Notes: generated by a model not told the origin, from the sequence alone. Positions 1 to 64,000 are shown, numbered from the stretch's first letter. The stretch: DNA of 64,000 nt from Verrucomicrobiota bacterium (GCA_012517065.1 JAAYVR010000133.1:258-64257); one strand, 5' to 3'. Numbers and translations are program-made.

Positions 1-379
1 CGCGAGGCCCAAGAAACAAAGGCGCGCCATCCACGTGTGATCTGAACTCGACGCCGTGCATGTGCACCTTGCGTATTTTGGCGAGGCTGAAAACCTGAAA
101 CCCCCCGCTGTCGGTAAGTATAGGATCTGTCCACCCCATGAACGCGTGCAGACCGCCGGCGGCTCTGATCACATCCAGCCCTGGTCGGATGGCAAGATGG
201 TAAGCGTTGCCGAGAATGACCTTGGCGCCCATCTCCCGAAGTTCCCGCGGGTCGAGAGCCTTCACTGTGGCCTGTGTTCCGACCGGCATGAAAGCCGGGG
301 TGTCCACAGGACCACGCGAGGTCATCAACCGGCCCAGGCGCGCCCGGGATTCAGAGTCTGTCCTTATGAGGTGGAACAT
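1..379 (-). CDS. tgt: Queuine tRNA-ribosyltransferase (tRNA-guanine transglycosylase), N-terminal ~126 codons; CDS continues beyond the window start
   Basis: Edge-truncated, so absent from the ORF track. My own reverse-complement translation from the ATG at 379..377 gives MFHLIRTDSESRARLGRLMTSRGPVDTPAFMPVGTQATVKALDPRE...AAGGLHAFMGWTDPILTDSGGFQVF. This is the conserved Tgt N-terminus (TPxFMPVGT, ILTDSGGFQ). Confidence 0.85.
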   Translation of the reverse strand, partial: MFHLIRTDSESRARLGRLMTSRGPVDTPAFMPVGTQATVKALDPRELREMGAKVILGNAYHLAIRPGLDVIRAAGGLHAFMGWTDPILTDSGGFQVFSLAKIRKVHMHGVEFRSHVDGAPLFLGPR

Positions 380-496
380 TGCCGCAAACGAGCCGGTTCT
401 GTTGCCGCACCCGTTCCGTGGTAGCATCGGCTGGCAGGCGGTCACAGTTTCTCCACAGCCGCAATCTGGCACAAAACCAGTTGTCCGTTTGCTAGC

Positions 497-518
497 GTGC
501 TGGCAAGCACGCCAGCAC
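497..518 (-). terminator. Weak candidate stem-loop between tsf and tgt
   Basis: 8-bp GC-rich stem GTGCTGGC (497-504) / GCCAGCAC (511-518) with a 6-nt loop, ~30 nt downstream of the tsf stop. No clear U-tract follows, so it may only be an attenuating or stabilising hairpin. Confidence 0.25.
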
Positions 519-544
519 CGGAGAATCCGAGATTCAAGACTTGA

Positions 545-1393
545 TCAGGCCCCGAAAGACTCGCCAACCTGGAACCGGACAAACCGCCTGACCTCGACTG
601 TGTCACCGAGCTGTGCGGCAACGGAGGCCATGTATTCCCTGACGGAGATTTCCGAATTGCGCTTCACGAATCCCTGTTCCAAGAGACACACGGTCTGGTA
701 AAACTTCTCGAGTTTTCCCTGGACAATCTTTTCGACGGCCTGGGGTGGCTTGTTCTTTACGAGGTCCGAGTTGGCGACGACCTCGCGTTCTCGAGCAACA
801 AGCGCCGGATCGAGTTTGTCGCGCGACACTGCCAACGGACTGGCCGCCGCAATCTGCAAGGTTATGTCCTTGACCAATTGTTTGAATTCGTCCCGAGCAA
901 CCGTTTCTTCTTTGCCGGCCCCCACTTCGACGAGCACGCCGACCTTTGCGCCCGTATGAATGTACGCCGCCACAAGGCCGTTACCAGCAACCTCAAAACG
1001 CTGCTGCCGGGCAATCTTTACGTTTTCACCGGTCTTGGCCACGATTTCGACCCGCAACGGCTCGAGATCAACAGCGGGATTCTCAGCCAACATGCGAGCC
1101 ACCTTTTCAGCAAACGCCCTGAACGTCTCGTTCTTGGCGACAAAATCCGATTCGCAGTTGATTTCAACCAGCAGACCAACCCGTGCTCCGGGCAGGATGC
1201 AGTGGGCGATGACTCCCTCCCTGGTTTCTCTGAGCGCTTTCTTTGCTGCAGTTGCCACACCGCGTTTGCGCAGTATGTCAACGGCAGCTTCCAAATCACC
1301 GTTTGCTTCGATCAACGCGTGTTTGCACTGCATCATTCCTGCGTTGGTCATTTCTCTGAGTTTGGCAATAAGAGCGGTCGTGATTTCTGGCAT
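545..1393 (-). CDS. tsf: Translation elongation factor Ts
   Basis: 282-aa ORF. The N-terminal UBA-like signature ALIAKLREMTNAGMMQCKHALIEANGDLEAAVDILRKRG is typical of EF-Ts. It lies directly downstream of rpsB, the conserved rpsB-tsf arrangement. Confidence 0.95.
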   Translation of the reverse strand: MPEITTALIAKLREMTNAGMMQCKHALIEANGDLEAAVDILRKRGVATAAKKALRETREGVIAHCILPGARVGLLVEINCESDFVAKNETFRAFAEKVARMLAENPAVDLEPLRVEIVAKTGENVKIARQQRFEVAGNGLVAAYIHTGAKVGVLVEVGAGKEETVARDEFKQLVKDITLQIAAASPLAVSRDKLDPALVAREREVVANSDLVKNKPPQAVEKIVQGKLEKFYQTVCLLEQGFVKRNSEISVREYMASVAAQLGDTVEVRRFVRFQVGESFGA

Positions 1394-1484
1394 ATCAATC
1401 CTTAACGAATTCTTCGATGTAAATTACTCTGCACTGCTTTGATGACATTCCCTTGAGGTCATGCCTTGCTGTGTCAAATATCGT

Positions 1485-2393
1485 TTAACCATTTTGCCCG
1501 GCCTGGACAGCTTGCGGTACGGCAGGTTCTGACGATTCGTGCACAGGCAGCGCGGTGGCGGGCGTCTCTTGGACGGGTTCCGGTGCGGCGGGTACTTGCG
1601 TCGCCGCAGGCGCGGCTGGCACAGCCTCCGCAGGCTGTTCCTTTGAAACAGTGGCTCCGGCAGGCGCGGGTTGCTCCTGGGCAGTTCCTTTTTTACCGTA
1701 CTTGGCTTCAAATTCGGCACGAGCCTGAGTTATTACCTGCCCAATAACGCTCAATATCAGACGCACTGACCTTATCGCGTCGTCGTTGCCGGCAATTGGG
1801 AAGTCGATAATGGTTGGGTCGGTGTTTGTGTCCACGATGGCCACAACGGGTATTTTCAGGCGACGAGCCTCGGCCACGGCGTTGTGTTCGCGGCGCACGT
1901 CAATGACAAACAAAGCGCTCGGATGACGCTCCATGTTCCGAATCCCATCAAGGTTCTTGATCAAACGAGCCAGTTCCCGGCGAAGGCGAGCGCCTTCCTG
2001 TTTTCCAAAATGATCAACAGTGCCGTCGGCGACGAGCTTTTCGATCTCGCGGAGTCTGCCCATCGAACGCTTGATCGTTTTCATGTTTGTCAGCGTTCCG
2101 CCCAGCCAGCGTTCAACCACATAAGGTTGGCCACAAGCTTTGGCAGTCTCCTTGACGGCTTCCTGGGCTTGTTTTTTGGTTCCAACGAACAAAACCTGGC
2201 CGCCTTCAATCACCTTTTCGCGGAGAAAACTGCAAGCCGTTTCAAGCTGCGTCAGTGTCTTGGTAAGGTCGATGATGTGAATGCCATTCCGGGTATCAAA
2301 AATGAACGGCTTCATCTTCGGGTTCCACCGCCTCGTTTGATGACCGAAATGAACGCCAGCTTCGAGCAACTCTTTAATGCCGATAGTAATCAC
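1485..2393 (-). CDS. rpsB: 30S ribosomal protein S2, with a ~60-aa Pro/Ala/Glu-rich C-terminal extension
   Basis: 302-aa ORF with a GTG start at 2393. It carries the S2 signature LLEAGVHFGHQTRRWNPKMKPFIF and WLGGTLTN. The tail AQEQPAPAGATVSKEQPAEAVPAAPAATQVPAAPEPVQETPA... is low complexity. Confidence 0.95.
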   Translation of the reverse strand: MITIGIKELLEAGVHFGHQTRRWNPKMKPFIFDTRNGIHIIDLTKTLTQLETACSFLREKVIEGGQVLFVGTKKQAQEAVKETAKACGQPYVVERWLGGTLTNMKTIKRSMGRLREIEKLVADGTVDHFGKQEGARLRRELARLIKNLDGIRNMERHPSALFVIDVRREHNAVAEARRLKIPVVAIVDTNTDPTIIDFPIAGNDDAIRSVRLILSVIGQVITQARAEFEAKYGKKGTAQEQPAPAGATVSKEQPAEAVPAAPAATQVPAAPEPVQETPATALPVHESSEPAVPQAVQAGQNG

Positions 2394-2608
2394 AAGTTTT
2401 CCATTGGTTAACAGCGCGTGCGGCTAACCGCCACACACGCCATCCCGCGGAACACGGGATTCAATCATGTTCAATGTTGTTGTGGCCCCCGGTGCCACCC
2501 GGACACCGGAATTATGGCCGTTCCGCACCCGCCGCCCGGCAACCGCCGGGCAAGCGGAACAGAGAGGCTAACACAGATTCGGAATCCTGCAACTCCATTT
2601 TTCCGACC

Positions 2609-3650
2609 AGCCCGCATATTTCGCGGCCCGGCGCAGCCGCAACCAAAGTTGCTCGGTAGGCAACGCCCCCGGCTCTTGCACAACCCGGACCTTCAGCCAC
2701 GCCGGGCTGCCTTGCCACAGTCAGCAATCATTCATATTTGCGAAGATTTTCACGCCACGAGTGCTCAGTTTCTCTGTATCTGCTTCTCTGGCCGTCAGTA
2801 AGGCAGTCACAATGGTACGGCCTTTGGCAGTGAGCTGGATAAGGTGACAGGCTCGCAGTTTGGGTTTTGCCCCCTGATCGCGGCATGACCCCAAATTGCC
2901 CCTTGTTCCAATCGGCGGCTGCCGCAGTCTCTGGAGGAACCCCGCGGATGCAGATATGGGGACAGGCACTTTGTTTTGTACGTCATGCCGATATGGTTCC
3001 AGGCACGTTGCTTGCGCATACGAACAAAGCGGCAGCAAGCTGCCGCACTCCAAACGCTTCGCGCCTACCAACGCCCACTGCACTCTCGGCAGCGCGTGAC
3101 AAACCAATTGGGACCAGCGCGCTTTTCCTCGCGACTCCGTCTTCAAAGAAAAGTGCTCTGATTAAGTCCCCACTGGCCTCGCCGCTGCCAGAAACTCCCA
3201 ACCACATGTAACTCTTCCGCCTAAAGGCGGGACCCGAACAGCCGCGGGGGTGGCATAGCTGTGCGCGCCGGAGACAACAACGACGGTTGGGAGCGCGGCC
3301 GTCCTCGGCCGCATCAACCCAGCCCCCCGATCTTATACCCATTTCGGTCGTCCCAATCCGGCGCCCAAACGCCCACCGGCTGGGGATGCACGAACAACGT
3401 GTCTGTCCCCATATCTGCATGCGCGGGGTTTCCACACGGACTTCAGCAACCCAGGATTAGAATAAGGGACAATTCGCGGACCACCCCGCAGTCCGAGGGC
3501 AAAACCCAAACAACGAGCCTGTCACTTTATCCGACTCACTCCCAAAAGTCGCAATGTGGTGACCGCATTAATGACTGCCAGAGAAGGAGATACGGAGAAA
3601 TTGACCGAAGTCGCCGCCTGAAAACTTTCGCGAATATGAAGTACTGTTCA
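2609..3650. repeat. Mosaic island of dispersed repeat modules (V, W, X, Y, Z modules; see findings)
   Basis: Hand alignment shows that sub-segments recur elsewhere. 2609-2725 matches 24017-24135 and the reverse complement of 47328-47442 and 56395-56512. 2945-3115 matches the reverse complement of 24640-24815, and 47170-47300 and 56235-56365. 3255-3440 is the reverse complement of 46912-47060 and 55976-56120. 2715-2850 and the reverse complement of 3490-3650 match 46680-46850. The hairpin core GCGGCAGCAAGCTGCCGC is at 3029-3046. Confidence 0.85.
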
Positions 3651-3717
3651 ATATAGTGATATACCCTGAGCAGTCTGCGAAACGGGTGTCTTCAGGAAAT
3701 CAAGGAATATGCGGGCT
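3650..3717. repeat. 'CCCGCATATT' hairpin element, degenerate copy
   Basis: The interior ACCCTGAGCAGTCTGCGAAACGGGTGTCTTCA..AATATGCGGGCT matches 45572-45643 and the reverse complement of 46592-46660. The left arm is degenerate. Confidence 0.7.
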
Positions 3718-3942
3718 CCGGAAATCTCGCGGGAATCAAGTCTTTGCGTGTCTTGAGCCGGTCAGGCGGTGAGGTTTCCGGGCTGATAACGAAAAAATTT
3801 TCAACTAAATCGTAAGAATTGGGCATCAAATCGCGAATACATAATATGAGAGCAGTGCTTTTGTCCGCAACGGCTTTGGGGACAAGCCCGCAGCGGCTGG
3901 CAGTCGGCTAATGGCCGGCTGCCCTGCCCACAAGCGAAACGG

Positions 3943-3975
3943 AGGACCGGCGCGGTCGTCGGCGGCGCCGGTCCT
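3943..3975 (-). terminator. Strong GC hairpin downstream of the 4028-6811 gene (possibly bidirectional)
   Basis: Perfect 11-bp stem AGGACCGGCGC (3943-3953) / GCGCCGGTCCT (3965-3975) with an 11-nt loop, ~50 nt after the stop of the minus-strand gene. On the minus strand it is followed by CCGTTTCGCTT, a weak U-tract. Confidence 0.45.
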
Positions 3976-4027
3976 GCCATTTCGAGGCAGGCCCGGGAAT
4001 CTCACCGGTTCATCGACACAGACTAAA

Positions 4028-6811
4028 CTACGTGCCTGACACCGGTTGCTCGCTCAGCACTGTTCCGATCTGCAACGGCCCAAGTTCAAAGGTAACAGTC
4101 TCGCCTTCGGTTCCCAAATACCCGCCCCAGCCGACGCGGATGTCCCGGACACGTTTCAAATCCAAAACGCCGTCGCCGGGTTTTGACCATCCCGCACGCT
4201 GGAACTGGTAGATAGGGACGATCGAGCGTTGGTTGCCGGAAGAACCGAGTGACCGGCCGGTGTTTGCGATGTAATCTTCGCCACCGTCCTCACCAAGAAT
4301 AACAAGCAATTGCGTGGGCGTTTTCTGACCCTCCGGCACCCGTGAATCAATGACCAAGCAATCAGCCGCGGACAGATCGTGCATGTTAGTCTGCTGCAGG
4401 TTGACGAACAGAAAAGTATCAACGTTGCTCTTCTGTATCTTGCCAGTCGCTTGAAAAGCAAGGAGTTCGCCGGGCGCTCCAACAACGTCGGGCTTCAGAC
4501 CAGCGGACACGAATTCGCCCTTGATCAGGCTGGCAGTCCCCGGAGGCAGCGGACGCAGCAAGAGGTTGGGGATTTGACCGGACTTGGCCGGTAGCCGGCG
4601 AGGCACACGCGCCGAGCTGAATCTTGCAAATGCGGCTCCGTATGGTTCGAGTTTCAACGCAAAACCGGCGGCCTTGACCCCCGCGGTTTTGCCTCCGGTT
4701 GCAGGGTCCAAAAGTTCGCCCGTGCCCTCTGCTGAGACACTGACTTCGCCTGACCACGGCCGTGGGCTGTCGTTGATGATGAACCACACGTGGCTGTCAT
4801 TCACGTGCCGGTGAGTGACGCGAATCGGCGATGAACCGGGCACAACTCGAATGTCCGGTTCCAGAAGCCCGTTCAAGACCAGGGGCAAGAGACTCTCAGA
4901 ACCAACCGGCAGGAATACGCCTCCGCCGCCTGCGGGGTTTGCTGTGACGCTTTGTTGTTCTCCCGGATCGCCAAACAGCTCACGGGCCATGCGTTGGACC
5001 GCAGCCGATGGAAACTCGTTTTCGCTGTTGGCCGGCAAATCCCCAAGCGCGACCACCACCCCGCCCATGCGCACAAAACGGCCAAGTTTGTCCCACGCTG
5101 CCATCGGGAGTGTGTCCACGCCCGGCAGTATCACCACGTTCCAGCGCAATTTGCCGTGGACGAGACAATCCTGTTCGATTTGTGCTTCGGCCAGAGCGCG
5201 CGAATCAACCACAGCGAAATCTCGCTGGTGAACAAAAAGGCTTTCAATAGTCGCCCGGTAAATGCTCTCGATTCGACTGGCCCGGGGCGCCTCGTTTGCC
5301 CAGTGCCGAGCAGGAGTGAACTTTGTCCACAAGCTTTCGGCCGGGTAAAGCACTGCGATCTGCGCGACCTGATGTCCGCCGCGCAGGGTTCCACAACATC
5401 GCCCAACCCAGTCGTTGATGCGCTGTAATTGGTCGTCTGTGAGGTCGGTGAAGCTGTAATAGCTGGTGATGCAATTCACACCGGCAACGATCTGCCGATT
5501 GCACGTGCCGCGAATCTCGCTTTCGTTGACGATTCGTTTTGGGCGAGAATCGCCAGGGGATCGCCAAACCTGGCCGTGATCCGAAGTTTCGCTCATCACG
5601 AGGTCGCGTCCTTCCAGTTCGGCTGCGCTGGCCACCAGCCGCGCGATGAACCACGGCACTTCACCGGGCAGGCTGGTCAGGCAATCGATGCTCGGTGCGT
5701 CCAGCCTTCGTACGCATCTGAAGAAGTCGCCGTACAACGGCACGTGTGCAACAATGCTTTCTTCCATGAGCAGGTGGCCCCCGGACGGGATGTTGTGTTG
5801 CCGGCACCACGTCTGGATTTGGCCGAAGAAATTCTCCGAAATCAGCTCGCCAACAGTGAGCCAGAAATCATAACGGTGCTTTTGTGTCAAAGGACCGGCA
5901 TCGACGAACAAGGCCGGAATCACGGTGATGTCCAGCGCGTATCCACGCCGTTTCTGGAACTCGATCGGCAAGTTCGGCGCCCACGGCAACGGGCGGTACG
6001 GCATTGGCTTCAGAAAGCAGCTCATCAGTGAAGGTTCGTCAGTGAACGTCGCCATGAACCATCGGCCAAGGTCCGAGCCCAGTTTGTCAGCGTACCGCTG
6101 GTGTGTGACCTGAACGAATCGCGTGGTGGGTTCGGGCATGAGCAGGTTGATGTACGGCATTTTCTGCCAGAGGTTTCCGTCGGCGTGCGTCCCTTCATAC
6201 AGCCGGTCCTCGGTTACGACCATTGCCAGCCACCGGCCCTGAGGGGCCTGCCATTGGAGTCGGCCGTCCCTGATTTGCGCGGACAAATCTTTTTGCGTTT
6301 CAGGGTCGATCCGCCCGTCACGAACCTGGAAACCCGCGGCCAGGAGCACCTTTCCTGGCGGAACTGCGAAATCAACCATGCCGGTTTCAGTCTCATGGTG
6401 CATTTCGAGAAGGCCGCGGGCTTCCCACTCGGGATGGTCGCGCAAGACAAGACCGCCTGCGTTGCCTGAAGGGTAGCCGCGCTCGTCGTACAGCCAGAGC
6501 GCCAATCCGGATTCCCTTGCGCGTTTCACAGCGCGCACGAAAGCCTGCCATTTGGGTTCGCTTTCGAGGTATTGGTCGAAAGACACGTTGCAAACAACGC
6601 CGCCGAAACCCTGTTGCTGGAGGCGGGCGATGAGCTGGTCCTGCGCCTCGTGGCTGTCAGGCCAACTGTGAATGATTTTCAAAATCCGGGTTTCAGATGC
6701 TGGATTGGCGAAATCGAATGCCTCGCCGGTTTGGGGATGCGCTCCGGGCAAAAGCCAAACGAGCGCGGACCACACCGCCAAGTGTACAATGAGCTTTTTC
6801 ACGGCCGACAC
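4028..6811 (-). CDS. Large secreted protein, putative glycoside hydrolase (family not assignable by eye)
   Basis: 927-aa ORF with a GTG start at 6811 and an N-terminal signal-like segment VKKLIVHLAVWSALVWLLPGAHPQ. The region GFGGVVCNV...LALWLYDERGYPSGNAGG resembles TIM-barrel glycosidases commonly annotated simply as glycosyl hydrolase in Bacteroidota and PVC genomes. Coding is well supported by length; the product call is tentative. Confidence 0.75.
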   Translation of the reverse strand: MSAVKKLIVHLAVWSALVWLLPGAHPQTGEAFDFANPASETRILKIIHSWPDSHEAQDQLIARLQQQGFGGVVCNVSFDQYLESEPKWQAFVRAVKRARESGLALWLYDERGYPSGNAGGLVLRDHPEWEARGLLEMHHETETGMVDFAVPPGKVLLAAGFQVRDGRIDPETQKDLSAQIRDGRLQWQAPQGRWLAMVVTEDRLYEGTHADGNLWQKMPYINLLMPEPTTRFVQVTHQRYADKLGSDLGRWFMATFTDEPSLMSCFLKPMPYRPLPWAPNLPIEFQKRRGYALDITVIPALFVDAGPLTQKHRYDFWLTVGELISENFFGQIQTWCRQHNIPSGGHLLMEESIVAHVPLYGDFFRCVRRLDAPSIDCLTSLPGEVPWFIARLVASAAELEGRDLVMSETSDHGQVWRSPGDSRPKRIVNESEIRGTCNRQIVAGVNCITSYYSFTDLTDDQLQRINDWVGRCCGTLRGGHQVAQIAVLYPAESLWTKFTPARHWANEAPRASRIESIYRATIESLFVHQRDFAVVDSRALAEAQIEQDCLVHGKLRWNVVILPGVDTLPMAAWDKLGRFVRMGGVVVALGDLPANSENEFPSAAVQRMARELFGDPGEQQSVTANPAGGGGVFLPVGSESLLPLVLNGLLEPDIRVVPGSSPIRVTHRHVNDSHVWFIINDSPRPWSGEVSVSAEGTGELLDPATGGKTAGVKAAGFALKLEPYGAAFARFSSARVPRRLPAKSGQIPNLLLRPLPPGTASLIKGEFVSAGLKPDVVGAPGELLAFQATGKIQKSNVDTFLFVNLQQTNMHDLSAADCLVIDSRVPEGQKTPTQLLVILGEDGGEDYIANTGRSLGSSGNQRSIVPIYQFQRAGWSKPGDGVLDLKRVRDIRVGWGGYLGTEGETVTFELGPLQIGTVLSEQPVSGT

Positions 6812-7268
6812 TCAAAGCCAGTTTGTCAATTCAGTCAATTTTTTCGGGGGGGTGAGGCTTCCTCGTGCACACTCTGGTGCGCGGTAATGCACCAAACGAA
6901 GACGCAACGCCCAAATAGAGGGACAGGCTCGTTATTCTGTCTTGCATGCTTTCATGGGCGACAGGGCGCGATGTCCCTGGCGCGTTGTTAGGAGCGCGGC
7001 CATTCTTGGCGGCACCCAACCGGTGTATGTTCGGGCGCCAGCTTTACGTGATCGAAACGGGTCGGACGACCGGTCATCGGGCCGACGCGGTCGAGGACAG
7101 CCACGCTCGCTGCATGTCAGAGATGTTCCGACTTCATGCGGGCGGCTTACATGTGGTTTGCAGAGCACATCGGCGCATCCGGTGTGCGTCAAATTGGCAC
7201 GCACGGAAAGCCAGATTGAAGGCATGGCTGTATCTGGCGGGCCGTGAGATTTCCGAGTTGGGAGTTGT

Positions 7269-8720
7269 TCAGCGTTTTCGTTTTGATTTGTAATAGGGAT
7301 CTAGCGGATAGCACCCGCTGATTTCGCCTTTGCGCGGGGCGGTTGTGCACATGCTGAACGTGCGGCAAATCTGTTTCGAGTTCATCGATCCTTTCTTCAG
7401 GGCGTCAGAAAGCATAGTTGGGTAGGCGAGAATGGCCCTGCCTAGCCCCACGATATCGGTCCAACCCTTGCGCAGCACGGCTTGCGCGACGTGTGGCAGG
7501 TAATCTTGAAGATACGTGTAGGCAGACCCGATCAACACCATTCCCGGCGGCGCCTGAGTTTTGAGCTGCCGTGTCACGTGAATGTGTCTGGCCACGCCGA
7601 CCAGCGGGTCTTCGGGCGGTTGATAAGCGTCAGATGGCGGAAAGAGTGCAGGTCGTTGTACGTGCGGGTTGTAATAGGGCGATCCGCCGGTGACGTTTAG
7701 CATCTTTATTCCGAGTTCCCCACATAGTTTCAGGAAAGCAAAACTCTCTGTCAGATCAGGCTCGACCGGGTTCGCATGGTTGATGGCGAACCCGTATTTG
7801 TATGGCAAGCACGATTGAAAATCATCCGGGACACCCGGGCCGGGGCGTCCGGAGGCGTCTTGGGGCGGGTCCGGGTGGTAGGGCACCGTGTCGAACGCGC
7901 TCAACCGCACGGCAAGATCAATTCTCACCCCTGCGGCGCGAATTCCGGCAACTATTTCACGCAGTGGCCGTGAGCGGTTTTCGAAGCTGCCGCCGTACCG
8001 GCCCGGGCGCGTGTGTGCTGCGAGTATTTCGTGCAAGAGATAACCGTGGCAGTGCTTAAGGTCCACAAAATCTGCCCCGACATCCGAGGCTATTCGAGCA
8101 GCGCGGACGAAGTCCTCGATGATCGCCTGAATGTCGGGGTCGCGCAGAATCTGGGAGTCATCGGTCACGCCTGTCCGATGGTCAAGCAACGGATGCCGGA
8201 AAGCGACTTGGGGTTCCGGCCGCCGGTTGTCATTGGGACGGCAAAAACGCCCCGAGTGTGTGAGTTGAAATCCTACGACGAGGTCTTCATCGGTACCGTG
8301 GAGCTCTCGATGAGCTTTGCGCACTATGGTGACCAATTCAGCAAGACTTTTCTTGTTGGCGTCATTGATTACGAGCTGGCGCGGGTTGGCGCGGGCGTCC
8401 ATGCGAACCGCCATTGCTTCACCACCGAAAATCAGTTTCGCTCCGCTTTCGCCAAACCTGCGCCATCGGCGCCGTGTATCGTCTGTTGGTGCGCCTGTGG
8501 GCGTGCCGTCCCATCCTTCCATTGGTTGTGTGGCCCACCTGTTTCCAATCCTTCTTCCGTTGATCAGGACATTGGCGACCGGTTGTGCAAGAGGCGACGC
8601 TGTTTCTGTGAGGATCGAATCGTCTGCGGGCAGGTCGAGACCAAGTGCGGCAGCATGTTCGCGGAAAACCTCGATGGACTTGAAGGAATTGATCTGTGGA
8701 TATGGGCGCGTTGCACTCAT
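7269..8720 (-). CDS. NADH:flavin oxidoreductase, Old Yellow Enzyme (OYE)-like TIM-barrel family
   Basis: 483-aa ORF with motifs typical of OYE/NADH oxidase family proteins: QPMEGWDGT, FQLTHSGRF, and ADFVDLKHCHGYLLHEIL (the H-x-x-Y-L active-site region). Confidence 0.8.
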   Translation of the reverse strand: MSATRPYPQINSFKSIEVFREHAAALGLDLPADDSILTETASPLAQPVANVLINGRRIGNRWATQPMEGWDGTPTGAPTDDTRRRWRRFGESGAKLIFGGEAMAVRMDARANPRQLVINDANKKSLAELVTIVRKAHRELHGTDEDLVVGFQLTHSGRFCRPNDNRRPEPQVAFRHPLLDHRTGVTDDSQILRDPDIQAIIEDFVRAARIASDVGADFVDLKHCHGYLLHEILAAHTRPGRYGGSFENRSRPLREIVAGIRAAGVRIDLAVRLSAFDTVPYHPDPPQDASGRPGPGVPDDFQSCLPYKYGFAINHANPVEPDLTESFAFLKLCGELGIKMLNVTGGSPYYNPHVQRPALFPPSDAYQPPEDPLVGVARHIHVTRQLKTQAPPGMVLIGSAYTYLQDYLPHVAQAVLRKGWTDIVGLGRAILAYPTMLSDALKKGSMNSKQICRTFSMCTTAPRKGEISGCYPLDPYYKSKRKR

Positions 8721-8761
8721 TGGCCGAGTTTACCAAGGCTCAGCGCAGCCGCAACTGCCAG

Positions 8762-8826
8762 CCCGGAAATGTTACCGGAATGAAGCTTTGGGTTTCTTGG
8801 TCTGGCAAGGCGGTTAGATTTCCGGG
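8762..8826. repeat. 65-bp REP-like hairpin element (arms CCCGGAAATnTnACCGG / CCGGTnAGATTTCCGGG)
   Basis: The arms are CCCGGAAATGTTACCGG (8762-8778) and CGGTTAGATTTCCGGG (8811-8826). The loop AATGAAGCTTTGGGTTTCTTGGTCTGGCAAGG is the reverse complement of the loops at 11153-11184 and 46544-46575. Confidence 0.8.
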
Positions 8827-8888
8827 CCAATGGCGGCGGGGTTGGTCCACGCCTTGCGCGGTGTCGTCACCGCGGCGTGTCAAAGGGA

Positions 8889-11042
8889 TCAGCTTCCACA
8901 CGGCAAGAGCACGCCATCGGCAGGGTGTGGCATGTGCGGTTGTTCGGCAGTTGGCCTGTCGCGCAGTTCGAGGATCAGAAGCACCAACGAGAGATTGCGG
9001 AGTGAAACGTTGCGGACCGCAAACCGGATGATGCTTTTTGCAGGGTCGATCGAATTGTCCAAGATGATTGTGTCGCCGCCTTCAAACAGTTTGGACTCCT
9101 GCCAGTCATGGCCGAACACAGTCACTTCCGCCCTGAGGAATGAATGGTCGATCCAGCCTCGATCTTTCAGCATCAGGATTTCCCTGATATGGGCTCTTGC
9201 GAGTTCGGGGTTGTCTTTGTGTGCGGCCAACTCCTGTTCAACATCGTCAAAATCAAGGAACCATTCCTCAGGCAGCCATCGTGGGTACGGCAGGATGTGG
9301 ATGAACTGGGCCTTGTCTTCGGGATACATGGGTTCGAACTGGAAGATGGCAAGGTCTGGCGGTGTAACAGCGCCGTGCTGGAGCACGACGATGTTGTTGT
9401 AGAGGGTTGCGGGCTCGTACATGACGGGGACAGGCCTGCCGTTTTCGTCAAACCCGATAAGCATCTCGCCGGTTTCGGGACCAACTGCCAACCTTGTATT
9501 GTACCGCCCATAACGCCGCCTGATGATTGTGACGCCTTCTCGGTCATAGGACGGTTGGGGATCGTCACCGATATTGATGGTCGGGTGACTGACTTCTATT
9601 TGAGATTCGTCCTTGGGCGAGAAATCCTTGATGATCTGTGTGACCGGATCTTTCAGTGTGAAATCCACACTGCGGCGTTTATCGTCGATGGTGAACAGTG
9701 AATGCATGTAATCAGCAGGCATTACGGTGACATCGCCAAATTTGGGTCGAATGTACATGCCGGTGTTTGTGTTGGCGTTCCATTCTCCATGTTCGAGTAT
9801 ATATGAGCGGGCGGCTTCCTGGCCCTGTGACGTCAATATGGTCGAGACCCGTTCGATCACGGATTGATCTTTTGAGAAGTACACAGCTTTGTTGTCGCTC
9901 AGGTATGCTGTGCGTTCCACCGACGGGTGGCTGTGCATTTTCTGCACGTACCCGGGTTTGTCCTCGGCAAAGGTCACGCCCAAGCCATCAGAAAACCGGC
10001 GTTTCTTGCTGAACCCGAAATACTGCCGTTTCCAATCCGCCAACCACGGGCAAGGGATTCGCGGGTTCTTCAAGTGGCGGAAGGGTATCCGGCCGAACGG
10101 TTCATGGTTCAAGAAAAAGAATGATTCGCGGCCTGCCGCAACGCCACGTTGTCCAAGGACTTCCAGAAACAACGAGAGGAAACTGTTGCGCGCGCCAGGG
10201 CCATTCAAGAAGCATTTCTTGAGCTTGCTCAGGACCGACTTTGAGTTGTCTGGGTCTGCAGATTGGAAAGCGCGTTTTATCCGATCACGCCGCGCTTCCA
10301 AGACCCTGACATCATACATGTGCGTGTCACCGTGGTTTCGATAGAGTGAGTTGAGTTCGTTCTCGAGTTTTTCGAGTTCATCCAATAGAAGATCGAGTGT
10401 TTTGCAGAAACCAGAACCAGCTTCGGAGTTAAACCACTCGACGACAGCAAGGTGTTCCGGGGCATAAGCGCAGATGAGCTTCCCTGCAAGGCGCCCGTCG
10501 CGGGCCGCTGCCCGGTACAACAACAGGTCGGCCTTTAGAAGCTCGTATTCGGTTCTAAGAAGCTTGTACTGGCTCACAAAAGGTTCCTGTCCGAGCAGGT
10601 GAAAAAGCCGGATTGCAACAGCAAAGCCGAAGGCATCCGATTCAGCATCCCACTCTTTCTCAACAAACTTTCGCCGGAATATGAAATTGGGTTCGCCTGG
10701 TGAGCCGGGGTAGTAGCGGACGGCATCACAGTCAAGGTGCTCAGCCACAGAGACGATTAGCGCGGATTTGTTGTTGGGGCTGGCGCACAGCCGACGCCAC
10801 CGCCCAGCAAGGTCCACGTCGTTGAGCGCAAGTCTTTCGATTTGGCCCAGGGCGGCTTCAACTAGCGCTGTCAGGTTGATCCCTTGAGGTCTGATGCTTT
10901 CCACGCGGCATGCGCCGTCGCTTCGTAACTCAAGCAGACAGTCGAGGTCTCGATCGACAGTGCCTTGAATCTCGGAAAACCGGCGGAATCCGAGAAACAG
11001 ATCGTCCGGGGACTTTTTGTGACTGGCCGACGGAGTAGCCAT
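8889..11042 (-). CDS. Hypothetical protein, 717 aa, no domain recognisable by eye
   Basis: A long uninterrupted ORF (track: 8889..11081). I prefer the ATG at 11042 (MATPSASHKKSPDD...). I saw no P-loop, nuclease, transposase or transmembrane motifs. Two 60-nt lines counted by hand (9601, 10321) are 47-48% G+C, against 53% for lines 8401 and 12901 in flanking genes. Confidence 0.7.
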   Translation of the reverse strand: MATPSASHKKSPDDLFLGFRRFSEIQGTVDRDLDCLLELRSDGACRVESIRPQGINLTALVEAALGQIERLALNDVDLAGRWRRLCASPNNKSALIVSVAEHLDCDAVRYYPGSPGEPNFIFRRKFVEKEWDAESDAFGFAVAIRLFHLLGQEPFVSQYKLLRTEYELLKADLLLYRAAARDGRLAGKLICAYAPEHLAVVEWFNSEAGSGFCKTLDLLLDELEKLENELNSLYRNHGDTHMYDVRVLEARRDRIKRAFQSADPDNSKSVLSKLKKCFLNGPGARNSFLSLFLEVLGQRGVAAGRESFFFLNHEPFGRIPFRHLKNPRIPCPWLADWKRQYFGFSKKRRFSDGLGVTFAEDKPGYVQKMHSHPSVERTAYLSDNKAVYFSKDQSVIERVSTILTSQGQEAARSYILEHGEWNANTNTGMYIRPKFGDVTVMPADYMHSLFTIDDKRRSVDFTLKDPVTQIIKDFSPKDESQIEVSHPTINIGDDPQPSYDREGVTIIRRRYGRYNTRLAVGPETGEMLIGFDENGRPVPVMYEPATLYNNIVVLQHGAVTPPDLAIFQFEPMYPEDKAQFIHILPYPRWLPEEWFLDFDDVEQELAAHKDNPELARAHIREILMLKDRGWIDHSFLRAEVTVFGHDWQESKLFEGGDTIILDNSIDPAKSIIRFAVRNVSLRNLSLVLLILELRDRPTAEQPHMPHPADGVLLPCGS

Positions 11043-11136
11043 AACAACAGAGATTAGACACGAATCTGGCCTTGGGCACAACCAAAGAAACTACGTGCCT
11101 GTCCCCATATCGGCATCTGGTCGCGGGTTTCCTTGG

Positions 11137-11200
11137 CCCGGAACTCTCACCGCGAGACCATACCAAGAAGCCCAAAGCTTCATTCCGGCGAGATTTAGGG
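11137..11200. repeat. 65-bp REP-like hairpin element (degenerate arms)
   Basis: The arms are CCCGGAACTCTCACCG (11137-) and CCGGCGAGATTTAGGG (11185-11200). The loop ...ACCAAGAAGCCCAAAGCTTCATT matches 46544-46575 and is inverted relative to the copy at 8762-8826. Confidence 0.7.
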
Positions 11201-11378
11201 GCTGGTTGGCTAAGATTTCGCGCGAATCGGGGCAGGCTCACGGGGAGCATGAAATGCACCATGCTAAATGACCTGTAGCCTCGCGCTTGCAAACAGGGCG
11301 GTTCAGCAATACTTTGTCGGGCGCAATTGTCCGAGCCAAGACCGACATGTTGGTCTTGGCCTTGGACAATTGCAGGGG

Positions 11379-11407
11379 TTGACAACCTGGACAGTGGTCT
11401 TTACCCT
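11379..11407 (+). promoter_or_regulatory. Candidate sigma-70-type promoter upstream of rpsU
   Basis: TTGACA (11379-11384), a 17-nt spacer, then TACCCT (11402-11407), ~85 nt upstream of the rpsU start. The -10 matches only TAnnnT, and the motif rules of this phylum are uncertain. Confidence 0.25.
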
Positions 11408-11490
11408 GCGCTGCCTGACCTGAGGGATGCTGCCCGGCGGCGATGCTGCCGCGCATGGCGTCCGGGTCATAGAGAGGAAGTGAAAAACGA

Positions 11491-11688
11491 TTGACCGAGG
11501 TAAAACTTAAGAAAGGCGAACCCATTGACAAGGCGTTGCGCCGATTGAAGAAGAAGGTTGACCGCGAAGGGATTCTCAAAGAAGTGCGCAACCACAGGCA
11601 CTATGAGAAGCCCAGTGCGCGGCGTCGGCGCAAGATGAAGAACGCCCGGTTTATGGCCATGTTGGCCGCCCGTTACGCGGACATGTAG
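11491..11688 (+). CDS. rpsU: 30S ribosomal protein S21
   Basis: 65-aa ORF with a TTG start. [45 protein letters not shown] is the canonical S21 sequence pattern. Confidence 0.9.
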
Positions 11689-11708
11689 TCCGGATGCTGA
11701 TTTTAGCG

Positions 11709-11746
11709 GGCCGGGTGCTGTGGCAAGACAGCCTCGGCCTTTTTTT
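11709..11746 (+). terminator. Rho-independent terminator after rpsU
   Basis: The stem is GGCCG..GCTGT / ACAGC..CGGCC (11709-11739) with an internal bulge and the loop GGCAAG. A T7 run at 11740-11746 follows, 21 nt after the rpsU stop. Confidence 0.6.
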
Positions 11747-11749
11747 GTC

Positions 11750-12664
11750 ATGTACGCCCTTTCATCCTGTTGGAACTCGAGCCGGCACATCGACGGACGC
11801 GCGATGTTGCGCGAGATTCGGGATTTGGGTTTTGAATATGCCGAGCTGAGCCACGGCATCCGGCTGAGTCTTGTCCCGGGCATCCTTGATGCCGTGGACG
11901 CAGGTGAAATCAAGATTTGCAGTCTGCACAATTTCTGTCCGCTTCCAATTGGGGTGACACATGCCTCGCCCAATGTGTTCAAGTTCACGGCGCTGGACCC
12001 TCGCGAACGCGAAAGCGCCCTCAGACACACGCTGAAAACCCTCGAGTTTGCCGAGCGGGTTCACGCACCGCTGGTCGTGCTCCACCTTGGCGAGGTGGAA
12101 ATGAAAGAATACACCGACACCCTGATTGAAATGACCGAAGAAGGTCAGCGTGACACGCCGAAATACCAGCGTTTGTGCGCAGAGGTGGATGAAAGGCGCG
12201 AATTGCGAAAGACGCAGCACATCATGTTGGCGTATGACATGCTGCGTCGGATTGCCGAACAGGCTGCAGCCCGGAATATCAAGCTCGGCATCGAAAACCG
12301 GGAGGCGATCGAGGAAATCCCGTTCGAGGGCGATTTTCCGTTCTTCTTCAGGGAGTTTGACACAGAGGTGGTCCGTTACTGGCACGACACCGGGCACGCG
12401 CAAATCAAGGAGAACCTCGGTTTCATTTCACACACGATACATCTTGAGTCGCTGGCCGGGTTTGTTGCCGGTTTTCACGTGCATGACGTCGAGTTCCCTG
12501 CTCATGACCATCGTCCGCCAGGGCAGGGGACAATCGATTTCGCGGCTTTGAAGCCGTATGTGAAACCCGAGCATCCGAAAGTGCTTGAATTGCATCCCAA
12601 TTTGCCATCCGAGGCTGTGCTCGCCGGCCTCGCCCATATCAAATCGATCTGGGGCGAGTCTTAA
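11750..12664 (+). CDS. Sugar phosphate isomerase/epimerase (xylose isomerase-like TIM barrel)
   Basis: The track ORF is 11720..12664. I move the start to the ATG at 11750 (MYALSSCWNS...) because 11709-11746 is a terminator hairpin plus T-run. The family pattern is LGFEYAELSHG, VVLHLG, KLGIENRE, HDTGHA and HVHD. Confidence 0.8.
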   Translation: MYALSSCWNSSRHIDGRAMLREIRDLGFEYAELSHGIRLSLVPGILDAVDAGEIKICSLHNFCPLPIGVTHASPNVFKFTALDPRERESALRHTLKTLEFAERVHAPLVVLHLGEVEMKEYTDTLIEMTEEGQRDTPKYQRLCAEVDERRELRKTQHIMLAYDMLRRIAEQAAARNIKLGIENREAIEEIPFEGDFPFFFREFDTEVVRYWHDTGHAQIKENLGFISHTIHLESLAGFVAGFHVHDVEFPAHDHRPPGQGTIDFAALKPYVKPEHPKVLELHPNLPSEAVLAGLAHIKSIWGES

Positions 12665-12679
12665 GCTCAGGGTGTTAAA

Positions 12680-13789
12680 GTGGCCAAAGCTCGCTCCAAA
12701 ATCCCGAACCTTATTCTTCGAGTTGCGATCTGCGTCATTCTGCTTGGATGGGTTTTCCATCAGATTTTCGTCGGCGAAGGGCGGCTTGCATGGGAACGGG
12801 AAGGAGGGGCATGGGATTCTCTGAGCCGAGAGGCCCAATGGCGAATTGCATGGACTCGCGGGCCCGAGGAGCTGTGGCAAGTGTTGGCCCAGGTTCGACC
12901 TGATGCGGCGTTGGTATCGCTTGTTTTCATGGGGGTAACAATTCTGATTGGGGCGCTGCGGTGGCGCATGGTGATGCGCGTTCAGGGGCTGGACCTGTCG
13001 TTTGGGCGGGCGGCTGAGATTTCGCTTGTGGCGCATTTTTTCAATTCGTTTCTGCTGGGCTCGACAGGCGGAGACCTGATGAAGGCTTATTACGCTGCGC
13101 GCGAGACGCATCATTTGAAAACGGAAGCCGTGGCTACGGTGTTCATCGACCGTTTTCTTGGGCTGCTTTCGATGCTTGCGTTTGCATCGCTGATGATGCT
13201 GCCGAACCTGAGTCTGATGGTCAGCCACCGGCGACTGAGCGCTTTGGCCGGCGTGACACTGGCGATGTTGATTGGCGGGCTGCTGGTGGGTGGGGTTGCT
13301 TTTCTTGGCGGGGTGTCGAGGACGTGGCCGCGGGCGCGTGACTGGCTCAGGAAACTGCCCAAGGGCGAGGTGATCGAGCGATCCTTGGAAGCGTGTCGGC
13401 GGTTTGGTCGTGACCGGCGAACGCTGGTCAAGGCAACCGGGCTGTCGATGCTGTTGAATCTTGCGTGTGTATTGCAGATATGGTCGTTGGCTGGTGGTCT
13501 TGGTCTCCAAGTAAATGTGATTGGTTTGTGTGTGATTGTGCCGGTGGTGATAACCATCTCGGCCGTGCCGGTGACACCGAGCGGACTTGGGGTGCGTGAG
13601 AATCTTTATGTTTGGCTTCTGGCGGTTCCGGAGTTGGGGGTTGAAGCGAAACAGGCGCTGTCGCTCTCACTGCTGGCGTATGCTGGCAGTCTCTTTTGGA
13701 GTTTGCTGGGGGGGCTGGTATATGTCACTTTCAGAGAACGGCACCATTTGAGCGAGTTGGTTGCCGAGAATTCAAACCTTGGCGACTGA
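12680..13789 (+). CDS. Flippase-like / lysylphosphatidylglycerol-synthase transmembrane-domain protein (UPF0104 family)
   Basis: 369-aa polytopic membrane ORF with a GTG start. GALRWRMVMRVQGLDLSFGRAAEISLVAHFFNSFLLGSTGGDLMKAYY is the typical family core. Confidence 0.75.
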   Translation: MAKARSKIPNLILRVAICVILLGWVFHQIFVGEGRLAWEREGGAWDSLSREAQWRIAWTRGPEELWQVLAQVRPDAALVSLVFMGVTILIGALRWRMVMRVQGLDLSFGRAAEISLVAHFFNSFLLGSTGGDLMKAYYAARETHHLKTEAVATVFIDRFLGLLSMLAFASLMMLPNLSLMVSHRRLSALAGVTLAMLIGGLLVGGVAFLGGVSRTWPRARDWLRKLPKGEVIERSLEACRRFGRDRRTLVKATGLSMLLNLACVLQIWSLAGGLGLQVNVIGLCVIVPVVITISAVPVTPSGLGVRENLYVWLLAVPELGVEAKQALSLSLLAYAGSLFWSLLGGLVYVTFRERHHLSELVAENSNLGD

Positions 13790-13895
13790 CAGCGCCATTG
13801 TTGCTTTGCGGGCCCAGGAGTCTCACTGAAATGGCGGTCTGGGTACATTGGCTGTCGGCCGGCGCGATTATCGGGCTGGGATTCAGAACGCTTGA

Positions 13896-15281
13896 ATGAA
13901 ACGCACGCCAACATCGGAGCTTTACACACTGGCCAAAGCGGTGGTTGAAAAACTGCAGAACGCCGGTTTTGAGGCTTACCTTGTCGGCGGATGCGTGCGG
14001 GACATGATCCTGGAACGAGAGGCTGGGGATTACGACGTGGCAACGTCGGCCCAACCACACCAGGTGGAAGCCTTGTTCGACCGGACCATACCTGTGGGGC
14101 GGCAATTTGGCATTCTTGTCGTGGTGTTCGGAGGCGCGCAGTTCCAGGTCGCCACTTTCCGAACCGAATCGGATTACAAGGACGGTCGGCGGCCTGACCG
14201 AATCGCTTTTTCGGACGCGCGAGCGGACGCGATGCGCCGCGATTTCACGATCAACGGGCTTTTCTACGATCCGGTGCGGGAACAATTGCACGATTGGGTT
14301 GGCGGCCAGGCTGATCTGACGGCCCGGCTTGTCAGGACAATAGGAAATCCAACCGAGCGATTTGGTGAGGATCATCTGCGGCTGTTGCGCGCCGTGCGTT
14401 TTGCCGTTGAATTGGATTTCGAGATTGAGGATCGAACGCTCGATGCCATTCGTCTTTTGGCGCCGCAAATCAACAGAATCAGCGCCGAACGCATTCGGGC
14501 CGAGCTCCTCAAGATTTTCCGTCCTCCACACGCCGCGCGCGGACTTGTTTTGTTGGAAAGCACGGGGCTGTTGCGGGAAGTCTTGCCCGAAATCGCTGCT
14601 TTCACGTCGTGCGAACAAACGCCGGCTTATCATCCTGAAGGGACTGTTTTCGAGCACGTCCGCCGCATGCTATCGATGCTGTCTCCGGACTCGCCTGAAT
14701 CTCTCGCGTGGGCCGTTTTGTTGCACGACGTCGGAAAACCGCGCGTGGCATCCAAAGACGAAGTCACCGGTGAAATACACTGTTACGAGCACGACAAGGT
14801 CGGCGCCGAGATGGCGGAGGCGATTCTGACCCGGCTGCGTTTTCCGAGAAACCAGATCGAGGAGATCGTTACCGCGGTGCGATACCACATGCAGTTCAAG
14901 CACGCGCGGGAGATGCGCAAGTCAACCATCAGAAGAATCATGGCAAGACCCACTTTCAGGCTCGAATTGGAACTGCATCGGCTTGACTGCCTTGGCTCTC
15001 ACGCTGAACTGGACTGCTACGACTTTTTTGTTCAACAAGCCGAAGCGCTGGCCAACGAACCTGTTCTTCCTCCGCCAATTGTTTCTGGGCACGACCTGAT
15101 CAAACTCGGGATGAAACCCGGGCCGGCAATGGGCGCGCTGTTGGCGGAAATCAGGGAACGCCAGTTGGAAGGGGGGTTTAAGGACCGCGCCCATGCACTT
15201 GCATGGGCAGCGGCGAAGGTCTCACAATCAACAGCGTCAATCGATTCTGGCGCCACGGATTCTGGTCTGGAAAACCGGTGA
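13896..15281 (+). CDS. cca: CCA-adding tRNA nucleotidyltransferase with HD domain
   Basis: 461-aa ORF. It has the PolyA-polymerase head-domain motif YLVGGCVRDMILEREAGDYDVATSA, RDFTINGLFYD, and a C-terminal HD region (LLHDVGKP). Confidence 0.9.
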   Translation: MKRTPTSELYTLAKAVVEKLQNAGFEAYLVGGCVRDMILEREAGDYDVATSAQPHQVEALFDRTIPVGRQFGILVVVFGGAQFQVATFRTESDYKDGRRPDRIAFSDARADAMRRDFTINGLFYDPVREQLHDWVGGQADLTARLVRTIGNPTERFGEDHLRLLRAVRFAVELDFEIEDRTLDAIRLLAPQINRISAERIRAELLKIFRPPHAARGLVLLESTGLLREVLPEIAAFTSCEQTPAYHPEGTVFEHVRRMLSMLSPDSPESLAWAVLLHDVGKPRVASKDEVTGEIHCYEHDKVGAEMAEAILTRLRFPRNQIEEIVTAVRYHMQFKHAREMRKSTIRRIMARPTFRLELELHRLDCLGSHAELDCYDFFVQQAEALANEPVLPPPIVSGHDLIKLGMKPGPAMGALLAEIRERQLEGGFKDRAHALAWAAAKVSQSTASIDSGATDSGLENR

Positions 15282-15340
15282 GTTGACTCCCGCACTTTTG
15301 CGGGCTCAGCGCGCAGACCCGGGCACTTGACTCAAGTATT

Positions 15341-15412
15341 AGCCCGCATATTTCATACCCAAAGTAGTCAGCAAAGCGCGTCTCTTGTGAAGAATTCACA
15401 AATATGCGGGCT
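15341..15412. repeat. 'CCCGCATATT' hairpin element (13-bp perfect terminal inverted arms)
   Basis: AGCCCGCATATTT (15341-15353) and AAATATGCGGGCT (15400-15412) are exact reverse complements. It belongs to the same family as 45572-45643, 46592-46660 and 3650-3717. Confidence 0.8.
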
Positions 15413-15555
15413 TCAGGAAACCTGCGCCCCACCCAACAAGGAGAGAAATTCTCTACAGTGTGTTCGAACCGGCGCTGTCGAAGTCCGCTGCCTCAGACTG
15501 GCCGAGACCAGCTCTGGGAATCGAGATTCTCTTGTGTGGGCGCGGGTTTCCATGA

Positions 15556-15620
15556 CCGGGAAATCTCACCGGATTGAACGCATGTGAGCATGTGGGGCGT
15601 TTGCCGGTGAGATTTCCGGG
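15556..15620. repeat. 65-bp REP-like hairpin element
   Basis: CCGGGAAATCTCACCGG (15556-15572) and CCGGTGAGATTTCCGGG (15604-15620) are exact reverse complements. The element lies between the convergent genes cca and 15629-16522. Confidence 0.85.
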
Positions 15621-15628
15621 TTAGTCGG

Positions 15629-16522
15629 TCAATTCCGATCCTGCGTCTGCGTTCCACTTTGAGGTTGACGCGAGCCGGTTTCGGGAGGCTCAGGTTTGGG
15701 GAAATCGGATGCGCTCTTGATCCGGACTCCTCCGCTGACGGAAATCGTTCCGTCTTCATTGGCGCGGAGTTTGGGCCGGGTTTGGGTGTACTGGTGTGTT
15801 TGTTGGGCCAGCAAGTTCCCGTCCGGGTTGACTTGCACATAAGTGAATGTGCGCGCCCCGGTTTGAAACAGGACGTGCAGATTAGCGTTGCGGTCCAACT
15901 GAGCCTCTGGATGACTGAACGCCAACATCGGGCCGATCGAAATGAGCTTATATACTCTCGTTTCACCCCGATTACTGACCCGGACGTACAGTCTGCTTTG
16001 ATTCTGGTTGAGCGACTGGATGAGAGCGTACTTTCGGACTTCGAGTCCGCTGGGTTGTGTTCCCTCTTTTGGTGGAACGCCAAAATCCTGCTCCCAGATT
16101 TTGGCGCCGGATGTCACCAATACCTGCTTCGACTTGCTGGTCAGTTCGAGGCCAAGCTCTGGAATCCGGACTATGGCCGTGACCTGATAACCGCCGGGCC
16201 TGCCCACGTTGAAATACGGCTCCAAATCGAGCCATCTGGTGCCCCTTGCAGACGAAGGAACCTCGAATGGCTCAACCACCGGCAATTCGCCAAGTTTTTC
16301 AACCACAAACCCTTTTTCCCCTTCCACCGTTACCTGAAGCCAGTCCGGGTCAGCCCCCAGTTTCAACGTTTGCCCGGAGAAATTGGTCACTCGAACGCCT
16401 ACCAGCATTGATTCGCCTGCGAGGTATTGGTCGCGCTCTAGCACGACCTCCACCGTCACCTGTGCGGCGGCGTGAAATGCAATCAAAAAAAAGGCCAGAA
16501 CCCTTGCCAACCGGTGTCTCAT
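15629..16522 (-). CDS. Secreted protein of unknown function
   Basis: The track ORF is 15629..16573. I prefer the ATG at 16522, which gives a signal peptide MRHRLARVLAFFLIAFHAAAQ. The sequence looks beta-rich, with no recognisable catalytic motif. Confidence 0.65.
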   Translation of the reverse strand: MRHRLARVLAFFLIAFHAAAQVTVEVVLERDQYLAGESMLVGVRVTNFSGQTLKLGADPDWLQVTVEGEKGFVVEKLGELPVVEPFEVPSSARGTRWLDLEPYFNVGRPGGYQVTAIVRIPELGLELTSKSKQVLVTSGAKIWEQDFGVPPKEGTQPSGLEVRKYALIQSLNQNQSRLYVRVSNRGETRVYKLISIGPMLAFSHPEAQLDRNANLHVLFQTGARTFTYVQVNPDGNLLAQQTHQYTQTRPKLRANEDGTISVSGGVRIKSASDFPKPEPPETGSRQPQSGTQTQDRN

Positions 16523-16616
16523 TGCGTTCAATCTACGACTCTGTGCTTTGATGGCAAGCTGCAAATCCGCCATCTGAGGTCAAGGACAGCGCACCCGCAT
16601 TCTGGGTTGTCAACTT

Positions 16617-18083
16617 GTGAAGAAGATGTTAACAACCTCGGAGAGCATGCAAGCAACAGCGCCAACCGCAGTGTCTGAGCTGCGCGATTCGTTCGTGGTC
16701 TTCCGGAACAGCCAGGGCAACGAAGCGCGCGGCACGTTACTTCGCCTGACGCGTTATGTCGCGGTGTTCGAAGTCTATAATCCGTACAGCATCGTTCAGT
16801 TGTCTGAGGTTCTGAACGACTGTCGAATTTTCATGGCGGACCGGCTGGTGTACTCGGGCCGGGCCATTGTCAGCAGCCTTGTCAATACCGGTATAATGCT
16901 GATTTGTGAGGCGGAGCTCGACGAATCGTGGCTTGAGGTCGATCTTTTTGCGCCTTTGACGGAGCCGGGCAGGTTGCGGAGCGAGTTCGCCGAGTTTTTG
17001 AAGGAATGGAACAGGGTCGGGCAAATACTGCCCGAATACAAGGTGGCTGTGGCGGACCTTCAGACATATTTTGTTGATTTGCGGCGCTGGCTGGAACAGG
17101 TCGAATTGAGCATCCGTTCTTCGCCCACGGGCGAACGCGGCTTGATGGAAAGGGATGTGATCGACAATTTGCGCGATGACGTGTTGCCTTCGATAGACCG
17201 GCTGTTCAAACGCTTCGAGGACGTGGCGGACGTGGTGCATCCGGACCTGCAGCCTTTGCATCGAACCTACGTGAAACGGCAACTGCACCCGTTGGTTCTC
17301 TGTGCACCGTTCGCCTACAGAACATACCTCAAACCTCTCGGATACGCCGGGGACTATGAGATGGTCAACATGATCCTGCGCGACCCGCACGAAGGCAGCT
17401 CCCTTTTTGCAAAAATGTTGAATGTTTGGCTCCTTGCCCAGCCTTCCGCCGAAGCACACAGAAACAGGGTGAAATACCTCGCAAACATGCTTGACACGGA
17501 GGTGGGCAGGATCGCCGCTACTGGACGAAAAGCCAAGATTCTGAATCTCGGCTGCGGCCCGGCCGGGGAAATTCAGTCTTTCCTGACCCATTCGGCCGTG
17601 GCCGACCACGCAGAGTTCTCGCTTCTTGATTTCAACGACGAAACTCTCGATTACGCTAGGAAAGTGCTGGAGTCGCTCAGGCAGCGGCATCACCGCGGCA
17701 CAGTCCTGAATTTTGAAAAGCGGTCCGTGCACCAGATTCTGAAGGATTCCTCACGAAGAGTGGAACTCCCCCCGGACCGGCAGTATGACCTGATCTACTG
17801 CGCCGGGCTTTTCGACTATCTATCTGACCGGGTATGCAAACGTCTGATGGACCACTTTTATGATTTGCTCGGGCCGGGCGGCCTGCTGGTGGCGACCAAC
17901 GTTGATTCGTCAAACCCGAACAGAAACAGCATGGATTTCATTCTTGAATGGCACCTCACATACAGGGACAAAATGGAGATGGCAAGACTTGCACCTGGCG
18001 CTGCACCCACTGAGCATTGCCTTGTGAAGGCCGACCCAACTCAAGTCAACATTTTCCTTGAAGTGCGCAAGCCATATGCCTGA
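16617..18083 (+). CDS. Class I SAM-dependent methyltransferase with N-terminal PilZ-like barrel; PhcB-like by architecture and context
   Basis: 488-aa ORF (GTG at 16617 or ATG at 16626). The methyltransferase motifs are motif I ILNLGCGPAGEI, motif II YDLIYCAGLFDYLSD and motif III LLGPGGLLVATN. Its stop overlaps the start of the downstream kinase (ATGCCTGA, 18076-18083). Confidence 0.8.
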   Translation: MKKMLTTSESMQATAPTAVSELRDSFVVFRNSQGNEARGTLLRLTRYVAVFEVYNPYSIVQLSEVLNDCRIFMADRLVYSGRAIVSSLVNTGIMLICEAELDESWLEVDLFAPLTEPGRLRSEFAEFLKEWNRVGQILPEYKVAVADLQTYFVDLRRWLEQVELSIRSSPTGERGLMERDVIDNLRDDVLPSIDRLFKRFEDVADVVHPDLQPLHRTYVKRQLHPLVLCAPFAYRTYLKPLGYAGDYEMVNMILRDPHEGSSLFAKMLNVWLLAQPSAEAHRNRVKYLANMLDTEVGRIAATGRKAKILNLGCGPAGEIQSFLTHSAVADHAEFSLLDFNDETLDYARKVLESLRQRHHRGTVLNFEKRSVHQILKDSSRRVELPPDRQYDLIYCAGLFDYLSDRVCKRLMDHFYDLLGPGGLLVATNVDSSNPNRNSMDFILEWHLTYRDKMEMARLAPGAAPTEHCLVKADPTQVNIFLEVRKPYA

Positions 18084-20802
18084 TCCCGGAACAGTACAAC
18101 CAACGTCCCTTGACAGAGACGCGGATTTTCAGCGTGCTTTTGCTGAAAACGAGCGCGAGGTCAGGATGCAGACAGGCCAGCTTGCGTGCCTGCTCGTGGT
18201 GGTCCTGATGCCCGCTGGTGTGTTGCTGGACACAATGCTGTACCCGGAGTTTCTTGGGCGATTCTTTCTTTACCGGGTGGCGTCTGTTGTACTTGTTTCA
18301 GTCATCTGGTTCCTGCACAAGACCGAGTTTGGCAGGAAACACTATCGGTTCATCCAGTTGTTCATTGTTTATATTCCGTGTTTGTTCATGACCATGATGA
18401 TCTGGGACAGCCACAGGCCGGATTCTCCATACTATGCCGGGCTGAACCTGGTTTTGCTGGCCATCAGCGCGGTTGGTCACTGGCCTCTGTTGGAAACGGT
18501 GTTGTCGGTGGCCGGCGTGATCATGATGTACCTGTTGTTTGCGCTTGCTCGTGTTCTGTTTACAGGGGTCAGTGAACCGGGCGTCACGTTTGGCAGCAAC
18601 GTTTACTTCCTTGTTGTAACGGGCATCATCGTCACCGCCGGCAACATCATGTACAATCGACTGGCGTTCCGGGAGTTCACGTTGCGATTCGAACTTGACC
18701 GCAACCGCAAGAGACTTGCCGACGCGCTCACCGAGCTTGAGAAAACCAATGAACGCCTTGTCGAACTTGACCGCGTCAAGAACAGGTTCTTCGCCAACAT
18801 CAGCCATGAACTTAGAACGCCGCTGACATTGCTGCTGTCGCCCTTGGAGACGCTGTTGCACGGGCCACAGCGCTCGGTGAACGACACCCAGGTGCGGGAA
18901 TGGCTCAACACAATGTACGTGAACGGCTTGCGCCTTCTCAAGCTCATCAACGACTTGCTCGAACTGGTCCGGCTGGAAGCCGGAAAGGTCGATGTAGTGC
19001 GTGAACCGATTGATTTGGAAGGATTCCTGCGTGGTTTGACATCGGAGGTGAAACAGCTTTCACAAGACAAAAGGGTTCGGCTTTTCACACTGGTAAGTCC
19101 CGACCTCGGTCCCGTTATGGCTGACCGGGGCAAACTCGAGAAGATCGTATTGAACCTCCTGTTCAACGCAATCAAGTTTACCCCTGCGGGAGGCCGCGTC
19201 GAAATCAGCGCAAGACGCGATGGCGATCAGGTTTTGCTGAGCGTCAGCGACACCGGGGTGGGCATTCCACGTGACAAGCAGCAGTTCATTTTCAGCAGGT
19301 TCTGGCAGGCTGACTCTTCGTCGAGCAGGAAATACCAGGGCGCAGGCATTGGATTGGCGCTTGTCAAAGAGCTTGTTGAAGCGCAGGGCGGAAGTGTCAG
19401 CTTCGAGAGCGAGGTGGGTATTGGCACCACGTTCTACGTCAGACTGCCGTTCCTTCGGGCTGAAGGCATTGCAGCAGAACTGCCCAGAACACCGGGCGCA
19501 GAGGAAACGGCCAAAGAGGAGAAAGCCGGAGCGCCCCAGCAGGATGCAACCGCAAAGTGGCTGGCCGACCTGTATCGGCGCGCTGAACTGTTTCCGTCCA
19601 TACCGTCAGTGCGTGAGAGTGTCCGGCCTTCCGAGATACCTGCGACGGGACCGCAGCCAAAGGTGCTGATAGCGGACGACGAGCCGGACATGCTGCGGTT
19701 CTTGCGGTCTCAGTTGATAGGCGAGTATGTGGTGCTGGAAGCGAGCGACGGTGAACAGGCGATTTCCAAGGCCGTTCAGTTCTTGCCTGACGTCGTTCTT
19801 TGTGACATGATGATGCCCGAGAAGGATGGATTGCAAGTGTGCCGCGAACTAAGACAGAACGTTGTTACGCAGAGCATACCGATCCTTGTGCTTACAGCCA
19901 GGGCTGACGAGGAAACCAAACTTGCGGTTCTCGCCGCCGGTGCGAGTGATTTTCTTGCAAAGCCGTTCTCGACCAGCGAAGTCAATGTGCGCGTGCGCAA
20001 CCTCATTCGCGGTTACAGGTTCCAGCGCGAGGTGGCGCGCCAGAACAAAGTGCTCGAACAGACCATCCAGCAGTTGAAAGACACTGAAACACAGTTGGTC
20101 GCCTCCGAAAAAATGGCGTCGCTCGGCCGCCTCAGCGCCGGCATCATGCACGAGATGAACAACCCCCTGAATTACATCAAGACAGGGTTGTATGTTCTCA
20201 GATCAAAAGAAAAGGCACTGCCCGAACACGAGCGGGCAGAATTCGCAGAGACTCTTCGCGATATCGAAGAAGGAATTGGCCGTGTGCAAGCAATCGTGAG
20301 CGAGTTGCGCAGGTTCGCTCATCCGCACGCCGGTAAAGAAGAGACCATCGATGTCGAGTCCCTCGTCACGTCAGCTCTGCGCTTTGTCAGCCACGAACTC
20401 AAGAATTCAGCGAAGGTCAGGCTCGAGCTTCTGCCGGGTCATGTGATTGCGGGGAACCGGAACAAACTTCTCCAGGTGCTGATCAACCTGCTTCACAATT
20501 CAGTTTATGCAATTCAGAAAAAGGGTTATAGTAACGGCGAGGGCGAGATTGAAATCGCCAGCAAGGTGTCTGACAACGTCGATCGAATTGTTGTCCGTGA
20601 CAACGGAACTGGCATCGAGCCGGAACATTTGAACAAGATATTCGAACCGTTTTTCACCACAAAAGATGTAGGAGAAGGAATGGGCCTAGGATTGAGCATT
20701 TGTTACCGCATTCTGGAAGAACACGGCGGGCGAATCGTTGTCAGGAGCGAGCCGGGTCAGTTTGCCGAGTTCACTTTGGAATTGCCCCGCAAGCAAGTTT
20801 GA
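18076..20802 (+). CDS. Membrane-bound hybrid sensor kinase with HK-REC-HK architecture
   Basis: The N-terminus has multiple hydrophobic helices. The first H-box is FFANISHELRTPLT, followed by HATPase motifs (NAIKFTP, DTGVGI, GAGIGLALV). The receiver is KVLIADDEPDM...VVLCDMMMPEKDG...LAKPF. A second H-box, MASLGRLSAGIMHEMNNPLNYI, is followed by a second HATPase (LLHNSVYAI, DNGTGI, GMGLGLSI). Confidence 0.9.
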   Translation: MPDPGTVQPTSLDRDADFQRAFAENEREVRMQTGQLACLLVVVLMPAGVLLDTMLYPEFLGRFFLYRVASVVLVSVIWFLHKTEFGRKHYRFIQLFIVYIPCLFMTMMIWDSHRPDSPYYAGLNLVLLAISAVGHWPLLETVLSVAGVIMMYLLFALARVLFTGVSEPGVTFGSNVYFLVVTGIIVTAGNIMYNRLAFREFTLRFELDRNRKRLADALTELEKTNERLVELDRVKNRFFANISHELRTPLTLLLSPLETLLHGPQRSVNDTQVREWLNTMYVNGLRLLKLINDLLELVRLEAGKVDVVREPIDLEGFLRGLTSEVKQLSQDKRVRLFTLVSPDLGPVMADRGKLEKIVLNLLFNAIKFTPAGGRVEISARRDGDQVLLSVSDTGVGIPRDKQQFIFSRFWQADSSSSRKYQGAGIGLALVKELVEAQGGSVSFESEVGIGTTFYVRLPFLRAEGIAAELPRTPGAEETAKEEKAGAPQQDATAKWLADLYRRAELFPSIPSVRESVRPSEIPATGPQPKVLIADDEPDMLRFLRSQLIGEYVVLEASDGEQAISKAVQFLPDVVLCDMMMPEKDGLQVCRELRQNVVTQSIPILVLTARADEETKLAVLAAGASDFLAKPFSTSEVNVRVRNLIRGYRFQREVARQNKVLEQTIQQLKDTETQLVASEKMASLGRLSAGIMHEMNNPLNYIKTGLYVLRSKEKALPEHERAEFAETLRDIEEGIGRVQAIVSELRRFAHPHAGKEETIDVESLVTSALRFVSHELKNSAKVRLELLPGHVIAGNRNKLLQVLINLLHNSVYAIQKKGYSNGEGEIEIASKVSDNVDRIVVRDNGTGIEPEHLNKIFEPFFTTKDVGEGMGLGLSICYRILEEHGGRIVVRSEPGQFAEFTLELPRKQV

Positions 20803-20832
20803 AGAACATCTCACCCCCAAACCAAGAACAGC

Positions 20833-22098
20833 ATGGAGACATTGTACGATTACAAGCGGTTTGCGATTCTCTACGTGGATGACGAAGAGAAATCGCTTAG
20901 GTACTTTGTGCGCGCATTTGGCGACCAGTTCAGGATACTCACCGCCACGAACGCCGCCGAGGGATTTGCCATCCTCCAGCAGCACAAGGATGACATAGGT
21001 CTCCTGATGACCGACCAACGTATGCCGGGTGAAAAAGGCGTTCAACTTCTTGAAAAGGCACGCCAGCTCAACCCCAGGATAATACGCGTTCTCGCAACCG
21101 CTTATTCCGACCTTGACGCCGCTATCCAGGCCGTCAACACCGGCGCCATCTACAAGTACGTAACCAAGCCATGGGAAATCCCTCAACTTGAAGCCACGCT
21201 GCGCCGCGGACTCGAGTTCTTCATGGTCCAACGCGAGCGCGACATCCTGTTGCGCGAAAAGCTGACGGTGCTTCACAAGCTTATTATAACTGATCGCCTC
21301 CTTGGGCTGGGAATCATTGCGGCCGGGTTGGGCAGCCGCCTCCGGAATGCCCTTTCAGCCGTTGAGAACTTCATCCGGATCGCCCCGCCTCCGACAAACA
21401 GCGGTGGCCCTTCTCTGGACGAGTTCCGCGACCCGACTTTTTGGAAGAGCTTGTACGACCACGTCCAAGAGCAGGTCCGCCGCATCGGTGAAATGCTGAA
21501 ATTGTTGAGCATGACCGAACCCGGGCGGGCGCCTCAATTTGATCACGAGGTCAACCTTTCCGGACTTGTCGCCACGGTGCTCGAGCGGTTCGCCACAAGA
21601 ATCCAGACCCAGAACATCGCTGTGGAGCACACGACAGCGCAGGATACCCCGAATCTCATGGTGGACATCCAGACATTCGATCGGCTTTTCGATTTGCTGT
21701 TCGAGGATGAGCTGCACCATCTCCCGCCCGGAAGCCGCATATGGCTCAACATTCGCAGAGCGCCAGCCAACGACATTGTCGCTCCAGGTGTCGAAATCGA
21801 AATGTCCGACAACGGCCCCGGTTTGTCTGAGGAGGCCCTGCGTTCTGTGTTCGACCCGCTGGTGTTGCGCGAAAGCGGTAATCTGGATTACGGCCTTAAC
21901 TTGATGGCGGCTTATCTGGTCGTTTATCACCACAACGGGCGAATTGAAGTCGGCCCGCGGCGAGAGGGTGGGACGGTCTTCCGGATTTTCTTGCCCGCCA
22001 ACCCGACCCTCAAAACAGACGCAATGCGCGAGCAGGAATTCCTGAACCGTGTCCTCCTCAACGACACACTTTGGGAACACTTGCTCACCACAGGGTAA
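20833..22098 (+). CDS. Response regulator with C-terminal histidine-kinase-like output domain lacking the phospho-acceptor His (PhcR/PhcQ-like)
   Basis: The receiver is FAILYVDDEEKSL...LLMTDQRMPGEKG...YKYVTKPW. It is followed by a degenerate H-box, IIAAGLGSRLRNALSAV, with Ser/Arg where His is expected. A HATPase-like end follows (MSDNGPGL, YGLNLMAAYLVVYHHNGRIEV). Confidence 0.85.
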   Translation: METLYDYKRFAILYVDDEEKSLRYFVRAFGDQFRILTATNAAEGFAILQQHKDDIGLLMTDQRMPGEKGVQLLEKARQLNPRIIRVLATAYSDLDAAIQAVNTGAIYKYVTKPWEIPQLEATLRRGLEFFMVQRERDILLREKLTVLHKLIITDRLLGLGIIAAGLGSRLRNALSAVENFIRIAPPPTNSGGPSLDEFRDPTFWKSLYDHVQEQVRRIGEMLKLLSMTEPGRAPQFDHEVNLSGLVATVLERFATRIQTQNIAVEHTTAQDTPNLMVDIQTFDRLFDLLFEDELHHLPPGSRIWLNIRRAPANDIVAPGVEIEMSDNGPGLSEEALRSVFDPLVLRESGNLDYGLNLMAAYLVVYHHNGRIEVGPRREGGTVFRIFLPANPTLKTDAMREQEFLNRVLLNDTLWEHLLTTG

Positions 22099-22125
22099 AC
22101 CTTCAGTTCACGCCTTAGCAGCACG

Positions 22126-23781
22126 GTGGATGACAGTTCTACCCGGGTGATTCGGCCGGAGCCGCACAGCGATGTGGAGGCCGTCCCCTGTGTGTTGTTT
22201 GAAGACGACCACATTCTGGTCGTCAACAAACCGCCGGGATGGAACACTCATGCCCCTTCGCCATACGCCGGCGAGGGGATTTACGACTGGCTTCGGAATC
22301 GCGCCCCGCGTTGGTCGAATCTCTCGATTATCCACCGCTTGGACAAGGAAACTTCGGGAATATTGATTTTTGGGAAAACCCGCCTCGCAAATTGCTCGCT
22401 GACCGCCCAGTTCGAAAAAAGGACGGTGTTGAAGAAATACCTGTTTCTAAGCGACAGACCCGGCCCCCAATCATCCTTGCTTGTTCGCACTGCCATTGTC
22501 CGTGAAGGCGCGCGATTCGTTTGCAGACCCGTCGGCGACAGAACGCAGGTGGCCGAAACTCGATTCCGAAGCCTTGGCAGTGTTGGGCGCTTCAGCCTTG
22601 TACAAGCCGAACCGCTAACCGGCAAAACACACCAGGTCCGAGTTCACGCCGCCCATGCCGGCTTTCCCGTTCTCGGTGACAAGCTGTACGGCGGCGGTAG
22701 GGCACCACGAGTATGCCTACATGCAACGAGTCTGACACTCCACCACCCGGAAACAGGCGCAAGACTGTGTTTCAAATCCGAGCCAGATTGGGACACCGAG
22801 CCCGCTTTGGCGCTCAGAACGGCGATGATCGATCCGAATCAAACAAACGCATTTCGTGTCATCCACGGCGCTTCCGACAATTACCCCGGATGGTTCGTAG
22901 ATAAGCTCGGTGCTTTTCTGTTCTCGCAAAAGGAATTGCCACTGTCACAAACCGAACGACACAAACTCGAAGCCCTCTCAACACAGTTCAAATGCCGTGG
23001 CGTCTATCATCAGCAGCTCTTGAAGCATACACAATCGCCCGACAGATCCTCCGTTTCTGCTGCGGTTGTTGCCGGCCACGGCGCCGAAAACAGGGAGACC
23101 CACATCAGGGAAAACAGCGTCTCTTATCTTTTGAGATTTGGGACAGGCTGCTCGGTCGGCCTGTTCCTCGATCAGCGCGACAACCGGCGCCGGATTCTTA
23201 GAAATCACGTGACGGCCGACTTTCCAGTGTTCGAACGGCCGCCTGCCGAAATGAACGTGCTCAATTTGTTTGCTTACACTTGCGCATTCTCGGTCTGCGC
23301 CGCATTGACCGGAGCTCACACCGTAAGTGTTGACCTGTCAAGGAAGCACCTCGAATGGGGACAGACCAATTTCAGACTAAACGGGCTGGATGCCCGTCAA
23401 CACGAGTTCATGGTCGGCGACGCGTTTGATTGGTTGCGCCGCCTGAGGCGCAAACAGCGCAAATTCGACTTGGTTCTTATTGATCCGCCGACCTTTTCGA
23501 CATCCAAAACGAGCGGCGTCTTCAGGGTCGAACGCGATTTCGGCAGGTTGGTCCTCGAGACGATTCCTCTCATCGCTGATGGCGGCGTCCTGTTTGCCTC
23601 CTGCAATGCGGTTGGGTATGAACCACAACGTTTTGTTCAGGACGTGCTCGGCACAATAAGGCAAAGCCAGGCTGAATGCCTCAAGACCCACTACGCGCCA
23701 CAGCCTCCTGACTTCCCAACAACGAGCGCACAACCGGCCCATCTAAAGTCGCTCTGGGTGCGCATTGGCAGATCGACGTGA
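22126..23781 (+). CDS. Fusion protein: RluA-family pseudouridine synthase + RlmI/RlmK-like class I SAM-dependent RNA methyltransferase
   Basis: 551-aa ORF with a GTG start. The N-terminal half has ILVVNKPPGWNTH and IIHRLDKETSGILIFGKT, which includes the catalytic Asp motif. The C-terminal half has VLNLFAYTCAFSVCAAL...VSVDLS...FDLVLIDPPTFSTSK, the typical RlmI-type methyltransferase core. Confidence 0.85.
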   Translation: MDDSSTRVIRPEPHSDVEAVPCVLFEDDHILVVNKPPGWNTHAPSPYAGEGIYDWLRNRAPRWSNLSIIHRLDKETSGILIFGKTRLANCSLTAQFEKRTVLKKYLFLSDRPGPQSSLLVRTAIVREGARFVCRPVGDRTQVAETRFRSLGSVGRFSLVQAEPLTGKTHQVRVHAAHAGFPVLGDKLYGGGRAPRVCLHATSLTLHHPETGARLCFKSEPDWDTEPALALRTAMIDPNQTNAFRVIHGASDNYPGWFVDKLGAFLFSQKELPLSQTERHKLEALSTQFKCRGVYHQQLLKHTQSPDRSSVSAAVVAGHGAENRETHIRENSVSYLLRFGTGCSVGLFLDQRDNRRRILRNHVTADFPVFERPPAEMNVLNLFAYTCAFSVCAALTGAHTVSVDLSRKHLEWGQTNFRLNGLDARQHEFMVGDAFDWLRRLRRKQRKFDLVLIDPPTFSTSKTSGVFRVERDFGRLVLETIPLIADGGVLFASCNAVGYEPQRFVQDVLGTIRQSQAECLKTHYAPQPPDFPTTSAQPAHLKSLWVRIGRST

Positions 23782-23957
23782 AATGCTGCGCCGCTCGCAG
23801 GCCAGAATTTGCCGGGAGCGTGAGCCTTCCTATCCGCCACAGGAGCGCGTGCAATAAAGACCATAGCCCATAGACCGTGGACCGTGGGGACAGCCGCGCT
23901 CCCGCCGCCGTTGCCTTTTCCAGCACGCTGGCAGGACCGCGGCGAGCCAAGGGTACG

Positions 23958-24255
23958 AGATGGGGACAGACACGTAGTTTCAGTTCCCAACCGGTCAACG
24001 TTCGGACCCCGTATTCCTGGCCCGCATGTTTCCCAGCCCCGCGTGCCCAGAACCAAAGTTGCCTGACGGGCAAAGCCCCCGGCTCTTCCACCCCCCCGAC
24101 CTTCAGCCACGCCGGGTTGGGCAATATGCCTTGCGACTCCGTCGCAAGGAAAACCACCCTGATCAACCCCCCAACTGGACGCGCCGCTGCCAGCTTAACT
24201 CCCAACCAAATCTAACTCTTCCGCCTAAAGGCGGGACTCGAACGGCCGCGGGGGA
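23958..24255. repeat. Dispersed repeat modules (V and Z modules)
   Basis: 24017-24135 aligns with 2609-2725 and with the reverse complement of 47328-47442 and 56395-56512. 24140-24255 (...CTCTTCCGCCTAAAGGCGGGACTCGAACGGCCGCGGGGG) aligns with 3150-3250. Confidence 0.8.
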
Positions 24256-24288
24256 ACAACGCCACTCGGTTGGCAAACCCGCGGCCCA

Positions 24289-24396
24289 GTTGAACGTTGC
24301 GAGTTGAATGTTGTACGTTGAAAGTTTTCATAGGCTTATCAGCTTGGTCGTCTTGTTGAGAACGTTCAACATACAACGCTCAACTTGCAACGTTCA
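24289..24396. repeat. AT-rich imperfect 40-bp inverted repeat with reiterated AACGTT-like hexamers
   Basis: The left arm (24289-24328) matches the reverse complement of 24357-24396 at 33 of 40 positions by hand alignment, with a 28-bp spacer. AACGTT, AATGTT and TACGTT occur in the left arm; AACGTT, AACGCT and AACGTT occur in the right arm. Confidence 0.75.
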
Positions 24397-24423
24397 GAGG
24401 TATGACTACTCGATGAATGCTCG

Positions 24424-24820
24424 TTTCACAGCCGCCTCAAGGCGGGACTCGAACGGCCGTGGGCGCGGCTTCGCCCGATGCGCGGAACAACCCATCGATG
24501 TTAGGGTTCCGCTTTTACGCGCAAGACTGAGAGCTTTCCGGTCCTGACTGCGGTACCCCAGCGCTTTGCCCCTGTGCCAAATGGCCACCTGCGGAGCTCC
24601 GGACCAACAGCGTGTCTGTCCCCATATGGCCCCATTCGATCTCGCCGCTGATCCCGATGGTTTTTCACCCGCTGCCTCGGATGCACTCGGCGTTGGTATG
24701 CGCGAAGCGTTTGGAGTGCGGCAGCTTGCTGCCGCTTTGTTTCTATGCGCAAACAACGTGCCTGGAACCATATCGGCATGACGCCAAAAATAACGTGTCT
24801 GTCCCCATATCGGACTGATT
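24424..24820. repeat. Dispersed repeat modules (Z-like and inverted Y module)
   Basis: 24640-24815 is the reverse complement of 2945-3115, with the hairpin core GCGGCAGCTTGCTGCCGC at 24718-24735. 24424-24460 repeats the CCGCCT.AAGGCGGGACTCGAACGGCCG motif. Confidence 0.8.
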
Positions 24821-24897
24821 GCGACAGGTTTCTTGCCGAATCTTGTCAAGTCGGTTGCCTCTCCTTAAAATTGGGTCTTTGAGAGAGGGTAAATTGC

Positions 24898-25395
24898 ATG
24901 GCAGAGAGGGATGACTTGCTTTGGTACGTTGCTCATACGCGGCCGCGGTGCGAGAAAAAGCTGGTCGCGTACTGCGACAGGGAGAATCTGTCAACCACTC
25001 TCCCGTGTTATCGAAGCGTCAGGCGATACCGTGGCAAGAAGGTTGTCTTTTACAAACCACTTTTTCCCGGGTACGTCTTTCTCCGAATCTCGCCCGTAAA
25101 CCGCCAGAAAGTTTATCAGAGCGATTACGTGGCAAACCTACTTGACGTTCCTGATCAGGAACTGTTTTACAGGCAGTTATCAGACATACTTGAAGCCTTG
25201 GAGACCGATCTTGAGATTCGCCTCGAGCCCAGGATTGGCCCTGGACACAAGGTCCGCATCAGATACGGCCCACTCCAAGGCATGGAGGCATGGGTCCAAA
25301 GCAGGTCGGGTCCATCCGAGGTTCTGCTCAGACTCGATTTCATCGGGCAGGCGGCTGCAATCAGGATCGAAGCTGACGCGCTCGAACTGATCTAG
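24898..25395 (+). CDS. NusG-family transcription antiterminator paralog (RfaH/UpxY-like)
   Basis: 165-aa ORF. The NGN domain pattern is WYVAHTRPRCEKKLVAYC...PLFPGYVFLRI. The C-terminal KOW-like part is GHKVRIRYGPLQGMEAWV. Confidence 0.8.
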   Translation: MAERDDLLWYVAHTRPRCEKKLVAYCDRENLSTTLPCYRSVRRYRGKKVVFYKPLFPGYVFLRISPVNRQKVYQSDYVANLLDVPDQELFYRQLSDILEALETDLEIRLEPRIGPGHKVRIRYGPLQGMEAWVQSRSGPSEVLLRLDFIGQAAAIRIEADALELI

Positions 25396-25530
25396 CGAGG
25401 CTTCGCCTCAGACCGTCCACGGGTACGGTGCTATGACGCTCAACGGGTTTTCGCCGCTCTCGGGGTTTGGCCCACCTCGCAGCCCGGAAATCGCAATGGA
25501 GTATAGGCATTGGTTAATCCGAGGGGGTGG

Positions 25531-25585
25531 CCGGTGAGATTTCCGGGCCACACACGCAGGGCTTCATTTCTGTGAGATTTCCGGG
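25531..25585. repeat. Two direct copies of the CCGGTGAGATTTCCGGG arm
   Basis: CCGGTGAGATTTCCGGG is at 25531-25547 and GTGAGATTTCCGGG at 25572-25585, in the same orientation. They lie between the convergent NusG-like and PGPGW genes. Confidence 0.75.
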
Positions 25586-25836
25586 CCGGAGCGAGTCTGT
25601 TTCTTGCTGTTTTTTGGATGTCCTGACAATCCTGCTTTTTCGGCGGCGCTGACTGCCATCTCTTTGGCCCGGTTCAACCATTTGCGAGCCCACACGAACT
25701 CGGTTGCTAGGATTGCCAGTCCTGCAGGGATTACGACCGTTGCCGGCCCTGGCAGAACAATCATTGCCAATCCGATGAGCAACACTGTTCCGCCCACTAC
25801 TGCAATTACGATCCGACGCACAAATCTAAATGTCAT
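25564..25836 (-). CDS. Small membrane protein, PGPGW-motif family
   Basis: 90-aa ORF with two transmembrane helices and the family-defining motif in LAMIVLPGPATVVIPAGLAILATEFVWARKWL. Confidence 0.7.
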   Translation of the reverse strand: MTFRFVRRIVIAVVGGTVLLIGLAMIVLPGPATVVIPAGLAILATEFVWARKWLNRAKEMAVSAAEKAGLSGHPKNSKKQTRSGPEISQK

Positions 25837-25881
25837 GTTGTTCAGCAGGGTGAACCGCCTTGGTTTTCGCGAGTGCGTCGC

Positions 25882-27768
25882 TTAATTGTTGATCTGCGCC
25901 AATGGCAGCGTTCTGCCTTCCAGCACGCCGATGGCATGCGTCAGGATGCCCTGCAGGTATTCGCTTTCGCGCACAGCGTTGCCTGCGGTGTTTACGTGGC
26001 CAAGCGCGCGTTGCATGGCGGGCAACGACGGGCGGGCGGATTCGCCGAGTCGGTCAAGGACATTTGCCGCTTGCAATGCGGGCATGGGGTTGGTTGTGTC
26101 GCCCAAGACGGCTTCAAGTTCGGCGAGCGCAGTCTCGGTGCGCCCGATACGAGCGAGCGCTTCTGCGACGGCTACTCGGACGGATTGTGACGGATCGCGA
26201 AGCCGATTTACCAAGGCTGTCTCGGCTGGGGCTGCTTGTTTTCCCAGCATTGCGCATCCCTGGGCTGCCCACCAGCGAATTGCTTCGCAGGAGTCGGCTA
26301 GCGCAGCGATCAACCTTTGCAGGTTAGCGGGGTTTCTTTCGGAAGCAATCACGGCGAGGTCGAAGACCTTCGCGACGGGATACAGACCTGAGCGTGAGGC
26401 TTCGTACCCTTCAAGCGAAGAACCCTCCGGGACGAAACCGTTGTCCACGATATCGATTGTATGAGTGCGAAGAGCATTGCGCAATCTGTCGAGGACTTCG
26501 CGGTGGCCCGGATCGGAAGCGAGATTCTCGACGTTGTCGGGGTCGCGTTCGAGGTCGTAAAGTTCTTCCGAAGGTTTTTGTCCCCAGAAACGCGCTGTTT
26601 CTTTTGTGAGTCTGCCTGCTCGAGCCTCGCGCGCCCATGACTGATAGCCGCGCGCTCGGAACATGTACTCGAGGGGCTGAACGTAAGGCAGGTCTGGCCT
26701 GAAATTCCGGATATACAGCCAGCGGCCGTCTGTGACGGACCGCATCATGTCGTACCGTTCGTCCATCCGATCGCGTGTGCAGAACACGAATTGGTTGGTT
26801 GTCTTGTTCGGTCCTGCGAAAGGGCGGCCCTGCATGTGTTGTGGTGCGCGCACGCCCGCGAGCGCCAGAACCGTTGGCGCGAAATCGACGAAGCTGATCG
26901 GTGTGTTTATTCGTGAGCCGGGCGGTGCCGGTGCGAGATGGCGCCACTTCGGGGGGAAATAGACTATGAGCGGCACTAGGGTTCCGCTTGCCTGAAGGAA
27001 CCTTTTGCTTCGCGGCAGGACGCCTCCATTATCGGCGTAATAGAAAACGATTGTGTCATCGGCGAGCCCTTCGCGTTCGAGTTCAGCTAGCTTTGCCGCG
27101 ATCTGCTTGTCCAACAAGGCAAGATGATCGTAGTACCGCGCCCAATCTGCTCTGATCTCAGGAGTGTCGGGTTGGTAAGACGGGACTCGGACGCGTGCGG
27201 GGTCGGTGGGTTCAAATCCGAGAGGCACATCCTTTTCTGGGAACAGGCAGCTTTCGTGGGTAACTTCGTGATTGAACACGGCGAAGAACGGCTGTGCGGG
27301 GTCACGCCTGTTCTGATAGTGCGCAGTGCGGCTGCATTCGTGCCATGTTTCGGAAAGCGAGATGTTGCTGTTGTAATCGGTCTTGGCGTTGTTCGAGGTG
27401 TAATACCCGGACTCGCGGAGGTAGGCGGGAAACCCTTTCATCCAGCTTGGAATCTTGCCCTGGGCGCGCATGTGGTGAGCCGGTCCCGAGCAAACAGCAA
27501 AGGTGCCGGTTATCAGTGTGAACCTTGATGGAGCGCAAACGGGCTGCGAAAAGCACCGGGTAAAGAGAACTCCCTCACGCGCGAGCCTGTCAATGGTCGG
27601 AGTTCGCGCGAGGGGATTTCCGTAGCAACCGAGCAGGGTTGTGTTGTCCTCGCTCACGAGCCATAGGATATTCGGCCGCTTTTCAGGCGTGCTCGACGCG
27701 GAAGCGGAAACCGCGGAAATGATTGCCATTAAGAGCGGGAGCCCGATGAATCTCCGCAGTGTGTTCAT
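25882..27768 (-). CDS. Secreted sulfatase (formylglycine type) with C-terminal HEAT-repeat extension
   Basis: The track ORF extends to 27852. The ATG at 27768 gives a signal peptide MNTLRRFIGLPLLMAIISAVSASA. The sulfatase signature is RPNILWLVSEDN...QPVCAPSRFTLITG (C-x-P-x-R). The C-terminus has HEAT/PBS-lyase-like repeats (LRDPSQSVRVAVAEALARIG). Confidence 0.9.
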   Translation of the reverse strand: MNTLRRFIGLPLLMAIISAVSASASSTPEKRPNILWLVSEDNTTLLGCYGNPLARTPTIDRLAREGVLFTRCFSQPVCAPSRFTLITGTFAVCSGPAHHMRAQGKIPSWMKGFPAYLRESGYYTSNNAKTDYNSNISLSETWHECSRTAHYQNRRDPAQPFFAVFNHEVTHESCLFPEKDVPLGFEPTDPARVRVPSYQPDTPEIRADWARYYDHLALLDKQIAAKLAELEREGLADDTIVFYYADNGGVLPRSKRFLQASGTLVPLIVYFPPKWRHLAPAPPGSRINTPISFVDFAPTVLALAGVRAPQHMQGRPFAGPNKTTNQFVFCTRDRMDERYDMMRSVTDGRWLYIRNFRPDLPYVQPLEYMFRARGYQSWAREARAGRLTKETARFWGQKPSEELYDLERDPDNVENLASDPGHREVLDRLRNALRTHTIDIVDNGFVPEGSSLEGYEASRSGLYPVAKVFDLAVIASERNPANLQRLIAALADSCEAIRWWAAQGCAMLGKQAAPAETALVNRLRDPSQSVRVAVAEALARIGRTETALAELEAVLGDTTNPMPALQAANVLDRLGESARPSLPAMQRALGHVNTAGNAVRESEYLQGILTHAIGVLEGRTLPLAQINN

Positions 27769-27859
27769 TGCTGGGCCGATGGCGGGTGTGCTGTTAACAC
27801 GCCTGAAAGCGGCGATACTGAACTGTGCAAAACCGATGCCTGATTCTGTCATGGGCTGG

Positions 27860-29860
27860 TCAATGGCTCTGACCTATCATGTCGAGTGCTTGTTGCGCTT
27901 CTTTCGGGTGAGAGGCTTTGATTGCTTCAGCGATTTGCCTGACCGCCGCTGAAGCTTCGGTGCGCACACCTGTGACTCCAAGCTGCTCGACTGCGAGCTT
28001 GAGTGCTTCGGGGTGCGCGCAACGTGCCAGCGTTCCGAGGATCAGCTTGCCATCCGTGTCGCTCTTTGCGCTCGCAAAAAGGGCCCGGTACCTGTCAATC
28101 AACGTTTGGGTGGGCTTTTGGTTTTCCTCACCAAGGAGGCGAACCAGACCGCGCAAGGCCACGACGCGGCGGGCTTCAGTTTCGGCCTTTCGATAGACTT
28201 CTGACAACGGTTCCCATGCCGAGATGTCCGGCCACTCGGCGAGCGTGCGCATGGCTGCCTCTCGCACCAAAGGGTTGGCGTCGGAGAGGCTGGCTTTCAC
28301 AGCCGCCAGTGCCTGTGAATCCGGGCATGCCAACAGAAGCTTGATCAAAGAAGCGCGTGTCTCGGGTTTGGTTTCGTGCTCGAGAAAGTTGCGCACAGCG
28401 GCAGACTGGTCTTCAGCATTATTCATTCGACTAAAAGCTTGTGCCAAAGCGGCCTCGGCGTCATCTCGAGCCTCCTCAACGCGCAAACCTGCGAGTGCCT
28501 TTAGGAGGGCAGGCGTGTCTTTGGCAGTGGCGGTGCGACTGAGCCCTTGGAACGCCAACTTCACGCAAACCGGGTCGGTTCCTGTGGCCTCATGTTGGAA
28601 AAACACAAACGAAAAGAGATTTGCCCGGCGAACGAGAGCAGCAAGGAGTGGCGCGCGGATTCCGGTGGTGCGACGGTGCAATTCTATTGTAATCGCCACG
28701 TCAATGGCGGCTCCTCCCCGAAGTGCGTCGAGGGCTGACTCGAGTGCTTTGATTTCAGAAGCGGTCGGCTGTGTGTCAAGAATCCGGGCCAAGTGTGCCA
28801 CAGTTGAATCGTCGCCGAGTTGGCCGAGGGCCTTGATGGTGCTTATGCGCACTTCGACGTCACGTGCTGTGAGCATCTTTTGGATTTCGGGCAGTGCCTG
28901 TATTTCGCCTCTGGCAGCCAGAGACTCCACAAGGAGCGCTTGGTCGCTGGGACCAAGCGATGGCATCAGCGCGGCAAATCTCTTGGATATGTCTTGGCCT
29001 TTCAAAGAAGCGACTGCAGCTATCGCCGAGCGCCTCAGCATATCGTCACTGCCTTTTATCGCCTCCATCGCCCGTCTTACGCCTCCGTCGCGGTCAACGC
29101 GCAGCAGTCCTTCGAAAGCCCCACGGCGGACATGTTCGGGGGCCCCGGAATTGAGGACCTCTTCGTAAAGAGTTGCTGCGGCTCGGCTTCTGCCTTCTTC
29201 GCGCAGGTGCGCTGCGGCGAGCAGAAAGGCGTGGTCTGCATGGGTCGAGATCGCCGGGTCGTACCGCTGTCTGATTTCCCTGATCGCGCTTAGAGCCTGT
29301 CGATCGGCAATGTTACCCAATGCAATCACGGCGGCGCCGGCGATTGTTTTGTTTTCAGAACCAGCAAGACGTTTCAGCAGCCCAACAGAAGCTCGGTCGC
29401 GTCGCACACCGATTGTTTGGACAACCTGAAGCAGCGCCGTGCCTTCGAGTTTCAGCGCAGCGCTTCTAAGAACCGTGTCGGCTTTGGGCGACGGGTTTCT
29501 GGCAAGGGCCAGACATGCGATGCCCACGGTGTCCGGTGTATCAAGCAACGTGTTGATGGCTGGAAGGCACGCGTCGGTTCCAATCACGGCCAACTGCTGA
29601 CAGATGAACCTGCGACCTTCGAAGCTCGTGCTTTCGTTCAGGGCGCTCGCCAATGCATTCTCGAGTTGGATTCTCAGTGTCTTGTTCGTCATCGATTCTG
29701 CCACAAGCTGCTCGACTTTGCGCAGTGGAAGCGTGTCTGAACCGGACTCATACCTGGCGACGGCAGACACTGTGCCTGCGATGTCTTCGGCCCGTGGTTG
29801 AATGGCCAGCAACGAAATGGCGATCAGCAGGTTTGCGATGTGGGCGATGTGGGTTTTCAT
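27860..29860 (-). CDS. Secreted HEAT-repeat protein
   Basis: 666-aa ORF with signal peptide MKTHIAHIANLLIAISLLAIQPRA. Its reiterated Ala/Leu-rich helical repeats are of HEAT type (e.g. DANPLVREAAMRTLAEW). It is a paralog of 42112-44121. Confidence 0.8.
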   Translation of the reverse strand: MKTHIAHIANLLIAISLLAIQPRAEDIAGTVSAVARYESGSDTLPLRKVEQLVAESMTNKTLRIQLENALASALNESTSFEGRRFICQQLAVIGTDACLPAINTLLDTPDTVGIACLALARNPSPKADTVLRSAALKLEGTALLQVVQTIGVRRDRASVGLLKRLAGSENKTIAGAAVIALGNIADRQALSAIREIRQRYDPAISTHADHAFLLAAAHLREEGRSRAAATLYEEVLNSGAPEHVRRGAFEGLLRVDRDGGVRRAMEAIKGSDDMLRRSAIAAVASLKGQDISKRFAALMPSLGPSDQALLVESLAARGEIQALPEIQKMLTARDVEVRISTIKALGQLGDDSTVAHLARILDTQPTASEIKALESALDALRGGAAIDVAITIELHRRTTGIRAPLLAALVRRANLFSFVFFQHEATGTDPVCVKLAFQGLSRTATAKDTPALLKALAGLRVEEARDDAEAALAQAFSRMNNAEDQSAAVRNFLEHETKPETRASLIKLLLACPDSQALAAVKASLSDANPLVREAAMRTLAEWPDISAWEPLSEVYRKAETEARRVVALRGLVRLLGEENQKPTQTLIDRYRALFASAKSDTDGKLILGTLARCAHPEALKLAVEQLGVTGVRTEASAAVRQIAEAIKASHPKEAQQALDMIGQSH

Positions 29861-29888
29861 GGTGCTTGGCTTGAGATTGTTTCTGGTT

Positions 29889-31310
29889 TCAAATTACTCG
29901 CCACGGCGCGCGCGGTTCGCGGTACAACATCCGATTCGCCTCTTCGCAATCGAATTGTTCTTTTGCCGGGTCCCATTTCAGCCGCCGATTGAGGCGCGCA
30001 CTGATTGTCATGGCCTCGCAGATTGTCTGGGCGCGGTGCGCGACCTCGGGATTGCACAAGGTGGGCCTTCGACTTCGCACCGAGTCGAGGAAATTGCGGA
30101 TATGCGCGCCTGCATTTGCCCAACTGACGCCGCCGGCCTGCTTGAGTCTCAGGACCGATTTCGGCTCAGCGGTAACAATGTCCGTCTCGTCATCGACTTG
30201 CACCCATCCGGTCTCGCCTATGTACCGGATGTAACGGTCCGTGAACCCCTTTCGTTGGTATAGAATCCCCTGAACGCCGTTGGCGTACCTGCAGCAGAAC
30301 GTGCCCGAGATGGCTGTCTCGCTCATCCACTGTTTCGGGTCCGGCCAGACAATATCACTCGTCCAAAACTCAACGGGTCCGGTGTCGTCTGTCCCCAACA
30401 CCCATTGCATTTGATCGGTGTAATGCGTCCCCATGTCGGTATGCATCCCTTCGCCTGTATCCCAGAAATAATGCCATGCGTTGACTCTGCCGGGCACAAA
30501 CGGGCGCCATTGCACCGGCCCCAGCCATTGATCGTAGTCCCATCCGGCAGGTACAGGGGTTGGTTTCTGATGCGGAACAGTGCCGCCTGTCCAGACCTGC
30601 ATTTCGACGGTGTGCACACGGCCGATCATACCGCTTCGCGCGATTTCGCGGGCGAACTGGTATGACTCGGTCGATCGGCGTTGGGTGCCGGCCTGGTAGA
30701 TGGTCCCGTAGCGACGGCACATTTCGACAAGTTGTCTGCCCTCGCGAATCGTCAGGCTGATCGGCTTTTCGCAATAGATGTCTTTGCCGGCCTGGGCTGC
30801 AAACATGGACGCCGTGGCGTGCCACCTGTTGCCGGTGGCGATTAGGACCGCGTCGATGTCAGGTTGCGCCAGCAATTCGCGAAAATCGTTGTAAACGCGG
30901 CAATCCTCGTTTCTGTAATGCTCGTCGATCGCCTTTTTCGCTGTTTGGCGGCGGTCCTCGCGCGCGTCGCTCACGGCAAGGAACTGGACGTCGGGGAACG
31001 CGAGAAAGTTTGGGAGAATGAACATGGCGCGGTTGCCCATGCCGATTCCGCCAAACACAATTCGGTTGCTTGGCGCCACGGTTCCTCCTCTGCCAAGAAC
31101 GCGCGGAGACAGAATCAACGGCAGGGCAATTCCAATCCCCATGCCCCTGAGAAACCGTCGCCTGGTCAAGCCCGGCGAAAAAGGCGGTTGTGTTGATCCT
31201 TGTCGATGCAAGTGGATGCTTACGGGTAACTTCCGTGCTGAAAAACAGGCCGCTTTCATTCGGTTCGCAATATGGTGCTGATTGTGGCGCTGACGGAACG
31301 CCCGGAACAA
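29889..31310 (-). CDS. Gfo/Idh/MocA-family oxidoreductase with twin-arginine (TAT) signal
   Basis: It has the TAT motif TRRRFLRGMGIGIALP, the Rossmann region FGGIGMGNRA, and AVLIATGNRWHATASMFAAQAGKDIYCEKP (family EKP motif). The start is uncertain (31310 or the ATG at 31259). Confidence 0.88.
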   Translation of the reverse strand: MFRAFRQRHNQHHIANRMKAACFSARKLPVSIHLHRQGSTQPPFSPGLTRRRFLRGMGIGIALPLILSPRVLGRGGTVAPSNRIVFGGIGMGNRAMFILPNFLAFPDVQFLAVSDAREDRRQTAKKAIDEHYRNEDCRVYNDFRELLAQPDIDAVLIATGNRWHATASMFAAQAGKDIYCEKPISLTIREGRQLVEMCRRYGTIYQAGTQRRSTESYQFAREIARSGMIGRVHTVEMQVWTGGTVPHQKPTPVPAGWDYDQWLGPVQWRPFVPGRVNAWHYFWDTGEGMHTDMGTHYTDQMQWVLGTDDTGPVEFWTSDIVWPDPKQWMSETAISGTFCCRYANGVQGILYQRKGFTDRYIRYIGETGWVQVDDETDIVTAEPKSVLRLKQAGGVSWANAGAHIRNFLDSVRSRRPTLCNPEVAHRAQTICEAMTISARLNRRLKWDPAKEQFDCEEANRMLYREPRAPWRVI

Positions 31311-31435
31311 TCAACGGTTTTCGCGATCAAGACCTTGCCATCCGCGATTGCCGATGTAAAGGGTGACTTCCGATTGCCAAGGTCACACGGCGGCCAACAT
31401 TTTGGCTGCGATCCGACAGTTTCAGAGCAATCTTG

Positions 31436-33064
31436 TCATCGTTCGGGAAGGATTGGCTGATTGGCCGGATTTCTGCTCTCGTTTGCATTGGTGACGCGAA
31501 TGCCGGGGTTGCCGCGCAGCGGACACACGTTTTCGCAAATGCCGCATCCAATGCACAAGTCCGCATCCACATGTGGTAGTTTCACCGTGCGCTCCTCGCC
31601 GGTCCGAGTGACGATTCGCGTTTCGATGAAATAAATCGCCTTTTCAGGGACAGGACAACATTCTTCGCAAACCATGCAGTCCCGCCCGTAAGCGTGCGGA
31701 ATGCAGTGTGTCGTGTCAAAAGCCGCCAGACCAAGTCTGAACTTTTTCTTGTCCTCCAGTTTGAGGGGCATGATTGCTTCAGTTGGACAAACCTGGCCGC
31801 ACAGGTTGCATTCGTAAGCGCAATGGCCGAGCTGCGGCACCAGCCGCGGCGTCCAGAGCCCTTCCAAACCCGCCTCGAACACGCACGGCTGCAAACCGCC
31901 TGTCGGGCACACTTTCATACATAAACCGCATGCGGTGCAGCGCTGGATGAATTCACGTTCCGCCCGCGCGCCGGGAGGACGAATCAGTCCAGGCTCGAAC
32001 ACAAGCCCGCGCGCCTGATAACCAAGCCTTTTGGAACTCGCCCGCGGGCTCGATCGGAAGAACCACAGCGTGCAGATGCCGCCAACAACCGACATCATCA
32101 TCGCGCGTCTGGAGAGCCCGACTGATGTCACGACGGGTTCGCTGCGCCATGGCCAATCCCATTCAAATGCGAGACTGCTTCGCCGGCATGCCGATTCGCA
32201 GTTCAAACACACGAAACACTCCGACGCCCGCCATCCGCTGCCGCTTCCGTCCGCAGCGTTTCCCTGGCAATTCGCGCTGCATAAATCGCATTTTGTGCAT
32301 GTGCTTTCGGCCAGTGCGCGCCTGAGCAAAGGGCGAATCGACAAGAGCCCCAACAACGCTCCTGTCGGGCACGCATACCTGCACCACCAGCGCCTGCGAA
32401 ATGCGTTGGCTGCAAGCAGTCCAACAAAAACAACCAGGATCAATTCGCTCCCAATGAAGGACTGACTATCAACGGCAAAAAGATGCTCGCGAAGGAACTT
32501 TCTACATGGTTCCGTGACAGCGCTTGGTTTCAGCGGCCCGAGTTTGGCGTCCCAGTTGAACACGGCAGTGGAACTTTCCTCGACGGCCCACTGCAACCCG
32601 GGCAACAGCGCCGTCGTCGTGCTCCGATACAGCAGCACAATCGGGTCGAAGATTGTCACCCAGTGCCCGCCCAAGAGCGCCATGGCAAGGAACCCCGCCA
32701 ACACATAGTACTTTGCGCGTTGCCAGCCCGACCAATGTTCACGTTTCCGGCCCTTGTGCCAAATGCGGTCGCATACCCAGCCAACCGCCGAATGCAGAGT
32801 TCCAAACGGGCATATCCAGCCGCAAAACACCCGCCCCGCCACAAGCGTAACAAGGACGGTTGCAAGCGCAGAAAGCAACAGCACCGGTACCGCATGCGCG
32901 GCAAGGAATGTCGCCACCAGAATCAACGGGTCAATCCAGAAGAAAAACCCGGAAAAAGACGGCGGTTCTGCACCCGGCCTCTGGCGCGCCATGACGAGCA
33001 GCCACAAAAAAAGAATCAATGAAACGGCCTGCACTGCACCCCGCAAGCGCGGACCGCCTGGCAT
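31436..33064 (-). CDS. Membrane-anchored polyferredoxin (NapH/MauN-like 4Fe-4S protein)
   Basis: It has transmembrane helices plus CGWICPFGTL and several C-x2-C-x2-C-x3-CP clusters (CTKCDLCSANC, CTACGLCMKVCP, CNLCGQVCP, CIGCGICENVCP). I prefer the ATG at 33064; the track start at 33202 would overlap the upstream gene by 124 nt. Confidence 0.85.
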   Translation of the reverse strand: MPGGPRLRGAVQAVSLILFLWLLVMARQRPGAEPPSFSGFFFWIDPLILVATFLAAHAVPVLLLSALATVLVTLVAGRVFCGWICPFGTLHSAVGWVCDRIWHKGRKREHWSGWQRAKYYVLAGFLAMALLGGHWVTIFDPIVLLYRSTTTALLPGLQWAVEESSTAVFNWDAKLGPLKPSAVTEPCRKFLREHLFAVDSQSFIGSELILVVFVGLLAANAFRRRWWCRYACPTGALLGLLSIRPLLRRALAESTCTKCDLCSANCQGNAADGSGSGWRASECFVCLNCESACRRSSLAFEWDWPWRSEPVVTSVGLSRRAMMMSVVGGICTLWFFRSSPRASSKRLGYQARGLVFEPGLIRPPGARAEREFIQRCTACGLCMKVCPTGGLQPCVFEAGLEGLWTPRLVPQLGHCAYECNLCGQVCPTEAIMPLKLEDKKKFRLGLAAFDTTHCIPHAYGRDCMVCEECCPVPEKAIYFIETRIVTRTGEERTVKLPHVDADLCIGCGICENVCPLRGNPGIRVTNANESRNPANQPILPER

Positions 33065-33078
33065 GCGGGAGGCACCGC

Positions 33079-34026
33079 TCACACCACTACAACCTCCCGC
33101 AAAGAAAGCGTCCTGTAATCCATCTTGCCGAGGCCGAACTCCTGGCCTTTGGTTATGGTGCCGATTTCGTTCGGTTTTACGCCGAGACGTTCTGCGCCCC
33201 ATGCATCCAGCGCCACCGGGTCGATGCCGGCCGCAACCTGCATTTGCACATCAACGTCTTCGATTCTCCCGCCTGTTGGGCCGTTACGCAACAGCACGCG
33301 AGTGGCGTCAAGCACGCAAATCCTGGGTTTCATGAACCGCGTGATGTCAGCCACACAGGTCGCAATGTCCTGATGGAACACGCGGCGGTTTTCGACCACC
33401 CCCATGTAATTCTTCATGCACATGGTCGCCCGCGCCAGACCATGGTGTTTCACAATCGGCACGTTGATCATGAGGTCGCACTCGACCATTTCGGGAAAGA
33501 CCGGGTGCATTTTGAGCCGTTCGCCATCGACCTTCATTTCGCGCGTTCTTGCGCGGTCCAGATACACCACCTCCGCCCCAAGCTTCTCGACCGCTTCGGG
33601 AATGCCGCTCGTTGGATAAGTTCTGCGGGCATCGTGCACGGGATTGTCCCCCACCCTGACGGTTTTTGCGCCTGCGTCGAAACACAATCGAACCAGTGTT
33701 GCGACCACGTCCGGGTTTGTTGTTGCGGCAAGCTCAGGTTTCCGTTCGAAGGCGATGTTTGGCTTGATCCAAACGACGGCGCCCCGGCTGACAAACCGTT
33801 TTATCCCGCCGAGGGCCTCAATTGCCCGCTCGGTGAGTTTCACTGACAATTCCTTGAACTGTTTATCGTCGGGCGTGCCCGTGCCCTGCCATCGGGCGAT
33901 TGCCATGTCACTTGGGCCCGAAGCTTCTGCGGCTTGCGATTGCGAGCCCGGTTGAACTCCAAATGCGAACGCGCCTGCGGCTACAGCCGAGTGCGCAAGG
34001 AACTCTCTGCGCGAGTGTTTTTGCAT
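33079..34026 (-). CDS. DUF362-domain protein with TAT signal
   Basis: The TAT signal is MQKHSRREFLAHSAVAAGAFAFG. The DUF362 pattern is VVWIKPNIAFERKPELAATTNPDVVATLVRLCFDAGA...INVPIVKHH. I use the ATG at 34026; the track lists GTG 34032. Confidence 0.82.
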   Translation of the reverse strand: MQKHSRREFLAHSAVAAGAFAFGVQPGSQSQAAEASGPSDMAIARWQGTGTPDDKQFKELSVKLTERAIEALGGIKRFVSRGAVVWIKPNIAFERKPELAATTNPDVVATLVRLCFDAGAKTVRVGDNPVHDARRTYPTSGIPEAVEKLGAEVVYLDRARTREMKVDGERLKMHPVFPEMVECDLMINVPIVKHHGLARATMCMKNYMGVVENRRVFHQDIATCVADITRFMKPRICVLDATRVLLRNGPTGGRIEDVDVQMQVAAGIDPVALDAWGAERLGVKPNEIGTITKGQEFGLGKMDYRTLSLREVVVV

Positions 34027-34149
34027 AATCACGATTCCTCGTAGGTTGCCATCAATTGTCCGACGTTGGGTTTAGCATATGCCGACCGTTGACCAAAATC
34101 AACTCACTTGGCCTTCGTTTGACCGCCGGAGTGTGTTGTGCGGTTTTAC

Positions 34150-34207
34150 GCCCAAATAGAGGGACAGACACGAAATGCGCTTATCGTGTCTGTCCCTCTA
34201 TTTGGGC
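34150..34207. repeat. Perfect 24-bp palindrome (hairpin) sharing the GGGACAGACACG core of the dispersed repeats
   Basis: GCCCAAATAGAGGGACAGACACGA (34150-34173) is the exact reverse complement of 34184-34207, with a 10-nt loop AATGCGCTTA. A half-site, CCCAAATAGAGGGACAGGCTCG, occurs at ~6909-6930. Confidence 0.9.
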
Positions 34208-34299
34208 GCAACGTGCCAAAAGGCTTGCCAAGGATCGGTTTGTACCAAACCCCGGCAATTTGTTTGTCACAAATGGCGGTTGCGGGCTAAATGTCATAC

Positions 34300-34698
34300 A
34301 TGGACTGGCTGACAGACCTGTTGTGGCGCGAGGGACGGTTCCTCGGGATCGAATGGCACGCATGGAAAATCGTGGGATGGCTGGGGAACCTGACATTTTT
34401 TTCACGGTTCCTTGTGCAATGGTACGCAACGGAGCGACACAAGCGCGTTGTTGTGCCGGTGTCGTTTTGGTGGCTGAGCCTTGTGGGGGCGACGTTGCTG
34501 TTTGCGTATGCGCTGTTTTACAGGCGCGATTCGGTGTTTATCTTTGCGTACGCTTTTACGTGGATACCATACGTGCGGAACCTCGTGATTCATAATCGCA
34601 CATTGGCATCGACGCGGCGGTGCAGCCGGTGTGGAGAATCGTCCGGGCCACAAGCCAACTACTGTTGGAATTGCGGTCAGGCAATGGGCGGGTCCTGA
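34300..34698 (+). CDS. Lipid-A-disaccharide synthase N-terminal-domain (LAB_N) membrane protein with C-terminal zinc ribbon
   Basis: It starts at the ATG at 34300 (MDWLTDLL...). The LAB_N pattern is KIVGWLGNLTFFSRFLVQWYATERHKRVVVPVSFWWLSLVGATLLFAYALFYRRDSVFI. The zinc ribbon is CSRCGESSGPQANYCWNCG. Confidence 0.78.
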   Translation: MDWLTDLLWREGRFLGIEWHAWKIVGWLGNLTFFSRFLVQWYATERHKRVVVPVSFWWLSLVGATLLFAYALFYRRDSVFIFAYAFTWIPYVRNLVIHNRTLASTRRCSRCGESSGPQANYCWNCGQAMGGS

Positions 34699-34826
34699 CT
34701 CCGGTTCGTAACCGCAACGTCGCATGGCTGTCATAAGGGGTAAGTCGGAACCTGCCGGTCTGGTCTGAGAAAAGGTTTCAGTGGATTGGCGGTTCTTTGT
34801 GTTGAACACTGTTGAGGATTGGGAAA

Positions 34827-35495
34827 ATGGCAAATCTGTTTTGGAATCCGGCGGCGGGAACGTCGCTTGTGCAATTGGCGGTTGGGCTTGCGCTGGCAGC
34901 GGTGCTGGGGTTTGTGCTCGGCCTTGTTTACGTGAAGTTCGGTGATGCGATGGCCAACCGGCGCCTTTTGGCGCGGAACTTCTTGCTTCTTGCGGTCACG
35001 ACCACGCTGATCATCAGCGTGGTGAAATCGTCGCTTGCGCTTTCCCTGGGACTGGTTGGGGCGTTGTCAATCGTGAGATTTCGCGCGGCGATCAAGGAGC
35101 CGGAAGAACTGGCGTACCTGTTTCTGGCGATCAGCATTGGCCTTGGGATGGGGGCGGGCCAGTTCCTTGTGACGCTGGTCGCTTTTGTCATCATAGTGGG
35201 ATTGATAATCATCAGGCGTTTGGTCAGACCAAGCCATGATCGGCCGAATTTGTACGTCACGATCAATCTGCCAGCAGCTCAGAAACTGGACTTGAACCAG
35301 ATTCTCGCGGGGCTCAATCGTTCCGGCGCAACAGCAAAGCTAAAACGAGTTGATGAGACCGCGGAATCCATGGAAGCCATGTTCGAAGCCAGCTTCCCCA
35401 ACGTGGGCAAACTCGAGGAGTTCAGGCAATGGCTCCGGTCTCAAAGCAGCAATGCCAAGCTTAGCGTTCTTGAAAGCCGGGGTTTGGCCGCTTGA
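34827..35495 (+). CDS. DUF4956-domain membrane protein
   Basis: The ATG at 34827 is preceded by GAGGA at 34814-34818. The core LVGALSIVRFRAAIKEPEELAYLFLAISIGLGMGAGQ is typical of DUF4956, and the gene is paired with a VTC-domain gene as is usual for this family. Confidence 0.78.
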   Translation: MANLFWNPAAGTSLVQLAVGLALAAVLGFVLGLVYVKFGDAMANRRLLARNFLLLAVTTTLIISVVKSSLALSLGLVGALSIVRFRAAIKEPEELAYLFLAISIGLGMGAGQFLVTLVAFVIIVGLIIIRRLVRPSHDRPNLYVTINLPAAQKLDLNQILAGLNRSGATAKLKRVDETAESMEAMFEASFPNVGKLEEFRQWLRSQSSNAKLSVLESRGLAA

Positions 35496-35507
35496 ATTGC
35501 CGACACG

Positions 35508-36194
35508 ATGCAAACCGACGGCCTCAAACTGCGAATTGAACGAAAGTTCGTTCCCGAAGGGTTGTCTGTGGACGACGCGCTCAGTCTCGTTCGGCAACAC
35601 CCAGCCGTGTTCAGAGAAGCCTACCCACCGCGCTGGGTGAACAATCTGTACTTCGACACCCCGGACCTCCGTCTTTACAGAGAACACGTCCACGGCGTCT
35701 CGCACCGGATCAAGGTCAGGATTCGCTGGTACGGCCAGTTCGACGGGCGGATTGAACGGCCCGCTTTCGAGATCAAAAGGCGCTTCGGAACAACCAGCGG
35801 CAAAGAAGTGTTCGATTTCCCTCCCTTTTCAATAAACGGTCAACTTCCGCGCGAAGCCATTGTCGCTGCGCGCAACTGTGAACAACTGGCCGAAGCAGCG
35901 CGGCTGACGTTGAACGAGCTGAATCCGGTTTTGGGCAACCGTTACAGGCGCTTCTACTTCCTAAGCGCAGACGGCACGGTTCGTTTGACCGTTGATACTG
36001 ACCTTCAATTCTGCGGGTTTGGTGAGTTTGGCGGCCGGCTGCAGGGAATGCAACCCGCCGCAACACGATTGGTCATCGAGCTGAAGTACGATCCTGTCAA
36101 CGGAGATCAGGCCGCATTTGTGGCCGGACAGTTTCCGTTTCGCCCGACGCGCTGCTCGAAGTACGTCATTGGCATAACGCAACTGTTCGCTTGA
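35508..36194 (+). CDS. VTC-domain (CYTH-like, polyphosphate-polymerase-domain) protein
   Basis: 228-aa ORF. LRIERKFVP...VNNLYFDTPDLRLYREHVHGVSHRIKVRIRWYG...ELKYD is the pattern of bacterial VTC-domain proteins. Confidence 0.8.
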   Translation: MQTDGLKLRIERKFVPEGLSVDDALSLVRQHPAVFREAYPPRWVNNLYFDTPDLRLYREHVHGVSHRIKVRIRWYGQFDGRIERPAFEIKRRFGTTSGKEVFDFPPFSINGQLPREAIVAARNCEQLAEAARLTLNELNPVLGNRYRRFYFLSADGTVRLTVDTDLQFCGFGEFGGRLQGMQPAATRLVIELKYDPVNGDQAAFVAGQFPFRPTRCSKYVIGITQLFA

Positions 36195-36417
36195 ACAGTT
36201 TTGCGAGGCCGCGCCTTAACCGACCGAGCACGCGGTGCCATAATGTCGTACATGTACTCGCCGCTCTCGGTGCCTTGCTCGCCTCGCCAAAATGTTGCAG
36301 CTCCGCACCCACTTCGTCCCTTGGCAACCGAATGCGCCGGCAAATGAATTGGTTCGTCACACGCCCGTCTTCCAGCATTGCAATGTTGCGTGGGTGTTGT
36401 GCAGAATCATGACCTGT

Positions 36418-39400
36418 ATGAGCTCGCGTTTAATGATCCATTTCAGACGAATCGTTGGAGTGCTTGGTCTGGTTTTTTTAACGACTGCCGTCGCAAGTGC
36501 GATGGGGGCAGGGTGGCAGCCTGCTGCGGGCAGGTTGATGACCCGCTGGGCAAAAGACGTTTCACCCGAAAACGCGCATCCCGAATACCCGCGTCCGATG
36601 ATGGTGCGCAAGGATTGGCTCAATCTCAACGGCTTGTGGGACTATTCAGTCGTTGATAAGGACGCGCCAAAACCATCCGCCTGGGAGGGGAAGATCCTCG
36701 TTCCGTTCCCAATCGAGTCTGCGCTTTCCGGCGTAATGAGACAGGTAAGCGAAAACCAGCGGCTGTGGTACCGCCGGACGTTCAAACTGCCCGAGTCATG
36801 GCGGGGCCGGGATGTGTTGCTTCAGTTCGGCGCGGTTGATTGGGAAGCAATCGTTTGGGTCAACGGCCATGAAGTTGGGAGGCATCGCGGTGGCTACGAC
36901 GAATTTGGATTCAACATCACCTCGGCGTTGAACGAGGGAGGCGAACAGGAGATAGTTGTGGCTGTTTGGGACCCCACTGACGCCGGTTATCAACCACGCG
37001 GCAAGCAGGTGCGCAGGCCGGGCGGCATTTGGTACACGCCGACGACGGGCATTTGGCAAACAGTGTGGGTCGAGCCGGTGACTCGAACCCACGTGGCGTC
37101 CGTCAGAATCGCGCCCAACATTGACGCCGGCACAGTTGATCTCACGGTCAATTTGAACAGCGCTTCTGGCGGAAACGCAAACGTCCATGCTGCTGCTTAC
37201 GATGCTGCACAGCAGGTGGCTTCCGCCGAAACCGGCAATGTTCAGGTCGCCAAAGGCGCGACCGCTGCGAAGCTCAAACTCAGCATTCCAAATTGCAAAC
37301 TGTGGTCTCCTGACAACCCGTTCCTGTACGATCTTGTGATTACGGTCAAAGAGAACGGAAGTGAGCTCGACCAAATCCGCAGTTATTTTGGAATGCGCAA
37401 GATCTCGCTCGGCAAGGACGAAAAAGGCATCTTGCGGCTTTGCCTCAATAACAAGCCTCTGTTCCAGTTCGGTCCGCTTGACCAAGGGTTCTGGCCGGAC
37501 GGGATTTACACAGCGCCCACAGATGAAGCGCTGCGGTACGACATCGAAATGACGCGGCAGCTCGGTTTCAACATGGCACGAAAACACGTCAAAATTGAGC
37601 CGCAACGATGGTATTACTGGGCCGACAAACTCGGGTTGTTGGTTTGGCAGGACATGCCCAGCGGCGACAAATTCATCGGCGGAAACGACCCCGATATTCA
37701 GCGGTCGCCTGAATCCGCGGCGCAGTTCGAGCGCGAACTCATCGCATTGGTCGAAGGCAGATTCAATCACCCGTGCATTGTGATGTGGGTGCCTTACAAC
37801 GAGGGATGGGGCCAATGGGACACTTGCCGCATCGTCGATCTCATCAAAACTCACGATCCAACCCGCCTTGTCAACAACGCCAGCGGCTGGACCGACCGCA
37901 AATGCGGCGATGTTAACGACATTCATTCATATCCCGGGCCTGCGGTCCCAAGACGCGAGGAAAACCGCGCTGTCGTGCTCGGCGAGTTCGGCGGGCTCGG
38001 CCTGCCAGTTAAAGGACATACGTGGCAGGATGAAAGAAACTGGGGCTATCGCAGCTTCAAGACTTCAGAGCAACTCACCGACGCTTACGTTGCGCTGATA
38101 CGTAAATTGCGGCCAATGACCGGCGACCCCGGACTGAGCGCCGCTGTATATACACAGACAACAGACTGCGAGATCGAGGTCAACGGTCTCATGACTTACG
38201 ACCGCGCCATGGTGAAAATGGATCAAGCCGCGATCACCGAAGCCAACAAATCGGTCTATACGCCGCCTGCCCCGCGCAAAGCCGAAGTCGGCAAGCTCGT
38301 GCCCCCGGCAACACCACTGGTCGCGTGCGACCCTTACCTCAGCATTTGGTCGCCTGCTGACCGGTTAACGGATGATGACACTGTTCACTGGACAGGCCGG
38401 CCGCACAGGCTCACTGGCGTCATACAAATCGACGACAAGTTTTACCGAATCATGGGCGCAAGCCCGGCGAAGATACCCGCACTGCCACAAGAGAACCTCA
38501 CAGTTTTGCCCACCAGAACCGGTTACACATTCGAGGGCAACGGAGTCACCGTTGAACTCACTTTCATGACCGCTGCTTTGCCCGAAGACATTGACCTGTT
38601 GTCCAGACCCGTTACCTACGTCACTGCAGATGTGCACGCTTCCGATGGCAAAGAGCACAAGGTGTTGTTGTACTTCGACGCTTCAGCAGAACTAACCGTG
38701 AACGAGCCCAGACAACAGGTCGTGTACGCCACAGAAACAATCGGCGACCTCCGCGCGCTGAAGATAGGGTCCAAGGATCAGCCCGTTCTCGCCAAGAAAG
38801 GCGATGATATCCGGATTGACTGGGGTTATCTGTACGTGTGCTCGCAGACGGTCCCGGGCGCTTTTCACGCCATAGCACCACATGGCGCATGGAGTGACGT
38901 CCTCTCCAGCGCCGCCGCAGGACGGTCACCAGGCCCGTTCGAGATACCATCGACACCTGCCGCCGAAGAAATCGTCGCTTCTCTCGCTTTCGATCTGGGC
39001 CGGGTTTCTTCTCAGGGCGTTTCCCGATGGTTCATGCTCGCGTACGACGATCTTTACTCGATTCAGTACATGAAGAAGAACCTCAGACCGTACTGGCGCC
39101 GAAACGGGTGGGAAGCGGCGGATTTGTTGCGTGCCGCTGCCAAAGACTATGAGACACTCAGCAAACGTTGCGCAGTTTTCGACGACGAGTTGATGGCCGA
39201 TCTAACCCGCGTTGGTGGCGCCAACTACGCCAAACTGTGCGCGCTGGCGTACCGGCAATGTTTCGCAGCAGGCAAGTTTGTTGCCGATGACAACGGGCAA
39301 CCGCTCCAGTTTTGCAAGGAAAACCACTCGAACGGCTGCATCGGCACGTCCGATGTCTTCTACCCAATGTCGCCACAGTTCCTCCTTTTTGGGCCTTCTT

Positions 39401-40785
39401 TGGCAAAATCCTTTCTCGTTCCGTTCATGAACTACGCGGCCAGTCCGCGCTGGAAATTCCCGTTCGCGCCTCACGATCTTGGGACCTACCCGCACGCGAA
39501 CGGGCAGGTGTACGGCGGCGGTGAACGCACAGAGCAGAACCAGATGCCGGTCGAGGAAAGCGGCAACCTGCTGATCCTTATGGCTGCTGTGGCACAAATT
39601 GATGGCAATGCATCGTTTGCAAGCCTGTATTGGCCCAAGTTGGAACAATGGGCTTCGTATCTGAAGGACAAAGGCTTCGATCCCGAAAACCAACTCTGCA
39701 CCGACGATTTTGCCGGGCACCTTGCCCACAATGTGAATTTGAGCGCAAAAGCCATTTGTGGCCTGGGCGCATTCGCGAAGCTTTGCGAGCTGCGCGGTGA
39801 GACTGCCAAGGCAAAAGAATACTCTGCAGTAGCGAAAGAATTCGCCCAACGCTGGGTCCGTGAAGCCGACGACGGTGACCATTTCCGTCTTGCGTTCGAC
39901 AAACCCGGCACTTGGAGCCAGAAGTACAATCTCATCTGGGATCGTATCCTGGGCCTGAACCTGTTCCCATCAGAAGTCGCTCAAAAAGAAATGGCGTATT
40001 ACAAGAGGGTCCAAAACAGGTATGGTCTGGCTCTGGACAATCGCGAGTCCTACACCAAGCTCGATTGGATCACGTGGACGGCTACGTTGACCCAGAACCG
40101 CGCCGATTTTGAAGCGCTCATTGATCCGGTGATCCTTTTCCTGAACGAAACCCCTGACCGTTCTCCAATGACCGATTGGTACCAGACCAAAACAGCAAGA
40201 AAGGTCGGATTCACCGCACGGCCCGTCGTGGGCGGAGTTTTTGCTCAGACGCTCTACGACAAAGGGCTCTGGCAGAAATATGCAAGCCGTGACAAAACCA
40301 AAGCGTCCGGTTGGGCGCCCATGCCCACACCGCCAGTGACGAAAACGATCGTGCCAACGTCCGAAGTCGAATCCGCAACATGGCGTTACACAACCTCCCG
40401 GCCCACCCAAGATTGGATGAAGCCTGAGTATGACGACTCCGCATGGAGCCAAGGACCCGCCGGATTCGGCACAGCAGGCACGCCGGGCGCGCATGTTCGG
40501 ACACGATGGAACACGCAGAACATCTGGTTGCGGCGTGAAATCGCGCTGCCTGAAAGTCCACTGCGGTCGCCGATGTTCCGCATGCATCACGACGAGGATG
40601 TCGAAGTGTACGTGAACGGAATTCTTGCTGCTGCCGCATCCGGTTACACCACCGATTACGAAGAAGTACCCTTGACGCCTGCGGGGAAAGCCGCTTTGCG
40701 CCCCGGCCGGAACGTCATCGCCGTTCATTGTCGGCAGACCGGCGGCGGACAGTACATCGACCTCGGTTTGGTGGACACTCAATAG
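36418..40785 (+). CDS. Giant secreted fusion: GH2-type glycosidase + glutaminase-A-like (DUF5127/DUF4965/DUF1793) module + C-terminal galactose-binding-like domain
   Basis: The ATG at 36418 gives the signal peptide MSSRLMIHFRRIVGVLGLVFLTTAVASA. The GH2 part has LLQFGAVDWEAIVWVNGHEVG, NHPCIVMWVPYNEGWG (acid/base) and VVLGEFGG (nucleophile). The middle has DPYLSIWSPADRL..HWTG...FYRIMG and DLGTYPHANGQVYGG, typical of the glutaminase-A-like family. The C-terminus has DDSAWSQGPAGFG...VEVYVNG. Confidence 0.88.
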   Translation: MSSRLMIHFRRIVGVLGLVFLTTAVASAMGAGWQPAAGRLMTRWAKDVSPENAHPEYPRPMMVRKDWLNLNGLWDYSVVDKDAPKPSAWEGKILVPFPIESALSGVMRQVSENQRLWYRRTFKLPESWRGRDVLLQFGAVDWEAIVWVNGHEVGRHRGGYDEFGFNITSALNEGGEQEIVVAVWDPTDAGYQPRGKQVRRPGGIWYTPTTGIWQTVWVEPVTRTHVASVRIAPNIDAGTVDLTVNLNSASGGNANVHAAAYDAAQQVASAETGNVQVAKGATAAKLKLSIPNCKLWSPDNPFLYDLVITVKENGSELDQIRSYFGMRKISLGKDEKGILRLCLNNKPLFQFGPLDQGFWPDGIYTAPTDEALRYDIEMTRQLGFNMARKHVKIEPQRWYYWADKLGLLVWQDMPSGDKFIGGNDPDIQRSPESAAQFERELIALVEGRFNHPCIVMWVPYNEGWGQWDTCRIVDLIKTHDPTRLVNNASGWTDRKCGDVNDIHSYPGPAVPRREENRAVVLGEFGGLGLPVKGHTWQDERNWGYRSFKTSEQLTDAYVALIRKLRPMTGDPGLSAAVYTQTTDCEIEVNGLMTYDRAMVKMDQAAITEANKSVYTPPAPRKAEVGKLVPPATPLVACDPYLSIWSPADRLTDDDTVHWTGRPHRLTGVIQIDDKFYRIMGASPAKIPALPQENLTVLPTRTGYTFEGNGVTVELTFMTAALPEDIDLLSRPVTYVTADVHASDGKEHKVLLYFDASAELTVNEPRQQVVYATETIGDLRALKIGSKDQPVLAKKGDDIRIDWGYLYVCSQTVPGAFHAIAPHGAWSDVLSSAAAGRSPGPFEIPSTPAAEEIVASLAFDLGRVSSQGVSRWFMLAYDDLYSIQYMKKNLRPYWRRNGWEAADLLRAAAKDYETLSKRCAVFDDELMADLTRVGGANYAKLCALAYRQCFAAGKFVADDNGQPLQFCKENHSNGCIGTSDVFYPMSPQFLLFGPSLAKSFLVPFMNYAASPRWKFPFAPHDLGTYPHANGQVYGGGERTEQNQMPVEESGNLLILMAAVAQIDGNASFASLYWPKLEQWASYLKDKGFDPENQLCTDDFAGHLAHNVNLSAKAICGLGAFAKLCELRGETAKAKEYSAVAKEFAQRWVREADDGDHFRLAFDKPGTWSQKYNLIWDRILGLNLFPSEVAQKEMAYYKRVQNRYGLALDNRESYTKLDWITWTATLTQNRADFEALIDPVILFLNETPDRSPMTDWYQTKTARKVGFTARPVVGGVFAQTLYDKGLWQKYASRDKTKASGWAPMPTPPVTKTIVPTSEVESATWRYTTSRPTQDWMKPEYDDSAWSQGPAGFGTAGTPGAHVRTRWNTQNIWLRREIALPESPLRSPMFRMHHDEDVEVYVNGILAAAASGYTTDYEEVPLTPAGKAALRPGRNVIAVHCRQTGGGQYIDLGLVDTQ

Positions 40786-40847
40786 CCGGGCGAGCTTGGA
40801 AACTCGTTGTTCGTCGCGCGTGGTTTGGCCAGCCGACACAACACTAA

Positions 40848-40911
40848 CCCGGAAATCTCACCCAATTGCTGGCCAAACACACCCAACCCCTGATCCGGTG
40901 AGATTTCCGGG
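40848..40911. repeat. 65-bp REP-like hairpin element
   Basis: CCCGGAAATCTCACCC (40848-40863) and CCGGTGAGATTTCCGGG (40895-40911) flank a ~31-nt loop, starting 63 nt after the stop of the GH2-fusion gene. Confidence 0.85.
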
Positions 40912-40953
40912 TTAGGAATTGTATTGAAACAAGCCCTCGGACGGGCCAAATAG

Positions 40954-41970
40954 TTGGCCGTGAAGTGCTTTGTCACCGGTGGTTCCGGCTTTATTGGCAG
41001 CAACCTGGTGCGCGAACTGGTCGCACTGGGTCACGAAGTGAAGGTTTTGTTAAGGCCTTCGTCGGACTTGCGCGCTCTTCAGGGGGTCGATTTCGAGCGT
41101 GTCGAGGGGGATTTGACAAACAGAGGGTCCCTGATCAAAGCAATGCGCGGTTGTGACTGGTGTTTTCACGTCGCAGCAGTGTACGCGTTGTGGATGCGGG
41201 ATTACGCACCTATGCATGTGACCAATGTAGCCGGCACGCGCGAAGTCCTCGAAGCTGCAGCAGAGGCCGGCTGCAAACGAATAATTCACACCAGCACAGT
41301 GGGATGCATCGGTCTGCCCCGAGAACGTGGCGGACGGATTGTCCCGAGCGACGAAACAGCCCACGCCTCATGGTCGCGCATGACCAATGAGTACAAGAAA
41401 TCAAAGTGGCGAGCGGAAAGCATAGCATGCAGCCTCGCAGCCAAAGGCGCACCCGTGGTGATTGTCAATCCGAGCGCCCCTGTCGGGCCACGAGACGTCA
41501 AGCCGACTCCGACAGGCCAGATGATCGTTGATTTTCTCAACAAACGAATGCCGGCCTATGTTGATACTGGGTTGAACTGGGTCCACGTGCGAGACGTGGC
41601 CATCGGCCATATTCTGGCCGCCGAGAAAGGCCGTGTCGGAGAGCGCTACATTCTCGGCAACGCGGATGGCAACTGGACGATGAAACAAACACTTGAAGCG
41701 CTCGCTGAAATCACCGGGTTGCGCGCGCCCAAGGTCCGAATTCCCTACTTTGTTGCACTCTTCTATGCGTACATTGGCGAAGCCATCGCGCAGATGACCG
41801 GTCGGCCACCTCGCGCTCCTCTTGCGGGCGTTCGCATGTCCAAGCACAAAATGTATTTCGACCCCGCAAAAGCAATCCGCGAGCTGGGTTTGCCTCAGAC
41901 CCCGCCGCGGAAAGCATTCGAAGACGCTGTCGAATGGTTCAAATCGAACGGCTATGTTCGGCCCTCCTGA
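40954..41970 (+). CDS. NAD-dependent epimerase/dehydratase (SDR; HpnA/dihydroflavonol-reductase-like)
   Basis: 338-aa ORF (TTG at 40954 or GTG at 40960). It has the Rossmann motif FVTGGSGFIGSNLVREL and the catalytic Y-x3-K in NEYKKSKWRAE. Confidence 0.88.
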   Translation: MAVKCFVTGGSGFIGSNLVRELVALGHEVKVLLRPSSDLRALQGVDFERVEGDLTNRGSLIKAMRGCDWCFHVAAVYALWMRDYAPMHVTNVAGTREVLEAAAEAGCKRIIHTSTVGCIGLPRERGGRIVPSDETAHASWSRMTNEYKKSKWRAESIACSLAAKGAPVVIVNPSAPVGPRDVKPTPTGQMIVDFLNKRMPAYVDTGLNWVHVRDVAIGHILAAEKGRVGERYILGNADGNWTMKQTLEALAEITGLRAPKVRIPYFVALFYAYIGEAIAQMTGRPPRAPLAGVRMSKHKMYFDPAKAIRELGLPQTPPRKAFEDAVEWFKSNGYVRPS

Positions 41971-42005
41971 TAAACCGTAAGACAGGCGGGTGAAACACGC
42001 CCAGA

Positions 42006-42020
42006 CCGGAAATCTCACCG
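42006..42020. repeat. Single arm of the REP-like element
   Basis: CCGGAAATCTCACCG lies between the convergent genes ending at 41970 and 42112. Confidence 0.6.
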
Positions 42021-42111
42021 CCCAACCGCTCGGATTCTCCCATTCATTCAGCCCGGGCTAGCTGCGGTTGGGCGGCTGACAAAGGCTGCGCGATTGTTGG
42101 GCCAGACCTGG

Positions 42112-44121
42112 TCAGCGTATGTTATTCAACGCTTCCTGAGCTTTCTTCTTGGTGGATTCGTTGGCCGATGTTGCGGCAGCAACTTCCAAGGCTTTCTTGC
42201 GTTGCTCCTTGGTGACCCCGGGCAGATTCTTCGATGCAAGTGAGACAATAGCCGAGCTGGCTTCCTCGGCAACGGCGGAGTCGGACGCAAGACTGACAAG
42301 CAAATCAAGTGATCCCGGAATTGGCAGGCTGCCGAGAACGGTGACGGCAAGCCGCTTTTCCTCGGGCAGGTTCATCGATGGAAGCACGTCTTTCACCTTT
42401 TCGAGTTTCTGCTCGTCAGTGAGTCTTTTGTCGCCACGAATGCACTCGAGGTATCCGCGTGCGCCAAGGATTTGATGCGAAGCCTTCTTGCCTGACTTGA
42501 CCAACACGAGCAACGGAAGTGCCACGGCGGTATCTTCAGGCCAGTTGTTTGGCCACGTTGAAAGGGTCCGCACAGCCTCGTCTTGAACGGTCTCATTTGA
42601 ATCATTCAGTGCCGCTGTGACAGCCCCGAGAGCCTCAGGCCCGCCCGCAGCAGCCATTGCTTGCAGAGCAACAATGCGCACTGCAGCTCTGTCGTTCTTC
42701 GTAAGTGGGAGGACGTGTGCTGCGGCTGAGCCGCCGGCTCGCCCGCAGACGGCCACAAGAGCTTGCCCGAATGCGTCCAGCTCTTTTTCATCCGCGGTTT
42801 TGGCGACGAGACCAACGAGTTCTGGCACCTGAGCGGCACCGCCGAGAGCAGTTATGGCCTGAACAGCCGCAGTTCGGGTCGCGGGATCGGCATCTGAAAT
42901 TGCGTTCGTAATGGCTGGCAGAGCCTTGACGAGCTGCCGTTGCGAAGCGGTTTCGATCAACACACGCCGTTCCGCTCCTGTTGACTTGGCGAGGCGCGCG
43001 ATGACCTCGTTGTCCACATCGGCTGCCCCCATCTTGGCGAGCGTGCTCTTGGCGGCTTTTGCGAGGTCAGCATCGGGTCCGGCGGCCAACAACAGCAAAT
43101 CCGACACGCACGAAACGTCGCCGATGTTCTCGAGAATGCCAACCGCGGCGAGTTGGAGTTCTTTTGAACCAGTGCGCGCAGCGTCACGCACCGCCGGTAA
43201 CACCGCGGAATCATTGCGGTCGCCAATCGCCATCAATAACAGCGGTTGGCGGGCCGGTTCGAGCTGTTTCATTGCGGCTGCAAGGGCCGCAGTCACAGCG
43301 CGGCCTTCCAGTTCACGAGCGACGCGCAGGCCGATGGCAACCATTGTCTTGTCCGGCGACTTGAGTTGGTCGAGCAAGAGCGGCACGCCAGCTTCGCCGC
43401 GGGCGAGAATGGCACCGCGGATTGCCTCTGCGATGCGTTGTTTTGGAACGTCCGACTTGCGAACGAAATCATAGAGCTCCATCGCCTCGGACTTTTTGCC
43501 GGATGCGAGGAACTGTTCTGCGGCGCGAACGAGACCTTCAGCGACTGCCGACTTTACCTCTGGCTGTGCGGTGGCCATGGTTGACTTCAACGCGCTGGCG
43601 GCGTCGAGACCTCCTATCTGGCCGAGAGCCGCCGCAGCCGCGGAGGCAACCTCAGCGTCTGCATGTTTCAAATGCGTAACAAGCGCGGCGACAGCGCCAG
43701 CATCGCGCCTTCTGCCAATCGAGTTAATCGCACCAACGAGCAGTCTGCCGTTCAGCCCGGGCAGAGCATCACGAAGCGCTTTGTCCGCTGACGGGTCTGG
43801 TATCACTTCAAGCGCGATTCGGGCCCATGAAGCAAGCTCCGGGTTCCCAAGCAGAGAAGCCAGTGCGGGTACGGATTTGCCCGACCCATAAATTGCCAGT
43901 TGTTTGCAGGCCATGGCTTTCTCCTGAGGTGGCGCGCTGGATGACTGCAAGACGGCGAGGAACTTCTCTTCTTTGCCCGCGGCATTTTCCGCGGCTCTCG
44001 CGTGTCCAGACAACAGCAACAGCGCAAGACCAGCCAGCATCGCAATCGACGAAGCGAAACAACCACTGCCTGACCGAAATGAACTCTTTGTTTGCATATG
44101 AGGTGTGAGCATAGCCTTCAT
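42112..44121 (-). CDS. Secreted HEAT-repeat protein (paralog of 27860-29860)
   Basis: 669-aa ORF with a signal-like segment SSIAMLAGLALLLLSGHARAAE and HEAT repeats throughout. It shares landmarks with its paralog: ACKQLAIYGSGKSVPALASLL here versus ICQQLAVIGTDACLPAINTLL there. Confidence 0.8.
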   Translation of the reverse strand: MKAMLTPHMQTKSSFRSGSGCFASSIAMLAGLALLLLSGHARAAENAAGKEEKFLAVLQSSSAPPQEKAMACKQLAIYGSGKSVPALASLLGNPELASWARIALEVIPDPSADKALRDALPGLNGRLLVGAINSIGRRRDAGAVAALVTHLKHADAEVASAAAAALGQIGGLDAASALKSTMATAQPEVKSAVAEGLVRAAEQFLASGKKSEAMELYDFVRKSDVPKQRIAEAIRGAILARGEAGVPLLLDQLKSPDKTMVAIGLRVARELEGRAVTAALAAAMKQLEPARQPLLLMAIGDRNDSAVLPAVRDAARTGSKELQLAAVGILENIGDVSCVSDLLLLAAGPDADLAKAAKSTLAKMGAADVDNEVIARLAKSTGAERRVLIETASQRQLVKALPAITNAISDADPATRTAAVQAITALGGAAQVPELVGLVAKTADEKELDAFGQALVAVCGRAGGSAAAHVLPLTKNDRAAVRIVALQAMAAAGGPEALGAVTAALNDSNETVQDEAVRTLSTWPNNWPEDTAVALPLLVLVKSGKKASHQILGARGYLECIRGDKRLTDEQKLEKVKDVLPSMNLPEEKRLAVTVLGSLPIPGSLDLLVSLASDSAVAEEASSAIVSLASKNLPGVTKEQRKKALEVAAATSANESTKKKAQEALNNIR

Positions 44122-44148
44122 TTTGTAAATTGATTTGAGTGTGGGGTT

Positions 44149-45423
44149 TCAGACGCGCCATGGTTCGCGCAACGCTTCGGAACGGAGCCGATTGGCCTCG
44201 TCGTCACCGGGAAATTCATGTTTGACAGGGTCATAAACCACCTTTCTGCCGAGGAACAGCGCGATGTTGGCCGCATGACAAGTGATGTGGGAATTGCAGG
44301 CAACTTCGGCATTGGCCCGCGTTTGGCCTCTGGATTTGACGCAATCAAGAAAATTGCGGACGTGAAAGTCAGCCGGGTACCCGGAAATCTTCGGGCCTTT
44401 CCCTGTCAGAAGCACTGGGTCGCTCGCCACAATGTCGCCATTGTCAGCGGTTTCGACCCAGCCGGAATCGCCTTCGAATCTTACCGGGCAGGAACCGAGC
44501 GGCAGCCAGCCGTCATTGCGCATGACAAGTCTGACGCCATTGGCGTATTTCGCGTGCAACTGCCCGTTTTTCGGTTCGTATTCAACTGCGGAAGTGTTGT
44601 CTGCGTCGTTTGCCCACTGGCAAAGATCAACGCAATGCGAGCCCCATTCGAGACATCCACCCCCGACCATGCCACCGCCCTTCTCGAAGTTAAAGCCGTC
44701 GAGCAAGCGCCTGTTGAACGGCCGCCACGCCGCAGGACCGAGGTAAAGGTCCCAATCGACTTCCTCTTTGTTCGGCTCGGGTTCGGCGGGTGCCCATCCG
44801 CTCATCTTTGGATCGAGGCCGCCCGGATGGGCGTGGAGCGTCTGCAATTTGCCCAACCTGCCGCGCCGGGCGAGTTCGATCGCAAACGCGAAATTCGGCA
44901 GGCTGCGACGCTGTGTGCCAGCTTGGAAGACACGGCCTGTGCGGCGGAAGGTCTCTGCCAGAGCAAGGCTTTCGAAAATGGTTTTCGTGCAGGGTTTCTC
45001 GCAATAGACGTCCTTGCCGGCTTTGGCTGCCAGCATCGATGCGGTGGCATGCCAGTTCGGACCGGTTGCGATAAGCACTGCGTCGATATCAGGTCTGGCC
45101 AACAATTCGCGAAAATCGCGGTAGGTCACGCAGTCCTGATTCCCGTATCTGTTGTCAGCCATTTGCTTGACCGCTTTGCGGCGTGCAGCTTTGACATCGG
45201 CCACCGCCACAAATTGAACGTCGGGTTCGTGCAGGAAACAGCCAAGCACGTAACCACCACGGTTGCCGATGCCAATGCCGCCCAGAACAATACGTTCGCT
45301 TGGCGCGATTGCGCCAGCCCGCCCGAGAACCGTCGATGGAACGATCTGAGCGGCAAAAAGAAATGCTCCTGTTCGAACAGTTGCCTTTAGGAATCGCCTC
45401 CGGTCAAATCCAGTCGTTGTCAT
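44149..45423 (-). CDS. Gfo/Idh/MocA-family oxidoreductase with TAT signal (paralog of 29889-31310)
   Basis: The TAT motif is MTTTGFDRRRFLKATVRTGAFLF if the ATG at 45423 is used; the track lists TTG 45513 and an ATG at 45501 is also possible. AVLIATGPNWHATASMLAAKAGKDVYCEKP aligns closely with the paralog. Confidence 0.88.
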   Translation of the reverse strand: MTTTGFDRRRFLKATVRTGAFLFAAQIVPSTVLGRAGAIAPSERIVLGGIGIGNRGGYVLGCFLHEPDVQFVAVADVKAARRKAVKQMADNRYGNQDCVTYRDFRELLARPDIDAVLIATGPNWHATASMLAAKAGKDVYCEKPCTKTIFESLALAETFRRTGRVFQAGTQRRSLPNFAFAIELARRGRLGKLQTLHAHPGGLDPKMSGWAPAEPEPNKEEVDWDLYLGPAAWRPFNRRLLDGFNFEKGGGMVGGGCLEWGSHCVDLCQWANDADNTSAVEYEPKNGQLHAKYANGVRLVMRNDGWLPLGSCPVRFEGDSGWVETADNGDIVASDPVLLTGKGPKISGYPADFHVRNFLDCVKSRGQTRANAEVACNSHITCHAANIALFLGRKVVYDPVKHEFPGDDEANRLRSEALREPWRV

Positions 45424-45571
45424 TGCGGTATTGCCCTGAACATTCGATTGCTTGCGTGCGGGACGCAGCAATCCCTCGTTGCCATTTTCTAGTGCTGACA
45501 TTGCGGGCTTCAATAATCACGCTCTTAGCCCCTGTGGTCAAGCCCCGGCACTGCGTCACACAAAGACCACT

Positions 45572-45643
45572 AGCCCGCATATTTCATACCCTGAGCAGTC
45601 TGCGAAACGGGTGTCTTCAAAGCAACCAAGGAATATGCGGGCT
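45572..45643. repeat. 'CCCGCATATT' hairpin element
   Basis: The arms AGCCCGCATATT (45572-45583) and AATATGCGGGCT (45632-45643) are exact reverse complements. The interior matches 3661-3705 and the reverse complement of 46604-46650. Confidence 0.85.
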
Positions 45644-45939
45644 CTGGGAAACCCGCGCCAAACCAAACAAGGAGCCAGCAGACCGGAGTTCTGGAGTTGC
45701 ATAGTCTTGCTGTTCCACAAACCAATTCGTTTCTCTGCCGTTCACCATCGCGCAATCGTTTTCCGGTAGGATGAGGCCGATCCTCACTCCCCCCGCGCCC
45801 CGCCCCCTGTCGCCTTTCTGCTGTTTAGCGTCCTCTGATCCCTGATTCATGGCCCCATCTCGGGTCAATGATCCATGGTCTATGGTCCTTACTCCTCTGC
45901 GGGCTTGTACTGTAATCGAGAGCTGCTTAAATGAGGCAC

Positions 45940-46509
45940 ATGAAAAGGTCACTCGGAGCAAAAACCATTGTCTATCCGGCCCCCGTGTTTGTCATCGGAA
46001 CGTATGATTCAACAGGCAAGGCAAACGTGATGACAGCCTCTTGGGCGGGCTTGTGCTGTTCACGGCCGCCCTGTGTGGCTGTGGCGTTGCGAAAAGCCAC
46101 AAGCACTTACGGCAACATCGTTCAACGCCAAGCCTTCACGGTCTCAATCCCGTCGGAGAAGTATCTCAAGCAGACCGACTATTTCGGTCTTGTTTCTGGG
46201 CGTGACGTTGACAAGTTCGCAGTGACAGGCCTAACAGCCGCAAGGAGCGAGATCGTCGATGCGCCGTATGTCGCTGAATTCCCGTTGGTGCTCGAATGCC
46301 GGCTCTTCAAAACCATTGAACTGGGTCTGCACACGCAATTCATCGGCGAGATCATGGATGTGAAGGCCGATGAAGACGTGATTGGTCTTGACGGATTGGA
46401 CATGGCCAAGGTCAGGCCTTTTGTCTTTGCACCTGACACGCAGTTCTACTACGGGATTGGGTCCTTTGCCGGACGCGCATTCGACGCCGGGCGAGAGCTC
46501 ATCCGATAG
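45940..46509 (+). CDS. Flavin reductase-like FMN-binding split-barrel protein
   Basis: It starts at the ATG at 45940 (MKRSLGAK...). The pattern PAPVFVIGTYDSTGKANVMTASWAGLCCSRPPCVAVALRK...FTVSIP is typical of flavin reductase domain proteins. Confidence 0.82.
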   Translation: MKRSLGAKTIVYPAPVFVIGTYDSTGKANVMTASWAGLCCSRPPCVAVALRKATSTYGNIVQRQAFTVSIPSEKYLKQTDYFGLVSGRDVDKFAVTGLTAARSEIVDAPYVAEFPLVLECRLFKTIELGLHTQFIGEIMDVKADEDVIGLDGLDMAKVRPFVFAPDTQFYYGIGSFAGRAFDAGRELIR

Positions 46510-46527
46510 ATTTGGGCCAACTTCTAG

Positions 46528-46591
46528 CCCGGAAATCTCACCGCTTGACCAGCGCAAGACACCCAAAGCTTCATTCCGGTGAGATTTCCGG
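46528..46591. repeat. 65-bp REP-like hairpin element
   Basis: The arms are CCCGGAAATCTCACCG (46528-46543) and CCGGTGAGATTTCCGG (46576-46591). The loop CTTGACCAGCGCAAGACACCCAAAGCTTCATT is related to the loops at 11153-11184 and, inverted, 8779-8810. The element starts 19 nt after the flavin reductase stop. Confidence 0.85.
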
Positions 46592-46660
46592 AGCCCGCAT
46601 ATTCTTTGGTTGCTTGAAGACGCCCGTTTCGCAGATTGCTCAGGGTATGAAGTATCCGAG
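46592..46660. repeat. 'CCCGCATATT' hairpin element, inverted copy with a degenerate distal arm, abutting the previous element
   Basis: 46604-46650 is the reverse complement of 45584-45631, apart from a few substitutions. Confidence 0.8.
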
Positions 46661-46911
46661 CTAGTGGCAGTTCATTACATTGAGGAGTCCTTCATATTCG
46701 CGAAGATTCTCAGGCTGCGAGTTTGGTTAATTCATCCGTATCTGCTTCGCTGACCGTCATCAAGGTGGTCATCGCAGTGGAGCCTTTGGGCGTGAGTCGG
46801 GTAAAGTGACAGGCTCGTTGTTTGGGTTTTGCGCCTTGATTGCGGCGTGGCCCGCAAATTGCCCCTTGTTTCTATCGGCGGCTGCCGAACTCTGTGGAGG
46901 AACCCCTCGGT

Positions 46912-47442
46912 GCCGATATGGGGACAGACACGTTGTTTGTGCATCCCCAGCCGGTGAATGTTCGGGTGCCGCATTTGCGTGATGTAAACGGGGCATAGGG
47001 TCGGTCGTCGGGTTGATGCGGCCGAGGACGGCCGCGCTCCCGACCGTCGGTGTCTTTTGTAATGCGCCGGCAGGAGCGCGGCGATTCTTCGCTGCACCCA
47101 GCCGGTGCATTTTCGGCGGTCCGATTTGGGTGATAGAAACGTGTCCTATGATCGGTCGTCGGGCTGGCGGCCGAAATATGGGGACAGACACGGTGTTTGG
47201 GCATGAAGACAAAGCGGCAGCAAGCTGCCGCACTCCAAACGCTTCGCGCCTACCAACGCCCACTGCATCCGCGGCAGCGCGTGAGAAGCCATTGGCATCA
47301 GCGCGCTCTTCCTTGCGACGGAGTCACAGGGCATATTTCCCAGCCCGGCGCGACTGAAGGTCCGGGTGGTGCAAGAGCCGCGGGGCGTTGCCCGTCAGGC
47401 GATTTTGGTTCCGGCTACGCCGGGCTGGGAAATATGCGGGCT
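46912..47442. repeat. ~530-bp composite repeat, copy 1 (collinear with 55976-56512)
   Basis: It aligns by hand end to end with 55976-56512 in the same orientation. Both start GCCGATATGGGGACAGACACGTTGTTTGT and both end GGGAAATATGCGGGCT. It contains the hairpin core GCGGCAGCAAGCTGCCGC (47214-47231) and a terminal V module with perfect 20-bp inverted termini (47331-47350 / 47418-47437). Confidence 0.88.
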
Positions 47443-47864
47443 AGCGCTCCCGCCCCCCGCCATCCGAATCCAGCCGTTTTGCGTGGGTATCTCACGCCCC
47501 TGTGTGTGCGGAGGAGCGCTTGCACCTGGCGCAAGATGGGAGTATATAAAGCGCGGCAATGGAGTTTGCCTGCCCGCCCAGCGGGGAACCGTCCCGACGT
47601 CGGGGCTGATGACTCCTATCGATGTGCTTGCGCGGTGGTGAGTCATGAGTATTTCGATCGGATCCAGACTTGGAGCGAGTCGGGCGGGTTCAACAGCGAA
47701 CCACGGCGCGGCGCGTCCACAGCCTAACAATCCCTTAAATAGACTTGCATCTGTTGCAGGAACACTGCTCTGTCGCGCTTCGTCCGCGTGGGGTGGCGCG
47801 CGTGGGCAAGCCGCATCTGCAGCGTTGTTACTGTCAGACCGAGCCGAGCATGTCGGCCTTGGCA

Positions 47865-47873
47865 TGATATAAA
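47865..47873 (+). promoter_or_regulatory. Candidate extended -10 element upstream of the GTPase-NurA-HerA cassette
   Basis: TGATATAAA matches TGnTATAAT at all but one position and lies ~22 nt upstream of the ATG at 47895. No convincing -35 or Shine-Dalgarno sequence is present. Confidence 0.25.
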
Positions 47874-47894
47874 CACCGGGTCAGAAAACAGCCC

Positions 47895-49550
47895 ATGTTA
47901 GGGAGTAACACTTACATCAACCGGATTGAAGAAGTCGCACGGATGTTGGGACTGACGAATCTGCAGCCCCAGATTGCCGCGTGTCGTGCGCAGTGCAATG
48001 GGACCGCAAGGATAGATGTTGCGGTTTTCGGGCGGTTCAAAGCCGGCAAGAGCTCGTTCCTAAACCATTTGACCGGCCGTACTGTTTTGCCGATTGGGGT
48101 CCTGCCACTTACAGCCGTTGTAACGAGACTGCGCGGCGGGCCCACTGAAAAGGCGGAAGTTCGGTTTCTCGATGGGAGTACACGCGTCATCTCCGTGACT
48201 GAAATCGGCCAGTATGTCGGGGAAAGTTTGAATCCGAACAACGTCAAGCAGGTTGATTCTGTGGTGGTTGAACTGCCGGCTTTGGCGCGACTGGCGCCGC
48301 TGGAATTTGTCGATACGCCCGGTTTGGGGAGTGCATTCGCGCACAATACTGAAGCGGCGATGAAATGGCTGCCCAACGTTGGGGCGGCTCTGGTGGCGGT
48401 GAGTTCGGACGCGCCATTGTCGGAGCGTGACCTTGGACTGCTGGAAGAGCTGAGGCGTCACACGCCGAAGATTGTGATTTTGCTGACAAAGGCGGATTTG
48501 CTCACCGAGCCGCAACGGAATGAAGTGATTGAGTTCGTGCGTGGCCAAATGCGTCGCATTTGGAACGAGGAATACCCCGTGTTCTTCTACTCAGTGCGGC
48601 CGGGCCTCGAGTCTTTCAAAGAGACGCTCGAAACCAGGCTGCTCATGCCGCTGATCAGGGACAGGGATGCAGCCGCTGATCAAATTGCGAGGCATAAACT
48701 CGCGTCGTTGATGGAGCAGGCGCTCAATTACGTCAGAGTTGCCCACGCTGCTGCTACGCAGGCCGATTCAGCGCGGCTGGCGTTGGCTGACAAACTAGGC
48801 GAAGAACGCCAGCAGTTTGATTTGTTCCGTTCCGAGCTTGGGGTTCTTGCGTGTCAGCTCTCTGCGTCAGCGCTCGAGTCGTCGTTGACCCGGCTTCAGC
48901 CGACGGAGGCTGCTTTGCGGGAGAAGCTGGTGAGGGAACTGGAGGCGCAGTTTTCGATGTGGCGGTTGCGGCTGCCGGGCTTGGTGCGTGCGTGGCATGA
49001 TTGGCTGGGAGAGTTCTTCAAGCGCGAACTGAGCGAGGTCTCGCGGACACAGAAACACGTGTTTTGCGAGCCGCTTTACAGGTCGAAACAGCATCTCACG
49101 CGGATGTTGTGCGGGTTTCACGATCGTCTGGCGTCGCATGTGAAGGCTGCGCTTGGCGTGACGCTCGCACCGCGCGAGTTCACACTGGCAGTAGAAGAAC
49201 CATTGGCACCGCCGATAGACGTCGGGTTTGGCTTCGACGTGGTGATTGACCTTGTCGGGCACCTTGTGCCGATGACGGTTTTTGGGCGTGCAATAAAGCA
49301 TTCGCTGTTGCGAAAGGCATGTTGGGAATTGGAGAAGAATGTCTCAAGGTTGGCGGCTGCGTGGCGCGACCGCGTGGCTGTTGCAATCGGTTCCCTTGTA
49401 AAACAAGCGGAACAGGCGGCACTGGAAGAACTGTCGGCGCTGGAACAGATGCTTTCGCAGACCGCATCCAAGGCGCCCGTGTTGCAGGAAACGATCAAAG
49501 AATTGGAAAGCGCCATCGAAGAAGTGCGCGGAAAACGCACGAAGCCCTGA
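47895..49550 (+). CDS. Dynamin-like GTPase (bacterial dynamin-like protein family)
   Basis: 551-aa ORF. The GTPase motifs occur in dynamin order: G1 VFGRFKAGKSSFLN, G3 FVDTPGLGS, G4 LLTKADLL. A ~300-aa predicted helical C-terminal region follows, and no transmembrane segment is obvious. Confidence 0.82.
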   Translation: MLGSNTYINRIEEVARMLGLTNLQPQIAACRAQCNGTARIDVAVFGRFKAGKSSFLNHLTGRTVLPIGVLPLTAVVTRLRGGPTEKAEVRFLDGSTRVISVTEIGQYVGESLNPNNVKQVDSVVVELPALARLAPLEFVDTPGLGSAFAHNTEAAMKWLPNVGAALVAVSSDAPLSERDLGLLEELRRHTPKIVILLTKADLLTEPQRNEVIEFVRGQMRRIWNEEYPVFFYSVRPGLESFKETLETRLLMPLIRDRDAAADQIARHKLASLMEQALNYVRVAHAAATQADSARLALADKLGEERQQFDLFRSELGVLACQLSASALESSLTRLQPTEAALREKLVRELEAQFSMWRLRLPGLVRAWHDWLGEFFKRELSEVSRTQKHVFCEPLYRSKQHLTRMLCGFHDRLASHVKAALGVTLAPREFTLAVEEPLAPPIDVGFGFDVVIDLVGHLVPMTVFGRAIKHSLLRKACWELEKNVSRLAAAWRDRVAVAIGSLVKQAEQAALEELSALEQMLSQTASKAPVLQETIKELESAIEEVRGKRTKP

Positions 49551-49626
49551 ATTGGGGCAGGAAAGCGCGTGCGGGGTCTTGTTTGCAGCGTTGCACTTGG
49601 GAAGTGACCGGATACCATGTCCAACG

Positions 49627-50709
49627 ATGAGTCTGACTTCGAAGAGGCTGGAACGCCTGCAACGCAGCCTTGAACTTGCGCTGAACCAAGAATGGCCGCA
49701 ACTGGTCCGGATAAAACGGCATCTGATTGGGCTGCGGCCGAGGCCAATCACATCGGATATCAAATCGGGCGGAACATTGCCGGCCGTGGCGACAGTGGCC
49801 ACTGACGGCGGAGAGAATCGGCTGAACCTCGATCCAATCCGTGTCCAGGTGCTGCGCGTGGCTGACAGCACAGGCGAGGTTTATTTCGAGGATTTCATTC
49901 CTCTTTCCCTTCAACCAGAGGAAATCTTGCGGTTCTATTTCAAGTCTGAACCAAGGCTGCAGAGATTCCTTGAATGGTTGGGGTGTGGCTGGAATGAACT
50001 TTTGCCGCGGACTGACTATCAGCGTGGCAGTTTGCTGGCGATGTTGCGGGAGCTGCTCGAATGGGCGGCTCTTGTGAAGCTGGCAAGCAAAGGACCACCG
50101 AAGCTGTTGATCCGAGACGGGCTTCTTCGTAGCATTCTGCTGAACGAGCCGGTGTTCGTCGCGCTTCGGCGAAGACTGGAGCATTTGACAAACAAGCACA
50201 GCCACTTGTTGGTCGGGATAGCCAAGCGATCGAAAGTTATCAATTACCTGGCGCTTGCGTTTGGCTTGAACGAAACATTCGCAGGCGGACAGCCGTCGTA
50301 CATTGTGGTGCCGGAAACACTGGAACGCGAGGCCGCGCCGGAGCAATACCGTTGGATCGGAGAACGGGCAATGGGCCAATTGTATGTCGCACGCCTTGAC
50401 GCCGGGGAGGGCGTGCCTTTGTTTCCAGTGGACGTTGCCGTGTGGCAACGGAGCCGGGCCGCTGAAGTGATGGCGCTACTGCATGAATCTGCGCGCGGCA
50501 GTTTCCCTTTGCGCGGTTACCCGAACGCACTTGTGCGCGCTCACGAACACGCCCGACTTGGCGCTCTTGAAACCGAAATGTTCGAGCGACTCCTGCTTGA
50601 GGTGCTTGCTGCCCGGGACCCGGAAACGGCGCAGCAAGCGCATTTGCTGAAGCTGATTGGCCGCCAGCTCATTGAGGAACCCAGCCATGACGAACTCATT
50701 CAAGCTTAG
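49627..50709 (+). CDS. NurA-like nuclease domain protein
   Basis: The track ORF starts at TTG 49552, 1 nt after the upstream stop; the ATG at 49627 gives MSLTSKRLERL.... The NurA-type landmarks are VATVATDGGENRL (catalytic Asp region), KLLIRDGLLRS, LLVGIAKRSKVINY, LYVARL and YPNALVRAHEHARL. Confidence 0.72.
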   Translation: MSLTSKRLERLQRSLELALNQEWPQLVRIKRHLIGLRPRPITSDIKSGGTLPAVATVATDGGENRLNLDPIRVQVLRVADSTGEVYFEDFIPLSLQPEEILRFYFKSEPRLQRFLEWLGCGWNELLPRTDYQRGSLLAMLRELLEWAALVKLASKGPPKLLIRDGLLRSILLNEPVFVALRRRLEHLTNKHSHLLVGIAKRSKVINYLALAFGLNETFAGGQPSYIVVPETLEREAAPEQYRWIGERAMGQLYVARLDAGEGVPLFPVDVAVWQRSRAAEVMALLHESARGSFPLRGYPNALVRAHEHARLGALETEMFERLLLEVLAARDPETAQQAHLLKLIGRQLIEEPSHDELIQA

Positions 50710-52660
50710 TCTTTACTCTGACGAAAGGCCCGTTGGCTTGCTCAAGGGCTTCTCGCCGCTGCCTCACCAGTTGGAAGTCGATGCCGTTGTGCCATACGAC
50801 GAGCGCGGCTTGCCGGGATTCGGCGAGTTTCTCTTCGTTGAACTGGACGAGACACGCGCCATCGTGGGGCGGGTCAGCAAGTACCACACAGCCGGTCAAC
50901 TCACTTCCGCGCAGGGCGACGCGTATCTTGCCGACCTTGCAAAGGCAGATGTGCAGTTGCCGGAACCGATTGCGCGCCAGATGTTGCGCTACAACCTCAA
51001 AATCCATCTCCTCGGCCAGTTGAGCATTGATGGCGGCAAGTTCAGATTCGCTGTCGGCAAACGGGCGTTCGCCACGCTTGGAAGCAAGGTCAGGACACCG
51101 TCCGAAGCCGCCCTGACATTTCTGTGCAATGTCGGGCTGGAAAACGATCCCACTGCGGCATCACTCGGGCTGTTGGCTTACGGCGAGCACGTCACGAATG
51201 TGCCGGTCAGGTTTAGTGTCGCTCGTCTCAAAGGGAAACGTAGTTTCGTGTTCGCCCGGGCCGGGTACGGCAAGAGCAACCTCATCAAGTACCTCGTTTC
51301 GCAGCTTTACTCTTCCCCGCCAGATGTGGGGCTGCTGATTTTCGACCCTGAGGGTGAGTATGCGCTGCCGGACGCTCATGGGCGGCCGGGGCTGGCAAAC
51401 GTGCCTGCGCTGAGTCCGCGGCTCGGGCTTTACACAAATCGTCGTGTGCCCGCCCAATATGCAGGTTTCCGAAAGGGCGATGTAAATGTGGATTTCGGCG
51501 ATTTTCCGCCCCAGGACATTGTTGCGGCGTTTGTGCCGCAGGAAAAACAGGAAATGGTGTTCGCCAACATGTTGCGCAGCCTTGACTGGGACGCATGGCG
51601 ACAACTGGTCCAGCTCCTCGCAAGAGACGGTTACGCCTCAGACAACAACGCGATCGCCAAATTGCTCTCGTACAAGCCGCGGCAGGACGACGTAACCCTC
51701 GGCGCGATCAAGAACAATCTCGTGCCTGCAATAAAGCGTCTGCATCGGCAAGGGGCTGTACTCGGCAAGAACATCCTTGAAGAATTGCGCCAGAACCGGA
51801 TCGTTGTGGTTGACATATCGTTGCTCGGCAGTGAAGACGGCCTCGCAATTTCGGGCATGCTGCTCCGCCGAGTGTTCCAGCACAACATCCGGCATCTGAC
51901 TGAACTTGGGGGACCGAGCGTGCGCTGTCTCGCTGTCATCGAAGAAGCTCAGACGGTTCTTGGCGACAGGTCATTGAGTGACGCCAACATTTTCGTCCGT
52001 TGGGTGAAAGAAGGACGGAAATACGGGCTGGGTGCAATCATTGTCACGCAGCAGCCCGGCGCAATTTCGGACCAGATCATCAGCCAGGGCGACAATTTCT
52101 TTGTATTGCACCTGCTCAACGACGATGACCTGCAGACTCTCAAACGCCACAACGCATATTACACCGATGAAATCTTGAATTATCTCCGTGCCGAGCCGAT
52201 CGTTGGCAACTGCTATTTCTGGAGTGCACCGAGCCAGCCGTTCGTTTTGCCCGTGCGCGTTACCAATTTCGAGTCCATATGCCAAAAAACCGCCACTGCA
52301 ACAACTGTGTCGTCCCACAAAAGGCCGGCACTGATCGCCCAAGCTGTCCGCGACGCGCTCGAGACCAACGGGCGCGTCTGGCTGTATCCGGTCAGGTCAT
52401 ATGCTGGTCGCGAAGAGCGAGGTTGCTTTGCGGTCAGCTCGGATTACCTTCACGCGGCTGTATGCCACGCGGTCGATGCTGACAGCGACGAAGTGAAGAA
52501 ACAGATCGCCGCTGTATTGGCGCGCCACAACGTCAGGGTTGGATATGCTGTTCTCGAAGGAATAACAAGGCAAGTGTGGGTCATTTCTGAAACAGAACTG
52601 AAACTCCGACCCGGCAAAAAACCTCGTCCTACCCCGGTCGATGTTTCCGACAGGTTCTAA
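50687..52660 (+). CDS. HerA/FtsK-like hexameric ATPase (DUF87 helicase-HerA central domain)
   Basis: The ATG at 50687 overlaps the upstream stop by 23 nt. It has an N-terminal barrel-like region, Walker A FVFARAGYGKSNL and Walker B RCLAVIEEAQTVL, followed by VKEGRKYGLGAIIVTQQPGAISDQIISQGDNFFVLHLLNDDD, which is characteristic of HerA-type ATPases. Confidence 0.85.
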   Translation: MTNSFKLSLYSDERPVGLLKGFSPLPHQLEVDAVVPYDERGLPGFGEFLFVELDETRAIVGRVSKYHTAGQLTSAQGDAYLADLAKADVQLPEPIARQMLRYNLKIHLLGQLSIDGGKFRFAVGKRAFATLGSKVRTPSEAALTFLCNVGLENDPTAASLGLLAYGEHVTNVPVRFSVARLKGKRSFVFARAGYGKSNLIKYLVSQLYSSPPDVGLLIFDPEGEYALPDAHGRPGLANVPALSPRLGLYTNRRVPAQYAGFRKGDVNVDFGDFPPQDIVAAFVPQEKQEMVFANMLRSLDWDAWRQLVQLLARDGYASDNNAIAKLLSYKPRQDDVTLGAIKNNLVPAIKRLHRQGAVLGKNILEELRQNRIVVVDISLLGSEDGLAISGMLLRRVFQHNIRHLTELGGPSVRCLAVIEEAQTVLGDRSLSDANIFVRWVKEGRKYGLGAIIVTQQPGAISDQIISQGDNFFVLHLLNDDDLQTLKRHNAYYTDEILNYLRAEPIVGNCYFWSAPSQPFVLPVRVTNFESICQKTATATTVSSHKRPALIAQAVRDALETNGRVWLYPVRSYAGREERGCFAVSSDYLHAAVCHAVDADSDEVKKQIAAVLARHNVRVGYAVLEGITRQVWVISETELKLRPGKKPRPTPVDVSDRF

Positions 52661-52677
52661 CCCGGAAATCTCACCGG
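52661..52677. repeat. Single arm of the REP-like element immediately after the HerA-like stop codon
   Basis: CCCGGAAATCTCACCGG starts 1 nt after the TAA at 52658-52660. GGGAAAATATGCGGGTT follows at ~52690. Confidence 0.7.
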
Positions 52678-52725
52678 CCAAGCCGGCCTGGGAAAATATG
52701 CGGGTTAGGCTCGCGGACGTGCGGA

Positions 52726-53370
52726 TTAGCTTTGACCGGACAACGCAACCGCAATCAACACGCGAGCCAACCTGTTTGCCGCGCTGCGCAATCGGCGGCG
52801 CCAACTCAACAGTTTCATCATCGCTCTGGGCCGCACAGTGGTCCAAAGCACAAGCCGCGGGAAATTGATCGTGTGCTCCTGGGTAACAAACCTGTTGAAG
52901 TCCACGGGTAGGTCTTCGTGCGTCGAATCCGAAACAACCCGAACAATGGCAAATTCGAGGTTGGTTTCGCGACACACCTCAGACAAGCCACCCGATTCCA
53001 TGTCAACTGCGTCGGCACCCGTTGAATCTCGCAACAGGCGTTTTTCGCTCGCTTTGCACACAACGGTGTCAACACAACAAAACCGCGCTCGACGTCCTCC
53101 CGCCTCAACAAGGACACGGTCCAAACCCGGTGATTGTCCCGGGTCAAACACGATGTCGCCGACCTTCAAGCCAGGATCGAGTGCCCCTGCAAACCCGCAA
53201 CTGAACACTCTGTTAGGTTTGTCTTCTGCCAACCATCGGCGCAACGCTTTGCCGGCGTTTGATCGGCCCATGCCGGTGATCAACACGGCGGCCGGGCATC
53301 GCACACCCGCTTCTCTGAGGAACGGCCGCGCTTCGATCGGCACGGCAAAACAAAAAAGTGTGTTCTTCAT
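52726..53370 (-). CDS. Nucleoside phosphorylase-family (PNP_UDP_1) protein, MTA/SAH-nucleosidase / HpnG / futalosine-hydrolase-like
   Basis: 214-aa ORF. It has VLITGMGRSNAG, SCGFAGALDPGLKVGDIV and AVDMESGGLSEVC, the family landmarks. The specific substrate cannot be told by eye. Confidence 0.75.
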   Translation of the reverse strand: MKNTLFCFAVPIEARPFLREAGVRCPAAVLITGMGRSNAGKALRRWLAEDKPNRVFSCGFAGALDPGLKVGDIVFDPGQSPGLDRVLVEAGGRRARFCCVDTVVCKASEKRLLRDSTGADAVDMESGGLSEVCRETNLEFAIVRVVSDSTHEDLPVDFNRFVTQEHTINFPRLVLWTTVRPRAMMKLLSWRRRLRSAANRLARVLIAVALSGQS

Positions 53371-53385
53371 TAGCCAGATGACTTT

Positions 53386-54561
53386 TCATCCGCCATGGAC
53401 CTGTGACAGGACACGAAACGCTCTTCCGAGACCGGACGGATGCGCCAGCGTGAGCAACGCCGCTCGGTCTCGCTGTGTAAGAGCCAACGCGCTGTTCAAC
53501 AGTTCACCGCTGTGCTGCAGAATGCGCATGATATATGTTGCTTGGTCAACCATGCGTTCGGTTACGAGCCCCTGCGCCTCACCGGCTTCGATCAACGCGG
53601 AGAAATCCACGTGCGCTGTCAGGTCTTTCTCGCCCGGCATTTCAAGGAGCTCATCGTCAACAGTGTGGCGGCAGTAGGCGCGAGCTGTTCCGTTTTGCCT
53701 GTGAGGACTAAACAGCTCTTCACGGGTTAGTCCGTAATCGATTGTAATCAACGCGCCTTTGGCTAGCGCTGTTGCGGCCTTTCGCCACCATCGCGCCGCT
53801 CCCGGACAATAATCCAGGCGAAAACCATCTGGCAAAACCTCAGCAAGCGCCTGAGCGGTCGCACAGATAGCTCGCCAGTCTGAATCAGCTTCGGCTGCTT
53901 CATCGGGGCCGCCAGTCCGCGGCGTGCCTCCGAAACCGCCCATGTCAACCCACACAAAGCGGCCACCGTCAAGTCCAACCCCATCCTCATGCCACTGTCG
54001 CTGCTGCCTGCTCCACCGCAGCCGATGAAGCGGGAATGAATCCAACAGCTCGTTTGCGAATACCACGCCGTGAACCGAACCGTTCCCGAGCTCGTCAATT
54101 GCCTGGCACCAACTCACTCGGTCGAGATGCTCTGAAACATTCATGCGTTGTGCCGCTTTGCGCTTCGGGGAAGGCTCGATTATCACGTACCGCAGTTTGG
54201 CATACAAATCTGGCCGTGCGGTTTTCGTTGCCGTTAGTATGTCTGCTGCCAGGGTTCCATCGTGCGCACCACACTCGACAAGGTCGAACCCCGCCGAGTT
54301 CAGCTTTTCAAGTCGAGCGCTGAAATCCACGGCCAACAGCTTTCCGAAAACCGAACCGACGCTCACGCTGGTGTAGTAGTCACCTCGCCGTCCAATCTGG
54401 TCCAACGCGCGCTCGTAGTAGCCGTGGTCGGGATGATAAAGCGCCAATTCCATAAACCTCGCGAACGTGATCGGCCCTCGAGATTCTATTTCGCGACGGA
54501 TCAGCTCATGCAACGCAGCCGATTCATCGCTGGTTGCCTGATTCTCTGAGCCTTTCTGCAT
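53386..54561 (-). CDS. Class I SAM-dependent methyltransferase, MidA/NDUFAF7 (DUF185) family
   Basis: 391-aa ORF. ITFARFMELALYHPDHGYY...GDYYTSVSVGSVFGKLLA...LVECGAHDGTLAADIL is the typical family N-terminus. Confidence 0.82.
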   Translation of the reverse strand: MQKGSENQATSDESAALHELIRREIESRGPITFARFMELALYHPDHGYYERALDQIGRRGDYYTSVSVGSVFGKLLAVDFSARLEKLNSAGFDLVECGAHDGTLAADILTATKTARPDLYAKLRYVIIEPSPKRKAAQRMNVSEHLDRVSWCQAIDELGNGSVHGVVFANELLDSFPLHRLRWSRQQRQWHEDGVGLDGGRFVWVDMGGFGGTPRTGGPDEAAEADSDWRAICATAQALAEVLPDGFRLDYCPGAARWWRKAATALAKGALITIDYGLTREELFSPHRQNGTARAYCRHTVDDELLEMPGEKDLTAHVDFSALIEAGEAQGLVTERMVDQATYIMRILQHSGELLNSALALTQRDRAALLTLAHPSGLGRAFRVLSQVHGG

Positions 54562-54684
54562 AACGAATCTTGGGCAAGACTACCTCGTTGTGCGAGAAAA
54601 CGCAGTTCAATCTCAACAGCCCGGTTGTTCTCTTTGAGCTGGACTGGACAGGTTTGGGTTGCCAAGGTCAACCCGACAAAGTGC

Positions 54685-55839
54685 ATGAAACCTGTTGTTT
54701 TTTCTTTTCCGACAAGGATTTTCTTTGGCGCAGGTGCGTTGACTGCCCTTCCGGAAAACCTTGGCCTCATCAATGTCCGGAGACCGCTCATCGTCACAGA
54801 CCCCGGCATGCTGAACACCGACGCATACCGGTCGCTCCTTGATATTCTCGGCCAGAACAAAGACCGCTTCGTCTGGTCGGTTTACGCCGGTGTGCACCCG
54901 AACCCAACCGAGCAGGACCTCAGAGAATCCGCGCGCGCGTTCGTGGAGAACAATTGCGACGGTGTAATCGCGATTGGCGGTGGAAGTGCGCTCGACGTTG
55001 GCAAAGCCGCGCGCATCCTGGTCAAGCGGCCGGACTTGGACCTGACACGGTTCTACGATGAAACCGACTGGTCAGGTTTGGCTCCGTTCGTGGCGATTCC
55101 GACAACGGCCGGCACAGGCAGCGAAGTTGGACGTAGTTCGGTCATCACGCTGGCCAAAACCAATCGCAAGGCCGTCCTTTTCAACCCGGCGCTGCTTGCC
55201 AGTTTTGTCATTCTTGATCCCGAACTGACCCGGAGTTTGCCTCCGGCTCTCACGGCAGCGACTGGCGTCGATGCTCTTACACATTGCATCGAGGCGTTCA
55301 CATGCCCCGTTTTTCATCCGATTTGCGATGGCGTGGCGCTCGAAGGCATTCATCTGATCGTGGACGCACTGCCTCGCGTGTTCAAAAACGGCAAGGACAT
55401 TGACGCGCGCGGTCAAATGCTCGTGGCGGCTGCGATGGGTGCGATCGCATTCCAAAAAGACCTTGGCGTGGTGCATTCCCTCGCTCACCCGCTTTCAACG
55501 GTCGCCGGAATGCACCATGGGCTGGCCAATGCACTCTGTTTGGTTCCCGCAATGAAATTCTGCGCCAGCCGAAAACCCGGCATTTACAGGCGCGTTGGAA
55601 TCGCCTGCGGATTGGACCTCAACGCCGTCCCGGACGTTGAAGCGGACGGACGAACAATCGAGTTCATTTCCCGTTTTCTGGTCGGACTTGGCTTGGCTGG
55701 ACGTTTGCGCGCTTACGGAGTCAAGCCTGAGCAGATAGACGAGCTGGTTGCACAGGCGTGGGACGATCCATGCCACAAGACAAATGTCGTTCCTGTCACC
55801 GCTGAGGATCTGCGCTCGCTTTATCTCGAGGTAATGTAG
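54685..55839 (+). CDS. Iron-containing (group III) alcohol dehydrogenase
   Basis: It starts at the ATG at 54685 (MKPVVFSFPTRIFFGAGA...). It has GGGSALDVGKA, PTTAGTGSE and the metal-binding His cluster region (HSLAHPLS, HGLANAL). Confidence 0.9.
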   Translation: MKPVVFSFPTRIFFGAGALTALPENLGLINVRRPLIVTDPGMLNTDAYRSLLDILGQNKDRFVWSVYAGVHPNPTEQDLRESARAFVENNCDGVIAIGGGSALDVGKAARILVKRPDLDLTRFYDETDWSGLAPFVAIPTTAGTGSEVGRSSVITLAKTNRKAVLFNPALLASFVILDPELTRSLPPALTAATGVDALTHCIEAFTCPVFHPICDGVALEGIHLIVDALPRVFKNGKDIDARGQMLVAAAMGAIAFQKDLGVVHSLAHPLSTVAGMHHGLANALCLVPAMKFCASRKPGIYRRVGIACGLDLNAVPDVEADGRTIEFISRFLVGLGLAGRLRAYGVKPEQIDELVAQAWDDPCHKTNVVPVTAEDLRSLYLEVM

Positions 55840-55975
55840 CGCTCGTGTTGTTGGCAAGAGATCGGCGGGGAACGAAGTGGTCGCCGAGCGGCCACAAGCG
55901 GAGGGCGTGTTTCGTATGCCTGAACAAACTCCGAAGCAGGCGCCTGCCGAGGTCTGTCGGGGGAACCGCGCGCAT

Positions 55976-56512
55976 GCCGATATGGGGACAGACACGTTGT
56001 TTGTAAATCCCCAGCCGGTCAATGTCCGGGCGCCGGATTGGGATGATCGAAACTGGTGTAAGATCGGGGCGTCGGATTGAAGCGGCCGAGGACGGCCGCG
56101 CTCCCGACCGCCGGTGTTTCGTTCAACGCGCCGGCAGGAGCGCGGCGATTCTTCGCCGCACCCAACCGGTGAATGTTCGGTTGTGCGATTCTGGGGATCG
56201 AAGCCTGTCGTACGATCGGTCATCGTGCTGATGCGGCCGGAATATGGGGACAGACACGTTGTTTGTGCATAAAGACAAAGCGGCAGCAAGCTGCCGCACT
56301 CCAAGCGCTTCGCGCCTAACAACGCCCACTGCATCCGCGGGAGCGCGTGATAAACCATCGGGATCAGCGCGCTGTTCCTTGCGGCGGAGTGGCAGGGCAT
56401 ATTTCGCAGCCCGGCGTGGCTGAGAGCCCGCATTATGGGGGCGCAGGAGCCGGGACAGTGCCTGTCAGGCGACTTTGGTTGCGGCTGCGCCGGGTTGGGA
56501 AATATGCGGGCT
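55976..56512. repeat. ~530-bp composite repeat, copy 2 (collinear with 46912-47442)
   Basis: See copy 1. The hairpin core GCGGCAGCAAGCTGCCGC is at 56280-56297. The repeat ends 2 nt before the stop codon of the 56515-57318 gene. The 312-aa track ORF at 55495..56433 is a read-through of this repeat. Confidence 0.88.
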
Positions 56513-56514
56513 GA

Positions 56515-57318
56515 CTAATTCGACGGGGTGCCGAAGAACCTGGACCGCAGGCTTTTCAGGTAACCGTCGCTGAGTGTATTGAGGGCGTGGCGGGCAAGGG
56601 TGAAGTTTTCGGCCAACTGTTCGAAAAGCGATTGGGTCCATGGCGGGGTGGCGCAGCGAGCAGCCAGAGCATAGAATCGCCGCCCTTCGCTTTCGTAATC
56701 GGCAATTGACCGTTCGCCGCGGGTGAAAGTGTGTGGGCGACTCACCCAAACCCCGGCATGATCGGGGTATATGCCCGTCAGGAAAAGTGCGATGTCGGCG
56801 ATCCGCTTGTAAATCCGCGGCCTGAATTCGGGCTCCACCAACTGACACAAACTGATCATGTCATCAAGGTTGATGTCGCAGATTCGGCGTTTGCGCCAGT
56901 GCCCGCGTTCTTTCCAGTAGAGGACGGCTGTGTTGGTTCGAACAAAAGAGCACAGCATCTCCGTGAGGTACTCGAGTGTGGCTGGTTCGGCGAGCAGCTC
57001 GACGACCTGCCGTGCATGGAAGATTGGGACCCGTTTTCCGGATTCTTCGATCTCGAGCACGAAATCGCGTTCTTCGAGGTCGGCGCGTACACGCCGCAGA
57101 AGGATGGAGAACATCAGGAATGGCGAAACTCGCACGAAAGCTTCTTCCTCGTTCATGAGCCTTTGTGCGAGCCGGGGATCATTGAGCATGGGCTCGAGAA
57201 AATCTTCCTTGCCCTTGAGGCTCTCGATGATCTTGCCATGATCGCTGCGGTTTGACACCAAGGTCTCGACAACGAATCTCAAGTCTGCATCGCTGAGTTT
57301 CATAACACACTTCATCAA
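56515..57318 (-). CDS. Hypothetical protein (about 262-267 aa depending on start), no domain recognised
   Basis: An uninterrupted ORF with non-repetitive, protein-like composition. Start candidates are TTG 57318, ATG 57315 and ATG 57303. Confidence 0.6.
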   Translation of the reverse strand: MMKCVMKLSDADLRFVVETLVSNRSDHGKIIESLKGKEDFLEPMLNDPRLAQRLMNEEEAFVRVSPFLMFSILLRRVRADLEERDFVLEIEESGKRVPIFHARQVVELLAEPATLEYLTEMLCSFVRTNTAVLYWKERGHWRKRRICDINLDDMISLCQLVEPEFRPRIYKRIADIALFLTGIYPDHAGVWVSRPHTFTRGERSIADYESEGRRFYALAARCATPPWTQSLFEQLAENFTLARHALNTLSDGYLKSLRSRFFGTPSN

Positions 57319-57734
57319 TGCAACAACTTTTGCGTCAATAATATAACAAAAGCCTGCATTGTATGCACGCAGAAGGGCTGGGAATCAGTTGTTAGCCGCC
57401 CGCAGTCGCGCGCCGCTCAGTCCGAGTACTTCATGAATTGAGCAACGCTTGGAATGAAAAACAGGACCTGGGTCTTGATTGTGCTGAGATTGTCGCCCCC
57501 CTGTTTGCGGTCTTGGCCAAGGCCTGAGTGTCAATGGACCACGCCGCTTTCGGCTTGTACTGCGTTGCGTTGCGGGGATGTTGAACCACGGAATACCCGA
57601 AACCCGCTAACGGGTTGCGGTGATGGAGAGCTCCTGTCGTGGGGCTGCACCCCACGGTGGTATGTGCCGTACAATTGGCACCTTGTTGACCGAGCGGGAC
57701 AACAACTTGTTGCCCATCGTGGAAATCTCACCGG

Positions 57735-58955
57735 TCAACTGCCCAAGAAGGCGGCGTGCACTGCCCTGGCGGCATCGTCGGCTTTTGCCAGTTCGATGAT
57801 CACAGAAATCTTGATCTCGCTGGTGGAAATCATGTCGATGTTTATGCCTTCGCGGGCGAGGGTGTCGAACATGCGAGCGGCGACGCCGGAATGACTGCGC
57901 ATGCCTACTCCAACGATGGAGAGCTTGGCGATGGCCTGGTTGGCCTGGACCTTCTTAATGCCGACCTCTTTTCTAATTCCATCGATGACCTTTTCGGCCT
58001 TTGGCAGGTCGGGCTTGTCAATTGTGAACGACAGATCGGTTGTTGGACTGGCGGCTCCGTGGCTGACGTTCTGGACGATCATATCGACATTGATCGCGGC
58101 CTCAGCCAAAGTCCGGAAAATGCGCGCAGCCACGCCGGGTCTGTCAGGCACGCCCACCAAAGTGATTTTGGCCTGGTTCTTGTCGAGCGATACACCTCGG
58201 ATGACGACGCTTTCCATGTCCTTTGTTTCCTCTTTCACGATTGTTCCTGGGTTGTTGTTCAAACTTGAGCGAACTTCAAAAACCACGCCGAACTTTTTGG
58301 CGAACTCGACGGACCGGAGTTGCATTACCTTGGCACCGCTTCCTGCCATCTCGAGCAGTTCGTCGTATGAAATCTCGTCGATTTTTCTGGCCGTGGGCAC
58401 AACACGCGGGTCGGCGGTAAACACGCCATCGACATCGGTGTAAATCTGGCACAGGTTCGCTTTCAATGCAGCCGCGAGCGCGATTGCGGTGAGATCCGAG
58501 CCGCCTCTTCCGAGTGTTGTGATCTGGCCCTCGGGTGTTTGGCCTTGGAAACCGGCGACTATTACAACCTTGCCCTGGTCAAGGAGTGCGTGCACTTGGC
58601 GAGGGGTGATGTTCTTGATTTTGGCCTTGGTATGGACACCGTCAGTGACGATGCCTGCCTGTGCGCCGGTCAGGGACATCGCGGGCACACCCAACGCTTC
58701 GAGCGCCATGGCCGTCAGGGCGATGGTGGTTTGCTCGCCAGTCGCCAACAACATGTCCATTTCGCGTTCGCTCGGCAGTGGGGTGATATCTTTGGCCATC
58801 TTGATCAACTTGTCGGTTACACCGGCCATCGCAGAAACAACCACTACAAGCCGATCGCCGCGGCGGTGATATTCGGCCACGCGCGCCGCAACGTTTTTGA
58901 TACGATCGGTATCGGCCACGGACGTGCCACCGTATTTCTGAACTATAAGCGCCAT
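57735..58955 (-). CDS. lysC: Aspartate kinase
   Basis: 406-aa ORF with MALIVQKYGGTSVADTDRIKNVA, VVVVSAMAGVTD and C-terminal tandem ACT domains. Confidence 0.95.
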   Translation of the reverse strand: MALIVQKYGGTSVADTDRIKNVAARVAEYHRRGDRLVVVVSAMAGVTDKLIKMAKDITPLPSEREMDMLLATGEQTTIALTAMALEALGVPAMSLTGAQAGIVTDGVHTKAKIKNITPRQVHALLDQGKVVIVAGFQGQTPEGQITTLGRGGSDLTAIALAAALKANLCQIYTDVDGVFTADPRVVPTARKIDEISYDELLEMAGSGAKVMQLRSVEFAKKFGVVFEVRSSLNNNPGTIVKEETKDMESVVIRGVSLDKNQAKITLVGVPDRPGVAARIFRTLAEAAINVDMIVQNVSHGAASPTTDLSFTIDKPDLPKAEKVIDGIRKEVGIKKVQANQAIAKLSIVGVGMRSHSGVAARMFDTLAREGINIDMISTSEIKISVIIELAKADDAARAVHAAFLGS

Positions 58956-59045
58956 TTTTTTGCTTTGGTTGACGACCGGCCCTTTGCAGCGACCGGTTAC
59001 GGGCTCGCAGAGTACCAGCCGTGCGCCTTTCGGGCGAGCACCAAT

Positions 59046-60413
59046 TCAAACGTGCGGTCCGAAGGTGTCCAGTAGGTATTCACGAAAGACGTTTTGATCG
59101 GAAGGCAACCTGTCGAACTGTTCCGGCAGGTTCTCCACCGCGCGCAGACACGGTGGCGGGTCCGGGGAAAAACCAAGGCATCGCTGAATTTCTTCGGGGA
59201 ACTTTGCCGGATGAGCTGTCTCGAGGACGACTACAGGCGATCTGTCAGGCGGCTCGATTGACAGGTACTCCTCAAACCCGCGCCATGCAACCGCGCCGTG
59301 CGGTTCAAGCAACAGTCGGTGCTGTGTCCATGTGAACTTGATGGTTTCGCGCGTTTGCTCGTCTGAAACGGAGGTGGAAAAGATGTCCTTCCGCATGGCA
59401 TCGAAATCTGGTTTGCTGCCGAGCACGCCGGTCTCGTCCATGCGCCCGCCGTAAAGCGCCACAAGTCTTGCAAGGTTGCTTGGGTGACCGACGTTCATTG
59501 CGTTCGACAGACAGTGACGCGAAGGTTCAATCTTCTCATAAGTGCCGGTCTTCAACATGCGGGGGAATTCGTCATTGGCGTTCACGGCCACAACCAGCCT
59601 CTTGATTGGAAGCCCCATTCGCCAGCCCAACACGGCTCCCATCATGTTGCCGAAGTTTCCGCTGGGCACGGAAAAAACCAGAGATGCACCGGGTTCGGCC
59701 ACTCGAGACGCGGCGTAGTAATAGTAAACAATCTGCGGCAGTAATCTCCCAATGTTGATCGAGTTGGCAGACGTGAGCGAAAGATGACCGAGTGAAGGAT
59801 CGGCAAAGGCGCGTTTCACCATGGCCTGGCAATCGTCGAACTTGCCTGCCACCGCGACTGTGCGGATGTTGCCACCGAGGGTTGTCATTTGTTTGCGCTG
59901 GAGCCTGCTGACCTCGTGTTCGGGGAAAAGGACCACAACGCGAATGCCGGGCACGCCGGCAAAAGCGCTGGCAACGGCCGATCCGGTGTCGCCGCTGGTG
60001 GCGGTCAGGATTGTTAATGGCCTGTTCTCCTGCACTACGAACAAGCCAAGCATCCGTGCCATCAAACGCGCTGCGAAATCTTTGAACGACGCAGTGGGGC
60101 CGCGGTCGAGCCGCATGACCCAGGTGTGTTGCCCGACATGTTCCAGAGGCACATCAAACTGGTAAGCGTCCTTGCACAGTGCCGACAGTTTGGTTTCGTC
60201 CACGACCCCGGTTGTGTAATGGCGCAGGACTGTCAGCGCAATCTCGTGGTAGGGCAGGTTTGCCATCGCAGCGATTTCTTCGCGCGGAAGCCGTGGAATC
60301 TCAACCGGCATGTAAAGCCCGCGATCAGGCGCCTGTCCACGCAGCAACGCCTCGCGCAGGTTTGCCAACGGTGCCTGCCCGTTTGTGCTGTAGAACAACG
60401 TTTGTGAAACCAT
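59046..60413 (-). CDS. thrC: Threonine synthase
   Basis: 455-aa ORF. FYSTNGQAP..LREALLRGQAPDRGLYMP is the N-terminus of the long-form ThrC. The PLP-binding Lys is in the GPTASFKDFA motif, and SGNFGN is present. Confidence 0.93.
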   Translation of the reverse strand: MVSQTLFYSTNGQAPLANLREALLRGQAPDRGLYMPVEIPRLPREEIAAMANLPYHEIALTVLRHYTTGVVDETKLSALCKDAYQFDVPLEHVGQHTWVMRLDRGPTASFKDFAARLMARMLGLFVVQENRPLTILTATSGDTGSAVASAFAGVPGIRVVVLFPEHEVSRLQRKQMTTLGGNIRTVAVAGKFDDCQAMVKRAFADPSLGHLSLTSANSINIGRLLPQIVYYYYAASRVAEPGASLVFSVPSGNFGNMMGAVLGWRMGLPIKRLVVAVNANDEFPRMLKTGTYEKIEPSRHCLSNAMNVGHPSNLARLVALYGGRMDETGVLGSKPDFDAMRKDIFSTSVSDEQTRETIKFTWTQHRLLLEPHGAVAWRGFEEYLSIEPPDRSPVVVLETAHPAKFPEEIQRCLGFSPDPPPCLRAVENLPEQFDRLPSDQNVFREYLLDTFGPHV

Positions 60414-60459
60414 GGCGATTCTCTCGACAAAACTGTTTGGGTGCGGGCGCGGCGCTGAG

Positions 60460-61794
60460 TCAATCGAGGTTTTCGACTCGGATCATGACGGGGTTTGCTT
60501 TTACCACCGGCAAACGCGCAACACGCCGCAACGCGTCGGCCATTGCCTTGTTTGGCGCTTCGTGAATCATCAGGATCAGCGGGACATTGTCGCCCTCGCG
60601 CCCCTCGGGTTGGATTACCGAAGATATGCTTATATTGGCCTTGCCGAGCACGGCGGCTATTGCGGCCAAAACACCTGGGCGGTCAACAACTTTCAATCGG
60701 ATATAGTATCGCGACACAGCCTCGTTGATTGACAGTAGCCTGCCGTGTTTGTCGTGCGGCACAAATGGCGGAACCCTCTGGCGTGTGTTGTGCTTCAAAT
60801 CCAGGGCCGCGTCGGCCAGATCGCTCAGCACCGCACTTGCGGTCGGGTCCTGCCCCGCGCCCCGGCCGTAGAACAACGTATCGCCAACGACATCACCCCG
60901 GACAAACACAGCGTTGAAGGAATGGTTGACGCTGGCCAAAACATGGCTGTTCGGGATCAAGGCCGGATAGACCGCCACAAGCAAACCTTCGTTCTTGGCC
61001 GGGGATTTTCCAGGCGCAGTTTGGGGCTGAATTTTCTTGGCCACTCCCAGCAACTTGATTGTGTAACCGAGTTGGCTGGCAAACTCGACGTCGAGCTTCG
61101 ACAGGCGGCGGATGCCTTCGACGTGAATCCTCCGGGGGTCCACCCAGAACCCATGTGCCAGAGAAGCAAGTATGCCGATCTTGTGCAGCGAATCGTGCCC
61201 GTCAATGTCAAGAGACGGGTCTGCCTCGGCATACCCAGCCTTTTGCGCCTCGCTTAGCGCAACTTCGAAATCCACCTTCTCGAGCTTCATCCGGGTGAGG
61301 ATGTAGTTACAGGTGCCGTTGACTATTCCGTAGATGCGTTCGATTCGATTGCCGACGAACCCTTCCCGCAAAGCTTTGATTATCGGTATTCCACCGCCAA
61401 CACTCGCCTCGTAGTACAGGTTCACGCCGCGACGCCGAGCTTCGCCAAACAGTTCCTCCCCGTGCGCCGACAATAGAGCCTTGTTTGCCGTGACAACCGG
61501 TTTGCCCAAACGAAGCGCACACAGCACCATTTCACGCGCCGTAGTGGTGCCCCCGGCAAGCTCGAGCACAAGGTCAACCTCGGGGTCTTCAACAACCTCG
61601 CGCCAGTCCAGCGTCAGCAATGAGTGCGGAATCGCAACCTTGCGGGGTTCGTCGAATGCTTTGACAGCTATTCTTTTGATTGCAAGGCGGATTCCAACCC
61701 GCGCGGCGAGCAGATCGCCATTGCGCCGGAGCGCCTTGTAAACACCGCCGCCGACGGTGCCACCGCCTATCATTCCTATTCGAATCTGCTGCAT
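60460..61794 (-). CDS. hom: Homoserine dehydrogenase (with C-terminal ACT domain)
   Basis: I prefer the ATG at 61794 (MQQIRIGMIGGGTVGGGV...); the track start is 61833. It has VVTANKALL, GGGIPII and GIVNGTCNYIL motifs. Confidence 0.92.
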   Translation of the reverse strand: MQQIRIGMIGGGTVGGGVYKALRRNGDLLAARVGIRLAIKRIAVKAFDEPRKVAIPHSLLTLDWREVVEDPEVDLVLELAGGTTTAREMVLCALRLGKPVVTANKALLSAHGEELFGEARRRGVNLYYEASVGGGIPIIKALREGFVGNRIERIYGIVNGTCNYILTRMKLEKVDFEVALSEAQKAGYAEADPSLDIDGHDSLHKIGILASLAHGFWVDPRRIHVEGIRRLSKLDVEFASQLGYTIKLLGVAKKIQPQTAPGKSPAKNEGLLVAVYPALIPNSHVLASVNHSFNAVFVRGDVVGDTLFYGRGAGQDPTASAVLSDLADAALDLKHNTRQRVPPFVPHDKHGRLLSINEAVSRYYIRLKVVDRPGVLAAIAAVLGKANISISSVIQPEGREGDNVPLILMIHEAPNKAMADALRRVARLPVVKANPVMIRVENLD

Positions 61795-62170
61795 CACGCC
61801 CGTGAGATTGGCTGGGCCGGGAAGAAACCTCAATCCATTTCAACAGTGCAACCGCACGCGAGCAGCTCCCTTGAGAACAACCCCACCGGTACCACGAAAT
61901 GCCCGGCACCCAATCCCACTACTCACTCGCGTGCGGTTGCGAAATAGTCGATGGCCGATTATGCAACACTGACGGTCGCCGTCCAGTCACAAAAAAACAA
62001 ACATCGCAAACACACCAAAGCGCACGAGTTTTAGCGCGTTAAAAGCTTAATTGTCAATAACATTTTTAAGTTGTTCACAAGTTTTTCACAAATCTCACTG
62101 CGTATTTCGTGATTCAATCCCCCAGCCGCGCGATCGCCCCCATAGCCATGTCGAAACCTGTGGCGAAGAA

Positions 62171-62210
62171 TTGATCCGTGATGCCTCATCCTTGATGCGT
62201 GATGTATATT
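62171..62210 (+). promoter_or_regulatory. 13-bp direct repeat pair (21-bp period) abutting a -10-like TATATT; candidate operator/promoter for the downstream hydrolase gene
   Basis: TTGATCCGTGATG (62171-62183) and TTGATGCGTGATG (62192-62204) differ at one position. TATATT (62205-62210) follows immediately. The pair lies in an AT-rich divergent intergenic region ~110 nt upstream of the ATG at 62317. Confidence 0.35.
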
Positions 62211-62316
62211 GTGCCAGGCTCAAAGTGTGAGTGCTGCGAAAAAACAACAAGAGATACCTGAGCGCTTGGCCGGAACCTCGCGTGTTTGTTCGGCCGCGGA
62301 AAAACAACTGACTTCC

Positions 62317-64000
62317 ATGAAATTGAAACGAGCTGTTCCTCCTGGAATCCTGTTAACTGTTGGGCTTCTCGTCATTGGCGAGTCCGCCGCGGAACCTGAA
62401 GGCCGATTGCAATTGGCAGTTCCTCAGTCGAAGCCGGAGGTGTTCGAACGAGTGGAGTTGTCAGTCAGTGGAATGCCTCAAGCCGGGAACCCGTTTGACG
62501 CAGAGTCCGTGGCGCTGGATATCGAGGTTGTTTCACCGTCCGGCAAGTCGGTTCGGGTGCCGGGGTTTTTCACGAGAGATTTTGCACGGAAACTCGAAGG
62601 AAGCCGCGAAGTTCTTACCCCCAAAGGCGATGGTCAATGGCGAGTCCGGTGGCTGCCGGTCGAGCCCGGTTTGCACAAGTTGACGGCTGTCGCGAAGAGC
62701 AACGGGCAATTGGCGGGACGCGCGGAGGCGGCGATTGATGTTGTTCCGAGCAAGCGCCACGGAATTGCGCGTGTTGAGTCAACAAGCAGACGGTATTTCA
62801 GGCTGGACGATGGGACGCCCCTATTCCTAAACGGCCTTTGCGCCTGCTGGCACGGAAGCCGCGGCACCTACGATTACGATGACTGGCTCGCGGCCTACCA
62901 AAAAGCAGGCATCAATTACATCCGCCTTTGGATGTGGCCCATCGCGTTCGGCATCGAGTGGGATAAACAGGACAAACTTCGGTACAAAATGGACAGCGCA
63001 TGGCAGCTTGATTACGTGATGACCGAGGCCGAGCGACGAGGCGTATTTGTGATGCTTTGTCTCGATTACCACGGGATCTTCGAGGTGAAACCGGATTACT
63101 GGGGCGGTAACAATTATTGGCCTCGCCACCCCTACAACGCCACAAACGGCGGGCCTTGCAAGACCCAGAACGATTTCTTCACCAGCGAGGACGCAAAACG
63201 GCTCTACGCAAACCGTCTTCGCTACATTGTTGCTCGGTGGTCGGCATTCCCAAACCTCCTCGCATGGGAGTTTTTCAACGAGATTGACAATGAATATGCC
63301 TACCTGAAACACGACGACGTGGTCGCATGGCACGGTGAAATGGGCAGGCGACTCAGAGAAATGGACCCCGTCGATCACATGATATCTTCAAGTTTCACCG
63401 GCGGAAGCGAGCGCCCCGACCTTTTTGCGCTCAACGAAATGGACTTTTCGCAGTACCACTCTTACAACGAAAAGCATCCGGCGCGCATGGTCGCCGAGAA
63501 AACCGCCCGCTTTTTCAGAAAATACAACAAACCATTTTTTGTGAGCGAGTACGGAACCGACTGGCGCGGCTGGAAGCCTGACACCGACCCTCATTTCAGG
63601 GCGTTGCACCAGGCAATATGGAGCGGCGCTTTTGCCGGCGCGGCCGGTACTGGCATGACGTGGTGGTGGGAGAGTATCCATGGCGCAAACCTCTACCACC
63701 ATTGGTCGGCCCTGAGCGAATTCCTCAAAGGCACCGGTGTGGGACGGCCTGATATGCACTCAGCCGAGTTCAGAAATGATCAAGGCTCCGTTCTTGCCTT
63801 TGGAGTGGCAGCCCACGACGAAGTGCTGGTGTGGTTGCTGGACAAAGCTTGCGACTGGCCCGATGGCGCGATGGTGGCCGACCCGGCGCCAGTTGCAGGT
63901 GCGAAAATCACGATCGTTGGCGTGGACGACGGCGCATGGTCTGCGGAATGGTTTGACACCGGAACAGGAAAGCGGCTCGCAACCCACGATCTTGAGGCGA
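62317..64000 (+). CDS. Secreted DUF5060 + GH5-like (cellulase-superfamily TIM barrel) glycoside hydrolase; C-terminus beyond the window end
   Basis: Edge-truncated, so absent from the ORF track. My own translation from the ATG at 62317 gives MKLKRAVPPGILLTVGLLVIGESAA...FERVELSVSGMPQAGNPFD...VRVPGFF (DUF5060-like Ig domain). The TIM-barrel landmarks follow: INYIRLWMW, LLAWEFFNEIDNE (acid/base Glu) and KPFFVSEYG (nucleophile Glu). The frame stays open to position 64000. Confidence 0.82.
   Translation, partial: MKLKRAVPPGILLTVGLLVIGESAAEPEGRLQLAVPQSKPEVFERVELSVSGMPQAGNPFDAESVALDIEVVSPSGKSVRVPGFFTRDFARKLEGSREVLTPKGDGQWRVRWLPVEPGLHKLTAVAKSNGQLAGRAEAAIDVVPSKRHGIARVESTSRRYFRLDDGTPLFLNGLCACWHGSRGTYDYDDWLAAYQKAGINYIRLWMWPIAFGIEWDKQDKLRYKMDSAWQLDYVMTEAERRGVFVMLCLDYHGIFEVKPDYWGGNNYWPRHPYNATNGGPCKTQNDFFTSEDAKRLYANRLRYIVARWSAFPNLLAWEFFNEIDNEYAYLKHDDVVAWHGEMGRRLREMDPVDHMISSSFTGGSERPDLFALNEMDFSQYHSYNEKHPARMVAEKTARFFRKYNKPFFVSEYGTDWRGWKPDTDPHFRALHQAIWSGAFAGAAGTGMTWWWESIHGANLYHHWSALSEFLKGTGVGRPDMHSAEFRNDQGSVLAFGVAAHDEVLVWLLDKACDWPDGAMVADPAPVAGAKITIVGVDDGAWSAEWFDTGTGKRLATHDLEA

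Follow-up and report, generated by a model that had tools for sequence, protein, structure and literature searches.

A Phc-like methyltransferase, hybrid sensor kinase and receiver-pseudokinase cassette in Verrucomicrobiota, a candidate methyl-ester signalling module

Three co-directional genes (g1, g2 and g3), at positions 16617-22098 (+ strand) of a 64,000-nucleotide stretch of Verrucomicrobiota DNA, hereafter the window, are, on the sequence evidence, a true and tightly conserved relative of the phc quorum-sensing genes of Ralstonia and Cupriavidus. By analogy with these, it is probable, and we hold this with moderate confidence, that the cassette is a Phc-type synthase-receptor module for a hydrophobic methyl-ester signal. 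Across the Verrucomicrobiota the three genes occur as an invariant unit, which is also present in two Planctomycetota loci. These relationships suggest that lipid methyl-ester signalling may reach well past the few Betaproteobacteria studied so far.

Organisation and distribution of the cassette

ORFs are present at the positions proposed for all three genes in a preliminary description of the window, and its account of their layout, i.e. three co-directional genes, the first two overlapping and the third following after a 30-nt gap, is borne out by the ORF coordinates and the junction sequence. Gene g1 (16617-18083, +) encodes a PhcB-family SAM-dependent methyltransferase of 488 residues from a GTG codon; the true start is perhaps a few codons 3' of the GTG. 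The TGA stop of g1 (18081-18083) overlaps the ATG of g2 (18076) within ATGCCTGA, an 8-nt overlap (18076-18083, +) that was read directly from the sequence and is consistent with translational coupling. Gene g2 (18076-20802, +) encodes a hybrid sensor kinase of 908 residues from ATG 18076, with the order TM sensor-HK1-REC-HK2; 30 nt separate its stop, at 20802, from the ATG of g3 at 20833. Gene g3 (20833-22098, +) encodes a response regulator, in which a PhcQ-like receiver is joined to a kinase-like (DHp plus Bergerat fold) output predicted to be a pseudokinase. Each of the three products is homologous to proteins of Cupriavidus phcBSRQ, in support of the phc-like reading first proposed; Cupriavidus phcBSRQ, rather than Ralstonia sequences, supplied the comparison proteins for every phc identity and score given here. 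Neither a fourth gene, encoding a separate PhcQ, nor a LysR gene is present in the conserved unit, as defined by the window and the relatives' loci.

The order methyltransferase-kinase-receiver is held in 27/27 relatives' loci and in 64/64 loci from named genomes (mostly Verrucomicrobiota, and comprising all those with enough downstream DNA), an arrangement that is far beyond chance; linkage of the methyltransferase to the kinase and regulator, which the preliminary description had proposed to survey in relatives, is thus invariant. The genes flanking the cassette in the 27 relatives' loci are not conserved outside the genus. The relatives are Verrucomicrobiota, together with the two Planctomycetota loci that bear the cassette, and the proposal that the system lies outside the Proteobacteria therefore holds. 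The methyltransferase gene, which is single-copy in its own genome, is present in 41/61 genomes of the window's own order and in 6/300 other genomes of an even phylum-wide sample; given the latter count it is lineage-restricted, and a 'phylum-wide' distribution was rejected on comparing the two. The cassette is carried by Prosthecobacter, a cultivated genus. A divergently oriented gene for a secreted protein (15629-16573), for which no Pfam match was found, had been suggested as a possible part of the system; among the relatives' loci its linkage to the cassette is limited to the same genus, and its membership is therefore not supported by synteny.

Domain structure of the three proteins

The assignment of g1 as a SAM-dependent methyltransferase is confirmed by class I Pfam domains (Methyltransf_12/23/25/31) at residues 294-440. 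Full-length homology to Cupriavidus PhcB, including the N-terminal barrel, extends over 461 residues (41% identity, E 3e-119), and 62 invariant columns are common to 59 family members, the Burkholderiales PhcB proteins included; a grouping with unrelated methyltransferase families, raised beforehand as a counter-indication, was not seen. Close homologs of g1 carry the PhcB product name in JGI automated annotation. Neither Pfam nor NCBIfam has a dedicated model for g1, the Pfam matches being to generic methyltransferase domains and the NCBIfam matches falling far below cutoffs, and no meaningful match to g1 came from a sequence search of the PDB. Identity of 41% to PhcB does not fix the substrate of g1.

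In the AF2 model of g1 (pLDDT 88.7) three regions can be distinguished. The model secondary structure delimits a helical middle domain (residues 119-300; 16971-17516, +), which bears the invariant KPLGYAGDYEMVN and HRNR motifs. It is followed by a Rossmann-fold methyltransferase core (residues 306-484; 17532-18068, +) with motif I GCGPAxE, the acidic D338 and YCAGLFDYLSD. All 77 orthologs retain G314, D338 and D400, and 75 of the 77 retain G312. The nearest solved folds to the core are those of small-molecule/PKS methyltransferases, i.e. 3ocj, SgvM, SibL, DnrK, CurJ and AprA MT2, and the helical-plus-methyltransferase module resembles a PKS-embedded domain. C- and O-methyltransferases from natural-product pathways are among these nearest folds.

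The third region is an N-terminal β-barrel (residues 26-101; 16692-16919, +; AF2 domain model, pLDDT 85), which had been described as PilZ-like. With respect to the fold this description stands, since PilZ proteins account for all of the best Foldseek matches (PP4397, MrkH, YcgR, VCA0042, BcsA and Alg44; TMq 0.59-0.67, E about 0.01-0.1). With respect to sequence it does not: none of 36 barrels (that of g1 and 35 related ones) matches Pfam PilZ (PF07238) at E<=1, and the RxxxR and D/NxSxxG c-di-GMP motifs were not found by eye in residues 20-105 of g1. Thus, although the barrel superposes on the PilZ domains of YcgR, MrkH, BcsA and Alg44, it lacks their sequence signature and has invariant, family-specific motifs of its own (FRNSQG and EVYNPYSIxQxSEVL), which are shared with PhcB. 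In one remote family member the corresponding barrel does attain the threshold of Pfam PilZ, and some other members bear an extra canonical PilZ domain. The PilZ-fold barrel of g1 probably serves in regulation or in binding a partner rather than as a canonical c-di-GMP site; canonical c-di-GMP binding is unsupported, given the lack of a PF07238 match in the 36 barrels.

The description of g2 as a membrane sensor kinase was correct as far as the membrane kinase is concerned, but incomplete, in that g2 is a TM-HK-REC-HK fusion; six TM helices are followed by HisKA/HATPase, REC and HisKA/HATPase (Pfam HisKA x2, HATPase_c x2 and Response_reg). The PhcS-type membrane sensor (18076-18720, +) has six predicted TM helices, as counted from the sequence by eye, linked by short loops, and it lacks a large periplasmic domain; this all-membrane arrangement would fit a lipophilic ligand. 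The TM domain has no Pfam match of its own. Since Pfam MASE8 is undetected in g2, even at E<=10, a profile built from the TM domains of orthologs was used; it matches the TM domain of Cupriavidus PhcS at 98.7 bits and that of a Paraburkholderia phc-like HK at 105.8 bits (both at Z=1e6). MASE8 is weak in the Paraburkholderia kinase and is detected in the Planctomycetota counterparts of g2. A PhcS-type TM sensor occurs once per genome, each time directly 3' of the methyltransferase.

The first kinase core of g2, HK1 (18778-19452, +; Pfam HisKA and HATPase_c), has a classical H-box, SHELRTPL, the His of which is kept in 77/77 orthologs. Three relatives have short-form receptors without HK1, in which HK2 is the only core. 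The internal receiver (19663-19995, +; Pfam Response_reg) keeps its acceptor Asp in 77/77 orthologs. HK2 (20065-20796, +; H-box HEMNNPL) is a PhcS-like kinase core, with 38.7% identity to residues 178-443 of Cupriavidus PhcS (E 7e-54), and its His is likewise kept in 77/77. In catalytic motifs, g2 has two intact transmitters around an intact receiver. The REC (residues 536-646) and the HisKA/HATPase region after it (residues 670-913, in the numbering of a 914-residue ORF) together have an LvrB-type layout.

Pfam places Response_reg at residues 12-123 and HATPase_c at residues 294-390 of g3. A receiver with a kinase-like output and an H-box without His had been proposed, and this is what is found, with Ser168 (AAGLGSRLRNAL; codon 21334-21336, +) aligning at the site of the phospho-acceptor His. 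Of 77 orthologs, 47 have His at this site, 19 Gln, 4 Ser and 3 Asn; the N-box Asn is kept in 5/77 and the second Gly of the G2 box in 3/77 cassettes. The receiver Asp, by contrast, is kept in 77/77, and g3 can be described from its motifs as an intact receiver joined to a catalytically degenerate kinase-like domain, i.e. a pseudokinase. The earlier likening of g3 to PhcR holds for the architecture (REC plus kinase-like domain); the receiver, however, is nearer to PhcQ (129 bits vs 103 bits for PhcR in profile scores), the receiver and linker (residues 11-166) being 45.5% identical to PhcQ, and the kinase half is a predicted pseudokinase. Over the full length g3 is 27% identical to PhcR, and PhcS-type cores outscore PhcR against its C-terminal half; the alignment of the C-terminal halves of g3 and PhcQ is limited to the linker (17.5 bits). 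Cupriavidus PhcR retains the His, N and G2 boxes, which g3 lacks, and by these motifs g3 is unlikely to be orthologous to PhcR, whose catalytic motifs are intact.

A proposed circuit and its alternatives

By analogy with the Phc system, g1 would methylate the carboxyl of a fatty-acid-like compound, possibly a 3-hydroxy fatty acid, to give a hydrophobic, membrane-permeant methyl ester. In Phc systems the signal is methyl 3-hydroxypalmitate or methyl 3-hydroxymyristate, and output runs through PhcA, a LysR regulator. PhcB is credited with making the methyl-ester signal (PMC8578825); a full Phc system is recognised in Cupriavidus, with 56-75% identity to its R. solanacearum counterpart, and one strain of the genus seems to produce a form of 3-OH PAME (PMC2842291). 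The ester may be bound by the membrane-embedded domain of g2, binding then controlling HK1, which would phosphorylate the internal REC; the REC may in turn switch on HK2, as in the Rec-controlled histidine kinase LvrB, and HK2 would phosphorylate the g3 receiver. The pseudokinase half of g3 presumably phosphorylates nothing and would exert its effect by binding to another protein. There are precedents in PhcQ, which stabilises PhcA on binding it (PMC13320629), and in LvrC, a REC-Bergerat protein that is an anti-sigma factor (PMC13269768, which also describes LvrB).

The sensor domain diverges fast, with a mean distance of 1.20 vs 0.70 for the methyltransferase. The raw distance correlation between methyltransferase and TM domain (0.395) is no higher than that between methyltransferase and HK2 (0.447). 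Beyond the signalling backbone, a partial Mantel test gives r 0.22 (p 0.0005) for methyltransferase and TM domain, as against non-significant control values of 0.045 and 0.055; partial Mantel tests run liberal, and the signal could stem from the physical adjacency of the genes. The co-drift of methyltransferase and sensor is thus weak evidence, the partial test alone being positive and confounded by gene adjacency. The methyltransferase is also unusually conserved for a signal synthase (~55-69% across families), which, with the fast divergence of the sensor and the lineage-restricted distribution, counts against the reading as a methyl-ester signalling module.

It may be that the same cassette serves a private cue, the methyltransferase modifying a membrane or envelope lipid, or reporting fatty-acid or SAM state, with sensing in the same cell; the TM-only sensor would then read a membrane-resident product in envelope or metabolic homeostasis. 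In favour of such a role are the high sequence conservation of the methyltransferase, which contrasts with the diversifying 'dialects' seen in many autoinducer synthases, a g2 sensor that is entirely inside the membrane, a conserved unit in the relatives' loci that encodes neither an exporter nor an outer-membrane channel, and raw co-variation of methyltransferase and TM domain that is not special. We nevertheless regard it as rather unlikely, because a small methyl ester would need no transporter to cross membranes, the partial Mantel result favours some co-variation of methyltransferase and sensor, and in Ralstonia and Cupriavidus, the sole studied members, the product is a diffusible extracellular signal (PMC8578825, PMC2842291). 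A second possibility retains the circuit logic and changes the chemistry, with methylation of another carboxylate, or O- or C-methylation of a polyketide-like or ACP-bound intermediate, which would make for a new class of signal. The modest identity to PhcB, the natural-product C- and O-methyltransferases among the nearest folds and the likeness of the catalytic module to a PKS-embedded domain all point this way. However, g1 and PhcB have the family-invariant residues in common, and in the window and its 27 relatives PKS, P450 and dedicated acyl-chain genes are all missing from the conserved unit, so that the substrate must be drawn from general metabolism, as it is in Ralstonia; we judge this chemistry distinctly unlikely.

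The very tight coupling of the methyltransferase to a kinase gene also brings to mind a CheR-like role, in which the kinase or regulator protein is methylated for adaptation and there is no small-molecule signal. Faint matches of this type exist (NCBIfam, E 0.0099, for g1; Pfam CheR, E 0.086, for Cupriavidus PhcB), and one distant family member matches at E 0.0007, but they are far below the family cutoffs and confined to the SAM-binding core, while the fold neighbours are small-molecule methyltransferases and PhcB is credited with methyl-ester signal production (PMC8578825). Protein methylation is therefore highly improbable, and was rejected as the main reading on the sub-threshold nature of the SAM-core matches and the small-molecule fold neighbours.

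Significance and relationship to known systems

Verrucomicrobiota are abundant in soil and fresh water. The literature search found no characterised quorum-sensing system in the phylum and no paper on PhcB homologs in Verrucomicrobiota, on homolog distribution or on MASE8, although absence from the literature searched is no proof of absence. A broader proposal, which is tentative and which we hold with low confidence, is that Phc-type methyl-ester signalling, rather than being peculiar to Ralstonia and Cupriavidus, is an old communication system, common among PVC bacteria (Verrucomicrobiota, Planctomycetota), with a fused three-step relay, a switchable pseudokinase and a PilZ-gated synthase. 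The usual form of the relay would be a membrane sensor-HK acting on a Rec-controlled HK and this in turn on a REC-pseudokinase, the terminal pseudokinase being a phospho-switchable protein-binding factor; the synthase would be gated via its PilZ-derived barrel, some lineages adding a canonical c-di-GMP-binding PilZ domain or a receiver domain. If so, a signal class of a plant pathogen and its relatives would extend to a different superphylum. The conserved, single-copy synthase-receptor-relay module, present in the cultivated Prosthecobacter, would be a concrete, testable entry point to such work. The g2 protein, in which a sensor kinase and a Rec-controlled kinase are naturally fused, should be useful for questions of relay mechanism, and the REC-pseudokinase g3, with its dispensable His, for questions of pseudokinase mechanism.

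The domain logic of g2 and g3 is like that of the Lvr phosphorelay of pathogenic Leptospira, which comprises the hybrid kinase LvrA, LvrB (Rec-DHp-CA) and LvrC, and for which neither a methyltransferase nor a PhcS-type sensor is reported (PMC13269768). In both, a kinase would act on a receiver-controlled kinase, and this on a receiver with a non-catalytic, partner-binding Bergerat-fold domain, the role that we propose for g3. The best NCBIfam match of g2 is to the LvrA-type hybrid HK (residues 219-911); at 322 bits, far under the cutoff of 1200, g2 lies outside the LvrA family. By contrast with Lvr, in which the first two steps are carried out by separate proteins, they are fused here in one membrane protein, and whereas LvrC is a Bergerat-fold anti-sigma factor, the output of g3 is a predicted DHp-plus-CA pseudokinase.

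A synthase gene adjoining that for a multi-helix membrane kinase, which binds the lipophilic product in the membrane, is also a feature of CqsA/CqsS in Vibrio and LqsA/LqsS/LqsR in Legionella, as is an atypical receiver protein that has no DNA-binding domain. CqsA and LqsA, however, are PLP-dependent acyltransferases, unrelated to the methyltransferase g1, and their sensor domains are not known to be related to that of g2. The closest parallel is with Cupriavidus phcBSRQ, which has the same order of methyltransferase, membrane kinase and receiver genes as g1-g2-g3. The systems differ in that PhcS is a 443-residue kinase whereas g2 is a long TM-HK1-REC-HK2 fusion, in that the cassette here is from the Verrucomicrobiota, and in that g3 alone stands for both PhcR and PhcQ.

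Organisation of the cassette and its flanking genes

The three genes, encoding a methyltransferase (g1, 16617-18083, + strand, 488 aa), a hybrid membrane kinase (g2, 18076-20802, + strand, 908 aa counted from its ATG) and a receiver protein with a kinase-like half (g3, 20833-22098, + strand, 421 aa, after a 30-nt gap), are co-directional, as stated in the preliminary description and confirmed by ORF listing and direct reading of the junctions; at the first of these the g1 stop and g2 start overlap, the g2 ATG lying within ATGCCTGA. The base composition of the region is close to that of the remainder of the window, and simple promoter and terminator scans gave uninformative, shuffle-level results. 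By Pfam, the matches of g1 are to generic class I SAM-methyltransferase domains (aa 294-440), with none in its first 290 residues; g2 has, behind six hydrophobic N-terminal helices, HisKA/HATPase, Response_reg and a second HisKA/HATPase (here HK1, REC and HK2); and g3 has Response_reg and HATPase_c. None of the three is covered by a specific NCBIfam model, the top match of g2, the Leptospira hybrid kinase LvrA, being far under that model's cutoff. In the window the cassette takes its plain long form of three genes, and no PKS, P450 or FadL gene is joined to it.

Upstream are a protein of the CCA-adding enzyme or poly(A) polymerase family that carries an HD domain (13896-15281, + strand; PolyA_pol, PolyA_pol_RNAbd, HD) and a divergent protein (15629-16573, - strand, 314 aa) that has a hydrophobic, signal-like segment at its N-terminus and matches nothing in Pfam or NCBIfam. 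Downstream, a single ORF (22126-23781, + strand, 551 aa) combines an RluA-family pseudouridine synthase (PseudoU_synth_2, aa 29-177) with an RlmI/RlmK-like SAM methyltransferase (Methyltrans_SAM, aa 264-543). At the loci of 27 relatives these flanks, the divergent protein and the fusion ORF included, recur beside the cassette in the same genus only.

Homology to Phc proteins and conservation as a unit

The encoded proteins are homologous to Phc proteins, and the genes form a conserved unit. Cupriavidus, located with a Paraburkholderia methyltransferase as query, served as the yardstick; its locus is a canonical phcB-phcS-phcR-phcQ (463, 443, 381 and 332 aa), and the comparison is a fair one: the Cupriavidus Phc proteins share 56-75% identity with their R. 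solanacearum GMI1000 counterparts, and a Cupriavidus strain apparently makes 3-OH PAME in one form (PMC2842291). The proposal that the methyltransferase is PhcB-like is borne out by BLASTP against Cupriavidus PhcB (41% identity over 461 aa, E 3e-119), and by its sequence g1 can be assigned as a PhcB relative. A word-indexed search returned >5,000 relatives of g1, many of the close ones being labelled by JGI ‘extracellular factor (EF) 3-hydroxypalmitic acid methyl ester biosynthesis protein’, i.e. the PhcB product name, which is thus already known on close homologs from automated annotation; literature searches found no publications on PhcB homologs in Verrucomicrobiota. Searching 1.84 billion cluster representatives exhaustively with HMMER gave 688 clusters at E<=1e-30. 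In an alignment of 59 Verrucomicrobia-type and Burkholderiales sequences, 62 columns are invariant, and these are distributed across the barrel, helical domain and Rossmann core. In a FastTree phylogeny of 138 members, g1 falls in a 98%-supported clade, almost wholly of sequences from Verrucomicrobiota-labelled genomes, with the Burkholderiales PhcB clade (99%) across a weakly supported deep split; Planctomycetota clusters also lie on the PhcB side.

A tblastn search against plasmids located a phc-like operon in Paraburkholderia graminis (NZ_CP024936.1, 4925-11355), comprising a methyltransferase, a 445-aa kinase and two receiver proteins (134 and 344 aa), the methyltransferase sharing 41% identity with g1 across 94% of its length, N-terminal region included. 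This plasmid is typed conjugative, and a cyclopropane-fatty-acyl-phospholipid synthase family gene lies ~1 kb upstream of the operon.

The methyltransferase occurs as one copy in the window's own genome, and 41 of 61 related genomes from its taxonomic order have it; in all 41 a PhcS-type TM domain is encoded directly downstream, one copy per genome, with the g3 ortholog next wherever the contig extends. In 13-kb stretches from the 27 relatives, the three genes are contiguous on one strand in every case, and the cassette is complete in 64/64 named loci with enough downstream DNA, so the gene order that the preliminary description proposed to survey is kept throughout both sets. The 64 loci were drawn from the best 80 of at least 591 genomes with a relative (one genome per species), the 80 being nearly all Verrucomicrobiota MAGs, including Limisphaerales, Prosthecobacter, Brevifollis, Chthoniobacterales, Methylacidiphilales and strain DG1235. 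The distribution is patchy, the methyltransferase being present in only 6 of 300 genomes in an even phylum sample excluding the window's own genome. The cassette is also present at two Planctomycetota loci, where the kinases match Pfam MASE8; at one, of Tepidisphaeraceae type (L123), an AI-2E_transport family membrane protein (3834-5810) is encoded 1.2 kb upstream of the methyltransferase, and at the other (L124) an additional HK-REC hybrid gene (12234-13376) follows the cassette.

Domain architecture of the three proteins

In the AF2 model of g1 (pLDDT 88.7), a beta-barrel (aa 26-101) is followed by a helical domain (aa 119-300) and then by a Rossmann core (aa 306-484); the nearest PDB folds by Foldseek are small-molecule and PKS methyltransferases (3ocj, SgvM, SibL, DnrK, CurJ, AprA MT2). 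On two Enterobacter ludwigii plasmids (H3/H4; NZ_CP134637.1, NZ_CP134634.1), a region annotated as type I polyketide synthase matches g1 residues 160-455, i.e. the helical domain and methyltransferase core, at 27.7% identity; the catalytic module thus occurs as a PKS domain too. When the barrel is modelled separately (pLDDT 85), its top Foldseek matches are all PilZ proteins (TMq 0.59-0.67), although none of 36 g1-type barrels matches Pfam PilZ at E<=1, and RxxxR and D/NxSxxG motifs were not seen on inspection of the g1 barrel. The equivalent barrel of a distant member, P0390, barely reaches the PilZ threshold (24.1 bits). Among longer members (P0383, P0373, P0357, P0372, P0313), several have an additional canonical N-terminal PilZ domain (up to 82.7 bits) and one a receiver domain N-terminal to the family's own barrel. 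The ‘PilZ-like’ label given earlier to the barrel is therefore right at the level of fold. In this family, regulatory input domains appear to be set ahead of the enzyme, which hints that c-di-GMP or phosphorylation may gate signal synthesis in some lineages.

Residues 637-907 of g2 are 38.7% identical to the kinase core of Cupriavidus PhcS (E 7e-54), and aa 28-463 align with PhcS aa 16-443 at 28%. A profile HMM of the TM domains in g2 orthologs matches the PhcS TM domain with 98.7 bits and the Paraburkholderia kinase with 105.8 bits, for a database size of one million; thus the input domain, besides the kinase core, is homologous to PhcS. The sensor is predicted to have six helices with short loops and no sizeable periplasmic domain, and a ligand met within the membrane would fit. 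The long receptor, TM-HK1-REC-HK2, is present in 24/27 relatives and 62/64 named loci; three relatives from other families have a short one (456-464 aa), the core of which is of HK2 type (47-48% identity to HK2, 24-27% to HK1). Cupriavidus PhcS is also short, with an HK2-like core, and the HK1-REC block therefore appears to have been inserted into a kinase of PhcS type. At one locus (L030, G028:C2:235834-239885) the receptor frame is just 570 aa with all long-form domains present downstream, which may reflect a frameshift, a split gene or an assembly error.

For g3, BLASTP gave 45.5% identity to Cupriavidus PhcQ over aa 11-166 (E 1e-43) and 27% to PhcR over the full length (E 2e-31). By profile, its receiver scores higher with PhcQ (129 bits) than PhcR (103 bits), and its C-terminal half higher with PhcS-type cores (69.5 and 51 bits) than with PhcR (30 bits); PhcQ has only the linker helix in common with this half (17.5 bits). 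In 77 distinct long cassettes, the HK1 and HK2 His and the internal and g3 receiver Asp are each present in 77/77. By contrast, the g3 phospho-acceptor position is His in 47, Gln in 19, Ser in 4 (this window among them) and Asn in 3; the N-box Asn is present in 5/77 and the second Gly of the G2 box in 3/77, with the G1 box retained. PhcR of Cupriavidus has the His, N and G2 boxes, in which g3 is degraded. The kinase-like half is therefore predicted to be a pseudokinase throughout the family, the H-box without His, already seen in the window, being one symptom of this state.

Co-variation and a possible signalling mechanism

Distance matrices for seven segments of the 77 cassettes show the cytoplasmic signalling segments tracking one another (r 0.5-0.8), with the methyltransferase and TM domain tracking all others weakly. 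The raw methyltransferase-TM correlation (0.395) is not special; with the signalling backbone regressed out, a partial correlation of 0.22 (p 0.0005) is found, and none is present between the g3 pseudokinase and the methyltransferase (0.045) or TM domain (0.055). This is the pattern expected of a synthase-receptor pair, but is weak evidence, because the two genes are neighbours and partial Mantel tests are known to be liberal. Ralstonia strains sort by signal type on PhcB and PhcS, and by phylotype on PhcR and PhcQ (PMC8578825).

Beyond the homology and the conserved unit, we infer by analogy a mechanism in which g1 would make a hydrophobic methyl ester, to be bound by the g2 TM domain. Less likely alternatives are that the product is a cell-private membrane cue, that g1 acts on a different substrate class or that it methylates protein. 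If g1 and g2 do form a methyl-ester circuit, HK1 would phosphorylate the internal receiver, which would activate HK2, as in LvrB, a Rec-DHp-CA kinase activated by phosphorylation of its Rec domain (PMC13269768). HK2 would then phosphorylate g3, the pseudokinase domain of which may act through partner binding; LvrC, which combines a REC domain with a Bergerat fold, is an anti-sigma factor (PMC13269768), and PhcQ binds and stabilises PhcA (PMC13320629).
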